The notes under the pieces are model-generated. The model was not told the DNA's origin. It saw nothing but the letters and a program-made list of their open reading frames with translations, and did not search any database. From the NCBI GenBank assembly GCA_050743385.1, contig JBOGFJ010000089.1, positions 1-43,823 of the forward strand: a stretch of DNA of 43,823 bases. Reading direction: 5' to 3'. This DNA is from Acidimicrobiia bacterium. Its GTDB lineage: Bacteria > Actinomycetota > Acidimicrobiia > IMCC26256 > JACDBD01. The position numbers were made by a program, and so were the translations under genes. Shown here piece by piece: positions 1 through 43,823 of the stretch. Every line of letters begins with the position of its first letter. Position 1 is the first letter of the stretch.

Positions 1-400
1 CCACGGCCTTGACGTCGTCGGGCCGCAGCGTCGCCAACCAGAGGGCCAGGCCGCCGCCGACGCAGAACCCGGTGACGCCGACGCCGTCGCCGGTGACGGC
101 CTCGTGCCCCTTCATGTAGTCGATCGCGCCCGCCATGTCCTTGGCGGCCTGCTCGATGTTGAGCGCCATCATCAGCTGACCGGCTTCGTCCTCGGCGGTG
201 GTCTGCTTCCCGCGGTAGAGGTCGGGCGCGAGGGCGACGAGTCCCTCGTCGGCCAGGCGGTCGCAGACCTCTTTGATCTGCTGGTTGAGGCCCCACCATT
301 CCTGGATGACCACGACACCGGGGCCCGACGCCGATGCGGGCACGGCGAGATAGCCGGTGCCGGTCGTGCCGTTGCTCGGGAACTCGACCATCTCGCCCAT
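1..400 (-). CDS. dienelactone hydrolase family protein (3' end runs off the window)
   Basis: Hand translation of the minus strand from ATG at 400-398: MGEMVEFPSNGTTGTGYLAVPASASGPGVVVIQEWWGLNQQIKEVCDRLADEGLVALAPDLYRGK...GVTGFCVGGGLALW. Contains the DLH-type G-F-C-x-G-G nucleophile elbow. Absent from the ORF track because it is open at the window edge. Confidence 0.8.
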   Translation of the reverse strand, partial: MGEMVEFPSNGTTGTGYLAVPASASGPGVVVIQEWWGLNQQIKEVCDRLADEGLVALAPDLYRGKQTTAEDEAGQLMMALNIEQAAKDMAGAIDYMKGHEAVTGDGVGVTGFCVGGGLALWLATLRPDDVKAV

Positions 401-432
401 ACATGTCTCCTTCCTCGTCGGCCTCTTCGTAC

Positions 433-894
433 TCAGTACGCGCCTCCGAGCTTCGAATGGTCCCAGCTGACGACCTTCCCGGGCTTCACCACCACGACGA
501 CCCGCTTCGAACCCATGGCGCGCACACCCTCACGCACCGCGTCGTTGTCGAGCGGGCCCCAGTACCGCTCGTAGACGGCCTCGCCGTAGCTGACGATCTC
601 GTCGCGTTCCTCGACGAGCTCGGCGTGCCCGCTGATCGAAACGCCCCGCAGCTCCTCGTAACGGTCGCCCGTGGCCACCAGCACCGTCAGGCGCGGGTCG
701 CGTCGCAGGTTCACGATCTTCTGCGACTTCGCGTACGTCCAGAAGGCGAGACGTCCGTCACGCACCGCGTACCACATCGTCACGAGATGGGGTGTGCCGT
801 CGGCATTGATCGAGGCGACCTGGAGATCGCGCCCGTCCTCGAGGAAGGTGCGGATCTCGTCGTCGGTCATCCGGATCTGGTCGCGTCTGCTCAT
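433..894 (-). CDS. pyridoxamine 5'-phosphate oxidase family / PPOX-class F420-dependent enzyme
   Basis: Last 153 codons of the 625-aa track ORF 433..2310: MSRRDQIRMTDDEIRTFLEDGRDLQVASINADGTPHLVTMWYAV...VVVVKPGKVVSWDHSKL. ATG confirmed at 894-892. The upstream part of the track ORF is Ala/Ser/Arg junk antisense to the NlpC/P60 gene. Confidence 0.8.
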   Translation of the reverse strand: MSRRDQIRMTDDEIRTFLEDGRDLQVASINADGTPHLVTMWYAVRDGRLAFWTYAKSQKIVNLRRDPRLTVLVATGDRYEELRGVSISGHAELVEERDEIVSYGEAVYERYWGPLDNDAVREGVRAMGSKRVVVVVKPGKVVSWDHSKLGGAY

Positions 895-957
895 CCAAAT
901 GGCTCCCTCACCGCCGCGGAGCCTATCTGCCTCGACTCCCGCGCTACCTTCTCGCTC

Positions 958-1437
958 GTGCCGAGCAACCCGGATCCGTCGCTCAAGCTCACGAGCTCGA
1001 AGGGCGTGACCCGCACGCTCGACGACTGGTCGACGATCTTCCACCTGTGTCTCGTCATCCTGCCGGCGCGCCCGGAGGCGAGCGCGTGGCTCCCCGTCGC
1101 CCGTCGCCTCTTCCGCACCTTCGGCGATGCCGACTGCCACACCGCGTACTGCGTTGCCGGACCGGAGGAGGTCGCACGACGCATCGTGGGCGACGCCGAG
1201 AACGAGTCGATCCTGTTCGTCGACCCCGACGGTGCCCTCGTGCGCAGCTTGCACCTCGAGCGTCTGCCCGCCTTCGTGCACCTGCGCCAGGACACCACGC
1301 TCGTGGCCGCCGCCGAGGGCTGGGACCCCAGAGAGTGGCAACGGGTCGCGCGGGCAGTGGGCAAGTCGCTCGCCTGGACGGTGCCCGAGGTGGCGGGACC
1401 GGGCGACCCGGCGAAGACGGCGGGCTGGCCGGTCTGA
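958..1437 (+). CDS. hypothetical protein (possibly thioredoxin-like fold; start uncertain)
   Basis: C-terminal part of track ORF 334..1437 is protein-like (TRTLDDWSTIFHLCLVILPARPEASAWLPVARRLFRTFGDADCHTAYCVAGPEEVARRIVGDAENESILFVDPDGALVRSLHLERLPAFVHL...). The first plausible in-frame start after the divergent PPOX gene is GTG 958. Confidence 0.45.
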   Translation: MPSNPDPSLKLTSSKGVTRTLDDWSTIFHLCLVILPARPEASAWLPVARRLFRTFGDADCHTAYCVAGPEEVARRIVGDAENESILFVDPDGALVRSLHLERLPAFVHLRQDTTLVAAAEGWDPREWQRVARAVGKSLAWTVPEVAGPGDPAKTAGWPV

Positions 1438-1597
1438 GCCGAGCGGTCGTCGCCAATGCTGGCGTCGCTGGGGGGTGCGGTCTAGGGTGACCGTGGCCCG
1501 CACGTCATCACGCATGGCGTACGGGCGTTGTTGTAGCCCCCAGGGCGTTCGCGACCCCGACCGACGGCACAACGAGCGAACAGGGAGTCTCCCCTCG

Positions 1598-2686
1598 GTG
1601 AACCTCCGGCTTGCCCGATTGCTGCCGATCCTGGTCGTCGCCGCGATTGCACCGGTGCTCGTCGCCACGCCCTCGGGCGGCGCCCCGATCGACGACCTCC
1701 GCGAGCAGGCGAGGCAGCTCACCACCGATCTCGAGGAGAACGGTGCCAAGGTGGCGGCGCTCGGCGAGAAGCTCAACGCCGCCCAGATCCGTCTCGACGA
1801 GGCGCAGGCAAAGATCGACGACTCCCAGACGCGCATCGCGGCCTCCGAGGGGCGTATCCGCGAGCTCAAGCTGCTCATCGCGGCGCGCGCCGCCGCGGCG
1901 TACCGCACGGCCGGGACCGACGGTCCGCTCGACGTGATCGACGCCGAGGACGCGAACGACGCCGGCGCGCGCTCGAAGTACACCGACAGCGCCGCCGCGA
2001 GGGACGACGCGCTCGTCGACGACCTCGCTGCCGCGAAGCAAGACCTCGAGCACGAGCGCACCGTGGCGGAGCAAGCCCGGCAGGGAGCGCACGAGGAGCG
2101 CGACGGGCTCGAGGCCGCCAAGGCCGACGCCGATGCGGCCGCCGCCGAGCAGGAGCGGCTCCTCGCAGAGGTCGAAGGTGAGATCGCCGACCTCGTCGCC
2201 GAGGAGCAGGCCCGGCGCGAGGCGGAGCTGGCCGCCGCCACACCGGCCCCCGCGCCGGCACCGACACCGCCACCGAGCGCGGGCGGGGACGGAGGCGGCA
2301 ACCAGAACACGACCCCCGCGCCCGCCCCACCGCCGTCGGGCCATGGCGGCGCGAGCGCGGCCGTGGGCTACGCGTGGGCACAGGTGGGCAAGCCCTACTG
2401 CTACGCCGGTACCGGCCCGGCCTGCTACGACTGCTCCGGCCTCACGATGATGGCCTGGGCCCAGGGCGGCGTCTCCATGCCGCACTACTCGGGCGCGCAG
2501 GGCTCGATGTTCCCGGCGGTTCCGGTCAGCCAGCTGCAGCCGGGCGACCTCATCACCACCAGCAGCTGGAGCGCGCACGTGGGCATCTGGGTGGGCGGCG
2601 GGTACGTCCACGCCACCCACACGGGCGACTTCATCAAGTTCGTCAGCGGGAGCGGCTCGGTCGTCGCCGCCGTGCGGCCCGGCTGA
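1598..2686 (+). CDS. NlpC/P60 family peptidoglycan endopeptidase, RipA-like (signal peptide + coiled coil + Pro/Ala linker + NlpC/P60)
   Basis: GTG 1598 is preceded by GGGAG at 1583-1587. N-terminus VNLRLARLLPILVVAAIAPVLVATPSGG looks like a signal peptide. A long coiled-coil region follows. C-terminus reads YAWAQVGKPYCYAGTGPACYDCSGLTMMAWAQGGVSMPHYSGAQ...HVGIWVGGGYVHATHTGD, with the NlpC/P60 catalytic Cys and His. Confidence 0.85.
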   Translation: MNLRLARLLPILVVAAIAPVLVATPSGGAPIDDLREQARQLTTDLEENGAKVAALGEKLNAAQIRLDEAQAKIDDSQTRIAASEGRIRELKLLIAARAAAAYRTAGTDGPLDVIDAEDANDAGARSKYTDSAAARDDALVDDLAAAKQDLEHERTVAEQARQGAHEERDGLEAAKADADAAAAEQERLLAEVEGEIADLVAEEQARREAELAAATPAPAPAPTPPPSAGGDGGGNQNTTPAPAPPPSGHGGASAAVGYAWAQVGKPYCYAGTGPACYDCSGLTMMAWAQGGVSMPHYSGAQGSMFPAVPVSQLQPGDLITTSSWSAHVGIWVGGGYVHATHTGDFIKFVSGSGSVVAAVRPG

Positions 2687-2705
2687 GCGGGCCTACGCTG
2701 CGGTC

Positions 2706-3770
2706 GTGACGACCGCGGCCGCACCCGTCCGGCTCACGAGCTTCTCGCACGGCGCCGGGTGCGCCTGCAAGCTCGGCCCCGACGACCTGCGCACCGTCCT
2801 CGGGCTCGTCCGCGGGCTCGACGCGCCGGCTGATCCCGATCTGCTCGTCGGGTTCGACACCGCCGACGACGCCGCCGTCTACCGCCTGCGTCGCGATCTC
2901 GCGGTCGTCGTGACGACCGACTTCTTCACGCCGATCGTCGACGACGCCTACGACTGGGGTCGGATCGCCGCCGCCAACGCGCTCTCCGACGTGTACGCGA
3001 TGGGCGGGACGCCCCTGGTCGCGCTCAACCTCGTCGCATGGCCGCGCGTGGGTTTGGCCTTCGACCTGCTCGCGCGGGTGCTCGACGGCGGGGCCGACGT
3101 CGTGCGGGTCGCGGGCGCGCTCGTCGTCGGCGGCCATTCGATCGACGATGCCGAGCCGAAGTTCGGGCTCGCGGTCGTGGGGACCGTAGACCCCGAGCGC
3201 GTGCTCACGAACCGAGGCGCCCGCGCCGGCGACGTGCTCGTGCTGACGAAGCCCGTCGGGCTGGGAGTGATCTCGACCGCGGTGAAGCGCGACGCGGCGC
3301 CACGCGCGCTGGTCGACGAGGCCGTCCGCGTGATGACCACGCTCAACGACGGAGCCCGCGACGCCGCCCTCGAGCTCGGCGCGGCCGTCCACGCCGCCAC
3401 CGACGTGACGGGCTTCGGCTTCCTCGGCCATCTGCGCGAGATGCTGCTCGCATCGGGACTCGCCGCCGCGATCGACGCCGCGAACGTTCCCGTGATCGAC
3501 GGTGTCCGTGATCTGCTCGCGGTCGACACCGTCGCGGGGGGTACGCGACGGAACCACACGTTCGTCAGCGACAGCGTCGACTGGGGTGCGCTCCCCGAGC
3601 CGGAGCAGCTGCTCCTCGCCGACGCACAGACGTCGGGAGGCCTGTTGATCGCGGTCGCCTCCGAGCGGGCCGGCGCCCTGGTCGACGCGCTCGAGGCGCG
3701 CGGCACGCTCGCCGCCGCGACCGTGGGTCGGACGACCACCGGCCGGCCGGGCGACATCGTCGTCATCTGA
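2706..3770 (+). CDS. selD: selenide, water dikinase (selenophosphate synthetase), Cys-type
   Basis: MTTAAAPVRLTSFSHGAGCACKLGPDDL... carries the N-terminal SHGAGCxCK loop of SelD (Cys, not an in-frame TGA). AIR-synthase-like fold motifs follow (DDAAVY, TTDFFTPIVDD, GGHSIDD). 354 aa. Confidence 0.9.
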   Translation: MTTAAAPVRLTSFSHGAGCACKLGPDDLRTVLGLVRGLDAPADPDLLVGFDTADDAAVYRLRRDLAVVVTTDFFTPIVDDAYDWGRIAAANALSDVYAMGGTPLVALNLVAWPRVGLAFDLLARVLDGGADVVRVAGALVVGGHSIDDAEPKFGLAVVGTVDPERVLTNRGARAGDVLVLTKPVGLGVISTAVKRDAAPRALVDEAVRVMTTLNDGARDAALELGAAVHAATDVTGFGFLGHLREMLLASGLAAAIDAANVPVIDGVRDLLAVDTVAGGTRRNHTFVSDSVDWGALPEPEQLLLADAQTSGGLLIAVASERAGALVDALEARGTLAAATVGRTTTGRPGDIVVI

Positions 3771-3773
3771 TCC

Positions 3774-3810
3774 GAACCACCGGTCCGGCGCCGCCGCACC
3801 GGGCCGGTTC
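3774..3810. terminator. imperfect GC-rich inverted repeat between convergent selD and the esterase-Trx gene
   Basis: gaaccaccggtccggcgccgccgcaccgggccggttc: the outer arms GAACC/GGTTC and the inner CCGG blocks pair. It lies in a 100-bp convergent intergenic gap. There is no U-tract. Confidence 0.35.
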
Positions 3811-3870
3811 CGTGGGGTCGAGGCAACCGAGCTCTACCCCGAGGTGCGACCCCGGCTCACGGGACAGCCC

Positions 3871-4869
3871 TCAGGGGATCACCAGCATCCCGAGGTCGGC
3901 TTCGAGCTGCGGTCGGGGCTTCGCGCCCAGCGACGCCCGCTCGAGGCGCCCGTTGCGGAAGAGGCCGATCATGGGGATGCTCTGCACCTCGTAGCGCTGC
4001 GCGATCTCGGGCTCCTCGTCGATGTTGACCTTCACGACCTTGTACGCGCCCTCGCGCATCACCGCGATCTGCTCGACGATCGGTGAGACCTGCCGGCAGG
4101 GTCCGCACCATTGCGCCCAGAAATCGACGATCACGGGAACGTCGCTGGCGAGCACCTCGGCGGCGAACGTCGCCGTCGTGACCGCCTGCACCGGGCTCTC
4201 GGGCGGATCCTCGGGAACGGCCTCCGACGGCTGCTCCCCGGCGCGTACCGCGTCGAGCCAGCCGCGCGCCTGCTGCACGCTCTCGAGCGCGACCTGGTGT
4301 GCCATCGGATACTCGGAGTAGACGACGGGCACACCGTGCGACTCGAGCTCGCGCGCGAGGTCGCGGCTGCGTTGCACCGGCACGAGCGGATCCTCGGTCC
4401 CGTGCTGCAGGAGCACCGGGAGCGTCTTGGCCGCCTGCCAGTCGACGTCGATCGCGTCGAGGCCCGGGAGAGCCGGGCTCATCGCCAGTACCGCCGCCGG
4501 CCGGGGTCGCTCGCTCCGCTGCAGCGCGAGCGCGAGGGTCATCCCCGCGCCCTGCGAGAAACCACCCACCACTGCCTCGTCGCGGGCGAGACCGTGCTCG
4601 GCGCAGCTTTCGTCGAGCAAGTCGTCGAGAGCCGCGAGGGAGTCGGCGAAGCCGGCGGCGTCGAAGGCGCCCGCGCCCGACCACTGGTACCAGGCGAACC
4701 CGGGCGGAGCCGACACCGGACCGCGGGGCAGAACCGTCGCAAAATGGCCGTCGGGGTCGAGGTACGCCAGCAGGCCGCCGAGGTCGCGCTCGTCGGTGCC
4801 GAGCCCGTGGACGAGGAGGAGCACGCGCTCGGGGCTGGCGCCCTTGACGACGTTGGTGATGAGGGTCAT
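3871..4869 (-). CDS. fusion protein: phospholipase/carboxylesterase-type alpha/beta hydrolase (N-terminal) + thioredoxin (C-terminal)
   Basis: N-terminal part: LLVHGLGTDERDL...GGFSQGAGMTLAL (GxSxG)...LLQHGTEDPLVP...YPMAHQV. C-terminal part: VIVDFWAQWCGPCRQVSPIVEQIA...KVNIDEEPEIAQRYEVQSIPMIGLFRNG, a canonical WCGPC thioredoxin. Single uninterrupted 332-aa ORF. Confidence 0.85.
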   Translation of the reverse strand: MTLITNVVKGASPERVLLLVHGLGTDERDLGGLLAYLDPDGHFATVLPRGPVSAPPGFAWYQWSGAGAFDAAGFADSLAALDDLLDESCAEHGLARDEAVVGGFSQGAGMTLALALQRSERPRPAAVLAMSPALPGLDAIDVDWQAAKTLPVLLQHGTEDPLVPVQRSRDLARELESHGVPVVYSEYPMAHQVALESVQQARGWLDAVRAGEQPSEAVPEDPPESPVQAVTTATFAAEVLASDVPVIVDFWAQWCGPCRQVSPIVEQIAVMREGAYKVVKVNIDEEPEIAQRYEVQSIPMIGLFRNGRLERASLGAKPRPQLEADLGMLVIP

Positions 4870-4928
4870 GGAGCGTCAGCGTACGAGGAAATGACACACC
4901 GAGACGACGGGACGCATGCAACCCTGGC

Positions 4929-5480
4929 GTGATGGGCCTGGCGGTTCCCGACCTCGACGACGGCGTGGTGCGCCTGCGCCCGCCCGTGCCCGCAGACATC
5001 GACGGCGTCGTCGCGGTGTGCCAGGACGAGGAGGCCGCCCGGTTCACGACGATCCCCTGGCCGTACGAGCGCCACCACGCCGTCGAGTGGGTCGAGGAGT
5101 CGACCCGCTGCTGGGCCGAGGGCGTCCGCGCTTCGTTCGTCATCCTCGACGTGTCGACGGGCGAGGTCGTCGGCAACCTCGGGCTCGTGCGCCTCGAGCC
5201 CGACGGGAGCGTGGCCGAGGTCGGGTACCTCGTGAAGCGCACCGCCCGCGGCCGCGGCGTCGCGTCGCGGGCGGTGAAGCTCGTCGTGCCCTGGGTGCTG
5301 CGCGACCTCGGCTACCAGCGCCTGGAGCTGCAGACCGACGTGCGCAACGTCGCCTCCCAGCGCGTCGCCGAGAAGGCGGGGTTCCGCCGGAAGGGCGAGG
5401 TCGAGCCGCCGGAACGGTGCCGCGACCGCAGCCAGCGCATGGTCATGTTCGCCCTGACGTCCGCCGATCTCGACGGCTAA
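4929..5480 (+). CDS. GNAT family N-acetyltransferase (RimJ/RimL-like)
   Basis: VRLRPPVPADIDGVVAVCQDEEAARFTTIPWPYERHHAVEWVEE...GYLVKRTARGRGVASRAVKLVVPWVLRDLGYQRLELQTDVRNVASQRVAEKAGFRRKGE. The start is either GTG 4929 or ATG 4932. Confidence 0.8.
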   Translation: MMGLAVPDLDDGVVRLRPPVPADIDGVVAVCQDEEAARFTTIPWPYERHHAVEWVEESTRCWAEGVRASFVILDVSTGEVVGNLGLVRLEPDGSVAEVGYLVKRTARGRGVASRAVKLVVPWVLRDLGYQRLELQTDVRNVASQRVAEKAGFRRKGEVEPPERCRDRSQRMVMFALTSADLDG

Positions 5481-5561
5481 CGACACGAAGCGGAGCGGGA
5501 CCCGGCGCGGAGTGCCGGCAGGCGAAGCGGAGCTGGCGCCAGGGACTAGCCTCCCGCGCGC

Positions 5562-6602
5562 ATGCGCCTCGGGATCAACTTCGGCTACCAGGACTGGGGC
5601 GCCGGTCTCCCCCAGGCGATCGAGCTCGCGCGTGAGGCCGACCGCCTCGGCTTCCACTCCGGGTGGACGGCAGAGGCGTACGGAACCGACTGCATCACGC
5701 CGCTCACGTGGCTGGCCGCCAGCACCGAACGGCTCAACGTGGGCTCGGCGATCATGCAGATGCCTGCCCGCACGCCGGCGATGACCGCGATGACCGCGGC
5801 CACGCTCGACCTCATGAGCGGGGGCCGGTTCCTCCTCGGCCTCGGCCTGTCAGGGCCGCAAGTGGTGGAGGGCTGGCACGGCCAGCGCTACGGCAAGCCG
5901 CTGGTGAAGACCCGCGAGTACGTCGAGATCGTGCGCACGATCCTGGCGCGCGAGGGGCCGCTCGAGCACCACGGGGAGCACTACGACATCCCGTTCAGCG
6001 GCCCGGCCGCGACCGGCTTGGGCAAGCCGCTCAAGATCATCGTGCACCCCCGGCGCGCCGACATCCCCGTGTACCTCGCCGCGATCGGGCCCAAGAACGT
6101 CGAGCTCGCGGCGGAGATCGCCGACGGCTGGCTCCCGATGTTCTTCTCGCCCTACCGCTTCAAGGACGCGTTCGGCGCCGCGCTCGACGCCGGGTTCGCG
6201 CGGGCCGGTGCCGGCAAGAGCCTCGACCGCTTCGACATCGCGCCGACCGTGACCGTGATCCTCGGCGACGACGTCGACACGCTGCGCGGCTTCGCGAAGC
6301 CGATGCTGGCGCTCTACGTCGGCGGCATGGGCGCGCGGGGCAAGAACTTCTACAACGACCTCGCCTCCCGCTACGGGTTCGAGGCCGCGGCCAAGGAGAT
6401 CCAGGACCTCTACCTCGACGGCAAGAAGCAGGAGGCCGCCGCGGCCGTGCCCGACGAGCTCGTCGACGAGATCTCGCTCATCGGCCCGAAGGAGCGCATC
6501 GCCGACCGCCTCGACGCCTGGCGCGACAGCGGCATCACCACCATGATTCTCGGCGCCGCCCAGCCCGAAGCGCTCCGCGTCATGGCCGAGCTGGTGCTCT
6601 GA
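5562..6602 (+). CDS. LLM-class F420-dependent (luciferase-like) oxidoreductase
   Basis: [107 protein letters not shown]... is typical of the luciferase-like monooxygenase family. Confidence 0.85.
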
Positions 6603-6605
6603 CCG

Positions 6606-6656
6606 GAGTCTCGAGGCCCACGGGTCCGGAAACCGGACCCCACGGCCTCGAGTCTC
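6606..6656. repeat. near-palindromic intergenic element, family A, copy 1
   Basis: gagtctcgaggcccacgggtccggaaaccggaccccacggcctcgagtctc. Structure is a 12/13-matching outer stem, a 3x3 internal loop (CAC/CAC), an 8-bp inner stem and an AAA loop. Its reverse complement recurs at 35665-35715, differing at 5 of 51 positions by hand alignment. Confidence 0.8.
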
Positions 6657-6667
6657 GGTTCAGCGAG

Positions 6668-7477
6668 TCAGAACAGGAAGTTCATCTCGGCCACGATGCG
6701 GCGCCCGAGGGCGTCGTCGCCGGTGATGGTGACCGCGCCGCTGGCGAGGATCCCGTCGGGGTCGCCGCGGCCCATGCCGAGGCGGACGAGCGTGTCGACA
6801 CCCATGGTGAGCCGGACGGTGGGATGCGCGGGTGCCGTGTCGAGCGGCTTGGCCCGGCCACCGTCCATGACGATGTCGGTGGTGCGGCCGTCCCACGCGA
6901 ACACGACGGTGGCGCCGTCGGGGGGCTTCACCTTCTTCCCCACGACGAAGGGGAGCGCGCCCGTGACCCGGCCCAACGACAGCTCGGCCGCCGCGCCCTC
7001 GAGGTCGCCGGGAAGCTCGAGCGCGCGCCGGATGTCCTGCTCGTGCGCCCACGAGTCGAAGATCCGGAACGGGAGCAGGTCGCGAACCGTGCCCGGGCCC
7101 GCCGGCGTCCACGAGTCTGCGCCGAGGTCGTCGTGCGTCATCGCCCGCAGGTTCGCGATCCGCTCCGCAGTGACGGCGCGGAACTCGTCGAGCACCTCGG
7201 GCCCCGAGCGCGACCGCATGGCGTCGACCCAGACCTCGTTCGACCGACCGATGTCGTTCTTCACGTGGGGCAGGTCGGGCGGGGTGTGATCGGGGGCGGG
7301 CCTCCCCATGATCGACGACTCGATGCCGGCGATGTGGGCCACGTTGTCCTGCACGCTCCAGCCCGGGCACTCGGTCTCGGTCTTCCACTGCGCCTCGCTG
7401 AGCGTCGAGCAGAGCGCGTCGATCGAGCCCCACACTTCTTCGAGCGTGTCGACGAGCCGTTGGTCCTGATCGGTCAT
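6668..7477 (-). CDS. maleylpyruvate isomerase family mycothiol-dependent enzyme (DinB-like N-domain + SCP2-like C-domain)
   Basis: MTDQDQRLVDTLEEVWGSIDALCSTLSEAQWKTETECPGWSVQDNVAHIAGIES...FDSWAHEQDIRRAL...TITGDDALGRRIVAEMNFLF. Its ATG overlaps the upstream gene's stop (ATGA at 7474-7477). Confidence 0.8.
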   Translation of the reverse strand: MTDQDQRLVDTLEEVWGSIDALCSTLSEAQWKTETECPGWSVQDNVAHIAGIESSIMGRPAPDHTPPDLPHVKNDIGRSNEVWVDAMRSRSGPEVLDEFRAVTAERIANLRAMTHDDLGADSWTPAGPGTVRDLLPFRIFDSWAHEQDIRRALELPGDLEGAAAELSLGRVTGALPFVVGKKVKPPDGATVVFAWDGRTTDIVMDGGRAKPLDTAPAHPTVRLTMGVDTLVRLGMGRGDPDGILASGAVTITGDDALGRRIVAEMNFLF

Positions 7478-8319
7478 GCGCCCCTCCCGTCCGGCGCCGG
7501 CAATTGTGCACCCGACACCACCGCGCGCGCCCAGGGGGCGAGCAGGTCGAAGAGCTCGTCGACGTCGTCGCCGAGTGCCTCGACCAACGGTCGTTCCTGA
7601 CGGTCGGTCGCCAGCTCGATCTCGTCACGGAAGGCGCGGCCGGCGGCCGTCAGCGCGCCGGCCGCGTCGATCCAACCCTGGCCGCGCAGGTCGTCGAGCG
7701 CGCTCGCGATGTCGTCACCGGTCCAGCCCATGCGCTCGGCCGTGGTCGAACCGGGGTTGGTCCGGGTGCGCCATCGCTCGGTCAGCACCTGGATCTCGAG
7801 CGCGGACAGCCCGGCAGCTACCCAGGCGTTGCGGTGCGAATCCCCGCGTCGCTCGCGGACCATGTCGGCGGCGCGCCACAGGTCACCGAGCGGCGTGCAC
7901 GGCCAGGCAAGCGTCCGCAGACCGGCAAAGAGCGGGTGCCCCTCGACCGGTCCGGCCTCCACGGCGGGCTTCAGGACCGAGACCGCGCGCTCGATGCCGT
8001 CTGGGTGCTCACCGATCACGGCGGCGAGGTATCGAGTCGCCGCACCGAGGCGTTCCGCGAGCAGTGCTTCGGGATCGTGGACTCGCCACGCTTCGTCGAT
8101 GGCGCGGATGGTCGACGACGGATGGAGCGGGGCCAGAAGGGCGGCGGCCACCTCGCCCCGCACGCGCCCGAGACACGCCACCCGGCCCGCCAGGCTGGGG
8201 AACCCCCGTGCCGCTTCCGGCATGAACCAGACGGCGCCGAGGATGGCATCGCAGCGTGATCGCAGCCGCCGGCTCACCTCGCTCACCCGGGCATCGGAGA
8301 GCGTTCCGCTGAACGCCAT
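7474..8319 (-). CDS. SCO6745-like conserved actinobacterial protein
   Basis: Internal ATG confirmed at 8319-8317 (MAFSGTLSDARVSE...). Contains VRERRGDSHRNAWVAAGLSALEIQVLTE, which resembles the RE(H/R)RGDxH motif of that family (recalled from memory). Translationally coupled to the downstream isomerase-like gene. Confidence 0.65.
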   Translation of the reverse strand: MAFSGTLSDARVSEVSRRLRSRCDAILGAVWFMPEAARGFPSLAGRVACLGRVRGEVAAALLAPLHPSSTIRAIDEAWRVHDPEALLAERLGAATRYLAAVIGEHPDGIERAVSVLKPAVEAGPVEGHPLFAGLRTLAWPCTPLGDLWRAADMVRERRGDSHRNAWVAAGLSALEIQVLTERWRTRTNPGSTTAERMGWTGDDIASALDDLRGQGWIDAAGALTAAGRAFRDEIELATDRQERPLVEALGDDVDELFDLLAPWARAVVSGAQLPAPDGRGA

Positions 8320-8321
8320 TG

Positions 8322-8354
8322 TTGCACGATATGATGTAACTGTGAATCGTGCAA
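8322..8354. promoter_or_regulatory. perfect 9-bp inverted repeat TTGCACGAT-N15-ATCGTGCAA spanning the divergent start codons (candidate MerR operator and leaderless promoters)
   Basis: Read directly: ttgcacgat at 8322-8330 and atcgtgcaa at 8346-8354. On the minus strand, TTGCAC (8354-8349), a 17-nt spacer, TATCGT (8331-8326) and 6 nt lead to ATG 8319. On the plus strand, TATGAT (8330-8335) sits 6 nt before GTG 8342. Confidence 0.5.
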
Positions 8355-8722
8355 ACGTCGGCATCACGATCGACGAGCTCGCCCGCCGGACCGGGCTCAC
8401 CACCCGCACCATCCGGGCCCACCAGACCGCGGGCCTGCTGCCGCCGCCGCACCGCCGGGGACGCACTGCGTACTACCGCGCCGAGCACACGGAACGGCTT
8501 GGCGCCATCTCCCGCCTGCAGGCCCGCGGATGGTCGCGGGCGGCGATCCGCGATGCCCTCGACGCATGGGAGGCGGGTCGCCCGCTCGCCGAGCTGCTCG
8601 GGGTTCGATCGGTGGGCTCACCTCCCGCGGCGCAGTCGAGCGATTGGGCCGACGAGCTCTTCGCCACCTACGTCGTGCCGGTCGATGCCGGCGCACTCCT
8701 CCCGGCGGCGCTCGCGAACTAG
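8342..8722 (+). CDS. MerR family transcriptional regulator
   Basis: VNRANVGITIDELARRTGLTTRTIRAHQTAGLLPPPHRRGRTAYYRAEHTERLGAISRLQARGWSRAAIRDAL is a MerR-type HTH. GTG 8342 is the only start in frame before the HTH. Its TAG stop shares the palindrome CTAG with the stop of the convergent gene. Confidence 0.85.
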   Translation: MNRANVGITIDELARRTGLTTRTIRAHQTAGLLPPPHRRGRTAYYRAEHTERLGAISRLQARGWSRAAIRDALDAWEAGRPLAELLGVRSVGSPPAAQSSDWADELFATYVVPVDAGALLPAALAN

Positions 8723-9351
8723 GGCGTCCACGAAGGAGGCCGGGTGCGGCGCGTGATCGTGCCGTCCCACTCCGACAGGGGCGCGCAGTGCCAGTACCAG
8801 TCGGCGTCGAGCCGCTCGCGGTCACCGAGGGCCGCCCGGCCGTTGGCCCACAGCAGCGTCGCCCAGGGGTCGGTGTCGGTCGGCGCCCACGGGAACAGCC
8901 TCGCCCCGACTCGTGCGCACAGGTCGACGGGAGGCGCGACCGCGATCCCGAGGCCGTCGGCGATGTCGCCCATGTGGACGAGGATCTCGTCGCAGCCCAT
9001 CGCTACGAAGCCCTCGGCGTCGGCCATGCCCGCGGGATGAAAGGCGCGCACGCCGGGCGCGCTCGCCCGTGCGACCGCGGCGAGCACGGCCGCGCCCGAC
9101 ACCACGAGCGTGAGGGTGTCGGCAACCGACGCGGTGAGGTCGTGCTTCCGCAACCTCGGCAAGCCGGTGCGCGCCTCGGTGGCGAGCTGGGTCGCGTAGA
9201 AGGTCTGCGTGCTCACGATGTGGTCGAGCGTCTCGCGGCAACTCCGATCGAGCTCCCCCGCGCGTGCGGTCCACAACTCGTCGGCGACACAGGTGAAGGT
9301 GTCGACGCAGTGGTGTGCGGCCGTGCGCAGGTCGTCGGGCTTCACGTTCAC
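8719..9351 (-). CDS. DinB / maleylpyruvate isomerase N-terminal domain-containing protein
   Basis: MNVKPDDLRTAAHHCVDTFTCVADELWTARAGELDRSCRETLDHIVSTQTFYATQL...CDEILVHMGDIADGLG. This is a DinB-like four-helix pattern with conserved His residues. An ATGA overlap links it to the upstream SnoaL-like gene. Confidence 0.7.
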   Translation of the reverse strand: MNVKPDDLRTAAHHCVDTFTCVADELWTARAGELDRSCRETLDHIVSTQTFYATQLATEARTGLPRLRKHDLTASVADTLTLVVSGAAVLAAVARASAPGVRAFHPAGMADAEGFVAMGCDEILVHMGDIADGLGIAVAPPVDLCARVGARLFPWAPTDTDPWATLLWANGRAALGDRERLDADWYWHCAPLSEWDGTITRRTRPPSWTP

Positions 9352-9800
9352 GCCCGCTGCGCCTCACCCGGGTCGCGTAGGTGCCGGCTGAGGTCGCCGA
9401 CGAGGTCGGGAATGATGACTCGGTCGGCGAAACGCCAGCGACCCCCTTCGTCGCGCTCGAAGCGGTCGTGGTAGCGGCCGGCGATGATCGCCTGGAGCGG
9501 GAGGTCGGGTCGCGCCTGGAGCACGGTGAAGTACGAGCGCGCCGACGCTGTGCCCCCTGCCTCGTCCACGTCGACGGTCACGTTGGAGATCACGTGCTTC
9601 GTCTCAGGCGTGCCGTTCTCGTGGATGATCACGCCGTCGTAGCCGCGTCGCACTGCGGCGGCGCCCCGCACCGGCTCGCCCCGGCCGGGCGACCCCCACG
9701 ACGCGTGCTCGAAGAGGTCGGCGACGCCGTCGAGGTCGCCGGCGTCGAGACGCTCGGCGTACTCGTGGATCAGCGCCGTGATGGCGGCGCGGTCATCCAC
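9348..9800 (-). CDS. nuclear transport factor 2 (SnoaL-like) family protein
   Basis: MDDRAAITALIHEYAERLDAGDLDGVADLFEHASWGSP...SYFTVLQARPDLPLQAIIAGRYHDRFERDEGGRWRFADRVI is a typical SnoaL_4/NTF2 pattern. Confidence 0.75.
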   Translation of the reverse strand: MDDRAAITALIHEYAERLDAGDLDGVADLFEHASWGSPGRGEPVRGAAAVRRGYDGVIIHENGTPETKHVISNVTVDVDEAGGTASARSYFTVLQARPDLPLQAIIAGRYHDRFERDEGGRWRFADRVIIPDLVGDLSRHLRDPGEAQRA

Positions 9801-10128
9801 CGCCGGCGGGCACCCACCGCTCGGCCCAGCCGGCGATGGCGTCGACGACGGCGGCGAGCGCCTCGCCCTTCTCCGTGAGGCGGTAGTCGACCCGCACCGG
9901 CGTGCCGGGCGAGACGCAGCGGGTGACGATGCCCTCGGCCTCGAGCTGCTTCAGGCGCTCCGAGAGGAGCCGGTCGCTGAGCCCGGGGATGGAAGCCGTG
10001 AACTCGCTGAAGCGGGTCCGGCCGCCGAGGAGGGCGCGCACGATCAGCCCCGTCCAGCGGTGCCCGAGGATCTCGGCCGCCCGCTCGTACTGCGGGCAGT
10101 GCTCGGTGAGAACCCTCGTCGACGCCAT
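9793..10128 (-). CDS. HxlR family transcriptional regulator
   Basis: MASTRVLTEHCPQYERAAEILGHRWTGLIVRALLGGRTRFSEFTASIPGLSDRLLSERLKQLEAEGIVTRCV...VDYRLTEKGEAL. ATG 10128 was chosen over the 18-codon upstream extension in the track. Confidence 0.85.
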   Translation of the reverse strand: MASTRVLTEHCPQYERAAEILGHRWTGLIVRALLGGRTRFSEFTASIPGLSDRLLSERLKQLEAEGIVTRCVSPGTPVRVDYRLTEKGEALAAVVDAIAGWAERWVPAGGG

Positions 10129-10198
10129 CACATCACTCCCACCCGACCCTACCGCCGGGGCGTGCCGGCGACCCGGGAACATCGGGCGCCCTCCTCTC

Positions 10199-10243
10199 CT
10201 TATATCGGATTAGTAGCTTACTCTTTATTAGGGAAGGGGACCG
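10199..10243. promoter_or_regulatory. AT-rich divergent control region between the HxlR and yceI-like genes
   Basis: ccttatatcggattagtagcttactctttattagggaaggggaccg stands out as AT-rich in this genome. It contains the short dyad AGTA-GCT-TACT (10212-10222), TATATC (10201-10206) and a GGGAAGGGGA Shine-Dalgarno-like run before ATG 10244. Confidence 0.35.
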
Positions 10244-10816
10244 ATGACGCAGACCCAGCAGACCCCCGAACCCCAGTCCGTGCTCGCCCCGGGCATCTGG
10301 GAGATCGACCCGGTGCACACCAACGTCGAGTTCGTCGCCCGCCACCTCCTCTCGCGGGTGCGCGGGCGCTTCCGCGACTTCAGCGGGCAACTCGTGATCG
10401 CCGAGGACCCCACGCGGTCGAGTGTCGACGTGACGATCGAGGCCGCCAGCGTCGACACCGGGAACGCCGACCGGGATGCGCACCTGCGCAGCCCGGACTT
10501 CCTCCACGTCGAGCGGTTCCCGACCCTCGCGTTCCGCGGCACCGCGACGCGGCCCGGAACCGAGCCCGGTCACTACCTCGTCGACGGCGACCTCACGATC
10601 CGCGACGTCACCCGACCGGTCACGCTCGAGGTCGAGTACCACGGTTGGTCCGACGACCCTTGGGGCGGGCAGCGAGCCGCCTTCTCGGCCATGACCGAGG
10701 TCCAGCGCACCGACTTCGGCGCCGACTGGAACGTCGTCGTCGAGACCGGGGGGCTGCTCGTCGGCAAGACCGTCCGCATCGAGCTCGAGGTCGAGGCCAT
10801 CCGGAAGGGCGGCTGA
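10244..10816 (+). CDS. YceI family protein
   Basis: GIWEIDPVHTNVEFVARHLLSRVRGRFRDFSGQLVI...SVDTGNADRDAHLRSPDFLHVERFPTLAFRG...LTIRDVTRPVTLEVEY...VRIELEVEA shows canonical YceI motifs. Confidence 0.9.
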   Translation: MTQTQQTPEPQSVLAPGIWEIDPVHTNVEFVARHLLSRVRGRFRDFSGQLVIAEDPTRSSVDVTIEAASVDTGNADRDAHLRSPDFLHVERFPTLAFRGTATRPGTEPGHYLVDGDLTIRDVTRPVTLEVEYHGWSDDPWGGQRAAFSAMTEVQRTDFGADWNVVVETGGLLVGKTVRIELEVEAIRKGG

Positions 10817-10917
10817 CCCTCCTTTCTGGTCGCGCTCGCTTCGCTCGCCGCTCCGCACGCAGCTGGCGGTCAGGGGGCCGGCAAAGCCGGCCCCCTGTCG
10901 GTGGATGGCACCTCCTC
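10817..10917 (+). repeat. about 100-nt intergenic element, family B, copy 1 (contains a 10-bp GC hairpin at 10873-10895)
   Basis: Starts immediately after the yceI-like TGA. The 34 nt at 10821-10854 (cctttctggtcgcgctcgcttcgctcgccgctcc) are identical to the reverse complement of 43693-43726. This is followed by the shared blocks tggcggtc, the GGGGGCCGGC-AAA-GCCGGCCCCC hairpin, and ggtggatggca.ctcctc. Confidence 0.8.
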
Positions 10918-10929
10918 TAGCCTCTCGCC

Positions 10930-12546
10930 GTGGCGCAGCGGCGAAAGTTCTGGGGGTGGGGGTACGAGGGCGAGGGCCCCACCCGCGCTCAGCAGGAGTC
11001 GATGGCGGCCACACTCGCGGAGCTGTTCGGGGTCAGCCGACTGGCTGTCGCCGAGCCGCCGACCGTCGACGAGCTCGACCTGCCCGAGCCGCGCGTCGCC
11101 CCGCCGCCCGCGCTGGCGGAGCTGTGCAGCACCGGGCCCTACGAGCGCGCCGGTCACACCTACGGGAAGTCGTTCCGGGACATCGTGCGGGCGTTGCGGC
11201 GCGAGTTCCCGCACCCGCCCGACGTCGTCGCCTTCCCTCGTCACGAGGCCGACGTCGTTGCGCTGCTCGACTGGTGCGCCGACGCCGGCCTCGCCGCCGT
11301 CCCGTACGGCGGCGGGTCGTCGGTCGTCGGCGGGGTCGAATGCGACGTCGGCGATGGGCGCTACCGCGGCGTCGTCACCATCGACCTCCGCCGGCTCGGC
11401 CGCGTCGTCGAGATCGACCGCACGTCACGGGCCGCCCGCATCGAGGCCGGGGCTTACGGGCCCGCGCTCGAGGAGCAGCTGCGGCCCCACGGCTTGACCC
11501 TGCGCCACTTCCCGCAGTCGTTCGAGTGCTCGACGCTCGGCGGGTGGCTCGCTACCCGTTCCGGCGGTCATTACGCCACGCTGTACACACACATCGACGA
11601 GTTCGTGGAGTCGCTGCGGGTCGTCACGCCCCGCGGCACCCTCGAGTCGAGCCGCCTCCCCGGGTCGGGCGCGGGCCCGTCTCCCGACCGGCTGTTCCTC
11701 GGCTCCGAGGGAGCTCTCGGGGTCATCACCGAGGCGTGGATGCGCCTCCAGGACCGGCCGACGTTCCGCGCCTCGGCCACGGCGCGCTTCACCGAGTTCG
11801 GCGCCGGCGTGGGCGCAGCCCGCGCGCTCGCCCAGAGCGGGCTGTACCCCACGAACTGCCGCCTGCTCGACGCCGCCGAGGCCGGCATCACCGGCGCCGA
11901 CGACGGCTCCTCCCACGTGCTCCTGGTGGCCTTCGAGTCGGCCGACCACCCGCTCGACGCCTCGCTGGCGCGTGCGCTGGAGCTCGTGCGCGACCACGGC
12001 GGCACCGTCGCCGACAACAGCGTGCGCGTCACCGACGGCGACGCCGGTAGCGGCGCCCGGGAAGGCACGGCGGGCGCATGGCGCAGCGCGTTCCTCCGCG
12101 CGCCGTACACGCGTGACGCCCTCGTCGCCATGGGCTGCGTCAACGAGACGTTCGAGACCGCGATCACCTGGGACCGCTTCGACGCTCTCTACCAGGACGT
12201 GATGCGCTCCACCCGTGACGCGCTCGTCGCCGTCGACGCCGCCAACGGCGTTGTCACCTGCCGCTTCACGCACGTCTATCCCGACGGTCCCGCGCCCTAC
12301 TTCACCGTGATCGCCCCGGGACGCGACGGCGCGCAGCTGGAGCAGTGGGCGGCGATCAAGTCGGCGGCGGCCGACGCCCTGCTACGCCACGGCGCGACCA
12401 TCACGCATCACCACGCCGTCGGGCGCGACCACCGTCCCTGGTACGACCGCCAGCGACCCGAGCCGTTCGCCGACGCGCTGCGGGCAACGAAGGCGACCCT
12501 CGACCCCGCCGCGGTCCTCAACCCGGGAGTGCTGATCGACCCGTGA
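10930..12546 (+). CDS. FAD-binding oxidoreductase (FAD-linked oxidase, alkyl-DHAP synthase-like)
   Basis: MAQRRKFWGWGYEGEGP...VVAFPRHEADVVALLDWCADAGLAAVPYGGGSSVVGGV...IEAGAYGPALEEQLRPHGLTLRHFPQSFECSTLGGWLATRSGGHY... has a PCMH-type FAD domain plus a C-terminal oxidase domain. GTG start. Confidence 0.85.
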   Translation: MAQRRKFWGWGYEGEGPTRAQQESMAATLAELFGVSRLAVAEPPTVDELDLPEPRVAPPPALAELCSTGPYERAGHTYGKSFRDIVRALRREFPHPPDVVAFPRHEADVVALLDWCADAGLAAVPYGGGSSVVGGVECDVGDGRYRGVVTIDLRRLGRVVEIDRTSRAARIEAGAYGPALEEQLRPHGLTLRHFPQSFECSTLGGWLATRSGGHYATLYTHIDEFVESLRVVTPRGTLESSRLPGSGAGPSPDRLFLGSEGALGVITEAWMRLQDRPTFRASATARFTEFGAGVGAARALAQSGLYPTNCRLLDAAEAGITGADDGSSHVLLVAFESADHPLDASLARALELVRDHGGTVADNSVRVTDGDAGSGAREGTAGAWRSAFLRAPYTRDALVAMGCVNETFETAITWDRFDALYQDVMRSTRDALVAVDAANGVVTCRFTHVYPDGPAPYFTVIAPGRDGAQLEQWAAIKSAAADALLRHGATITHHHAVGRDHRPWYDRQRPEPFADALRATKATLDPAAVLNPGVLIDP

Positions 12547-13181
12547 GTCATCGCGCCGTCATCTTCGACCTCGGTGGGGTGGTGTTCCCGTCGCCCATCG
12601 ACGTGTTCCGCACCTACGAGGAGGAACACGGACTGCCCCACCGCTTCCTCAGCGAGGTGGTGCTCGCCGACGCGGAGGGCGGCGCATGGTCGCGCCTCGA
12701 GCGCGGCGAGCTGACCGTGCGAGAGTTCTGCGCCGAGTTCGAGGCGGAGTGCGCCGCAGCCGGCCAGCGGATCGACGCGACGGCGTTGATGGGCGCGGTG
12801 GCAGGCGGGTTCGACCCTCGCCCCGAGATGGTGCGCGCGCTGCGCTTGCTCCGTGCCCGCGGGCTCCGCACCGGTGCGCTCACGAACAACTGGGCCGCGG
12901 ACACGTCGGGCGACGCGGCCGAGCGCGCCCTCACGACGCTCGCGGACCTGTTCGACACCATCGTCGAGTCGGCGGTCGAAGGCCTGCGCAAGCCCGACCC
13001 GCGCATCTACGAGGTGGTGTGCCTCCGTCTGGAGGTCGCTCCGGAGGAATCCGTCTTCCTCGACGACCTCGGCGTGAATCTCAAGACCGCCCGCGCGCTC
13101 GGCATGACGACGATCAAGGTGGATGATCCGGTCACCGCCCTGGCGGAGCTGTCCACCGTCGTCGGCTTCCCGCTCGACTGA
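12543..13181 (+). CDS. HAD family hydrolase (epoxide-hydrolase N-terminal-domain-like phosphatase)
   Basis: VSHRAVIFDLGGVVF (DxG variant of HAD motif I)...GALTNNW...KPDPRIYEVVCLRLEVAPEESVFLDDLGVNLKTARALGMTTIKV. The GTG overlaps the upstream stop (GTGA). Confidence 0.85.
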   Translation: MSHRAVIFDLGGVVFPSPIDVFRTYEEEHGLPHRFLSEVVLADAEGGAWSRLERGELTVREFCAEFEAECAAAGQRIDATALMGAVAGGFDPRPEMVRALRLLRARGLRTGALTNNWAADTSGDAAERALTTLADLFDTIVESAVEGLRKPDPRIYEVVCLRLEVAPEESVFLDDLGVNLKTARALGMTTIKVDDPVTALAELSTVVGFPLD

Positions 13182-13242
13182 TGCGCGCGGCACGACGGAC
13201 GTGCGCGACGCGAACTCGGCGTCCGAGCGAGCGGCAATAGAC

Positions 13243-13857
13243 ATGGAGCTTCTCCTGATCCGGCATGCCGAGCCGGTGCGCATCGGCCCGGGCGAGAGCG
13301 GCGGCGCCCCCGCCGATCCCGACCTCACGGCGGCGGGCCGGGCTCAGGCCGAGCGGCTCGCGACCTGGCTCGCGTGCGAGCAGCTCGACGCGGTCATCGC
13401 CAGCCCGCTGCGCCGGGCCCGTCAGACGGCGACGCCGATCGCGGTCGGGCAAGGGCTCCAGCTCGAGGTGGGTCACGAGCTCGTCGAATACGACGCCCGC
13501 GCCGACCACTACATCCCCGCCGAGGAGCTCAAGGCGGCGGGCGACGTGCGCTGGCAGGCGATGCTCGCCGGCCGCTGGGAGGAGTTCGGCGGCGAGCCAC
13601 CCGAACGCTTCCGGGCCCGCATCGTCCCCGCGCTCGGGAGCATCGTCGAGCGCTTCCCGGGCGGACGCGTTGCGGTCGTCTGCCACGGCGGCGTGATCAA
13701 CGTGTACCTCGGCGCTCTGCTGGGGCTCGACCGGCACCTGTGGTTCGAGCCCGCCTATACGTCGATCTGCCGGGTAGCGGCAGCGCGCTCGGGGGAACGA
13801 TCTGTCGTGAGCCTGAACGAGACCGCACATCTCGTGGCCGCGCGCGACCCGACATAG
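13243..13857 (+). CDS. histidine phosphatase family protein (phosphoglycerate-mutase-like)
   Basis: MELLLIRHAEP...LTAAGRAQAERLATWLACEQLDAVIASPLRRARQTATPIA...VAVVCHGGVINVYLG has the RHG/RHA catalytic core motifs. Confidence 0.85.
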   Translation: MELLLIRHAEPVRIGPGESGGAPADPDLTAAGRAQAERLATWLACEQLDAVIASPLRRARQTATPIAVGQGLQLEVGHELVEYDARADHYIPAEELKAAGDVRWQAMLAGRWEEFGGEPPERFRARIVPALGSIVERFPGGRVAVVCHGGVINVYLGALLGLDRHLWFEPAYTSICRVAAARSGERSVVSLNETAHLVAARDPT

Positions 13858-13895
13858 ACTCGCCGGCGCGGCCTTCCAGCAACGAAAGGGAGTAC

Positions 13896-15449
13896 ATGCC
13901 GGCAGCTGACGTACCTGGGGCACGCACGGTCGCCGAGATCATGAGCCGCCCGGTGGTCACGGCGACCGCATCGGAGACCATCGCCGAGACCGCCACCCGG
14001 ATGCGTGAGCGCAAGGTCGGCTCCGTCGTCGTCTGCGACGGCGAGAAGCCCATCGGCATCCTCACCGAGCGGGACATGATCCGCATCGCCGCCAGCGGAG
14101 CCGACACCGCCAGCGACACGGTCGCGGAGTGGATGACCGCGAACCCCGACGCAGTGGCATCCGACGAGGAGGTCAACGACGCGTTCGTTGCGCTGGCCGA
14201 GCACGGATACCGCCACATCCCGGTCGTCGACGACGGTGTGCTCGTGGGCCTGGTGTCGATGCGTGACCTGATGCGCATCGCCCAGATCCAGCCGGTCGAG
14301 AAGGCGGCGGGCGAGATCCCCAAGGGCCTCGAGGGCGTCGTCGTGGCCGAGACCGCGATCGGCGACGTACGCGGCCTCGAGGGCTTCTACCACTACCGCC
14401 AGTACAGCGCGGTCGAGCTCGCCGAGAAGCGCACGCTCGAAGACGTCTGGCACCTGCTCTTCGAAGGCTCGCTTCCGTCGGTCGCTCAGCGCGAGGCGTT
14501 CATCGAAGAGGTGACGCCACTGCGGGAGGTCCCCGCCGACGTCAAGGAGCTGCTGCCGCGGGCGGCCGCCCTCGGAGGTCCCGAGGCCCCGCCGCTCGAC
14601 ATGCTTCGCACCACCTATTCCATGCTCGGCGTAGACCTCGACTTTCGGCCATGGCTCGACATCTCCGCCGGTGAGCTGCGCGCCCAGGCACTCCAGACGT
14701 GCGCGGTGGTTCCCACGCTGCTGACCGCGCTGTACCGCCTCAAGCACGGGCTCGAGGTGATCGATCCGCACCCCGACCTTCCCTACGCCGCGAACTACCT
14801 CTACATGATGCAGGGTGAGGTTCCGCAGCCCGAGCACGCCCGCGCGGTCGAGCAGTACCTCATCTCGACCATCGACCACGGTTTCAACGCCTCGACCTTC
14901 ACCGCCCGGGTGATCACCTCGACCGGTGCCGACCTCGCCGCCGCCGTCGTCGGCGCCATCGGGGCGCTGTCGGGACCGCTGCACGGCGGCGCTCCCAGCC
15001 GGGCACTCGACATGCTCGACGCCATCGGCACGGCCGACAAGGCCGAGCCGTGGTTACGCGATGCGGTCGAGCGCGGTGACCGGCTGATGGGCTTCGGACA
15101 CCGTGTCTACAAGACCGACGACCCGCGGTCGGTCATGCTCCGCGGTGTCGCAGAGCGTCTCGGCGGTCCCAACGTCGAGCTGGGCAAGACGATCGAGGCG
15201 AAGGCGATCGAGGTGCTGGCCGAGCTCAAGCCCGGTCGCCAGCTGTACACGAACGTCGAGTTCTACGCCGGCATCGTGATGGAGTCGTGTGGCGTGCCGC
15301 GCGAGATGTTCACGCCGACGTTCGCGTCGAGCCGGGTGATCGGGTGGACGAGCCACATCCTCGAGCAGGCGGCCGACAACCGCCTCATCCGCCCCAGCGC
15401 CCACTACGCGGGCCCACCGCCGCCCCAGCCCATACCCGACCCGGCGTAA
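13896..15449 (+). CDS. CBS-domain pair fused to a citrate synthase family domain
   Basis: AAAGGGAG precedes ATG 13896. The N-terminal ~130 aa form a CBS pair (VAEIMSRPVVTATASETIAETATRMRERKVGSVVVCD...ILTERDMIR...HGYRHIPVVDDGVLVGLVSMRDLMR). The rest is a small-type citrate synthase (IPKGLEGVVVAET...GPLHGGA...GFGHRVYKTDDPR...TNVEFYAGI). Confidence 0.85.
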   Translation: MPAADVPGARTVAEIMSRPVVTATASETIAETATRMRERKVGSVVVCDGEKPIGILTERDMIRIAASGADTASDTVAEWMTANPDAVASDEEVNDAFVALAEHGYRHIPVVDDGVLVGLVSMRDLMRIAQIQPVEKAAGEIPKGLEGVVVAETAIGDVRGLEGFYHYRQYSAVELAEKRTLEDVWHLLFEGSLPSVAQREAFIEEVTPLREVPADVKELLPRAAALGGPEAPPLDMLRTTYSMLGVDLDFRPWLDISAGELRAQALQTCAVVPTLLTALYRLKHGLEVIDPHPDLPYAANYLYMMQGEVPQPEHARAVEQYLISTIDHGFNASTFTARVITSTGADLAAAVVGAIGALSGPLHGGAPSRALDMLDAIGTADKAEPWLRDAVERGDRLMGFGHRVYKTDDPRSVMLRGVAERLGGPNVELGKTIEAKAIEVLAELKPGRQLYTNVEFYAGIVMESCGVPREMFTPTFASSRVIGWTSHILEQAADNRLIRPSAHYAGPPPPQPIPDPA

Positions 15450-15450
15450 C

Positions 15451-15485
15451 CGCGCCCGCACGCCGACACGCCGGCCGCGGGCGCG
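15451..15485. terminator. bidirectional terminator-like hairpin between the convergent citrate-synthase-like and peroxiredoxin genes
   Basis: Perfect 9-bp arms CGCGCCCGC (15451-15459) and GCGGGCGCG (15477-15485) within a 45-bp convergent gap. No U-tract. Confidence 0.45.
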
Positions 15486-15494
15486 ACCAGAGAG

Positions 15495-15980
15495 CTACAG
15501 GTGCTCGAGAACCTTGTCGGCGCCGCTCACGTCGACACCGGGCCCGCTCTCCACGAAGAGCTGTTCCACGACGCCGTCTTGGAGGATGGCGGCGTAGCGC
15601 TGCGAGCGAAGCCCGAGGCCGAACCCGGAGCCGTCGAACTCGAGTCCCACCGATCGGGCGAAGTCGCCGTTGCCGTCTCCGATCATCAGCACCGAGTCGC
15701 CGACCTTCTGGTCCTGGGCCCACGCGTGCATCACGAAGGCATCGTTGACGGCGATGCAGGCGATGGTGTCGACGCCCTTCTCCTGGAGCTGCTCCGCCAG
15801 CGTGACGAAACCGGGCAGGTGGTAGTTCGAGCAGCCGGGCGTGAAGGCGCCCGGCACCGCGAACACCACCACCCTGCCGCGGCCGAGCAGCTCGCCGGTC
15901 TGGGCCTGCTTCGGCATCCCGTCGTCGCCGCTGATCGCGACCTGGACGTCGGGGATGCGGTCACCTACGGCGATGCTCAT
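15495..15980 (-). CDS. peroxiredoxin (Prx5-like, AhpC/TSA superfamily)
   Basis: MSIAVGDRIPDVQVA...VVVFAVPGAFTPGCSNYHLPGFV...VDTIACIAVNDAFVMHAWA has the PGAFTPxC peroxidatic Cys motif. Confidence 0.9.
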   Translation of the reverse strand: MSIAVGDRIPDVQVAISGDDGMPKQAQTGELLGRGRVVVFAVPGAFTPGCSNYHLPGFVTLAEQLQEKGVDTIACIAVNDAFVMHAWAQDQKVGDSVLMIGDGNGDFARSVGLEFDGSGFGLGLRSQRYAAILQDGVVEQLFVESGPGVDVSGADKVLEHL

Positions 15981-16040
15981 CGTGCCGTCATTCCTGGTCC
16001 TCCCGGTCGACCTTCGACGGTTTCGGGGAGCGACAGCATG

Positions 16041-16328
16041 TCATGACCAGTCGATCCGAGTCGCTCCGGCGGCCTCGGGGTGACGGCGGAGCCAATTCCC
16101 GGCGAACGGGCAGAGCGGCACGATCGTGAGCCCGTCGGCGACGGCGTGGTCGACGGCCGCTTGCACGAGCTTGCCTCCGACACCTCGGCCCGAGAGCTCG
16201 TCGGGTACTTCGGTATGGACCAGGATCAGCCGATCGCCGTGACGCCGGAACCAGAGCTCGGCGGTCCCGTCGGGGAGCGACAGCTCGAAGCGGCCGGACC
16301 GATCGTCGCGAACCACCGTCTCGGGCAT
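16041..16328 (-). CDS. GNAT-like small N-acetyltransferase (YjdJ type)
   Basis: MPETVVRDDRSGRFELSLPDGTAELWFRRHGDRLILVHTEVPDELSGRGVGGKLVQAAVDHAVADGLTIVPLCPFAGNWLRRHPE is the characteristic ~95-aa single-domain GNAT. Confidence 0.75.
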   Translation of the reverse strand: MPETVVRDDRSGRFELSLPDGTAELWFRRHGDRLILVHTEVPDELSGRGVGGKLVQAAVDHAVADGLTIVPLCPFAGNWLRRHPEAAGATRIDWS

Positions 16329-16389
16329 GCAGGTGCCAACGGCGTCGCCGCCACGCCTGTTCCCGTCTACGGTTCAACGGGGGTTCACG

Positions 16390-17322
16390 ATGCCGTTCGT
16401 CCCGGATTCGTTGGCGCTCGTCGCGGGTGGCCCAGAGAAGCCGTACGAGTGGTCGATGACCACGGAGCTCAGCTGGACGGGCACGTTCCGCGGGAACATC
16501 GGCCGGCTCCTCGTCCCCGCGTCGACGAGCCGGCCGTTCAAGACGGACCTCGCGTCGGTGCCGAGGGTGATGACGTGGTTGTTCCCTCGGTACGGGCAGT
16601 ACACGAAGGCCGCGGTGCTGCACGACTATCTGTGCCAGACGGTCGGACGCGAGACGATCGCGGTCTATCCGACCCAGTCCGACGACGGCGCCGAGGACGA
16701 CGGCGCCGATGACGACAGCGCCGATGACGACAGCGGTGGCGGCGGCGAGGCGGTCGCGCCGCAGCTGATCGAGGTCGCGGACCGGTCCGATGCCGACGAG
16801 ATCTTCCGGCTCGTGATGACGGAGTTGGACGTTCCGTGGGCGCGGCGGTGGCTGATGTGGTCGGCGGTGAGCTGGGCGACGCTCGTCACCAGCCTGTGGC
16901 CGGGCCGCAGCAGCAAAGGGACGTTGCGGAAGATCGGCCGCGTCGTCGTCGCCGCCGGCGGCCTTGCGGTGGTCGCCCTCGTTGCTCTGTTGTGGGAAAC
17001 CGGGGTGCTCCGGGCCGTGCTCCTGGTGCTGGCGGGCTCGACCGGGCTCGCGGCCGTGGTGATGGTGGCCGGGTACATCGCGCTGGGCCGTTGGGACCGA
17101 TGGCTCGTGTACCTCGCGGCCTTCGGCATGACCGTGGCGTCGCTCCCGCTCCTCGTCACCGGCGGGGTGATCGGGATCCTGCTCGTCCTCTACCTCCTCT
17201 TCGAGGATGCCTTCTCCGGCTTTCGCGCCACCCGGGCGCGTCTCGGTCGCCTGTGGGCGCGGCCGCCGGCGGTCGCGGCCACACCTCGCGACGAGCGGAT
17301 CGAGGCCGTACGCGGCAGCTGA
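16390..17322 (+). CDS. DUF1353-like domain protein with acidic insert and C-terminal multi-TM region
   Basis: FKTDLASVPRVMTWLFPRYGQYTKAAVLHDYLC resembles the DUF1353 motifs. A (DDGAE/DDSAD) acidic repeat follows, then hydrophobic segments (VVAAGGLAVVALVALLW, VLLVLAGSTGLAAVVMVAGYIAL, LLVTGGVIGILLVLYLLF). ATG 16390 is preferred over 16327, which would overlap the divergent start codon. Confidence 0.65.
   Translation: MPFVPDSLALVAGGPEKPYEWSMTTELSWTGTFRGNIGRLLVPASTSRPFKTDLASVPRVMTWLFPRYGQYTKAAVLHDYLCQTVGRETIAVYPTQSDDGAEDDGADDDSADDDSGGGGEAVAPQLIEVADRSDADEIFRLVMTELDVPWARRWLMWSAVSWATLVTSLWPGRSSKGTLRKIGRVVVAAGGLAVVALVALLWETGVLRAVLLVLAGSTGLAAVVMVAGYIALGRWDRWLVYLAAFGMTVASLPLLVTGGVIGILLVLYLLFEDAFSGFRATRARLGRLWARPPAVAATPRDERIEAVRGS
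16681..16740 (+). repeat. in-frame 15-nt tandem repeat x4 inside the DUF1353-like gene
   Basis: gacgacggcgccgag / gacgacggcgccgat / gacgacagcgccgat / gacgacagcggtggc, encoding DDGAE-DDGAD-DDSAD-DDSGG. Confidence 0.85.
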
Positions 17323-17363
17323 GAAGATGGCGCGGGTCACACCCCGTCGACGGAGGCACTCGC

Positions 17364-19040
17364 ATGGCAGAGAACCATGGGGGCGACGGTTCCGACGTCG
17401 CTTCCGACGCCGCCCCCGCCCCCCTCAGCCAGTCGGCGCTAGAGGAGATTGCGACCTTCGGCGACGAGCGGACGGTCGCCGAGGGGGACGTGCTCTTCCG
17501 AGCCGGTGACTTGTCCTACGACTTCTTCGTGGTGCTCGACGGCGAGATCGAGATCGTCCGGCCGCACGACGACGGCGATGTCCTGCTCGCGGCGCACGGC
17601 GCGGGGCGATTCCTGGGGGAGCTGAACCTGCTGACGGGACAGCGGGCGTACCTGACCGCCCGCGTCTCCCGAGCCGGGCGGGTGCTGGCGATCGGGCCCG
17701 ACGACTTCCGCCGGCTCATGAACTCCAAGCCCGCCATCGCCGACACGATCTTTCGCGCCTTCGTTGCCCGCCGGGAGCTGCTCCGCGCCGGCGAGGGGGC
17801 GCGTGCGGTGCGCATCGTCGGCTCCCGGTACTCGCCGGAGGCGCTCGCGCTGCGCGGGTTCGCGACGCGGTCCCGGGTCCCCCACACCTGGATCGACGTC
17901 GAGGATGCCGACGATGCCGGGGTTCTCCTGGCGAGCATGGGCGTTCGCGCGCCCCACCTCCCGGTCGTGATCACACCGACGGCCATCCTGCGTCGTCCCT
18001 CGCCAGGACAGTTCGCCGAGCATCTCGGGCTCACGTTCCGCACGGCCCCCGGATACACATTCGATCTGGTCGTGGTCGGGACCGGTCCCGGCGGCCTCGC
18101 CGCGGCGGTGTACGGCGCGTCGGAGGGTCTGGCGACCGTCTCCGTCGATGCGGTCGCAGCCGGCGGGCAGGCGGGCTCGAGCTCACGGATCGAGAACTAC
18201 GTCGGGTTCCCGAGCGGCATCTCCGGCGATGAGCTGACATCGCGGGCTGCCACCCAGGCCCAGCGCCTGGGAGCCCGACTGAATGCTCCGTGCGAGGTTG
18301 CCGGCCTTCGCGTCGAGGACACCTTCCACGTCGTCGAGCTCGCCGACGGCAGCGAGATCCCGAGTCGTTCGGTGATCGTCGCGTCGGGGGCGCGCTACCA
18401 GCGCCTCGCGGTCGACGACCTCGAGCGCCTCGAAGGAGCGGGCGTGTACTACGCCGCCACCGACCTGGAGGCACGGATCTGCAGCGGCCACGACGTCATC
18501 GTCGTCGGCGGCGGCAATTCGGCCGGCCAGGGGGCGATCTATCTCGCCCAACAGGGCAGCCGAGTCTCGATCGCGATTCGCGGGGGTGACCTGTCGAAGC
18601 GCATGTCGCGGTACCTGGTCGAACGGATCGAGGCCGACCCCCGCATCGAGCTGCTGACGACCACCGAGGTCAGGGCGCTCGCCGGAGGGCGTCATCTCGA
18701 GCGAGTCACACTCGAAGACACCGCGACCGGGAGGCGACGAGAGGTCGTATGCAGTGGCTTGTTCTGCTTCATCGGTGCCGAGCCCGCGACTGCGTGGCTG
18801 CGGGGCACGATCGCGCTGGACGCCGCCGGGTTCGTCCTGACCGATCGCGCCCTCCCCGAGTCGGTCGTCGCGAGCCCGGTGTTCGCGACGCGCGAGCCGC
18901 TGCCGTTCGAGACGTCGGTCCCGGGAGTGTTCGCGGTCGGTGACGTGCGGCACGGCTCCCAGAAGCGCGTCGCGGCCGCCGTCGGCGAAGGCTCGAGCGC
19001 GGTGCGGTCGGTGCACGAGCACCTGGCGTTGGTCAGCTGA
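17364..19040 (+). CDS. cyclic-nucleotide-binding domain fused to a thioredoxin-reductase-like FAD/NAD(P) oxidoreductase lacking the CxxC redox centre
   Basis: GGAGG precedes ATG 17364. The cNMP-binding domain reads VLFRAGDLSYDFFVVLDGEIEIV...GRFLGELNLLTGQRAYLTARV. The TrxR-like part has DLVVVGTGPGGLAAAVYGASEG, VIVVGGGNSAGQGAIYL and GVFAVGDVRHG. At the position of the TrxR CATC motif the sequence is GVYYAATDLE, with no Cys pair. Confidence 0.85.
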   Translation: MAENHGGDGSDVASDAAPAPLSQSALEEIATFGDERTVAEGDVLFRAGDLSYDFFVVLDGEIEIVRPHDDGDVLLAAHGAGRFLGELNLLTGQRAYLTARVSRAGRVLAIGPDDFRRLMNSKPAIADTIFRAFVARRELLRAGEGARAVRIVGSRYSPEALALRGFATRSRVPHTWIDVEDADDAGVLLASMGVRAPHLPVVITPTAILRRPSPGQFAEHLGLTFRTAPGYTFDLVVVGTGPGGLAAAVYGASEGLATVSVDAVAAGGQAGSSSRIENYVGFPSGISGDELTSRAATQAQRLGARLNAPCEVAGLRVEDTFHVVELADGSEIPSRSVIVASGARYQRLAVDDLERLEGAGVYYAATDLEARICSGHDVIVVGGGNSAGQGAIYLAQQGSRVSIAIRGGDLSKRMSRYLVERIEADPRIELLTTTEVRALAGGRHLERVTLEDTATGRRREVVCSGLFCFIGAEPATAWLRGTIALDAAGFVLTDRALPESVVASPVFATREPLPFETSVPGVFAVGDVRHGSQKRVAAAVGEGSSAVRSVHEHLALVS

Positions 19041-19053
19041 TCCCGGAGGCGAC

Positions 19054-19341
19054 ATGGCCATCTGTGCGCATCTCGACACCATTGGCGACGTCACACCCCG
19101 CGACGACGGGTGCCAGGAGTGTCTCCAGACCGGCGACGAGTGGGTGCACCTCCGCGTGTGCCAGCAGTGCGGGCACGTCGGTTGCTGCGACAGCTCCCCC
19201 AACCGGCATGCCACCGCCCACTTCCGTTCGACGGCGCATCCGGTCGTGCGCTCGTTCGAACCGGGAGAGGAATGGTTCTGGTGTTTCGCCGACGAAGTCA
19301 TGTTCGAGCTCGACGTGCCCCCTGGGCCGTCGCATTGGTGA
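19054..19341 (+). CDS. UBP-type zinc-finger domain-containing protein
   Basis: MAICAHLDTIGDVTPRDDGCQECLQTGDEWVHLRVCQQCGHVGCCDSSPNRHATAHFRSTAHPVVRSFEPGEEWFWCFADE has the Cys/His pattern of a ZnF-UBP. GGAGG sits 5 nt upstream. The gene starts 13 nt after the preceding stop. Confidence 0.85.
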   Translation: MAICAHLDTIGDVTPRDDGCQECLQTGDEWVHLRVCQQCGHVGCCDSSPNRHATAHFRSTAHPVVRSFEPGEEWFWCFADEVMFELDVPPGPSHW

Positions 19342-19401
19342 CGTCAGCCCATCGTCGAGTGGAGAACCCGACCCGCTGTCGGTGACGGTCACGTCGGGGC
19401 G

Positions 19402-20547
19402 TCAATCGAGGATCGCCTCGAGCTCGGCCGCGGCGGCAGCCGCACCACCCTCGTCGGCGCTGACCTTCGCGAGCGATGCGGCTGCATGGCGATAGCTCGC
19501 CTCGGAGAGAACCAGCTCGAGTGCCCGCCTGATGTCACCGGCGGTCGCGCTCCGCGCAAGCGTGGTGCCGGCACCCAGATCCGCGACGCGCTGGGCATTC
19601 AACGGCTGGTCTCGGTCGATCGGCGTGCACACCAGCGGGACGCCAAAGCTCAGCGCGGCGGCAACGCTTCCGAGACCGGCGTGGGTCACCATCACGTCTG
19701 TGCCGGTCATCACCTGCACATGCGGGACGAAGTCGACGACTGCCACGTTGGACGGTGCGCGAAGGGAGCCGATGTCGACCTGGCCGGCCGTGCTGACGAG
19801 CGCCCTCGCTGCGATGCCCTCGAGCGCATCGACGATCGTCTGGAGCAGCCCCTCGTGCGCCTGGTATGTCGTACTCAAGCCGACGAGGACGGTCGGCCCG
19901 TCTCCTGGCGGAAACCGGCCTGCTGCATCGACGCCGATCGTGCCGCCACGCGGACCGAGGAAGCCGAAATGTCGCATGGCGGTCGGGACGTCGGCGACCG
20001 CGGCGTCGAACACGCTCGGAACGACGGCGAAGAGACGGTCGTGACTGGCGAACGCTGCCGGCCAATCGTCCACGGCCGCGAGGCCATAGGCGTGCCGCGT
20101 CTGGTTGATCGCCGATCCGAGCAGCGGCCAAAGGTCAGCGAACCAGGTGTCGACGAACGTCTTGTACATGCTGTGCAGCAGGACGACGGATGGCTGGGCG
20201 AGCGCTTCCGCCGCCGCGAGGCCACCGCCGAGATTCGCGTCCACGACGATGAGGTCGGCCCTGCGATCGCGCGCCAGCGCTGTGACATCGTCGCCCACTG
20301 ACGTGCCGGTGATGACAGGCACGGTCAGCGCAAACTGCTCCTCGAGAAGCTCGCGGCGCGCGTAGTCGGGAATGGCGGAGAACGCGAAGAACCGGCATCC
20401 CGCTCTTTCGGCGCGCCGCTTCACCGAGGGCTGACTGAGGAAGGAGACCTCGTGCCCAGACCGCACGAGCACCTCTGCGATCGCGAGCATCGGAGGGACC
20501 GTGCCGCCGGCGTCGTGACACGTGAGGAGAAAGCGCCTCGGCTTCAT
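19402..20547 (-). CDS. glycosyltransferase, GT1 family (MGT/UDP-glycosyltransferase-like)
   Basis: MKPRRFLLTCHDAGGTVPPMLAIAEVLVRSGHEVSFL...VDFVPHVQVMTGTDVMVTHAGLGSVAAALSFGVPLVCTPIDRDQPLNAQRVADLGAG is the GT-B UDP-sugar binding signature region. Confidence 0.85.
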   Translation of the reverse strand: MKPRRFLLTCHDAGGTVPPMLAIAEVLVRSGHEVSFLSQPSVKRRAERAGCRFFAFSAIPDYARRELLEEQFALTVPVITGTSVGDDVTALARDRRADLIVVDANLGGGLAAAEALAQPSVVLLHSMYKTFVDTWFADLWPLLGSAINQTRHAYGLAAVDDWPAAFASHDRLFAVVPSVFDAAVADVPTAMRHFGFLGPRGGTIGVDAAGRFPPGDGPTVLVGLSTTYQAHEGLLQTIVDALEGIAARALVSTAGQVDIGSLRAPSNVAVVDFVPHVQVMTGTDVMVTHAGLGSVAAALSFGVPLVCTPIDRDQPLNAQRVADLGAGTTLARSATAGDIRRALELVLSEASYRHAAASLAKVSADEGGAAAAAAELEAILD

Positions 20548-20574
20548 CTCTTACCCCACTCGGCAGAGAGAGCG

Positions 20575-21483
20575 CTAGCCCGGGCGAAGGTGGCGGTCGT
20601 CGAGAGCACTGACGAGGCGGGCGACGAGTGCTCGGGCGATGGCGCCGGCAGGGTCGAGGGAAGGGTTGAAGATGGTGACTTCCAGACCAACGGCCTCGCC
20701 ACTCTCGACGGCCACGCGAATCACTGTCTCCAACTCGTTCCAGCTGAGCCCGCCGGGCAATCGGTAGTCGACGGCCGGCATGACGGCGTCGTCCAGCACG
20801 TCGCAGTCGAGATGGATCCAGAAGCCCGCGAGCTCGGGTCGACGCAGGCGCTCGAGGGCCTCGTGCGCGGCGGCATCGGCGCCTCGCTCCCGCACGGTCG
20901 CCAGATCGAGGACGGCGACGGCGGTGTCCTCGATGCGCTGGCTTCCCGCCCGCTCTGCCTCTTCGGCATCTCGGCGTCCGACCACCACCACGTCCTCGTC
21001 CCGGACCAACGGTCCCTGCCCGTCGAGTTCGGCCACGACCCGTGGCCCGCGTCCGGTGGCGAGGGCCAGGTCCATCGACGCCGCCTCTCCGTTGGGTTCG
21101 GCTTCCGGTTGGTAGAAGTCGGCGTGGCCGTCGAGGAACAGCAGGCCGTGGCGACCGCGCCGTCTCAGTGCAAGCAGGTTGCCGAGCAGGATCGAGCAAT
21201 CGCCGCCGAGCACAACCGGTACCTCGCCACTGTCGAGCACCTCGCCGGTGGCGTCAGCCAACTGATGGGCGTAATCGCGCAGGCCCGTCGGATTGCGCAG
21301 CCCCGTCGTGGTGTCGCGCCTTGGGTCATACGGCGGCGGGATGACAACGGCTGCTCGGCGCGCCCCCAGCGCATCGGCCAGGCCTGCCTCGAGAAGGGCT
21401 GCCGGAAGACGCTCGACCCCGCCAGGGAAGAGGCCCAGAACGGAGGGAGCCTCGATGATGGCGTAGCCGCCCATTCCTCCCAC
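20575..21483 (-). CDS. arginase/ureohydrolase-fold family protein (non-canonical first metal motif)
   Basis: The motifs are VVLGGDCSILLG (canonical GGDHS), LFLDGHADF (DAHxD) and WIHLDCDVLDD (SxDxDxxDP). 27 bp upstream of, and on the same strand as, the GT1 gene. Confidence 0.8.
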   Translation of the reverse strand: MGGMGGYAIIEAPSVLGLFPGGVERLPAALLEAGLADALGARRAAVVIPPPYDPRRDTTTGLRNPTGLRDYAHQLADATGEVLDSGEVPVVLGGDCSILLGNLLALRRRGRHGLLFLDGHADFYQPEAEPNGEAASMDLALATGRGPRVVAELDGQGPLVRDEDVVVVGRRDAEEAERAGSQRIEDTAVAVLDLATVRERGADAAAHEALERLRRPELAGFWIHLDCDVLDDAVMPAVDYRLPGGLSWNELETVIRVAVESGEAVGLEVTIFNPSLDPAGAIARALVARLVSALDDRHLRPG

Positions 21484-21553
21484 TTCCTCACCGGAACCCG
21501 GGCGCCGAAGGACGCGCAGGTGCTCCGACCAATTGTCGCTCGCGCCGCAGATC

Positions 21554-21587
21554 GGTCGTCAGTTTCGCTTCACCGACACTGACGACC
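21554..21587 (-). terminator. 10-bp-stem hairpin just downstream of the tRNA gene
   Basis: ggtcgtcagt (21554-21563) pairs with actgacgacc (21578-21587) around a 14-nt loop. It starts 17 nt after the tRNA 3' end on the minus strand. No U-tract. Confidence 0.4.
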
Positions 21588-21603
21588 ACCTCAGCCCAGG
21601 GTG

Positions 21604-21676
21604 TGCCCCCGGTGGGATTCGAACCCACACTGACGGGTGTTTAGGACCCTTTCCTCTGCCGTTGGGATACGGGGGC
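21604..21676 (-). tRNA. atypical class-I tRNA, anticodon loop CCUAAAC (nominal anticodon UAA; isotype uncertain)
   Basis: Minus strand: GCCCCCGUAUCCCAACGGCAGAGGAAAGGGUCCUAAACACCCGUCAGUGUGGGUUCGAAUCCCACCGGGGGCA. Acceptor stem is 7/7 Watson-Crick. T arm is GUGGG-UUCGAAU-CCCAC. Variable loop is 5 nt, discriminator is A73, and no CCA is encoded. The anticodon stem is GGGU/ACCC plus an A27-G43 mismatch, and position 33 is C. Confidence 0.75.
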
Positions 21677-21703
21677 CGATCTCGCCTTGCCGATGTTCCG
21701 TCC

Positions 21704-21731
21704 ACGATACGTCGGCGTCGGTGCGTGGCAA
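21704..21731 (-). promoter_or_regulatory. candidate promoter for the tRNA gene (TTGCCA-N16-TATCGT)
   Basis: Minus strand ttgcca (21731-21726), a 16-nt spacer, then tatcgt (21709-21704), which ends 27 nt upstream of tRNA position 1. The same TATCGT hexamer appears as the -10 candidate in the MerR-region promoter. Confidence 0.3.
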
Positions 21732-21809
21732 TTGGGACACAGCACACTCGTCCCCCGGAGATCGTGGCTCACGGGCCACGGATGGGCGGGGGAAGAAGAC
21801 GGCGCTCGA

Positions 21810-22133
21810 TCAGGCTGCGCGGGCGTCGTCGACGCCCGGAGGATCCTGGACGGCGTCGGCCAGGGCCGCCCGCATTCTCATGGCCGCTTCGCCCCGGAGC
21901 TGATTGACCACGATCACGCCCTCGACCATGTCGGCCGCGACCTCGGCGAACGGCCGGCCCCGGAGCTGCACCGAGACGACCGCCCCACCCGGATAGCGGC
22001 GAATCGTGCGGGCGACACCAGCGACGCGGGGTGGGCACCGGAACGCCGGCACCGTCAGATCGGCCGCCCGAGCCGCCGCCCCCAGGCGCCGGGCCGTGCG
22101 CGCGAAGCGCAACGTCGGTGGGTTCTCCGCCAC
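21810..22133 (-). CDS. small conserved hypothetical protein
   Basis: C-terminal 107 codons of track ORF 21810..23372: VAENPPTLRFARTARRLGAAARAADLTVPAFRCPPRVAGVARTIRRYPGGAVVSVQLRGRPFAEVAADMVEGVIVVNQL... GTG 22133 is the only start codon in frame near this segment. Everything upstream is antisense to the DUF72 gene. Confidence 0.55.
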   Translation of the reverse strand: MAENPPTLRFARTARRLGAAARAADLTVPAFRCPPRVAGVARTIRRYPGGAVVSVQLRGRPFAEVAADMVEGVIVVNQLRGEAAMRMRAALADAVQDPPGVDDARAA

Positions 22134-22262
22134 CCGACGAGCATCCCACGGGGGTATGACAGCTACGACCGGGACAGATCGCGGGACACTTCTGGTGTGC
22201 TCAGGTGACCGTTTCCGTCGTCTCCGCACACGAGAACCGTCGGTCACGGGTACAAAGCGGGG

Positions 22263-23048
22263 GTGCCGCTGCGGATCGGGACCTCGGGCTGGCAGTACCG
22301 CGACTGGCGGGCGTCCTTCTATCCCCGTGACCTCGCCCAGCGGGCGTGGCTGCAGTACTACGCCGAGCGGTTCGCCACCGTCGAGGTCAACAACACCTTC
22401 TACCGGCTCCCCGAGCGGGCCACCTTCGCCACTTGGGGCAACCGGACCCCGGCCGACTTCGAGTTCGTGATCAAGGCCAGCCGGTTCCTCACCCACATCC
22501 GCCGCCTCAAGGAGCCGGCGGAGCCCGTCGCCCGCATGCTCGACCACGCCGCCGGCCTCGGGGCCAAGCTGGGACCGGTACTGGTGCAGCTCCCGCCCAA
22601 CCTGCGGGCCGACCCCGCCCGCCTCGACGACACGCTCGCCCGCTTCCCCGCCGGCCAGCGCGTGGTCGTCGAGCCCCGCCACGAGTCGTGGTTCACCGAC
22701 GATGTCTACGAGCTCCTGGCCGCGCGCGACGCCGCCCTGTGCCTCACCGACCGGCTCGGCCGCCGAGGCCCGGTCGAGCGGACGGCGAACTGGACGTTCC
22801 TCCGCTTCCACGAGGGCACCGCCCACCCCCACCCCTGCTACGGCGACCGCGCCCTCGCGGGTTGGCTCGACCGCCTGGCGGAGCGGTGGCCCCGGCACGC
22901 CGATTGCTACGTGTTCTTCAACAACGACCCTCGCGCGTGCGCGGTGCGGAACGCGGCGAGGTTCGCGCAGCTCGCGGCGCGGGCCGGGCTCAGCCCGACC
23001 CGCGCGCCCGACCCGAAGAGCATCCGGGTCGTCGGCGCGCGCCGCTAG
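22263..23048 (+). CDS. DUF72 domain-containing protein
   Basis: MPLRIGTSGWQYRDWRASFYPRDLAQRAWLQYYAERFATVEVNNTFYRLPERATFATWGNRTPADFEFVIKASRFLTH... is the canonical DUF72 N-terminus. GTG start. Confidence 0.9.
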   Translation: MPLRIGTSGWQYRDWRASFYPRDLAQRAWLQYYAERFATVEVNNTFYRLPERATFATWGNRTPADFEFVIKASRFLTHIRRLKEPAEPVARMLDHAAGLGAKLGPVLVQLPPNLRADPARLDDTLARFPAGQRVVVEPRHESWFTDDVYELLAARDAALCLTDRLGRRGPVERTANWTFLRFHEGTAHPHPCYGDRALAGWLDRLAERWPRHADCYVFFNNDPRACAVRNAARFAQLAARAGLSPTRAPDPKSIRVVGARR

Positions 23049-23175
23049 CTTCCACCTCGTGCAGATACGCCGTCGCCGCGTCCACGACCGGGAGATCCTG
23101 CGGCTGGCACTCCTGAACCCCGGCTGACCGGGTTCTCGGCTTGCACGGTCGCTCGCGACGCGGTGAGCTTCGCGG

Positions 23176-24096
23176 GTGACCGACCCTGCGGGCGATCCCC
23201 GCCCGACCCTCCGGGCATCGGAACCCGACCGACAGCCTCCGCCGGTCGACCTGGGTGCTCCCAGCACCGAGCTCGTACCGGTCCCGCCCGACGACCGCCT
23301 CGACGAGGAGCTGCGCCAAGGCGACGTCGATCGCTGGGGGCGTAGCGAGAGCATCCGCGAGATCGCCCGCACGATCTACGATCCGCTCTACCGCTACTGG
23401 TTCCGAGCGGAATGGGAAGGCCTCGAGCACATTCCCGCGCATGGCGGTGCCCTGCTCGTCGCCAACCATGCCGGCGCGATCCCCGCGGACGCGCCCGCGA
23501 TCATGCACGGGGTCGAGACCGAGCTCGGCCGGCCGGTCTACGGGCTGGCCGAGTTCCTCTTCCGCGACGTGCCGGTCGTCGGCACGCTGTGGGCACGGGC
23601 AGGGGGTGTCACGGCCCACCCCGAGAACGCCTACCGCCTCCTGTACGACGACCACCAGCTCGTGCTGGCGTTCCCGGAGGGGGTGAAGGGCACGGGCAAG
23701 CTCTACCGTGACCGCTACCAGCTCCGCCGCTTCGGCCGGGGCGGGTTCGTCGAGATCGCCATGCGGTCGGGCGTGCCGGTCGTTCCGATCGCCGTCGTCG
23801 GGGCCGAGGAGTCGATGCCCGTCGTATGGAAGAGCCCGCGCCTGGCCAAGCTGCTGGGCGTCCCCTACGTCCCGGTGACCGTCAACATGCTCATGTTCGG
23901 TCCGCTGGGCCTGGTGGCCTACTTCCCGGCGAAGTTCAAGTTCCGCGTGCTGCCGCCCGTCCACTTCAACGTGGAGCCCAACCAGGAGCGCTACTCGCGG
24001 AGCCGGGTGATGGAGGAGGCCGACCGGATCCGCGCCCGGATCCAGGACGCGCTCTACGACATGCTCCGGACGCGCAAGAGCGTTTGGGCAGGCTGA
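23176..24096 (+). CDS. lysophospholipid (1-acyl-sn-glycerol-3-phosphate-type) acyltransferase family protein
   Basis: LLVANHAGAIPADAPAI matches the NHxxxxD acyltransferase motif and VLAFPEGVKGTGK matches the FPEG motif. GGFVEIAMRSGVPVVPIAVVGAEE is also present. Confidence 0.85.
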   Translation: MTDPAGDPRPTLRASEPDRQPPPVDLGAPSTELVPVPPDDRLDEELRQGDVDRWGRSESIREIARTIYDPLYRYWFRAEWEGLEHIPAHGGALLVANHAGAIPADAPAIMHGVETELGRPVYGLAEFLFRDVPVVGTLWARAGGVTAHPENAYRLLYDDHQLVLAFPEGVKGTGKLYRDRYQLRRFGRGGFVEIAMRSGVPVVPIAVVGAEESMPVVWKSPRLAKLLGVPYVPVTVNMLMFGPLGLVAYFPAKFKFRVLPPVHFNVEPNQERYSRSRVMEEADRIRARIQDALYDMLRTRKSVWAG

Positions 24097-24104
24097 GACG
24101 AACC

Positions 24105-25142
24105 GTGCGCGTCCTCGTCACGGGCATCGGCACCTTCTGGGGCAGCCGCATCGCCCAGGAGCTGGAGGCGCGCGACGACGTGGAGGTCGTCGTCGGTCTG
24201 GGGGTCGGCGAGCCCGTGCTCCCATTGGAGCGCACCGAATACGTCCGGGCCGACTCGGGTTACTCGATCCTCCAGCGGATCGTGCACGCGACCCAGGTCG
24301 ACACGATCGTGCACACCCACCTCGTCGTCGATTCCACCCAGCTGAGTGCTCGGGCGACGCACGAGATCAACGTCATCGGGACCATGAACCTGCTCGCGGC
24401 CGCGGGCACTGCCGGCAGCCCGGTGCGGAAACTGATCGTCAAGAGCTCGACACTCGTCTACGGGTCGGGCAAGGCCGACCCCTACGTGTTCCGGGAGCAG
24501 TCGACGCGCACGACCCCGGTGCGCACTCGAGTCGAGCGCTCGCTCCTCGAGGTCGAGAGCTTCGTCGCCGACTTCTCGGAGGACAGCCCGCACGTGACCG
24601 TCACGTTGCTGCGATTCTCCAACGTCCTCGGCGATCACATGCAAACCCCGTTCGGCAGGGCGCTGCGGCTCCCGGTCGCGCCCGAGATCCTCGGCTTCGA
24701 CCCGCTGCTCCAGTTCACGCACGAGGACGACGCCTGCTCGGCCCTCATCCACGCCACGGTCAAGGACGTGCCCGGTGTCTACAACGTCGCCGGCGACGGC
24801 ACGATGCCCTGGAGCGAGGTATGCAAGATCGTCGGCAAGCGACGCGTCCCGCTCCCGCCCGTGTTCACGAACCTGGCGGCGGAGCCGCTGCGCTTCCTCC
24901 GCGTGGTCGACCTGCCGCCCGAGATGCTCTCCCTGCTGCGCTACGGCAAGGGCGTCGACAACACCCGTTACAAGCGGACGGGCTTCCAGTACCGCTTCTC
25001 GACCGCGGGCGCCGTCGAAGACTTCGCCCGCGGCCTGCGCCTCGAGTCGACCGTGGGCGAGCGTCATCCCGCTTACCGGTATCAGCGCGACGTCGAGACG
25101 TTCTTCCGCCACTCCTCCGCCGTAGTGCCGGACCGCGAGTAG
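24105..25142 (+). CDS. NAD-dependent epimerase/dehydratase (extended SDR) family protein
   Basis: GTG 24105: VRVLVTGIGTFWGSRIAQELE (Rossmann-type glycine motif)...DTIVHTHL...KLIVKSSTLVYGS...VTLLRFSNVLG. Confidence 0.85.
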   Translation: MRVLVTGIGTFWGSRIAQELEARDDVEVVVGLGVGEPVLPLERTEYVRADSGYSILQRIVHATQVDTIVHTHLVVDSTQLSARATHEINVIGTMNLLAAAGTAGSPVRKLIVKSSTLVYGSGKADPYVFREQSTRTTPVRTRVERSLLEVESFVADFSEDSPHVTVTLLRFSNVLGDHMQTPFGRALRLPVAPEILGFDPLLQFTHEDDACSALIHATVKDVPGVYNVAGDGTMPWSEVCKIVGKRRVPLPPVFTNLAAEPLRFLRVVDLPPEMLSLLRYGKGVDNTRYKRTGFQYRFSTAGAVEDFARGLRLESTVGERHPAYRYQRDVETFFRHSSAVVPDRE

Positions 25143-25145
25143 CGC

Positions 25146-25886
25146 GTGCCCGTCCACGTCGAACGGGAAGGGCGCGTCGCCGTCCTGACGATCGACGATC
25201 CCGAGCGGCGGAACGCGCTGACGCCGGCGCTCGTCGACGAGATCGTGGCCGCCGTCGAGGCGGCCGATGGCGACGACGGCGTCGGCGCACTCGTCGTGAC
25301 CGGCGCGCCGCCCGCGTTCTGCTCGGGCGCCGACGTCGGGAAGCTCGCGGCCGTGGGTGAGAAGCGGCGGTCGGAGTCGAGCGGTGAGGATCTTCGGGGC
25401 GTGTACGAAGGTTTCCTCCGCGTCCTGCGCTCACCGCTGCCGACGGTCGCCGCCGTCAACGGCCCGGCCGTGGGTGCGGGGTTCAACCTCGCGCTCGCGT
25501 GCGACGTTCGAGTCGCCGGGCACAGCGCTCGCTTCGACGCGCGCTTCCTGCGTCTCGGCATCCACCCGGGCGGTGGTCACACCTGGCTGCTCGACCGGGC
25601 CGTCGGCCCTCAGGCTGCGGCCGCGATGGTGCTGTTCGGCGAGCGCGTCGACGGCCCGCGCTCGGTGGAGATCGGGCTGGCGTGGCGCTGCGTCGACGAC
25701 GACGCGCTGCTGCACGAGGCGATCACGCTCGCGCGGCGGGCGGGCGAGGCCCCGCGTGAGGTCGCGATGAGCGTGAAGGCGACGCTCCGGCAGACCCCCT
25801 GGCAGCCCGACTTCGAGGCTGCGGTCACGACCGAGCTCGAGCGCCAGGTCTGGAGCTTCGAGCAGGGCTTCTTCTCGCGGGGATAG
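25146..25886 (+). CDS. enoyl-CoA hydratase/isomerase (crotonase) family protein
   Basis: VAVLTIDDPERRNALTPALVDEIVAAVEAAD...ALVVTGAPPAFCSGADV...PTVAAVNGPAVGAGFNLALACDVRVA is the crotonase oxyanion-hole pattern. Confidence 0.85.
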   Translation: MPVHVEREGRVAVLTIDDPERRNALTPALVDEIVAAVEAADGDDGVGALVVTGAPPAFCSGADVGKLAAVGEKRRSESSGEDLRGVYEGFLRVLRSPLPTVAAVNGPAVGAGFNLALACDVRVAGHSARFDARFLRLGIHPGGGHTWLLDRAVGPQAAAAMVLFGERVDGPRSVEIGLAWRCVDDDALLHEAITLARRAGEAPREVAMSVKATLRQTPWQPDFEAAVTTELERQVWSFEQGFFSRG

Positions 25887-25893
25887 CTTGCTC

Positions 25894-26502
25894 TCAGCTC
25901 AGGAACTTCCCCACGATCTCGTCGGCGCGCTCGCCCCATTCCTCGACGGTGATCGCGAAGCGAGAGTGGTCTTCCCACACGCCCCTGATCTGGAGGAACC
26001 GCTCGGCGAGCCCCTCCTCGCGGAGCCCGAGCTTCTCCACGACACGACGGCTGGCCGTATTGCGCGGGACGATCGCGGCCTCGATGCGGTGCAGGCCGAG
26101 CTCCTCGAACCCGTAGCGCAGGATCAGCGCGACGCCCTCGGGTACGTGGCCCTTCCCGGCGTGCTCCTCGTCGACCCAGTAGCCGACGAACGCTGACTGG
26201 AACGGTCCCCGCTGGACGCTCCCCAGGCTCACCTCGCCGATGAACTCGCGACCGCGCAGGAACATCCCGAATCCGTAGGCGGTGTCGAAATGGCGCTGGC
26301 GCTCCCAGGCCCCGCAGCGGGCGCGGAACGCCTCCGGGTCGCGCACCGGGTCGGGGCTGGTCGGGTCGGGCAACGGCTCCCACGGCTCCAGCCAGTCGCG
26401 GCTGCGCTCGCGCACCGCCCGCCATGCCTCGAAGTCGCCGCCCTTGAGGGGGCGCAACTCGACCCGCGGTCCGACCAGTGTGTCTTTCTTCCCCCGTTTC
26501 AC
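25894..26502 (-). CDS. GNAT family N-acetyltransferase (RimJ-like); start uncertain
   Basis: VELRPLKGGDFEAWRAVRERSRDWLEPWEP...FGMFLRGREFIGEVSLGSVQRGPFQSAFVGYWVDEEHAGKGHVPEGVALILRYGFEELGLHRIEAAIVPRNTASRRVVEKLGLREEG. GTG 26502 avoids overlap with the upstream ligase stop at 26513. ATG 26535 and ATG 26571 are alternative starts. Confidence 0.75.
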   Translation of the reverse strand: MKRGKKDTLVGPRVELRPLKGGDFEAWRAVRERSRDWLEPWEPLPDPTSPDPVRDPEAFRARCGAWERQRHFDTAYGFGMFLRGREFIGEVSLGSVQRGPFQSAFVGYWVDEEHAGKGHVPEGVALILRYGFEELGLHRIEAAIVPRNTASRRVVEKLGLREEGLAERFLQIRGVWEDHSRFAITVEEWGERADEIVGKFLS

Positions 26503-26512
26503 CGATGCGACC

Positions 26513-28474
26513 TCACCGTGCCGCCGCGACCGCATCGAGCGCGGCCGGGTCTTCGAGGCCGGAGAGGTCACCCGCCTCGGCGCCGGTGGCCACCGCCCGG
26601 ATGGCGCGCCGCATCACCTTGGCGCTGCGGGTCTTCGGGATGGCGCGCGTGAAGCGGATCCCCGACGGGGTGAAGGACTTGCCGAGCCGATCGGCCACCA
26701 ACGCCCGCAGCTCGGCCCGGAGGGCGTCGTCGGCGGCCACGGTCGGCGCGGTCACCACGTAGCACCACAGCGCCTCGCCCTTGACGTCGTCGGGCAACCC
26801 GACCGCGGCCGCCTCCACGACAGCCGGGTGCTCCACGAGGACCGTCTCGACCTCCGCGGGACCGAGCCGCTTGCCGGCGAGCTTGATCGTGTCGTCGGAG
26901 CGGCCGTGGAGGAACCACTGGCCGTCGTCGACCGACGCCCAGTCGCCGTGCCACCACACGCCCGGCCAGCGCGACCAGTACGTCTCGAGATAGCGCTCGG
27001 GATCGCGCCAGATACCGCGCGTCATGCCCGGCCAGGCCTTCGTGCACACGAGCTCGCCGACCTCGTCGCGCACTGGGTGGCCGTACTCGTCGAACACGTC
27101 GACGGCCATGCCGAGTGCGGGCCCGCCGAGGGAGCACGGTGCAATCGGCTGGGCGACGTGCGGCGAGAGGAAGCAGGCACCGACCTCCGTGCCGCCCGAG
27201 ATGTTGATCACGGGGCAGCGCGCGCCACCCACGATCTCGAAGAACCACTGCCACGGTGCGTCATTCCACGGTTCGCCCGTCGAGCCGAGCACCCGCAACG
27301 ACGAGAGGTCGTGGGCAGCGACAGGCTCATCACCGTGCGCCATCAACGCGCGTACGAGGGTGGGTGACACCCCCAGGACGTCGACGCGGTGTCGCTCGAC
27401 GAGCGACCACAACCGATCGGGGCCGGGATGGTCGGGCGCGCCGTCGTAGAGGAGGAGCGTGGCGCCGGTGGCGAGCGTCCCGACGATCTCCCATTGCCCC
27501 ATGATCCACCCGATGTCGGTGAGCCAGAAGAGCGTCTCGCCCGGGCGCAGGTCCATCTGGAAGGCGACCTCCTCGGCGATCTTGACGAGGAAGCCGCCGT
27601 GCACGTGCACCGATCCCTTGGGTCTGCCGGTCGTGCCGCTGGTGTAGGCGACGAACAACGGATGCTCGCTGTCGACGAGCGCGGCGTCGAAGCGGTCGGG
27701 TGCCCCGTCGATCAGATCGGCGAGCGGCACGTCGCGGCCCGCCTCCATGGGCACGTCGTCGCGGCCGAGACGGGACACGACGACGACCGTGTGCACCGAC
27801 GGCACCGAGGCGACGGCGGCGTCGGCGGTCTCCTTCATCGGTACGGGCTTGCCCCGGCGGGTGAAGCCGTCGGCCGTGATCACCGCGACCGCCTCCGCGT
27901 CGGCGAGTCGCACCGTGACCGCTTCGGCGCCGTACCCCGAGAAGATCGGGAGGAACAACGCGCCGAGCTTCGCCACCGCCAGCAGCGCCGCGACCGTCTC
28001 GGGGAGCATCGGGAGGAACAACCCCACCGCGTCGCCCTGTCGCACGCCTCGAGCCGCGAGACCGGCGGCGAGCCGGTCGGTGAGCGTCCGCAGCTCGGCG
28101 TAGCTCAGCGTTCGAGTCACGCCCTCCTCGCCCTCCCACCTGACGGCGGGCTGATCGCGCCGGTCGGGGTCGTCGGCGTGACGGTCGAGGCAGGTGACAG
28201 CGAGGTTGAGACGCCCCCCGACGAACCACTTCGTCCACTCGATGCCCTCCGAGGAGTCGAGCACCCGGTCGTAGGGCAGCGTGAACTCGATCCCGAGGAA
28301 CCGCACGACCGCGTCCCAGAACCACTCCGGCTCGGCGATGGAGCGGGCGAGGAGCTCGTCGAAATCGGCCAAACCGTGCCGGGCCATGAAACGACCGACG
28401 TTGCTCTGCGCAACGAGCTCCGGCGACGGTCGCCACGCGATCTCGGCCACGATCAGCAGGCTAGCGACCGTCAT
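26513..28474 (-). CDS. AMP-dependent synthetase/ligase, acetyl-CoA synthetase (ACS) family
   Basis: From ATG 28474: MTVASLLIVAEIAWRPSPELVAQSNVGRFMARHG...LFVAYTSGTTGRPKGSVH (AMP motif)...WLTDIGWIMG...GSTGEPW...GWWHGDW...GRSDDTIKLAGKRLG...IPKTRSAKVMRR. The 128-codon N-terminal extension in the track is junk-like. Confidence 0.85.
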   Translation of the reverse strand: MTVASLLIVAEIAWRPSPELVAQSNVGRFMARHGLADFDELLARSIAEPEWFWDAVVRFLGIEFTLPYDRVLDSSEGIEWTKWFVGGRLNLAVTCLDRHADDPDRRDQPAVRWEGEEGVTRTLSYAELRTLTDRLAAGLAARGVRQGDAVGLFLPMLPETVAALLAVAKLGALFLPIFSGYGAEAVTVRLADAEAVAVITADGFTRRGKPVPMKETADAAVASVPSVHTVVVVSRLGRDDVPMEAGRDVPLADLIDGAPDRFDAALVDSEHPLFVAYTSGTTGRPKGSVHVHGGFLVKIAEEVAFQMDLRPGETLFWLTDIGWIMGQWEIVGTLATGATLLLYDGAPDHPGPDRLWSLVERHRVDVLGVSPTLVRALMAHGDEPVAAHDLSSLRVLGSTGEPWNDAPWQWFFEIVGGARCPVINISGGTEVGACFLSPHVAQPIAPCSLGGPALGMAVDVFDEYGHPVRDEVGELVCTKAWPGMTRGIWRDPERYLETYWSRWPGVWWHGDWASVDDGQWFLHGRSDDTIKLAGKRLGPAEVETVLVEHPAVVEAAAVGLPDDVKGEALWCYVVTAPTVAADDALRAELRALVADRLGKSFTPSGIRFTRAIPKTRSAKVMRRAIRAVATGAEAGDLSGLEDPAALDAVAAAR

Positions 28475-28671
28475 CGGACGAACAGGTGCCAGCCGAGCCA
28501 CAACCAGCCGGCCAGCGTGAGGCCGCGCACCGCCGGCACCCGGAGCGCGGTCGAGAGCGCGCCGCCGAGCGTCGCAAGCGGGCCCCGCGAGAGACGCGCC
28601 CGGAGGTCGAGCGCGATGACGGCCGCGGCCAAGACGATCCACCCTGTGAGCGTCACCCATCGTGCGGTCAT
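28471..28671 (-). CDS. small membrane protein (66 aa)
   Basis: MTARWVTLTGWIVLAAAVIALDLRARLSRGPLATLGGALSTALRVPAVRGLTLAGWLWLGWHLFVR has two hydrophobic segments. ATGA overlaps occur on both sides (28668-28671 and 28471-28474). Confidence 0.55.
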   Translation of the reverse strand: MTARWVTLTGWIVLAAAVIALDLRARLSRGPLATLGGALSTALRVPAVRGLTLAGWLWLGWHLFVR

Positions 28672-29048
28672 CGGCGCGCCAACTCCAACCCCAGCACGAC
28701 CCACCCGAGAAACACCGCCGCCCGGAGCGGATCGTGGGCGTCGGCGGCATCGAGCATCGAGCTGATCGTCGGGTGCTCGGCCCGCGGGGACTGGAGGTAC
28801 GTGGCCAGTTGCCATCCGAATGCCGCGACGGCAAGGCCGGCCCACGCCAGGTACCCACGCCGCGGACGGTCCCGGCCGGCGCGCGGTGATCGCTCCGCCC
28901 GCAGCGCGACGATCAGCACGTACGCGGCGCCGGTCCCCGTGATTGCCAGGGCGGGCCAGGTGAAGGAGCGGGTGGTCCCCGCGAGCGACGCGGCACCGAC
29001 GAGTGCCGCTGCGGCAGCGATCGCGCGGGCGGAGAGCCGTTCTCGCAC
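28668..29048 (-). CDS. membrane protein (126 aa)
   Basis: From GTG 29048: VRERLSARAIAAAAALVGAASLAGTTRSFTWPALAITGTGAAYVLIVALRAE...YLAWAGLAVAAFGWQLATYLQ...AAVFLGWVVLGLELARR has 3-4 hydrophobic segments. Confidence 0.5.
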   Translation of the reverse strand: MRERLSARAIAAAAALVGAASLAGTTRSFTWPALAITGTGAAYVLIVALRAERSPRAGRDRPRRGYLAWAGLAVAAFGWQLATYLQSPRAEHPTISSMLDAADAHDPLRAAVFLGWVVLGLELARR

Positions 29049-29092
29049 CCGACCAGCATGGCCGCGGTGACCGCGATCGGTAGGGTGACGCC

Positions 29093-29674
29093 GTGGCTCC
29101 GGAGTCGATCGATGACCGTCTCGTCTGGATCGATCTCGAGATGACCGGGCTCGAGGTCGAACGCCACCGCATCGTCGAGATCGCCGTGCTCGTGACCGAT
29201 GCACAGCTCGAGATCCTCGACGACGGCATCGACCTCGTCGTGCACCAGCCGCCCGAGGTGCTCGCCGAGATGGACGACTTCGTGCGCAAGATGCACACGA
29301 AATCGGCGCTGCTCCCGGCGATCGAGTCGTCGACGCTGTCGCTCGAGGCCGCGGGCGCGCAGGCGCTGGCGTATGTCGGCGAACGCGTGCCCGAGCCCGG
29401 CACCGCCCCGCTGTGCGGCAACTCGATCGGGGTCGACCGCCGGTTCCTGTACCGCTACCTGCCCGAGCTCGACGCGTACCTGCATTACCGCAGCATCGAC
29501 GTCTCGTCGCTCAAAGAGCTGTGCCGCCGCTGGTACCCCGACGTCTACGCCAAGCGCCCCGGCAAGGCCGAGTCCCACCGGGCCCTGGCCGACATCCGGG
29601 AGTCGATCGCCGAGCTCCGCTACTACCGGGACCAGATGCTCCGCCCGGTCGCGGACGGCCACTCTATGCCTTGA
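29093..29674 (+). CDS. orn: oligoribonuclease
   Basis: LVWIDLEMTGLEVERHRIVEIAVLVTD...MHTKSALLPAIESS...CGNSIGVDRRFLYRYLPELDAYLHYRSIDVSSLKEL...HRALADIRESIAELRYY shows the DEDDh exonuclease motifs. GTG start. Confidence 0.9.
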   Translation: MAPESIDDRLVWIDLEMTGLEVERHRIVEIAVLVTDAQLEILDDGIDLVVHQPPEVLAEMDDFVRKMHTKSALLPAIESSTLSLEAAGAQALAYVGERVPEPGTAPLCGNSIGVDRRFLYRYLPELDAYLHYRSIDVSSLKELCRRWYPDVYAKRPGKAESHRALADIRESIAELRYYRDQMLRPVADGHSMP

Positions 29675-29699
29675 CAGACATATAACGATCCGGCAATAT
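29671..29699 (+). promoter_or_regulatory. promoter TTGACA-N17-CAATAT, apparently driving a leaderless ArsR-family mRNA
   Basis: ttgaca at 29671-29676 contains the orn TGA stop. A 17-nt spacer follows, then caatat at 29694-29699, then 6 nt, then GTG 29706. The spacer carries ATAT...ATAT half-sites that could be an ArsR operator. Confidence 0.5.
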
Positions 29700-29705
29700 A
29701 GGGCC

Positions 29706-30047
29706 GTGGCCCCCACGACCACGACCTTCGAGGTCCTCGCCGAGCCCACCCGGCGCCGCATCCTCGACCTGCTGCAGCCGGGCGAGCAGTCGGTGGGCGA
29801 GCTCGTCGGCCGGCTCGGGCTGAGCCAGCCCGGTGTCTCGAAGCACCTACGAGTCCTGCGCGACGCCGGCCTGGTGTCGGTGCGTCGCGACGCCCAGCGC
29901 CGCTGGTACCGGGTCCGCCCCGAGCCGCTGGCGGAGGTCGACGCTTGGCTCGAGCCCTACCGCCGGTTCTGGACCGAGCGCCTCGACGCCCTGGAGCGCC
30001 ACCTCGACGAGAGTCCCGACCCCGACGAGAAGGAGGACCGACCGTGA
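29706..30047 (+). CDS. ArsR/SmtB family transcriptional regulator
   Basis: FEVLAEPTRRRILDLLQPGEQSVGELVGRLGLSQPGVSKHLRVLRDAGLVSVRRDAQRRWYRV is a winged-HTH of the ArsR type. Confidence 0.85.
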   Translation: MAPTTTTFEVLAEPTRRRILDLLQPGEQSVGELVGRLGLSQPGVSKHLRVLRDAGLVSVRRDAQRRWYRVRPEPLAEVDAWLEPYRRFWTERLDALERHLDESPDPDEKEDRP

Positions 30048-30610
30048 GCGAAGCCCCGCTGATGCGAACAGACGGAACCCTGGAGGAGATCGACGGCCGG
30101 TACGTGCTGCGGTTCGAGCGCCGCTACGCCCATCCGGTCGAGCGGGTGTGGAACGCCCTCACCCGACCCGAGCAGGTGAGCCAGTGGTTCGGCGGTGAGA
30201 GCGAGATCCAGCTCGAGCTCGCCGAGGGCGGGCGCTACGAGACCAAGACCACCGGCCCGCCCGACCTCGTCGAGGCGATCGTCCGAGAGGCGGGCCAAGA
30301 CGCGCTGGAGACACGCGACACCGTGCTCCGGGTGGAGCCACCCCGGGTCTTCGAGCACACGTTCGGCGGCGACCCGGGCTCGATCGCGCGGTGGGAGCTC
30401 GAACCGGACGGTGACGGCTGTCGCTTGCGGCTCACCCATACCGAGCCAGCCGGGTTCGATGCTGCCAACGCCCCTCGCGATCTCGGCGGTTGGCACACGC
30501 TCCTCGACCTCATGGAACAGGGGCTCGCCGGTCAACCTGTCGAGTGGACTGCAGAGCACTGGGAGGAGCACCGCGACCGCTACGCCGCGACGCTCGGCTC
30601 AGCTCAGTAG
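30044..30610 (+). CDS. SRPBCC family protein (Aha1/BPI-like)
   Basis: The GTG overlaps the ArsR stop (GTGA). YVLRFERRYAHPVERVWNALTRPEQVSQWFGG...VFEHTFGGD...RLRLTHTEP is the usual ArsR-partner SRPBCC pattern. Confidence 0.85.
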   Translation: MSEAPLMRTDGTLEEIDGRYVLRFERRYAHPVERVWNALTRPEQVSQWFGGESEIQLELAEGGRYETKTTGPPDLVEAIVREAGQDALETRDTVLRVEPPRVFEHTFGGDPGSIARWELEPDGDGCRLRLTHTEPAGFDAANAPRDLGGWHTLLDLMEQGLAGQPVEWTAEHWEEHRDRYAATLGSAQ

Positions 30611-31696
30611 CTCGCGCAGGGCGCCCAGCAGCGTCGTGACCGACCGGTCGCGGGCCGAGTGGCCCATGAGGCCGACGCGCCAGGCCTTGCCCGCGAACTC
30701 GCCCAGCCCGCCGCCGACCTCGATGCCGTGACCCTCGAGCAGGCCCTTGCGCAGGGCGGCGTCGTCGGCGCCTTCGGGCAGCCACGTCGACGTGAGCTCG
30801 GGGAGGCGGTGCCCCTCCTGGGCGATCAGACGGAACCCGAGCTCGGGAAGCTCGCGCTGGAGCCGCTCCCCGACCCGGCGGTGGCGGTCCCACGCCGCCT
30901 CGAGCCCCTCGTCGAGGAGCGCACCCAGGCCCGCGTGCAGCGAGTAGATCATCGAGATGGGAGCGGTGTGGTGGTACACGCGGGCGCCGCTGCCCACGTA
31001 GGAGCCGATGAGCCCGAGGTCGAGGTACCACGACTGCGGTGGTGTCGCGCGGTCGCGCACCCGCTCGACGGCCCGCGCCGAGAAGGTCGCCGGCGCCAAT
31101 CCGGGTGGAACACCGAGGCACTTCTGGGTACCCGAGTAACAGGCATCGATGCCCCATCCGTCGACCTCGACGGGGATCCCGCCGAGTGACGTCACCGTGT
31201 CGACGACGAGCAGCGTGTCGGTGTCTTGGAGCGCGCGCAGCGGGGCGACCTCGTTGCGCACGCCGGTCGAGGTCTCGGCGTGCACGACCGCGAGCACCCG
31301 GGCGTCGGGGTGCTGCCGCTGGGCGTCGAGCAGCGCTTGTGGATCGATGGCACGCCCCCACTGCGCGTCGACGCGCACGATCTCGGCACCACCGCGACGG
31401 GCGACCTCGCACATGCGGTCGCCGAACACGCCGTTGACGCCGACGATCGCCGTCTCGCCCGGCTCGAGCAGGTTGACGAAGCACGTCTCCATGCCGGCCG
31501 AGCCGGTGGCGCTGATCGGGAACGTCAGGTCGTTCTGCGTGCGGAAGACCCGGCGAAGCCGCTCGTTCGTGTCGTCGAGGAGCATCAGGAACTCGGGATC
31601 GAGGTGCCCGAGCATCGGCCGCCCGAGCGCCGCCACGGCCTCCGGGTAGGGGTTCGACGGCCCGGGGCCGAGCAGCAGTCGGTCGGTCAGCGGCAC
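30599..31696 (-). CDS. class V aminotransferase (alanine-glyoxylate / serine-pyruvate aminotransferase family)
   Basis: LLLGPGPSNPYPEAVAALGRPMLGHLDPEF...TFPISATGSAGMETCFVNLLEPGE...LLVVDTVTSLGGIPVEVDGWGIDACYSGTQKCLGVPPGLAP, with the PLP-lysine in the SGTQK motif. Confidence 0.85.
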   Translation of the reverse strand: MPLTDRLLLGPGPSNPYPEAVAALGRPMLGHLDPEFLMLLDDTNERLRRVFRTQNDLTFPISATGSAGMETCFVNLLEPGETAIVGVNGVFGDRMCEVARRGGAEIVRVDAQWGRAIDPQALLDAQRQHPDARVLAVVHAETSTGVRNEVAPLRALQDTDTLLVVDTVTSLGGIPVEVDGWGIDACYSGTQKCLGVPPGLAPATFSARAVERVRDRATPPQSWYLDLGLIGSYVGSGARVYHHTAPISMIYSLHAGLGALLDEGLEAAWDRHRRVGERLQRELPELGFRLIAQEGHRLPELTSTWLPEGADDAALRKGLLEGHGIEVGGGLGEFAGKAWRVGLMGHSARDRSVTTLLGALRELLS

Positions 31697-31749
31697 GGGC
31701 GCATCGTAGTGAGGCGGGCCCCGCCCCTCACTCCGGGATGGCAGCCCGG

Positions 31750-32124
31750 CTAGACGGATGCGGCGAGCAGCGGGGTCCAGCGGCCGAAGAGGAACCGCAC
31801 CTCGTCGTCGACGTCGGGCCCGGCCACCATGGCGCGCGCCAGCTCGGCGGCGGCGCGAGCGACGTGGGTGACCTCGGCATCGGGAAGCGCGATGCAGTGC
31901 GCCTCGGCGGCGCGCAGCACCGCATGGCTGGCGTCGGAAGCGGCGTGAGCCGCGACCCGGGTGCGATGCGCCCGGCGCAACGTCCGGTCGATCGTGATCG
32001 TGATCCGCCAGGCGTCGACCTCGTCCGCGGCCGACTCGGAGCGCGGGTGCAGCGCGCCTCCGACCTCGTGCAGGTCGGCGGCGGTCATGCGGCCGAGAGC
32101 GACGATGAAGTCCTTGATCTCCAT
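31750..32124 (-). CDS. hypothetical protein
   Basis: MEIKDFIVALGRMTAADLHEVGGALHPRSESAADEVDAWRITITIDRTLRRAHRTRVAAHAASD... has a coding-like composition but I recognise no family. ATG 32124 is preferred over 32142. Confidence 0.45.
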   Translation of the reverse strand: MEIKDFIVALGRMTAADLHEVGGALHPRSESAADEVDAWRITITIDRTLRRAHRTRVAAHAASDASHAVLRAAEAHCIALPDAEVTHVARAAAELARAMVAGPDVDDEVRFLFGRWTPLLAASV

Positions 32125-32227
32125 TCTTCGTATTCTCAGCACATCCGCCGCGCGAAGAAGGGGATTTCCCCCCGTTCTCGCCGGGACGGATGGGGATCGC
32201 GCGCAGGCTCGCGGCCGCGAATCGGAC

Positions 32228-33157
32228 TTATCGTGCGAGGCTGCGCACGAGGCCGTCGAGGATGTCGGCCTCCGACACGAGCACCTCGTCGAATCCGAGC
32301 ACGCGCAGGATCGTCACCAGCACGACCGCGCCGCCGACGATGACGTCGACGCGGCCAGGCTCGAGGCCGGGATTGTGGCGGCGCTCCGCGGCCGGCTCGG
32401 TCGCGAGCGTGCGGAACACGTCCTCGGCCGCCTCCTTCGTGAGGCGGAAGTGGTGGATCTTGTCGGGGTCGTACTCGGGGAGCCCGAGCTCGACGGCGGC
32501 GACGGTCGTCACCGTGCCGGCCAGCCCGACGAGCGTCGCCGCCTCCCGCACCGCCGGCAGGTCACGGTCGACGTCGGCGAGGTGGTCGCGCACGACGGCC
32601 ACGGCCTCCGACAGCTCTTCGGGCGCGGGCGGATCGGAGTGCAGGAGCTGCTCGCTGAGCCGGACGCAGCCGATGTCGACGGAGATCTGGCCCGCGGGCT
32701 CGGTGTCACCGACGACGAACTCCGTCGAGCCGCCCCCGATGTCGACCACGAGATAGGGGGCGGGTTCGGAGAGGCCGCTGGTGGCACCCAGGAACGACAG
32801 GCGCGCCTCCTCGTCTCCGCTCAAGAGCTCGGGCGCCTCTCCGAGGACGGCGGTCGCGAGGCCGAAGAAGTCGTCACGGTTGCCGGCGTCGCGTGCTGCG
32901 CTGCTGGCCGTGACGCGCAACCGCTCGACGCCGAGCTCGTCGAGCGCGCCCCGGTACTCGCGTAGCACGGCGACGGTGCGCTCGATCGCTTCCGGGTGAA
33001 GGCGGTGGGTGGCGTCGACACCTTGGCCGAGCCGAGTGATGCGCATCCGCCGGTCGAGGGGCGTGAGACGAGCGTGGTTGCCCGCCCCGTCGACATCGGC
33101 GACGAGCAGACGCGTCGAGTTCGTCCCGATGTCGACGCCGGCAAGGCGGGGACTCAC
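32228..33157 (-). CDS. ppx: Ppx/GppA family phosphatase (exopolyphosphatase)
   Basis: LAGVDIGTNSTRLLVADV...LRVTASSAARDAGN...YLVVDIGGGSTEFVVG shows the ASKHA-fold phosphate motifs. GTG 33157 overlaps the upstream stop (GTGA). Confidence 0.85.
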   Translation of the reverse strand: MSPRLAGVDIGTNSTRLLVADVDGAGNHARLTPLDRRMRITRLGQGVDATHRLHPEAIERTVAVLREYRGALDELGVERLRVTASSAARDAGNRDDFFGLATAVLGEAPELLSGDEEARLSFLGATSGLSEPAPYLVVDIGGGSTEFVVGDTEPAGQISVDIGCVRLSEQLLHSDPPAPEELSEAVAVVRDHLADVDRDLPAVREAATLVGLAGTVTTVAAVELGLPEYDPDKIHHFRLTKEAAEDVFRTLATEPAAERRHNPGLEPGRVDVIVGGAVVLVTILRVLGFDEVLVSEADILDGLVRSLAR

Positions 33158-33615
33158 GCGCCCGGCACCTCGTCGAGCCGGCACTGCACCCAGTGGCCGA
33201 CGGGATCGTCACCGCCGGCGAGGAAATAGGCATAGTGCGCGTGCAGGCACTTGACCCCGGTACGGGTGCCGCCCACACCGCCGTGGGGCCGGGGGCCGTC
33301 GTGATCGGGCGGAAGAGCGGCGTCGCGCTCGGCGGCATAGGCGCGGTGGGCGGCGGTGAGCGCCGACGAGTCGACTTCGCGCTCCGCCCGCCGCACTCCG
33401 CCTCCCGCCTCGACACGGGAAACCGCGACCGACAGCTCGGCGTCGACCAGCCAGTAGCGCGTCGGCATCGGCGTGCCGTCGTCGAGCAGCGGGGCGTTGC
33501 GGATCACCACCGGGCGACCGCCCTCGCCCCGGACGACCACCTCGAACGCAGCCCGGGGCTCGCGGCCGAGCAGCTCGGTGAGCGCGGCGACGTCGCCGTG
33601 TGCGTGGGCCATCAC
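33154..33615 (-). CDS. DUF501 domain-containing protein
   Basis: PVVIRNAPLLDDGTPMPTRYWLVDAELSVAVSRVEAGGGVRRAE...GVGGTRTGVKCLHAHYAYFLAGGDDPVGHWV. It also holds the conserved position between ftsB and ppx. Confidence 0.8.
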   Translation of the reverse strand: MMAHAHGDVAALTELLGREPRAAFEVVVRGEGGRPVVIRNAPLLDDGTPMPTRYWLVDAELSVAVSRVEAGGGVRRAEREVDSSALTAAHRAYAAERDAALPPDHDGPRPHGGVGGTRTGVKCLHAHYAYFLAGGDDPVGHWVQCRLDEVPGA

Positions 33616-33699
33616 CTGGCTCCGTCGCTCGCCCCCGGGGTACCCGGGGCCGTCCGTCCGGGAACGCTCCTCCGCACGATGTTGCAGTCTACGGAGCCC

Positions 33700-35443
<1,744 letters not shown>

Positions 35444-35666
35444 CTATCCCATTGAGCCGGGGGGTGGAAGCACACCCCGTATGCTGCCGCGGTGCGGCGG
35501 GTCATCGACAGGCTGCTCGGGGGGTGGCGCTCCTCGCCATCCGCGGTCTCTTCCGCACGGTGGAGCTCGCCGATCTTGCCCATCGCCACCGCCGTCGTCG
35601 GGGTCGGCCGGTCCTCGTCGTCGCCCACCACTGCAACGGCTTCGTCGACCACGAGGGACCGCCGGT

Positions 35667-35713
35667 GACTCGAGGCCGTGGGGTCCGGAATCCGGACCCG
35701 TGGGCCTCGAGTC
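35667..35713. repeat. near-palindromic intergenic element, family A, copy 2 (inverted relative to copy 1)
   Basis: gactcgaggccgtggggtccggaatccggacccgtgggcctcgagtc. Blocks of 22 and 20 consecutive nt are identical to the reverse complement of 6606-6656. The element ends 10 nt before GTG 35724. Confidence 0.8.
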
Positions 35714-35723
35714 TGGGGCGGTC

Positions 35724-36269
35724 GTGAGCGCGCAGCCGCACCCGGCCGCCGGAGATTGCGAGCGGCTGGGAGATGGGTTCCTCGCGCAGCCCGTCAACGC
35801 GCTCTCGAGCCTGGCGTACGTGGCGGTCGGCGCCGAGCTCATGGTGCGGGGCTGGCAGCAGCGATCACGGGGATGGTCGAGCGTCGCGCTCGCCGCGTTC
35901 GGAGCGCTCGTCGCGGTCGAGGGAGTGGGCAGCGTGGGCTTCCACGGTCCCGGAGACGGCGTGTCCCACCGCCTCCACGACGCCGCCATCGGCGGGACCC
36001 TCGCGTTCGTCGCCGCGACCGAGGTGGTGGCGCTCGTGCGCCGGCCCCGACGGCGCCGGACGCGCCGCCGACTCGCGGTCGCGGGCGCGCTGCTCGCGGC
36101 CGCGACGGTCGTCAACCTGCTCTCTCGCACCGGCGATCCGTTGTGTCGACCCGACAGCCTCCTCCAAGGCCATGCCGCCTGGCACGTCCTCACTGCCGGG
36201 GCACTCCGCGAGTGGGCCCTCGCCGCGTTCACCGACGCATCGGGCGATCAGGAGGTCCAGAGCTCGTGA
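35724..36269 (+). CDS. integral membrane protein (ceramidase-like motif pattern; tentative)
   Basis: From GTG 35724: ...FLAQPVNALSSLAYVAVGAELMV...ALAAFGALVAVEGVGSVGFHG...GHAAWHVLTAGAL. There are several hydrophobic segments. Its 3' end overlaps the convergent mazG by 22 nt. The N-terminal extension to 35481 runs through repeat A and is junk-like. Confidence 0.5.
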   Translation: MSAQPHPAAGDCERLGDGFLAQPVNALSSLAYVAVGAELMVRGWQQRSRGWSSVALAAFGALVAVEGVGSVGFHGPGDGVSHRLHDAAIGGTLAFVAATEVVALVRRPRRRRTRRRLAVAGALLAAATVVNLLSRTGDPLCRPDSLLQGHAAWHVLTAGALREWALAAFTDASGDQEVQSS

Positions 36270-37708
36270 ATCGTGACCGGGTCGAGGGTGGCGAAGTCGA
36301 GGCCGCGCTCGGCCGCGAGCTGCTCCAGCACGACGAAGCGGTCGCGAAACCGGGCCGCCCAGCCCCGCAGGACCGACTCGGCGTCGACTCCGGCCGCACG
36401 CGCCAGCACCACTGCCGCCGCCAGCACCTCGCCGAGCCCGGCCTCGAGCACGCCGGGTTCGTCGGCGCGTCGCAATGTCTCCACCGCACGCTCGAGTCGC
36501 ATCACCGCGTCCGCGCGCGATCCGGGAGCGAGGCCGACGGATTCCGCCTTGCGGAGCAACTTGTGCGTGTAGAGCAGTGACGGGAGCCCGGGCGTGATGC
36601 CGGCGACGATCGACGTCGTGCCCCTCTCGTCTTTCTTGATCTGCTCCCAGTTGCGCATGACGTCGGCGCTGGTGTCGGCGTCGGCGTCACCGAAGACGTG
36701 GGGATGGCGGCGCACGAGCTTGTCGTGGATCCCCCGGGCAACATCGGCCATCGTGAACGCGCCCGCCTCTTCCGCCATCACCGCGTGGAACACCACCTGG
36801 TACAGGAGGTCGCCGAGCTCGTCCTCGAGCGCGGCATACGCAGCCTCGGACGGGAGGCCCTCGACCGCCTCGACGACCTCGTAGGCCTCTTCGAGGAGGT
36901 AGCGGGTCACCGAGTGGTGCGTCTGCTCCGCGTCCCACGGGCATCCCTCTGGGCGCCGTAGCCGCTCCGCGAGCGCGAGCAGCCGGGCGACCTCGCGCGC
37001 CGCGCCGCCGCCCGGGGCGTCCACGAACAAGCTCGTGAGATGGTCGGGCTCGACGACGCGGTCGAGTTCCACGAGCCGGACCGTGCGCACCGACTCGCCG
37101 GGGAGACCGAGGCGCTGGAGCACGGTCACCGGCGTCGTCGGGTCGAGCCGCTCGAGCAGGGCGAGCTTCACGTCGGACAGGACGAGCTCGGAGTCGCACT
37201 GCGCGATCAGGAGGGGACCGTCGCCATCGAGTGCGCGGCCATCGAGTGCGCGGCCATCGAGCGCGTGGCCGTCGACGACCCGGGCCCCCTGCATCGGGTC
37301 GACACCGAGGCGCGCCCACGCGAGCTCCGCGAACGACAGACCCGGCACGATCTCGAGCGCGATGGTGCCGGAGCGGGCGGCGTCGTGGAGCAGCTCCACG
37401 GTGCGTTCGGCCACGACGGGATTACCCGGGACCGCGTATGCGACCGGGCCGTGGTCAGCGGCGGCGTCAGCGGCCTCGACCACCCGCCGCACGATGGCGC
37501 GGTAGGCCTCGTCGATCTCGGTGGCGGCGTCGTACTCGGCGTCGAGGCCCGTGAGCTCGATGCCCTGACGCGCCAGCTCCTCGACCGCGGGATGCCGGGC
37601 GGTGCGGACGAACCGGGTCGCGGACCGCTCGAGCGCCGCCCGCGCCGCCGGGAGCAGCAGGTCGGCGCCGGCGGGCCCCAACCCGACGACCACAACCCGT
37701 GGAGCCAT
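36248..37708 (-). CDS. mazG: YabN-type fusion: tetrapyrrole-methylase-like domain + MazG nucleoside triphosphate pyrophosphohydrolase
   Basis: ATG 37708: MAPRVVVVGLGPAGADLLLPAARAALE...VAYAVPGNPVVAERTVELL...LEIVPGLSFAEL (methylase-like). Then RLRRPEGCPWDAEQTHHSVTRYLLEEAYEVVEAVE...LEDELGDLLYQVVFHA (MazG EExxE motifs). Confidence 0.85.
   Translation of the reverse strand: MAPRVVVVGLGPAGADLLLPAARAALERSATRFVRTARHPAVEELARQGIELTGLDAEYDAATEIDEAYRAIVRRVVEAADAAADHGPVAYAVPGNPVVAERTVELLHDAARSGTIALEIVPGLSFAELAWARLGVDPMQGARVVDGHALDGRALDGRALDGDGPLLIAQCDSELVLSDVKLALLERLDPTTPVTVLQRLGLPGESVRTVRLVELDRVVEPDHLTSLFVDAPGGGAAREVARLLALAERLRRPEGCPWDAEQTHHSVTRYLLEEAYEVVEAVEGLPSEAAYAALEDELGDLLYQVVFHAVMAEEAGAFTMADVARGIHDKLVRRHPHVFGDADADTSADVMRNWEQIKKDERGTTSIVAGITPGLPSLLYTHKLLRKAESVGLAPGSRADAVMRLERAVETLRRADEPGVLEAGLGEVLAAAVVLARAAGVDAESVLRGWAARFRDRFVVLEQLAAERGLDFATLDPVTIHELWTS
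37223..37282 (-). repeat. in-frame 15-nt tandem repeat (3 good units plus 1 degenerate) inside mazG
   Basis: Plus strand: gccatcgagtgcgcg / gccatcgagtgcgcg / gccatcgagcgcgtg / gccgtcgacgacccg. It encodes ...DGHALDGRALDGRALDGDG... in the linker between the two domains. Confidence 0.8.
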
Positions 37709-37713
37709 GCGCG

Positions 37714-38718
37714 CTACGGGGCGGGAGCCGGAACCGCGGGCGTGGTCGTCGGCGCGTTCTCCGGGGCTTCGGGCGGCTGCACGGCGCCGAGGCCGTCGGT
37801 GACCTTCCACGCGCCGTACCGGGGATTGACCCGCACGCTGGCATCGGCCACGAGCTCGTCGAGCTCGGGGTTCGTGCTCGTCGCCGGGGCGAGCGATTCA
37901 CGGATCCGCTCCTCGACCGCCTCGAACGGCACCGTGTCGCTCATGAGGATGACGTGGAACCCGAACTCGGTTTGCACCGGCGCCGAGATCTGGCCGAGCG
38001 GGAGGGCGTCGGCGGCCGTCGCGAACTCGGGAACGTACTGCGCGGCGTCGTAGCAGAAGAGCTGCCCGCCGACTTCCGCCGATCCCGTGTCTTGCGACCG
38101 GGTACGAGCGAGCTCGGAGAAGTCGGCGCCGGCGCCCAGCTCGAGAGCGATCTGGTCGGCCTCCTCGCGGGTCGCGACGAGGATGTGCGCTGCGAACTTG
38201 CCCGACGGGCACTGCGCCTGCGCCTGCGCCAGTGTCTCGTCGTACGCCGCCATGACCTCCTCGTCGCTCGGGCCCGCCTCGCCTCCGCCGGTCTCGCGCA
38301 GCAGCGCGGCGCGGCGGCCGTAGCGCTCCTCGAGCCGGTCGCGGAGCCACTGCGGGAACGCGTCGAAGACCTCGGGGCCGATCTCGGTCTCGATGGTGGT
38401 CAGACCTGCCTCGCGATCGGCCTGGGTGACCTCGATGTCTCGGTCGCGCAGCTCGCGGTCGATGACCTCCTGCTGCACCCGGAGCGTCAACCAGAACGCG
38501 GTGATCTGGGGGTTGAGAGTCTGGTCCCCGGCGCCGGCGGTGTCGGGCTGCTGGCCGAGGACGTCGTTGTCGGCGATCGCTTCCAGCTCGCGGTCGATCG
38601 ACGACTGCGACACGTCCTGGCCGCCAACCGTCAGGGCCGAACCACGGGTGCTGTCACACCCGCTCAAAGCGAGCGCAACGGCTGCGAGCGCGACGAGAGA
38701 GACGAGAGGCTTCTTCAC
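37714..38718 (-). CDS. parvulin-type peptidyl-prolyl isomerase lipoprotein (SurA/PrsA-like)
   Basis: GTG 38718 overlaps the mfd stop (GTGA). VKKPLVSLVALAAVALALSGCDS has a lipobox LSGC. The parvulin domain reads AAHILVATREEADQIALELGAGADFSELARTRSQDTGSAEVGGQL...TEFGFHVILM. Confidence 0.8.
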   Translation of the reverse strand: MKKPLVSLVALAAVALALSGCDSTRGSALTVGGQDVSQSSIDRELEAIADNDVLGQQPDTAGAGDQTLNPQITAFWLTLRVQQEVIDRELRDRDIEVTQADREAGLTTIETEIGPEVFDAFPQWLRDRLEERYGRRAALLRETGGGEAGPSDEEVMAAYDETLAQAQAQCPSGKFAAHILVATREEADQIALELGAGADFSELARTRSQDTGSAEVGGQLFCYDAAQYVPEFATAADALPLGQISAPVQTEFGFHVILMSDTVPFEAVEERIRESLAPATSTNPELDELVADASVRVNPRYGAWKVTDGLGAVQPPEAPENAPTTTPAVPAPAP

Positions 38719-41700
38719 GGTGCGGCGGAGCCTACCGGGGTTGCATCGTCGGCGGGCAGCAGCTCGCCGAGCAGGTCGACGAGGACCCCCGGAACCGACG
38801 CCCCGTTCGCGCCGACGGGCACGACCAGCTCGTCCGCTTGCTTGGCGACGGCGCCGGGCACGAGTCGCCGCAGCCGCAGCTTCTTCGACTCGGGGAGCCG
38901 GAGGCCGGTGATGCGAGCCGCGCCGCGCTGCACCGACACGCTGCGGATCCCGAGCCGGACGCACTCGACGCGGAGGCGGGCGACCTCCAGGAGCGCTTCG
39001 GCCGGGGCCGGCGGGGGCCCGTAGCGGTCGGCCCACTCTGCCCGGATGTCGTCGACGTCGGTCACCGCGCTCACCGCCGCCAGCCGCCGGTACGCCTCCA
39101 TCCGCACGTCGTCACGGGCCACGTAGTCACGCGGGAGATGGGCGTGGACCGGGACGTCGATCGCGATCTCCACCGGCTCGGGCGGCGACTCGCCCGTGAG
39201 CTCACCGACGGCCTCGGTGACCATCTGGCAGTAGAGGTCGAAGCCGACGGCGGCGATATGGCCCGACTGCTCGCCGCCGAGGAGGTTGCCCGCACCGCGG
39301 ATCTCGAGGTCGCGCATCGCGATCTTGAACCCGGAGCCGAGGTCAGTGAACTCCCCGATCGTCTTGAGCCGCTCGTAGGCCTCCTCGGTGAGCGCCCGGT
39401 CGACGGGATGGAGGAGGTACGCGTACGCCCGCTGGCCCCGGCGGCCGATCCGACCCCGCAGCTGGTAGAGCTGAGCGAGTCCGAGCAGGTCGGAGCGGTC
39501 GACGACCAGGGTGTTGACCGTCGGGATGTCGAGCCCGCTCTCCACGATCGTGGTGCAGACCAGGACGTCGGACTCGCGTTCCCAGAAGTCGAGCACGATC
39601 CGTTCGAGCCGGCCCTCGTCCATCTGCCCGTGCGCGACGGCGACGCGCGCTTCGGGCACGAGCTCGCGAACGTGCTCGGCCGCGAACTCGATGTCGCGCA
39701 CCCGGTTGTGCACGAAGAACGCCTGGCCTTCGCGCAGCAGCTCGCGCCGGATGGCCTCGGCGACGGCGCGGTCGTCGTAGTCCCCCACGTACGTGAGGAT
39801 CGGCTGACGGTCTTCGGGCGGCGTGTTCACGAGTGACAGGTCTCGGATCCCGGTGAGCGACAGCTCGAGCGTGCGCGGGATGGGCGTCGCGGTGAGTGTC
39901 AACACGTCGACGTCGGCGCGCAGTGCCTTGATGCGCTCCTTGTGTTGCACCCCGAAGCGCTGCTCCTCGTCGACGACGAGCAGCCCGAGATCACGGAACC
40001 GCACGTCGTCCGAGAGCAGCCGGTGCGTCCCGATCACGACGTCGACCGATCCGTCGCCGACACCCCCGACCACCGCGGCCTGCTCGCGCGGCGTGAGGAA
40101 GCGTGACAGCACCTCGACGTGCACCGGGTAGTTGGCGAAGCGCTCCCGGAACGTCTGGCCGTGCTGGTTGGCCAGCAGCGTGGTGGGGACGAGCACCGCC
40201 GCCTGCTTGCCGTCCTGCACCGCCTTGAACGCGGCCCGCACCGCGACCTCGGTCTTGCCGTAGCCGACGTCACCGCACACGAGCCGGTCCATCGGGACCG
40301 GCCGCTCCATGTCGGCCTTGACGTCCTCGATGGCGCGGGCCTGGTCGGGCGTCTCCTCGAACGGGAATGCGTCCTCGACTTCGCGTTGCCACGGAGTGTC
40401 GGGTGCGAACGAGTGGCCCGGCGTCGCCAGCCGTCGGCGGTACAGCACCACGAGCTCCTGGGCAATCTCCCGGACCGCCTTGCGCACCCGCGCCCGCGTC
40501 TTCTGCCAGTCGCTGCCGCCGAGGCGGTTGAGCGTCGGGCGCTCGCCACCGGTGTAGCGCCGTACGGTGCCGACCTGGTCGGTGGGGACGTAGAGCTTGT
40601 CGCCGCCCTTGTACTCGAGCAGGAGATAGTCGCGCTCGGCACCACCCATCGCCCGCTTCGTCATCTCGACATAGCGGCCGACACCGTGCTGGTGGTGCAC
40701 GACGAAGTCGCCCGGTTCGAGGGCGTCGTAGAAGTCGACCCCGCGCGCGGCGCCGCGCCGGGCCGTGGGACGGCGGTGCACCCGGCGCCGGCCGGTCAGG
40801 TCGGCCTCCGCGACGAGAGCCAGCTTCGCCGCGGGGAGCACGACACCCCGTTCGAGTGGTGCGACCACGAGGGCGAGCGCGCCGGGCGCGGGCGTGTCGG
40901 TGAGGTCGACACCCTCCTCGGCAAGCACGGCGCGCAGGCGATCGGCCGAGCCCCGGCCCTCGGCCGCCAGCACCACCTGGTAGCGCTCGCGCCGGAGGGC
41001 GCCGAGTCGGCGGGCGAGGTTCTCGGCGTCGCCGACCACCGGGTCGAACGCAGTGGCCCCGAGACGGGGGGTGTCGGGCCCCTCCGGAGCGGACGGCACC
41101 GCAACCGCTCCCGCTTCCGTGTGCACGAGCAACCGGCCGAACGGCAGCGACAGGCGCGGAAAGCCGGGCTCGCCGGTCGCGCCCCAAGTTGTCGCGAGCG
41201 TGCTCGCCAACGCCTCCTCCTCGTCGAGCAGCTCTTGGGCCCGGTCGCGCATGCGCTTCGGCTCCACGAGCAGCACGACGGCGTCGCCGGGCAGGAGATC
41301 GGGGAGGAGGTGCTCGCCGTCGCACACCCACGGCAACCACGACTCCATCCCGTCGAAGGTCTCGCCGGTCGCCAGTCGCTCCCACTGTTCTCGACCCCAG
41401 GGCTGTGACGCGACGAGCCGCTCGGCGCGCGTCCGCACCTCGTCGGTGGGCAGGAGCTCGCGCGTCGGGAACACCCAGGCCTCGGCGAGCTCGTGGGTCG
41501 AGCGCTGGTCGGCCACCGAGAACGCCGAGAGCCGGTCGACCTCGTCGCCCCAGAGGTCGACGCGCACGGGATGATCGGCGGTGCTCGGGTACACGTCGAC
41601 GATCGACCCGCGCACCGCGACCTCTCCCCGGCTCTCGACCTGGTACTCCCGCCGGTAGCCCCCGCCCACGAGACGGGCGAGGAGATCGTCGCGGTCGAGG

Positions 41701-42164
41701 CGCTCGCCCGGCCGGATCACCACCGGCTCGACGTCCTCGACATGCGGCCCGAGACGCTGCACGAGCGCCCGCACCGGGGCGACGACGACGGTCGGGAGCT
41801 CGTCTCCCCCGGCCCGCAGGCGCCACATGGTACGGAGGCGCCGGCCCATGGTCTCGAGCGACGGCGACACCCGCTCGAACGGCAGCGTCTCCCACGCCGG
41901 GAACAACTCGACCGCGTCGGGACCGAGGAAGCGGGCGAGGTCGTGAACGAGACGCTCGGCTTCCGCACCGGTGGGTACCGCTACGACGACCGGCCGGCGG
42001 GTCGTGGCCCGGGCGAGGGCAGCGACGAAGACGGCGCGGGCCGGGTCGGGCACCGCGACGACCGGCTCTCTCCCGATGACGGCGCGCACAGCCGGCTCCT
42101 CGGCGAGGAGCGGCGCCAGCTCAGCCAACGGGGGGATGGTCGTGGGATCGGTCGTCTGGATCAT
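38715..42164 (-). CDS. mfd: transcription-repair coupling factor
   Basis: 1149 aa. CarD/TRCF RNAP-interacting domain (DFVVHHQHGVGRY), DEAD/H helicase motifs (LVCGDVGYGKTEVA, LVVDEEQRFGV, TATPIPRT) and the TRCF C-terminal domain. Confidence 0.95.
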   Translation of the reverse strand: MIQTTDPTTIPPLAELAPLLAEEPAVRAVIGREPVVAVPDPARAVFVAALARATTRRPVVVAVPTGAEAERLVHDLARFLGPDAVELFPAWETLPFERVSPSLETMGRRLRTMWRLRAGGDELPTVVVAPVRALVQRLGPHVEDVEPVVIRPGERLDRDDLLARLVGGGYRREYQVESRGEVAVRGSIVDVYPSTADHPVRVDLWGDEVDRLSAFSVADQRSTHELAEAWVFPTRELLPTDEVRTRAERLVASQPWGREQWERLATGETFDGMESWLPWVCDGEHLLPDLLPGDAVVLLVEPKRMRDRAQELLDEEEALASTLATTWGATGEPGFPRLSLPFGRLLVHTEAGAVAVPSAPEGPDTPRLGATAFDPVVGDAENLARRLGALRRERYQVVLAAEGRGSADRLRAVLAEEGVDLTDTPAPGALALVVAPLERGVVLPAAKLALVAEADLTGRRRVHRRPTARRGAARGVDFYDALEPGDFVVHHQHGVGRYVEMTKRAMGGAERDYLLLEYKGGDKLYVPTDQVGTVRRYTGGERPTLNRLGGSDWQKTRARVRKAVREIAQELVVLYRRRLATPGHSFAPDTPWQREVEDAFPFEETPDQARAIEDVKADMERPVPMDRLVCGDVGYGKTEVAVRAAFKAVQDGKQAAVLVPTTLLANQHGQTFRERFANYPVHVEVLSRFLTPREQAAVVGGVGDGSVDVVIGTHRLLSDDVRFRDLGLLVVDEEQRFGVQHKERIKALRADVDVLTLTATPIPRTLELSLTGIRDLSLVNTPPEDRQPILTYVGDYDDRAVAEAIRRELLREGQAFFVHNRVRDIEFAAEHVRELVPEARVAVAHGQMDEGRLERIVLDFWERESDVLVCTTIVESGLDIPTVNTLVVDRSDLLGLAQLYQLRGRIGRRGQRAYAYLLHPVDRALTEEAYERLKTIGEFTDLGSGFKIAMRDLEIRGAGNLLGGEQSGHIAAVGFDLYCQMVTEAVGELTGESPPEPVEIAIDVPVHAHLPRDYVARDDVRMEAYRRLAAVSAVTDVDDIRAEWADRYGPPPAPAEALLEVARLRVECVRLGIRSVSVQRGAARITGLRLPESKKLRLRRLVPGAVAKQADELVVPVGANGASVPGVLVDLLGELLPADDATPVGSAAP

Positions 42165-42227
42165 GGACGCGCGTCGACGCCCGAGACGCGGCCGCGTCCC
42201 GGGGGTGCGCGACTCAGGATAACGGCC

Positions 42228-42842
42228 CTACGGGCGGGTGTTGAAGCGGTTCATCGCCGCGTCGACGCCGTCGGTGACGATTGTCTCGACGGCGTCGGCG
42301 GCCTCCTCGATCGTCACCTCGATCTCGGCCCGCTCGCGTTTCGAGAACCGCCGGAGCACGTGATCGGCGCCCCGCTCCTTCGAGACCGGCTTCTCGACGC
42401 CGATCCGCACGCGCACGAACGCATCGGCGTGCAGGTGCGACACGATCGAGCGCAACCCGTTGTGGCCGGCGAGCCCGCCGCCCGCCTTCACCTGCAGTCG
42501 CGCCACCGGCAGGTCGAGCTCGTCGTGCACGACCACGAGCTGCTCCGCCTCCACGCCGTAGCGCCGCACCAGCGGACGCACCGCCTCACCGGAGTCGTTC
42601 ATGTAGGTGAGCGGCACGGCCAGAGCGACCCGCCGGTCGCCGATGTGCACCTCGTCGACCCGCGCCCGCTCCTTGCCCTTGCGCAGGTTGCCACCGTGCC
42701 GGCGGGCGAGCAGCTCGACCGTCTCCGCGCCCACGTTGTGGCGCGAGCCGGCGTATTCGTCGCCGGGATTGCCGAGCCCCACCACGAGCAGGTCGGCCGG
42801 GGTACCCCTGCGCGGCGCCCGTTCCCGCCGGCGCCGCAGCAC
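42228..42842 (-). CDS. pth: aminoacyl-tRNA (peptidyl-tRNA) hydrolase
   Basis: LLVVGLGNPGDEYAGSRHNVGAETVELLA...PLTYMNDSGEAV...VVHDELDLPVARLQVKAGGGLAGHNGLRSI shows canonical Pth motifs. Confidence 0.95.
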   Translation of the reverse strand: MLRRRRERAPRRGTPADLLVVGLGNPGDEYAGSRHNVGAETVELLARRHGGNLRKGKERARVDEVHIGDRRVALAVPLTYMNDSGEAVRPLVRRYGVEAEQLVVVHDELDLPVARLQVKAGGGLAGHNGLRSIVSHLHADAFVRVRIGVEKPVSKERGADHVLRRFSKRERAEIEVTIEEAADAVETIVTDGVDAAMNRFNTRP

Positions 42843-42851
42843 CTGGCGCTC

Positions 42852-43550
42852 CTACTCCCCGCCGCTCTCGCCCTCGGCCGCCTCGCCGCCCTCGGCCGCC
42901 GCCGCCTCGCCCTCGCCCTCGGCAGCCTCACCCTCGGCGGCCTCACCCTCGACCTCTTCGCCCTCCTCGGCCTCGGGCTCGGGCTCCTCGACCACGCGGG
43001 GCATGACCACCTGCACGACGAGCTCCTCGGGCTCGTTCTGCAGTGCGACGCCCGCGGGTATCGCGAGCTCCTCGATCCGCAGCTGGTCGCCGATCTCGAG
43101 GGCGGACACGTCGACCTCGATGGCGTTGGGGATGTCGGCGGGCTTCGCCTGGATGGCGAGCGAGAACACGAGCTGCTCGAGGACGCCGCCGTCGCGCACA
43201 CCCGCGGGCTCGCCCTCGAGGTGCACGGGGATCTCGGCCTCGACGGCGACGTCGCGGCGGATGCGGACGAAATCGACGTGGATGAGCTCGCCGCGCGTCG
43301 GGTGCCGCTGGATCTGGCGGGCGAGCGTGAGGATGTCGTCGCCATCCCACTTCAAGGTGATCAGCGTGTTGGCGCCGGCCTCGCCGCTGAGGATGTGCTG
43401 GAGCTCGCGGGCGGGGACGGTGACGTTGAGCGTCTCGGTCTCGAGGCCGTAGATGACGGCCGGCACCTTCCCCTCGCGGCGCAGCCGGCCAGCGGGGCGG
43501 CTGCCCCTGACGGTGCGGGGTTGGGCGGGGAGCAGGATGTCGTCGGGCAT
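42852..43550 (-). CDS. rplY: 50S ribosomal protein L25/general stress protein Ctc, with acidic Glu/Ala/Gly-rich tail
   Basis: ATG 43550: MPDDILLPAQPRTVRGSRPAGRLRREGKVPAVIYG...LTLARQIQRHPTRGELIHVDFVRI... The C-terminal tail is EEPEPEAEEGEEVEGEAAEGEAAEGEGEAAAAEGGEAAEGESGGE. Confidence 0.9.
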   Translation of the reverse strand: MPDDILLPAQPRTVRGSRPAGRLRREGKVPAVIYGLETETLNVTVPARELQHILSGEAGANTLITLKWDGDDILTLARQIQRHPTRGELIHVDFVRIRRDVAVEAEIPVHLEGEPAGVRDGGVLEQLVFSLAIQAKPADIPNAIEVDVSALEIGDQLRIEELAIPAGVALQNEPEELVVQVVMPRVVEEPEPEAEEGEEVEGEAAEGEAAEGEGEAAAAEGGEAAEGESGGE

Positions 43551-43626
43551 GGCGAAGCGGGCTCTCCGGGCGGCTGGGGCCTTCCATTGTGCGTGACGCG
43601 AGGCAGCATCGCCAAACCAGCGAGCC

Positions 43627-43726
43627 GGAGGAGCTGCCATCCACCGGCGAGGGGGCCGGGTCTCCCGGCCCCCGGACCGCCAGGATTGCGCGGGAGCGGC
43701 GAGCGAAGCGAGCGCGACCAGAAAGG
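43627..43726 (-). repeat. about 100-nt intergenic element, family B, copy 2 (hairpin at 43650-43672)
   Basis: The reverse complement begins immediately after the rplQ TGA, reading cctttctggtcgcgctcgcttcgctcgccgctcc...tggcggtc.GGGGGCCGGG-AGA-CCCGGCCCCC...ggtggatggcagctcctc. It aligns along its whole length to 10817-10917. Confidence 0.8.
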
Positions 43727-43823
43727 TCAGACGAGTTCGATGCGCGCCATGGGCGCGTGGTCGCCCGGGCGGGGACCGAGCTTGAGGATCCGCAGGTAGC
43801 CGCCGTTGCGCTCGGTGTAACGG
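43727..43823 (-). CDS. rplQ: 50S ribosomal protein L17, C-terminal end (5' part outside the window)
   Basis: Hand translation of the minus strand gives ...[31 protein letters not shown], which matches the conserved L17 C-terminus (GGYTRI.K...R.GD.A.MA.IELV). Confidence 0.7.

Follow-up and report, generated by a model that had tools for sequence, protein, structure and literature searches.

A probably mobile, non-autonomous repeat of about 100 nt at gene ends in soil Acidimicrobiia

We analysed a window of 43,823 nt, the whole stretch of DNA presented above. Two look-alike segments that a first-pass annotation had placed at 10817-10917 and, on the reverse strand, at 43627-43726 are both present there (Table 1), and alignment showed ∼85% mutual identity, making them two copies of one element of ∼100 nt. 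The alignment recovered the parts described earlier: an exact 34-nt identity (CCTTTCTGGTCGCGCTCGCTTCGCTCGCCGCTCC), a second common stretch (TGGCGGTC), a 10-bp GC hairpin and a common tail (CGGTGGATGGCAsCTCCTC). The hairpins of copies 1 and 2 differ by one compensatory pair (GGC-AAA-GCC vs. GGG-AGA-CCC). In the whole window there are just two occurrences of the 34-nt block and two of the tail, and 0 of 100 dinucleotide-preserving shuffles gave two matches. A covariance-model scan of the window returned only copies 1 and 2 (scores in Table 1), the next-best match being at 16.7 bits.

Table 1. Features of the two repeat copies and of the genes around them in the window
Feature	Position	Strand	Basis
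yceI-family gene (TGA stop at 10814..10816; the element begins 1-5 nt later)	10244-10816	+	ORF list
Copy 1, complete, between the yceI-family gene and the FAD-linked oxidase gene	10817..10917	+	CM match 10818-10917, 106.9 bits
C/T-rich, near-invariant 5' block of copy 1, TGGTCGCGCTCGCTTCGCTCGCC GCTCCGCACGC	10827..10860	+	Family signature
GC hairpin of copy 1 (arms 10871-10882 and 10886-10897, loop AAA 10883-10885)	10871..10897	+	Fold, family covariation
3' tail of copy 1, TCGGTGGATGGCACCTCCTC, with conserved GATGGCAsCTCC motif	10898..10917	+	Alignments
Native CTAG at the 3' edge of copy 1	10917..10920	+	Empty vs. filled sites
FAD-linked oxidase gene downstream of copy 1	10930..12546	+	ORF list; Pfam FAD_binding_4 and FAD-oxidase_C on orthologue
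pth, following the L25 gene	42228-42842	-	ORF list
Ribosomal protein L25/Ctc gene downstream of copy 2	42852..43550	-	ORF list; matches named 50S ribosomal protein L25
Copy 2, upstream of the L25 gene	43627..43726	-	CM match 43628-43729, 105 bits
GC hairpin of copy 2 (arms 43673-43664 and 43660-43651, loop AGA 43663-43661)	43651..43673	-	Fold
3' end of L17 (rplQ)-like ORF, TGA 43729-43727	43727..43823	-	Translation; final 97 nt of the contig

The product of the yceI-family gene is 100% identical to a 'YceI family protein', and its C-terminus (...EAIRKGG*) is kept in relatives. Copy 1 ends 12 nt upstream of a GTG at 10930. Judged from the conservation of the coding sequence, this GTG is the true start of the FAD-linked oxidase gene and the NCBI call at ATG 11002 is too short, because the N-terminus VAxRRKFWGWGYEGEG is found in frame, with synonymous changes, in three relatives. 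The earlier claim that both copies start right after a TGA was borne out for copy 1 by the yceI stop and for copy 2 by that of the L17-like ORF, which copy 2 directly follows. The reported L17/L25 neighbourhood of copy 2 is open to doubt. In every relative examined, L25 is preceded by prs instead of rplQ, and a sister assembly with an identical L25 (L049) carries at least two identical tandem copies at this place, its contig ending inside the repeat. The assembly may therefore have joined rplQ to L25 wrongly through the repeat at the contig end. The repeat is of use in assembly quality control: contigs break or misjoin at it, probably so at the end of this window. Two coding explanations were considered and rejected. 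Read-through or a C-terminal extension fails because the frame relative to the stop differs between the copies (copy 1 has 4 extra nt). A small ORF on either strand has no conserved start and the element length is not a multiple of 3; all six frames of the element are trivially open in GC-rich DNA.

Family loci were collected by an exact match to a 23-mer of the 5' block. We found 37 loci in species-representative genomes, with at least 14 copies in the MAG TH_ant_mag_105, at least 20 in SAR216 and 3 across two other Acidimicrobiia MAGs; the exact 23-mer was also present in at least 120 metagenome stretches. The copy number beyond the window is thus far more than two, and the description of a discrete reusable module instead of a duplicated operon agrees with this dispersed multi-copy family. 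BLASTN against plasmids gave no match to the element, and an exact-pattern scan of viral contigs did not detect it. The sole Rfam match over the window at the gathering threshold was a tRNA. When the element was searched at E<=10, the best matches had E = 0.4-1.3, far under the threshold, and no family was matched at either setting. The repeat forms a new family within a kind of bacterial repeat that is already familiar. It provides a well-defined repeat family for the poorly studied, uncultured soil Acidimicrobiia, helps annotation and explains conserved 'orphan' intergenic sequence.

Across the family, the 5' edge usually lies on a stop codon and is followed by a C/T-rich block of ∼35 nt, a variable stretch, the hairpin and a tail (GATGGCAGCTCC), often with CTAG or CTAA next to it. 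The element is 97-104 nt long (about 95-100 nt). Its most conserved part is the unstructured 35-nt block, not the palindrome, and the block is a candidate recognition site for a mobilising enzyme. Conservation of at least 90% extends over the 12 nt past the 23-mer, which played no part in the collection of loci. Orthologous copies had diverged at 0/207 and 2/108 positions in the block vs. 28/516 in the rest of the element, a comparison biased by the collection of loci through the exact 23-mer, the unbiased 12 nt being not significantly slower.

The hairpin has 10-12 GC-rich base pairs, an RRA loop and abundant compensatory changes. It was the only structure modelled for covariation, and it covaries: 95.4% of cells were paired, changes on both sides were found in 9 of 10 pairs, and 0 of 500 shuffles scored as high. 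A longer outer helix (AGCUG/CAGCU or RUCC/GGAU) was dropped, as by eye it is not conserved across subfamilies. G-T (14) and A-C (12) mismatches were equally frequent and gave no signal for the RNA strand. The hairpin is flipped in one copy (L044, loop TCC) and deleted in two (L022 and L025). Head-to-tail tandem arrays were found at eight loci (L011, L041, L047, L049, L086, L120, L147 and L171). Comparison of the 5' end (CTCTTCTGGTCGCG) with the reverse complement of the 3' end (GAGCTGCCATCC) revealed nothing in common except the flanking CTAG, i.e., no terminal inverted repeats.

Gene context was examined for 151 non-redundant copies, of which 54 lie between convergent genes, 24 are co-directional in the sense and 13 in the antisense orientation, and 11 lie between divergent genes. 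On the 5' side, 90 copies have a neighbouring stop and 28 a start. In 52 of those 90, the stop codon occupies positions 1-3 of the element. The stop itself drifts at orthologous filled sites (TAG in L087 vs. TGA in L024; TAG in L082/L092 vs. TGA in L086). The downstream neighbour is more often the stop of a convergent gene than a start, which does not support a conserved 5' leader, one of four options raised in the first-pass annotation. The same orientation of both copies relative to their neighbouring genes, also pointed out there, is not a general rule, given the 24 sense vs. 13 antisense copies in co-directional contexts.

At each of the three loci examined (yceI-FADox, prs-L25 and sufC/ykuD), the site is empty in close relatives. 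The yceI-FADox intergenic region measures 113 nt in the window vs. 27 nt in L050/L051; where YceI is 75-85% identical, relatives have either 27 nt, or 60 nt with an unrelated spacer. At prs-L25, L045 and L046 are empty, and L020, L047 and the window are filled. At sufC/ykuD, L054-L058 are empty and L038 is filled. In the empty sufC/ykuD sites the two convergent genes overlap in TTAG (..ACGACT TAG ACGACC..) or CTAG (..GGC TAG GCGACG..), and the filled site reads ..AGC TAG[element]CTA GACGAC.., i.e., CTAG-[element]-CTAG. The doubled CTAG is a target duplication that leaves each gene with a stop codon. The target there also resembles the 5' end of the element (CTAGCTCGTTCGG vs. CTAGCTCTTCTGG). 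The CTAG at the 3' edge of copy 1 is probably the insertion target too, because every empty site of the yceI locus has a CTAG in that position, 12 nt before the GTG. The 5' CTAG copy is absent from copy 1 and the 14-nt spacer of the empty site is mostly missing. No target duplication was visible at prs-L25.

The ends of 137 copies were compared with the background. YTAR was present at 32 of the 5' edges and 45 of the 3' edges, against 0.25% per 8-nt window, which is ∼100-fold enrichment at both element ends. The two ends are associated, with a 3' YTAR in 20/32 copies that have a 5' YTAR vs. 25/105 of the others. About half of the copies or more have no YTAR at the 5' edge, and NTGA is found there in 34/137. 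Because the fourth base of the flanking tetranucleotide (CTAG/CTAG vs. CTAA/CTAG) is, by eye, about as often different as the same at the two ends, the duplicated unit may be only TA or CTA. Clean target duplication rests on one locus together with these statistics. Outside the elements, 383 kb contained 123 YTAR sites, 51 of them at predicted stops and 23 within coding sequence.

We consider it likely that the two segments belong to a non-coding interspersed repeat of soil Acidimicrobiia, ∼95-100 nt long, that is non-autonomous and is mobile now or was so recently. The best reading is a MITE/REP-like repeat that has no terminal inverted repeats and inserts at TA/YTAR. The REP/MITE-like option is thereby favoured among the four raised earlier, on the basis of a dispersed family, insertion polymorphism at three loci and target duplication at one. 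An enzyme supplied in trans would recognise the element, probably via the 35-nt block and/or the hairpin. Integration would then take place at TA within YTAR (CTAG, CTAA, TTAG) with duplication of YTAR, as observed at one locus and supported by the family statistics. YTAR is very rare in this high-GC genome and is found mostly in TAG/TAA stops, and for this reason insertions come to lie precisely at the ends of genes, in many cases between convergent genes with formerly overlapping stops. The duplicated CTAG leaves each neighbour an intact stop, and the insertion is therefore harmless.

After insertion, the flanking stop can drift among TAG, TAA and TGA, the hairpin can be deleted, and units can be amplified into short tandem arrays, as the copies described above show. 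Compensatory changes would keep the hairpin, either for the needs of the mobilising enzyme or as a 3'-end structure for the host. In the latter role the hairpin may hinder exonucleases or favour pausing or termination of transcripts arriving from either side. The scarcity of TA/CTAG elsewhere in a high-GC genome would be a simple reason for the single-nucleotide precision of a selfish repeat on stop codons, with the stops of both neighbours preserved by the duplication. In the case of copy 1, an insert of ∼100 nt with a hairpin now parts the yceI-family gene from the FAD-oxidase gene. Inserts of this kind may serve as natural experiments on operon polarity, since a strong hairpin now separates genes that are 27 nt apart in relatives.

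TA is duplicated by IS630/Tc1-mariner-like MITEs (e.g., Correia and RUP), and YTAR by IS5-like elements. The repeat resembles MITEs in being small (<∼300 bp), non-coding, dispersed and insertion-polymorphic, and, at sufC/ykuD, in having TA/YTAR flanks on both sides that are single when the site is empty. It differs from them by the lack of terminal inverted repeats, which is unusual for transposons that duplicate TA or YTAR and counts against the transposon reading, and by a conserved part that is a one-sided 35-nt block. No parent insertion sequence was found in ∼1 Mb of loci, nor was an autonomous partner in which a gene splits the 5' and 3' halves. No transposase was present among the annotated neighbours of the loci examined.

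A bolder version of the mobile-repeat reading, to which we give a minor share of credence, is a stop-homing actinobacterial repeat of an undescribed type whose 35-nt block is read by a recombinase and whose insertion rebuilds TAG on both sides. Minisatellites of Actinomycetes MAGs (L030 and L017), translationally coupled in a MIRU-like manner, have this block and tail as well. The block could therefore be the common cis-site of a phylum-wide mobilisation system, and the hairpin a portable, bidirectional 3'-end module. The homing target in such a system would be the TA in CTAG, ideally where two convergent stops overlap.

An alternative is that the element is an RNA module selected by the host (a 3'-UTR element, a factor-dependent terminator or a 3'-derived sRNA) whose spread is secondary. 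In this reading, Rho would load onto the C-rich, G-poor block directly behind the stop codon, or a protein would bind there, and the hairpin would serve for pausing or as a 3'-end structure. The preference of the 5' edge for stops over starts, the fixed distance from stop to block in 52 copies, the covarying hairpin with a loop that is purine-only on one strand, and the low divergence of the block in orthologous copies are all consistent with such a module. A is absent from the block, C is twice as frequent as G, and a stretch with C>G followed by a palindrome is the layout from which RhoTermPredict predicts Rho-dependent terminators (bioRxiv 10.1101/2022.06.01.494293). Nevertheless, we regard this explanation as improbable. 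Orientation to transcription is only weakly biased in co-directional pairs, wobble pairs show no strand preference, and the conservation test is weakened by its ascertainment bias. The YTAR target explains the fixed position of the stop codon, and close relatives dispense with the element at 3/3 loci.

A canonical terminator, also among the earlier options, is not supported. A strong GC hairpin closely downstream of genes is shared with intrinsic terminators, but the element has no U-tract on either strand; the hairpin is followed by TGTCGGTGGATGG and TCGCCGGTGGATGG in the two copies. A terminator scan of 10500-11200 gave 0 terminator-like sites, and a promoter scan around copy 1 gave nothing. 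According to PMC3993855, mycobacterial RNA polymerase requires the U-tract. Of the 3' ends mapped in M. tuberculosis, only 2-4% overlap with TRIT and similar predicted hairpin motifs (bioRxiv 10.1101/2022.06.01.494293), which also argues against an RNA module.

TRIT, the Tuberculosis Rho-independent terminator, is itself a close parallel. It is a conserved hairpin with >100 copies at gene ends and a very narrow position around the stop; it is described as palindromic and, for the most part, bidirectional, is found only in Mycobacterium, and has its centre within the CDS at about -8 (Gardner et al., 2011, PMC3152330). Both are sequence-conserved actinobacterial hairpins with a narrow position at the stop (here at positions 1-3 in 52/90). 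Compared with TRIT by description, since no TRIT model or sequence is present in Rfam, the element is asymmetric (block, hairpin and tail), belongs to Acidimicrobiia and lies after the stop, and it shows insertion polymorphism and CTAG duplication. Its asymmetry, set beside the palindromic TRIT unit, argues against membership in TRIT. The scarcity of TA/CTAG outside stops may also account for the unexplained stop-hugging of TRIT in mycobacteria.

We find less probable still a REP-type element moved by a RAYT (IS200/IS605-like HUH) or by another hairpin-recognising single-strand or site-specific recombinase, with CTAG as a target or core and not as a staggered-cut duplication. REP/BIME sequences are proteobacterial, 20-40 nt long and clustered in alternating orientation, they cause no target duplication, and RAYT transposases are associated with them (PMC2817692). 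Like them, the copies are extragenic GC-rich stem-loops enriched at gene 3' ends and between convergent genes, and are candidates for mRNA 3'-end protection. The combination of one conserved GC hairpin, showing compensatory changes, with a lack of terminal inverted repeats would fit, as would the one flipped hairpin, and the homology between the sufC target and the 5' end of the element suits a core-sequence recombinase. However, at ∼100 nt the element is far above REP length, and its conservation peaks in the non-palindromic, unstructured 35-nt block rather than in the palindrome. Its arrays are head-to-tail, and REPIN/BIME-like inverted doublets were absent from the copies examined. HUH single-strand transposition proceeds without duplication, yet CTAG is doubled at sufC/ykuD, and no RAYT gene was seen in the 8-kb loci around the matches.

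It is very unlikely that the Acidimicrobiia copies are members of a MIRU-type minisatellite, in which a small-ORF unit inserts at gene junctions and keeps translation coupled. MIRUs are intergenic, mobile-looking sequences located exactly at gene boundaries and found in tandem arrays (Supply et al., 1997, via PMC12548453 and PMC6286618). The position at gene boundaries, apparent mobility, short tandem arrays and little damage to neighbours are common to both. An Actinomycetes MAG (L030) has an 86-nt tandem repeat with the same 23-mer block and a GGATGGgAGC tail, whose units each encode MRPSGERSERATVVAPIPRPERRAKRARP* with MIRU-like ATGA stop/start overlaps, the last overlap falling on the ATG of a leuA/cimA-like gene. 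A block in common with MIRU-like minisatellites of another class points to mobilisation machinery beyond those identified. By contrast, the Acidimicrobiia copies are mostly single, lie at stops rather than start codons, have a length that is not a multiple of 3, and end with neither a start codon, an ORF nor an ATGA overlap. Membership by sequence was rejected. Neither the element nor the L030 or L017 units showed significant similarity to MIRU292 or to motifs A (TGACGAGGAGCGGCGCAGATGGCA) and B (GGCGCCGGTGACGATGCAGAGCGTAGCGA) from PMC6286618 and PMC7977185; local alignment scores of 12-23 on both strands were within the range of 300 shuffles.

A local duplication by chance, or an artefact of assembly limited to this contig, as the place of copy 2 at the very contig end with a suspect upstream junction might suggest, has almost no likelihood left and is refuted by the 37 genome loci and at least 120 metagenome stretches from independent assemblies and samples; copy 1 was found identical in two other assemblies.

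Two segments had been proposed by the first-pass annotation as copies of a conserved element abutting stop codons. Both were found where it had placed them, and they could be aligned over about 100 nt. The two copies have in common an identical stretch of 34 nt (the block), TGGCGGTC, a 10-bp GC hairpin in which one compensatory pair differs, and the tail CGGTGGATGGCAsCTCCTC. Block and tail are each present at exactly two places in the window, and two matches were reached in 0 of 100 dinucleotide-preserving shuffles. The covariance model of the family scored 106.9 and 105 bits at these two places only (next best, 16.7 bits). Copy 1 extends from directly 3' of the yceI TGA to 12 nt short of GTG 10930. 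The use of this GTG as the start of the following gene, also proposed earlier, is borne out by the in-frame peptide VAxRRKFWGWGYEGEG, which is kept in three relatives with synonymous differences. In the NCBI call for the identical locus, the FAD-linked oxidase begins at an internal ATG, so that 24 conserved N-terminal codons, among them those of the KFWGWGYEGEG motif, are left out.

An exact scan of one genome per species with 23 nt of the block (the 23-mer) gave 42 loci: 20 in MAG SAR216, 14 in MAG TH_ant_mag_105, three in two further Acidimicrobiia MAGs, four in Actinomycetes MAGs (other block-sharing repeats) and one chance coding match. The same scan found at least 120 stretches in metagenome contigs and 0 matches in viral contigs. 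BLASTN against plasmids was without match, and no Rfam family matched the element. We concluded that the finding is genuine: the repeats, small and intergenic, form a new and well-populated family in uncultured Acidimicrobiia that varies the MITE/REP/TRIT theme. On present evidence they do not constitute a novel regulatory RNA class. For the precise placement at stop codons the family offers a neat account; its hairpin covaries robustly, and its block is invariant.

Anatomy of the element and positions of the features discussed (L numbers, loci fetched from other genomes, MAGs and metagenomes)
Feature	Position	Sequence or description
Copy 1	window 10817-10917 (+)	
Copy 2	window 43627-43726 (-)	
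5' edge		[stop codon or YTAR]-CTCTTC
5' block		nearly invariant, C/T-rich, A-free; TGGTCGCGCTCGCTTCGCTCGCCGCTCCCGCACGC
First variable stretch (5' of hairpin)		about 12 nt
Hairpin		GC-rich, 10-12 bp; loop AAA, GAA, GGA or AGA
Second variable stretch (3' of hairpin)		about 8 nt
3' tail		GATGGCAGCTCC; CTAG or CTAA often next
L17 C-terminus	window 43727-43823 (contig end)	encoded by the 97 nt before copy 2
Tandem copies, sister assembly	L049 1-140	at least two identical copies upstream of L25
Public FAD-linked oxidase start	window 11002 / L001 3532	ATG
sufC-ykuD spacer, distant relative	L059 3329-3561	about 230 nt; hairpin-less copy GCGCTCGCCGCTCCCGCGCAATCCTGGCGGCAGGCCGGTGGATGGCAGGCC
SufB intein	L054, L055, L056 1-729	Pfam Intein_splicing and LAGLIDADG_3 matches
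Copy inside inverted repeat	L077 60-210; L147 ~2700-3060; L043 2230-2380	perfect, 20 nt: ATTGTTTCGGCTGTGTGAAC ... GTTCACACAGCCGAAACAAT
Copy with direct-repeat flanks	L114 183-290	9-10 nt: TTCTGATGT
Minisatellites, MAGs MFD02416.bin.3.361 and bin.1.284	L030 2380-2690; L017 6950-7420	86-nt and 93-nt units, exact 23-mer block
Block with different hairpin, Actinomycetes MAG RYN_51	L027 ~5250-5290; L032 ~6740-6790	GCGAAGCGG...CGCTTCGC
Second repeat	window 6603-6658; 35662-35717	long palindrome of about 56 nt: CCGGAGTCTCGAGGCCCACGGGTCCGGAAACCGGACCCCACGGCCTCGAGTCTCGG

Covariation in the hairpin was assessed on 106 distinct metagenome copies outside model building. Standard pairs occupied 95.4% of hairpin cells, and both-side changes were seen at 9 of 10 pairs (110 cells in total); at one pair, for example, G-C was present in 49 copies vs. 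C-G in 43. None of 500 shuffles reached these pairing values and sliding the partner columns abolished the signal, from which it follows that selection maintains the hairpin as a structure. Pairing beyond the hairpin was nowhere convincing. The mismatches G-T (14) and A-C (12) are equally frequent, so that the data do not point to either strand as an RNA. Two pairs of orthologous copies (L029 vs. L005 and L023 vs. L067) carry 4-5 differences in the ∼12 nt that immediately precede the hairpin, the remainder of the element being nearly identical; either this stretch is a hot spot or paralogous copies have undergone conversion.

Gene context was classified for 151 non-redundant copies with a codon model trained on the fetched loci themselves. 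Convergent genes flank 54 copies, co-directional genes 24 in sense and 13 in antisense orientation, and divergent genes 11. At the 5' edge, the neighbouring gene presents its stop in 90 copies and its start in 28. The neighbour's stop codon forms element positions 1-3 in 52 copies, and at the 3' edge the stop of a convergent gene forms the last three positions in 23. In several convergent pairs (L038, L028, L006, L036, and L016) the entire intergenic region is the element, stop to stop.

The element is absent from close relatives at all three comparable loci. Between yceI and the FAD oxidase, relatives with 85% identical YceI have a 27-nt intergenic region, TGA GGCTCACCCTCACC TAGCCTGCTCGCC GTG, vs. 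TGA [CCCT CCTTTCTGG...GGCACCTCCTC] TAGCCTCTCGCC GTG in the window. The CTAG at the 3' junction of copy 1 is native, being present in all empty sites; its 5' copy is missing. The prs-L25 site is empty in L045 and L046 (L25 90 and 80% identical) and filled in L020 (85%), in L047 (77%, 2.3 tandem units) and in the window. The convergent sufC/ykuD site is empty in TH_ant_mag_105 and three other assemblies (SufC 95% identical), where the genes overlap in TTAG, TAG being the sufC stop and TAA on the other strand the ykuD stop; the overlap is CTAG in a 90% relative. The filled site of SAR216 reads ...AGC TAG[element]CTA GAC.... The tetranucleotide has therefore been doubled, and each gene keeps a stop codon, now abutting the element; sufC/ykuD is the one locus with a clean duplication.

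Tetranucleotides of this type (YTAR, such as CTAG, CTAA, and TTAG) occur 123 times outside elements in 383 kb of fetched loci: 51 as predicted stop codons, 49 intergenic and 23 coding. Of the 137 copies with both flanks, 32 carry YTAR at the 5' edge and 45 carry it at the 3' edge (expected, 0.25% per 8-nt window), and the two ends are associated (3' YTAR in 20/32 copies with 5' YTAR vs. 25/105 without). TAG is over-represented at stops touching the element (21 TAG, 16 TGA, 6 TAA) vs. other stops (92 TAG, 169 TGA, 34 TAA). Orthologous filled sites differ in their stop (TAG in L087 vs. TGA in L024; TAG in L082/L092 vs. TGA in L086), which indicates that the stop drifts after insertion; the many TGA edges are thus no contradiction. 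The element would prefer the TA in YTAR as its target. With YTAR nearly absent except at stop codons and gene-disrupting insertions lost, both the abutting of stops to the single nucleotide and the excess of convergent contexts would be expected.

The L114 copy has direct-repeat flanks instead of YTAR, which does not fit a simple TA/YTAR duplication. The L077, L147, and L043 copy lies inside an inverted repeat of unusually low GC, forms in L147 an array of at least four units with a 77-nt period, and may have been inserted into the loop of a different palindromic element or of a terminator. In L059, from a more distant relative (SufC 82% identical), the sufC-ykuD spacer contains degenerate related repeats and other GC hairpins, and looks like a hot spot that gathers and erodes such elements. 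In the Acidimicrobiia loci L054, L055, and L056, the sufB gene that lies upstream of the empty sufC site has an intein, which includes a LAGLIDADG homing-endonuclease domain.

The element is probably mobile. No transposase or full-length partner was found in the fetched loci or in the gene tables of neighbours. Transposases of the IS630-like and IS5-like types typically duplicate TA and YTAR. A recombinase of the site-specific or single-strand kind would fit as well, given that inverted repeats are absent, the block is invariant on one side, and the target resembles the element's own 5' end at sufC (CTAGCTCGTTCGG vs. CTAGCTCTTCTGG). Conservation of the block may serve either mobility or a host function. 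The block is almost unchanged in nine orthologous pairs, yet these loci were fetched by that very sequence; at 12 unbiased block positions, 2/108 differences vs. 28/516 for the rest of the element is not a significant difference.

By description, TRIT comes closest in behaviour: this conserved hairpin has 147 copies in M. tuberculosis, and its position relative to the stop codon varies very little (PMC3152330). The element is asymmetric, unlike TRIT as described. Head-to-tail repeats in Actinomycetes MAGs share the block and have a GGATGGgAGC tail. Among these, the L030 unit encodes MRPSGERSERATVVAPIPRPERRAKRARP* (a 29-codon ORF) with ATGA stop/start overlaps, the last on the ATG of a leuA/cimA-like gene, a layout as described for MIRUs (PMC12548453; PMC6286618). 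However, resemblance to the published motifs (PMC6286618; PMC7977185) is no better than chance for this unit and for the Acidimicrobiia element alike, and the Acidimicrobiia copies have no such ORF, their similarity being limited to life-style; MIRU membership was therefore rejected. The element departs from MITEs in its inverted repeats, no terminal ones being visible, and from REP elements in size and arrangement. It departs from intrinsic terminators in having no U-tract on either strand, and a scan around copy 1 found no terminator-like site. By analogy with REP elements, a role of the hairpin as a 3'-end structure is plausible. In mycobacteria, according to two reports, U-less hairpins, the TRIT motif included, meet few mapped transcript ends (PMC3993855; bioRxiv 10.1101/2022.06.01.494293).

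The block with a different hairpin in RYN_51 represents a third block-plus-hairpin variant; in L027 and L017 the block is preceded by GGGGTGAGACA.

The window is a complete contig (43,823 nt) from an Acidimicrobiia MAG. Gene order is glmU-prs-L25-pth-mfd in every relative examined. The rplQ/L25 adjacency at copy 2 is either an assembler join or a real rearrangement through the repeat, and is unfit as context evidence. The contig of the sister assembly, with 100% identical L25, breaks off within the repeat. Beyond copy 2, the contig end probably reflects misassembly caused by the repeat or the collapse of an array. The window also holds a second, unrelated repeat, probably the 'family A' of the first-pass annotation, whose two copies show 82% identity when compared in direct orientation and 94% complementarity when taken as inverted arms.

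Follow-up and report, generated by a model that had tools for sequence, protein, structure and literature searches.

The window, i.e. the whole stretch of 43,823 nt that was analysed, contains a single Rfam match, a tRNA gene of 73 nt that is read from position 21676 to 21604 and thus lies on the minus strand (Table 1). It is preceded by the last codons of an HNH endonuclease gene and by a small ORF on the same strand, and faces a divergent group of DUF72, acyltransferase and epimerase genes. ARAGORN called the gene tRNA-Leu with the anticodon taa, while the general tRNA model RF00005 matched it over its full length (1-71) with 47 bits (gathering score 29, E=4.5e-07).

Table 1. Features at the tRNA-Leu(UAA) locus and in its surroundings
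Feature	Position	Strand	Evidence	Remarks
tRNA-Leu, anticodon UAA, short variable loop (type-I)	21604..21676	minus	ARAGORN, RF00005, family model R1, covariation	
HNH gene remnant, last ~27 codons (...VLCPNCHAPTPTYRGRNIGKAR)	21680..21760	minus	tblastn, translation	abuts the tRNA 5' end
Promoter-like TTGCCA-N16-TATCGT	21704..21731	minus	promoter scan	0.0 expected from shuffles
Conserved small ORF, 107 aa	21810..22133	minus		upstream of the tRNA, same strand, in all relatives
Hairpin 3' of the tRNA, outer stem of about 11 bp	21553..21588	minus	fold -26.8 kcal/mol, z=-2.9	
DUF72	22263-23048	plus	Pfam	synteny anchor, divergent from the tRNA
Acyltransferase	23176-24096	plus	Pfam	synteny anchor, divergent from the tRNA
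Epimerase	24105-25142	plus	Pfam	synteny anchor, divergent from the tRNA
Synteny-anchor segment as a whole	22263..25142	plus		
Arginase family gene	20575-21474	minus	Pfam	
GT1 gene	19402-20547	minus	Pfam	
Small zf-UBP-like ORF	within 16327..21474		Pfam	
cNMP-binding pyridine-nucleotide-disulphide oxidoreductase	17319-19040	plus	Pfam	
DUF1353	16327-17322	plus	Pfam	
Variable segment downstream of the tRNA	16327..21474			context, outside the tRNA system

The sequence of the tRNA, GCCCCCGUAUCCCAACGGCAGAGGAAAGGGUCCUAAACACCCGUCAGUGUGGGUUCGAAUCCCACCGGGGGCA, has all the features that the earlier note had listed: an acceptor stem (GCCCCCG) with 7/7 Watson-Crick pairs, the T arm GUGGG-UUCGAAU-CCCAC, a 5-nt variable loop, UCAGU, that joins the anticodon stem to the T stem, the anticodon arm A-GGGU / CCUAAAC / ACCC-G, and A73 as the discriminator. 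A CCA end is absent from the gene. The anticodon loop carries C33 in place of the canonical U33, together with C38, and A27.G43 is a mismatch in the same arm; C13.A22 is also unpaired, and is invariant throughout the type-I tRNA-Leu(UAA) family described below. With its 73 nt and 5-nt variable loop, the molecule does not have the long arm of class-II or bldA-type tRNAs (about 83-90 nt). Minimum free energy folding of the single sequence yielded no cloverleaf, but such folding is uninformative for tRNAs, and covariation was used instead. The picture of a well-folded class-I tRNA with the nominal anticodon UAA and C33 was upheld by ARAGORN, by RF00005 and by its conservation in relatives. It is probably a genuine leucine tRNA of the short-armed kind, and probably a functional one, although its activity may be reduced, because C33 removes the hydrogen-bond donor of the U-turn and A27.G43 is mispaired.

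The earlier note had started from the view that every bacterial tRNA-Leu is of class II. This premise fails, since a type-I tRNA-Leu charged by an actinobacterial enzyme is already known: the LeuRS of Streptomyces coelicolor leucylates a type-I tRNA-Leu(CAA) (Fan et al. 2019, NAR; PMC6614811). When genomes were scanned for this loop with the spacing of a class-I tRNA, at least 120 loci were listed; of the 120 listed, 111 were type-I tRNAs(UAA), 90 of them solitary and chiefly from Actinomycetota. False positives of the pattern scans were excluded, namely tRNA-Arg(CCU) read in a different register, the tRNA-Ser(CGA) variable arm and a few matches outside tRNAs. In an alignment of 39 family sequences 99.5% of the cells were paired, double changes were found in 16 of the 20 pairs, and the covariation score was reached by none of 500 shuffles. 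We then scored the window tRNA with a covariance model (R1) built on 30 U33 members of the family, with the clade of the window left out. It obtained 86.8 bits (E=2.4e-20) and ranked 6th of 287 matches; other family members reached 67-97 bits, whereas no non-Leu tRNA exceeded about 58, the Glu and Gln tRNAs of the searched arrays lying at 40-58. The resemblance to Glu/Gln tRNAs that had been read from the body fails on these scores and on the D loop (AAC-GGCAGA), which is of the leucine type. The full leucine identity set is present (U8-A14, A15-U48, G18G19, A20a/A21 and A73), and in the family alignments U8, A14, A15, G18G19, A21 and A73 are invariant and U48 nearly so. [quoted passage not shown]

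Judging by the model and the alignments, the window tRNA is a member of a large type-I tRNA-Leu(UAA) family, and an actinobacterial-type LeuRS would be expected to charge it with leucine, as it does the type-I tRNA-Leu of S. coelicolor; a LeuRS gene was absent among the window genes scanned. The S. coelicolor tRNA, which is charged by the cell's single LeuRS, shares with it the 5-nt variable loop, U8-A14 and leucine-type elements of the D and T loops (PMC6614811). The window tRNA, known here from its sequence, differs in having UAA rather than CAA, in coming from Acidimicrobiia and in carrying C33 rather than U33, and the UAA isoacceptor of S. coelicolor (bldA) is, unlike it, of type II. Human mitochondrial tRNA-Leu(UUR) is likewise a type-I tRNA with the anticodon UAA, and its identity rests on A14 and A73 (PMC9976931); however, it is organellar and loosely structured and has a LeuRS of its own, and the S. 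coelicolor LeuRS fails to charge it (PMC6614811). A literature search found no papers following up type-I tRNA-Leu beyond Fan et al.

That UUA should be very rare in this genome had been predicted, and it is: the window contains 0 TTA in 11,106 codons. The tRNA would presumably decode UUA in a genome that almost never uses this codon, and it probably reads UUG. In Streptomyces, control of the bldA type presupposes that UUA is extremely rare (PMC6614811), and bldA, too, has a UAA anticodon and reads a codon that a high-GC genome uses very rarely. Nevertheless, we regard it as very unlikely that the tRNA is a bldA-like regulator on whose level the translation of a few genes with UUA codons depends, for no TTA-containing gene was seen in the window or in the loci of its clade, the tRNA lies directly after the conserved small ORF with no sign of separate regulation, and bldA itself is a type-II tRNA with a long variable arm and a documented developmental role. 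To a recoding or suppressor tRNA, in which C33-U34-A35 would be read out of register as CUA and decode UAG, we give next to no credence. The CUA at positions 33-35 is all that speaks for it, and it occurs only in this register: positions 34-36 read UAA and not one of the nonsense-suppressor anticodons (CUA, UUA or UCA at 34-36 of a 7-nt loop). The tRNA is not a suppressor because its normal 7-nt loop and UAA match those of its U33 orthologues and of about 100 family members, and because TAG is a normal stop, ending 10 of the 34 window genes, so that efficient reading of UAG would be harmful; nor is there any hint of recoding in the neighbouring genes. The apparent anomaly is resolved in that a class-I tRNA with a leucine anticodon is here neither a mis-folded Glu/Gln tRNA nor a suppressor.

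The tRNA sits at a place that is conserved among relatives (loci are given below by their L numbers). In seven Acidimicrobiia genomes a tRNA-Leu(UAA) is divergent from the acyltransferase and epimerase genes, as in the window, and in all six closer relatives (DUF72 72-87.5% identical) it is found at the same site. By gene order, the window tRNA occupies a conserved Acidimicrobiia tRNA-Leu(UAA) locus. The product of the 107-aa small ORF had no match in Pfam or NCBIfam. The arginase and GT1 genes had been noted as lying on the same strand directly downstream of the tRNA. The position is correct, and the pair adjoins the tRNA on the same strand in L005 too, but the proposed functional link does not stand: both genes are absent from the orthologous tRNA loci (L135, L136, L393-L398), and the arginase orthologues on four other contigs (about 77-87% identical) have differing neighbours and no adjoining tRNA. 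At L393 a redoxin orthologue is separated from the tRNA by 1.6 kb that contain other genes, and at L136 the distance between DUF1353 and the tRNA is about 1 kb. On this distribution, the pair is an unrelated, lineage-specific insertion downstream of the tRNA. The tRNA as an aminoacyl donor for a non-translational pathway of the arginase-fold and GT1 proteins is unsupported because their adjacency is not conserved; with no family of tRNA-dependent transferases detected by Pfam among the window genes, we consider this role extremely improbable.

Separately, we rejected a tRNA-targeted integrative island. No second copy of the tRNA 3' half was found within 3 mismatches and no att-like repeat, a search for long repeats gave nothing informative, and there was no integrase among the window genes scanned.

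The gap between the small ORF and the tRNA measures 14-17 nt in loci without an HNH gene and 435-604 nt where one is inserted. In the window no intact HNH domain is present; the 27 codons left are 78% identical (tblastn) to the C-terminus of the intact HNH protein of L135. A seemingly complete gene is found in L135 and L136; L396 and L397 have its C-terminal part in intact form (alignments of 73-128 aa), and L175 has a degenerate trace. The intact product matches Pfam HNH_3/HNH and PHROG 10822 (E=2e-45). This remnant also accounts for part of the earlier annotation. The promoter-like motif that had been offered as the tRNA's own promoter does exist, but it is composed of codons of the dead HNH gene, its hexamers corresponding to codons N-C-H and T-Y-R, and the first hexamer reads CTGCCA in L132, L135 and L136. 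The hairpin after the tRNA was confirmed; it is followed by no T run, and the flank comparison showed that it is not conserved in relatives.

Comparison of the orthologous loci revealed two classes of anticodon arm. L393, L394 and L395 have no HNH gene and carry the arm CGGGA-YUUAAAA-UCCYG with U33, within the segment ...CGGGACTTAAAATCCCG... In contrast, the window, L132, L135, L396, L397 and L398 have an HNH gene or its remnant together with the loop C(C/U)UAAAC, position 33 being C in all of them except L397, which has the HNH gene and yet U33. The conservation of the loop in relatives, a check proposed earlier, accordingly follows the HNH gene. Position 33 is C in the window, L132, L135, L136, L150, L175, L396 and L398; of these, L136 (intact HNH) and L175 (degenerate trace) have the same C33 allele as the window, L136 sharing DUF1353 as a flanking gene with it and L175 sharing none. 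Among the loci placed by DUF72, loop class (A38/U33 versus C38/mostly C33) tracks HNH in 9 of 9, three without the gene and six with it or its remnant; the link as a whole comprises about a dozen loci, which are phylogenetically non-independent. At one site, then, HNH is present in some close relatives and absent from others, and the adjacent tRNA is altered. The allele classes are interleaved in trees of the linked genes, where the window, with its remnant, is sister to L393, without HNH (91% amino acid identity in the acyltransferase and 90% in the epimerase). The tRNAs of these two sisters are identical at nt 1-9 and 49-73, and all differences fall in the HNH-proximal nt 10-48. The C33/C38 arm is an allele that co-occurs with an HNH gene inserted exactly between the small ORF and the tRNA 5' end. 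We had also considered that the GCCCCCG acceptor was imported, as Acidimicrobiales-type copies have GGGGRYG, and dropped this idea; L393-L395 have GCCCCCG without HNH, and the acceptor is therefore native to the lineage.

Two other origins of C33 have to be weighed against this pattern. According to the first, UUA is unused, selection has lapsed, and the gene is a decaying pseudo-tRNA in which defects (C33 and A27.G43) are piling up. The absence of TTA from the window, the modest score on the generic tRNA model and the coincidence of C33 with a mispaired stem position fit this notion, but we consider it quite unlikely. C33 is retained across the orthologous clade, and the acceptor, D, anticodon and T stems vary there with compensation (98.6% of cells paired in the orthologue series, double changes in 5/5 anticodon-stem pairs); the tRNA is not decaying because these compensatory changes preserve the cloverleaf. 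All leucine identity nucleotides are intact, and the R1 score is within the range of U33 members. Moreover, disuse of UUA alone does not explain C33, because TTA is equally rare (8 in 38,158 codons) in relatives whose tRNA has kept U33. None of the four explanations that the earlier note had offered, namely a pseudo-tRNA, a rare-codon regulator, a suppressor and an aminoacyl donor, fits well.

The second is that ordinary drift or GC pressure on a little-needed tRNA produced C33 at this locus, the HNH insertion being a coincidence unrelated to the loop. C33 occurs with no detectable HNH in L150, L130, L170 and L165, L397 shows the converse combination, the phage tRNA-Leu(UAA) genes that adjoin an HNH gene of the PHROG 10822 type mostly have the canonical U33 loop, and the contigs are GC-rich (67-74%). 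Still, this origin is unlikely in our estimation, since the loop class follows HNH even between sisters with 90-91% identical flanking proteins, the window tRNA departs from that of L393 in its HNH-proximal part only, and C33 is also found in low-GC arrays and phages.

Association of this HNH type with tRNA-Leu(UAA) extends beyond the clade. Homologues of it directly adjoin tRNA-Leu(UAA), both in tRNA arrays (L149/L153) and in phage clusters (L275/L306). Out of 80 viral loci picked by HNH alone, 56 have a tRNA within 200 nt, and the nearest one is Leu(UAA) in 37 of these 56, while Leu(UAA) accounts for 44 of the 256 tRNAs there. A literature search found nothing specific on such an association. 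C33 is carried by 3-14% of the bystander tRNAs of phage and array loci; of the solitary chromosomal family members, 2 of 97 unique sequences have it, both in mobile contexts. Arrays and phage clusters thus share with the window locus the frequent C33 and the PHROG 10822-type HNH abutting tRNA-Leu(UAA). There, as here, it is mainly the anticodon domain that sets the tRNAs apart from their chromosomal counterparts, and an embedded HNH endonuclease gene is conserved in the arrays of M. avium (PMC12803027; PMC10264068). The window differs from them in having a single tRNA at its native chromosomal locus and no more of HNH than a stub. For phage tRNAs, evasion of anticodon nucleases has been proposed in a paper that does not mention position 33 (PMC10264068), and gamma-toxin is unaffected by U33C (PMC2275089); a role of C33 in such evasion is speculation.

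On balance, we think it probable that this gene is the lineage's type-I tRNA-Leu(UAA) at its conserved locus, that its anticodon arm is an HNH-linked allele whose HNH gene has since decayed, and that the arginase and GT1 genes are unrelated to it. A phage-type HNH gene would have entered the gap that separates the small ORF from the tRNA, and HNH and the 5' two-thirds of the tRNA may have travelled together through homing or gene conversion; later, HNH would have decayed in the window to the 27-codon stub while the tRNA allele was retained. The order of events may have been either repeated invasion or ancestral presence followed by replacement.

Free-standing homing endonucleases of phage tRNA regions, such as T4 SegB and the T5 F-Tfl enzymes, offer what we take to be a similar situation. 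There, the endonuclease gene lies beside its probable target; some close relatives have it and others lack it, and where it is present the neighbouring gene has a different sequence. The window, unlike these, concerns a bacterial chromosome and a cellular tRNA gene, and its HNH protein is a putative homing endonuclease by sequence. As a tentative generalization, to which we lean somewhat less than to its opposite, HNH proteins of PHROG 10822, which occur in phages and tRNA arrays, may home specifically to tRNA-Leu(UAA) and, on invading a chromosome, co-convert the 5' two-thirds of the resident tRNA, leaving an arm typical of mobile elements (C38, usually C33) that is perhaps refractory to the endonuclease or to an anticodon nuclease and that persists, as in the window, after HNH has decayed.

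The type-I tRNA-Leu itself was already known, although this widespread family has been studied in one species only; the new part of the finding is the loop allele and its tie to the neighbouring HNH gene. Here the nearly universal U33 is replaced by C in a conserved, structurally intact chromosomal tRNA. If the proposed history is true, a selfish element rewrote a core translation gene and left the odd loop as its scar. Should HNH be the cause of the altered loop, mobile endonucleases would be able to rewrite a cellular tRNA gene in its anticodon arm, and the 3-14% of C33 among phage and array tRNAs would deserve a functional explanation, for which immunity to the endonuclease, evasion of anticodon nucleases and altered decoding would be candidates. 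Sister genomes that naturally carry either U33 or C33 at this locus provide a ready-made test system.

The window is a contig from an Acidimicrobiia MAG and has a GC content of 71%. In it ARAGORN called a single tRNA at 21603-21676 (-), Leu with anticodon taa, and the sole Rfam family match was RF00005, whose 47 bits exceed the gathering score of 29 (E=4.5e-07). The anatomy described in the earlier note was reproduced, namely an acceptor with 7/7 Watson-Crick pairs, the T arm GUGGG-UUCGAAU-CCCAC, the variable loop UCAGU and the anticodon arm AGGGU/CCUAAAC/ACCCG with C33; the anticodon stem contains an A27.G43 mismatch, the discriminator is A73, and CCA is absent from the gene. That note had also taken all bacterial tRNA-Leu to be class II (long variable arm) and the body to resemble Glu/Gln tRNAs. 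Neither point holds. Type-I tRNA-Leu, with a 5-nt variable loop, is a kind of tRNA already known: that of Streptomyces coelicolor, tRNA-Leu(CAA), is charged by its single LeuRS, and E. coli LeuRS is unable to charge it (PMC6614811). The two tRNAs share the 5-nt variable loop and differ in anticodon, CAA there and UAA in the window.

Features of the window and of two comparison loci
Feature	Position	Strand	Remarks
Type-I tRNA-Leu(UAA)	21604-21676	-	ARAGORN and RF00005
HNH stub	21680-21760	-	final 27 codons, 78% identical to HNH
HNH stub frame	21640-21760	-	extends into the tRNA and stops at anticodon TAA, probably by coincidence
Small ORF	21810-22133	-	107 aa
Arginase-family gene	20575-21474	same as tRNA	downstream of tRNA
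GT1 gene	19402-20547	same as tRNA	downstream of tRNA
48-nt palindromic, hairpin-forming element	6607-6654, 35667-35714		intergenic; copies 94% complementary, 82% as direct repeats
~100-nt element	10821-10917, 43628-43726		two inverted copies; perfect 34-nt core and GC-rich hairpin segment
45-nt tandem repeat	42863-42952		within an ORF running off the window end; Ala/Gly/Glu-rich if translated
L002, 'tRNA-Glu(ctc)'	9462-9544		83 nt, ARAGORN; inside AAA_16/GerE regulator gene; probably a false positive
L009 (Pseudonocardia kunmingensis), C33 type-I tRNA-Leu(UAA)	7165-7240		directly downstream of excisionase-like HTH ORF; acceptor and D loop irregular, each with one additional nucleotide; may belong to an integrated element

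A scan of one genome per species, requiring a UUCGAAU T loop to lie at class-I spacing from the loop C(C/U)UAAAC, gave at least 120 loci; tRNA-Arg(CCU) genes caught in another register were removed. Among the matches listed, 111 were tRNAs of 73-78 nt with anticodon UAA, and 90 were solitary chromosomal genes, nearly all from Actinomycetota (Acidimicrobiia, Propionibacteriales, Micrococcales, Nanopelagicales, Coriobacteriia and Thermoleophilia), the remaining family members listed lying within tRNA arrays of other phyla. The family alignment showed covariation in all four stems (99.5% of cells paired; double changes in 16/20 pairs), with a score reached by 0/500 shuffles. U8, A14, A15, G18G19, A21 and A73 were invariant and U48 nearly so; these positions are bacterial leucine identity elements, the long arm being dispensable (PMC9976931). 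A covariance model was trained on 30 U33 members, with the window tRNA and its clade left out; on it the window tRNA scored 86.8 bits (E=2.4e-20, rank 6 among 287 hits), against at most 58 bits for non-Leu tRNAs from the same arrays, Glu and Gln included. No description of the UAA form, or of its breadth across chromosomes of many Actinomycetota, arrays and phages, was found in the literature open to search. Leu tRNAs with other anticodons (CAA, UAG, GAG, CAG) in large arrays of Planctomycetota, Acidobacteriota, Chloroflexota and Elusimicrobia (L007, L084, L087, L093, L111, L123 and others) were also only 73-79 nt long, and several scored 60-87 bits on this model, so type-I tRNA-Leu seems common in arrays, sometimes with class-II Leu tRNAs alongside (L016, L149).

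The arginase-family and GT1 genes to which the tRNA had been linked are present downstream on its strand, as is the hairpin claimed after it. However, arginase orthologues (77-86% identity) lay in unrelated neighbourhoods with no tRNA in 4/4 contigs sampled (L001-L004), and it is the other flank of the tRNA that is conserved. The arginase/GT1 pairing occurred only in the window and L005, a 99%-identical contig and the only one repeating the window layout; relatives of the arginase-family protein, 75-87% identical to it, number in the hundreds. In seven Acidimicrobiia genomes, an acyltransferase-epimerase pair divergent from the tRNA was located 0.8-5 kb from a U33 tRNA-Leu(UAA). Six closer relatives, found via a DUF72 gene 72-87.5% identical to that of the window, have in common the order small ORF/DUF72/acyltransferase/epimerase/ECH, with tRNA-Leu(UAA) at the window's position in 6/6. 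The small ORF, directly upstream of the tRNA and kept in all relatives, matched nothing in Pfam or NCBIfam; a homologue (56% identical) precedes a U33 tRNA in L086. The segment 3' of the tRNA is hypervariable between relatives: in L393 other genes follow and a redoxin orthologue is reached at 1.6 kb, in L136 DUF1353 is reached at about 1 kb, and in the window the 5.6 kb downstream hold arginase, GT1, a zf-UBP-like ORF, an oxidoreductase and DUF1353. Since the upstream order is conserved, the downstream segment is hypervariable, and neither an att repeat nor, among the genes scanned, an integrase was found in the window, the tRNA is by position the orthologue of the tRNA-Leu(UAA) native to the lineage. 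Arginase and GT1 are incidental neighbours, and the same synteny contradicts the proposal that the tRNA serves them as an aminoacyl donor.

When metagenomes were scanned for the C33 form, 67 loci came up; about 45 (38 unique sequences) were real, and tRNA arrays accounted for about 32 of the real ones. Five solitary high-GC matches (L132, L135, L136, L150, L175) each carry the window's C33 and rare U10-A25 pair, with compensated changes in the acceptor, anticodon and T stems. Immediately 5' of the tRNA, L132, L135 and L136 encode a ~180-aa HNH endonuclease (...LELDHINGRADDNRLENLRLLCPNCHAQTPTYRGRNIGKAR) matching Pfam HNH_3/HNH and PHROG 10822 (E=2e-45); in L135 the gene ends in a stop codon right at the tRNA, and in L136 its frame continues into the tRNA. 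The promoter-like TTGCCA-N16-TATCGT reported earlier does exist as a motif, but both hexamers are codons of the window's HNH stub, N-C-H (-35) and T-Y-R (-10).

Loop type co-occurs with HNH inserted at the 5' edge of the tRNA. Relatives without HNH (L393, L394, L395) have a uniform arm, CGGGA-YUUAAAA-UCCYG, with U33 and A38, and in L393 and L394 the small ORF is 14-17 nt from the tRNA. Where HNH lies between them (L132, L135, L396, L397, L398; 435-604 nt), the loop is C(C/U)UAAAC, with C33 except in L397, on diverse and compensated stems; the window and L005, with the 27-codon stub and a distance of 137 nt, have CCUAAAC with C33. The cloverleaf is intact in both allele classes (98.6% of cells paired; double changes in 5/5 anticodon-stem pairs). 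The two classes are interleaved in linked-gene trees, where the window is sister to L393 (acyltransferase 91%, epimerase 90% aa identity); identity between their tRNAs is confined to nt 1-9 and 49-73, with differences throughout 10-48, the part nearest HNH. A decaying tRNA is unlikely, given the compensated stems, the intact leucine identity set and the retention of U33 by relatives with equally rare TTA (8/38,158 codons). Three facts contradict a suppressor reading: the loop has 7 nt, U33 orthologues share the anticodon, and 10/34 window genes end in TAG. At its native locus, the window gene is a type-I tRNA-Leu(UAA) whose structure is maintained.

Arrays L149/L153 (43% identity, 128 aa) and L275/L306, a phage tRNA cluster rich in AT (49% identity), also contain HNH homologues, each immediately 5' of a type-I tRNA-Leu(UAA) that has C33 in the arrays and U33 in the phage cluster. 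Against ascertainment bias, 80 viral loci (L313-L392) were picked by HNH alone; 72/80 had tRNAs within 1.5 kb of HNH. Where a tRNA lay within 200 nt (n=56), the nearest was Leu(UAA) in 37/56 and any Leu in 43/56, while Leu(UAA) made up 44/256 of the tRNAs in those loci. These Leu(UAA) genes, type I or type II, stood on either side of HNH; they were ~55-70 nt upstream of it or abutted or overlapped its 3' end. The PHROG 10822-type HNH is specifically associated with tRNA-Leu(UAA) genes, an association on which a literature search found nothing. In Mycobacterium avium, tRNA array units reportedly contain one conserved embedded HNH gene, and it is the anticodon domain that sets array tRNAs apart from their chromosomal counterparts (PMC12803027).

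C33 is a trait of mobile-element tRNAs. Counted as unique sequences, bystander tRNAs had C33 in 24/272 cases at genome array loci, 47/328 at metagenome array loci, and 29/1010 and 5/196 in two viral sets, that is 3-14%, in many isotypes (Val, Glu, Thr, Ile, Pro, Ala, Gly, Leu(GAG)). It was rare among the solitary chromosomal family members sampled (2/97), one exception lying within a Mycobacterium array and the other beside an excisionase-like ORF.

From these patterns we suggest that the HNH gene would have been exchanged jointly with the part of the tRNA nearest to it, by homing or gene conversion, and that in the window lineage HNH decayed afterwards while the tRNA allele remained. That homing rewrites the tRNA, endonuclease invasion overwriting part of the resident gene, is advanced tentatively, at somewhat below even chances. 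It is possible that C33 instead arose by in-place drift beside a coincidental HNH neighbour, as C33 without HNH (L150, L130, L170, L165) and HNH with U33 (L397) would suggest. The linked allele may have C33 and C38 because they confer endonuclease immunity, because a donor allele hitch-hiked, or because they protect against an anticodon nuclease; gamma-toxin is unaffected by U33C (PMC2275089), and phage tRNAs adjoining PHROG 10822-type HNH are mostly U33.

The small ORF and the tRNA may be co-transcribed, or the promoter-like site within the stub may drive the tRNA gene. The tRNA would then be processed, given CCA and charged by LeuRS, and we infer that it decodes UUA and probably also UUG. 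In the window, UUG is found at ~4.8 per 1000 codons and TTA in 0/11,106. A bldA-like role is a candidate of low probability. Two points appear to be new: that a C33 allele is conserved at a native locus, and that this allele is tied to an HNH family which is itself associated with tRNA-Leu(UAA) genes.
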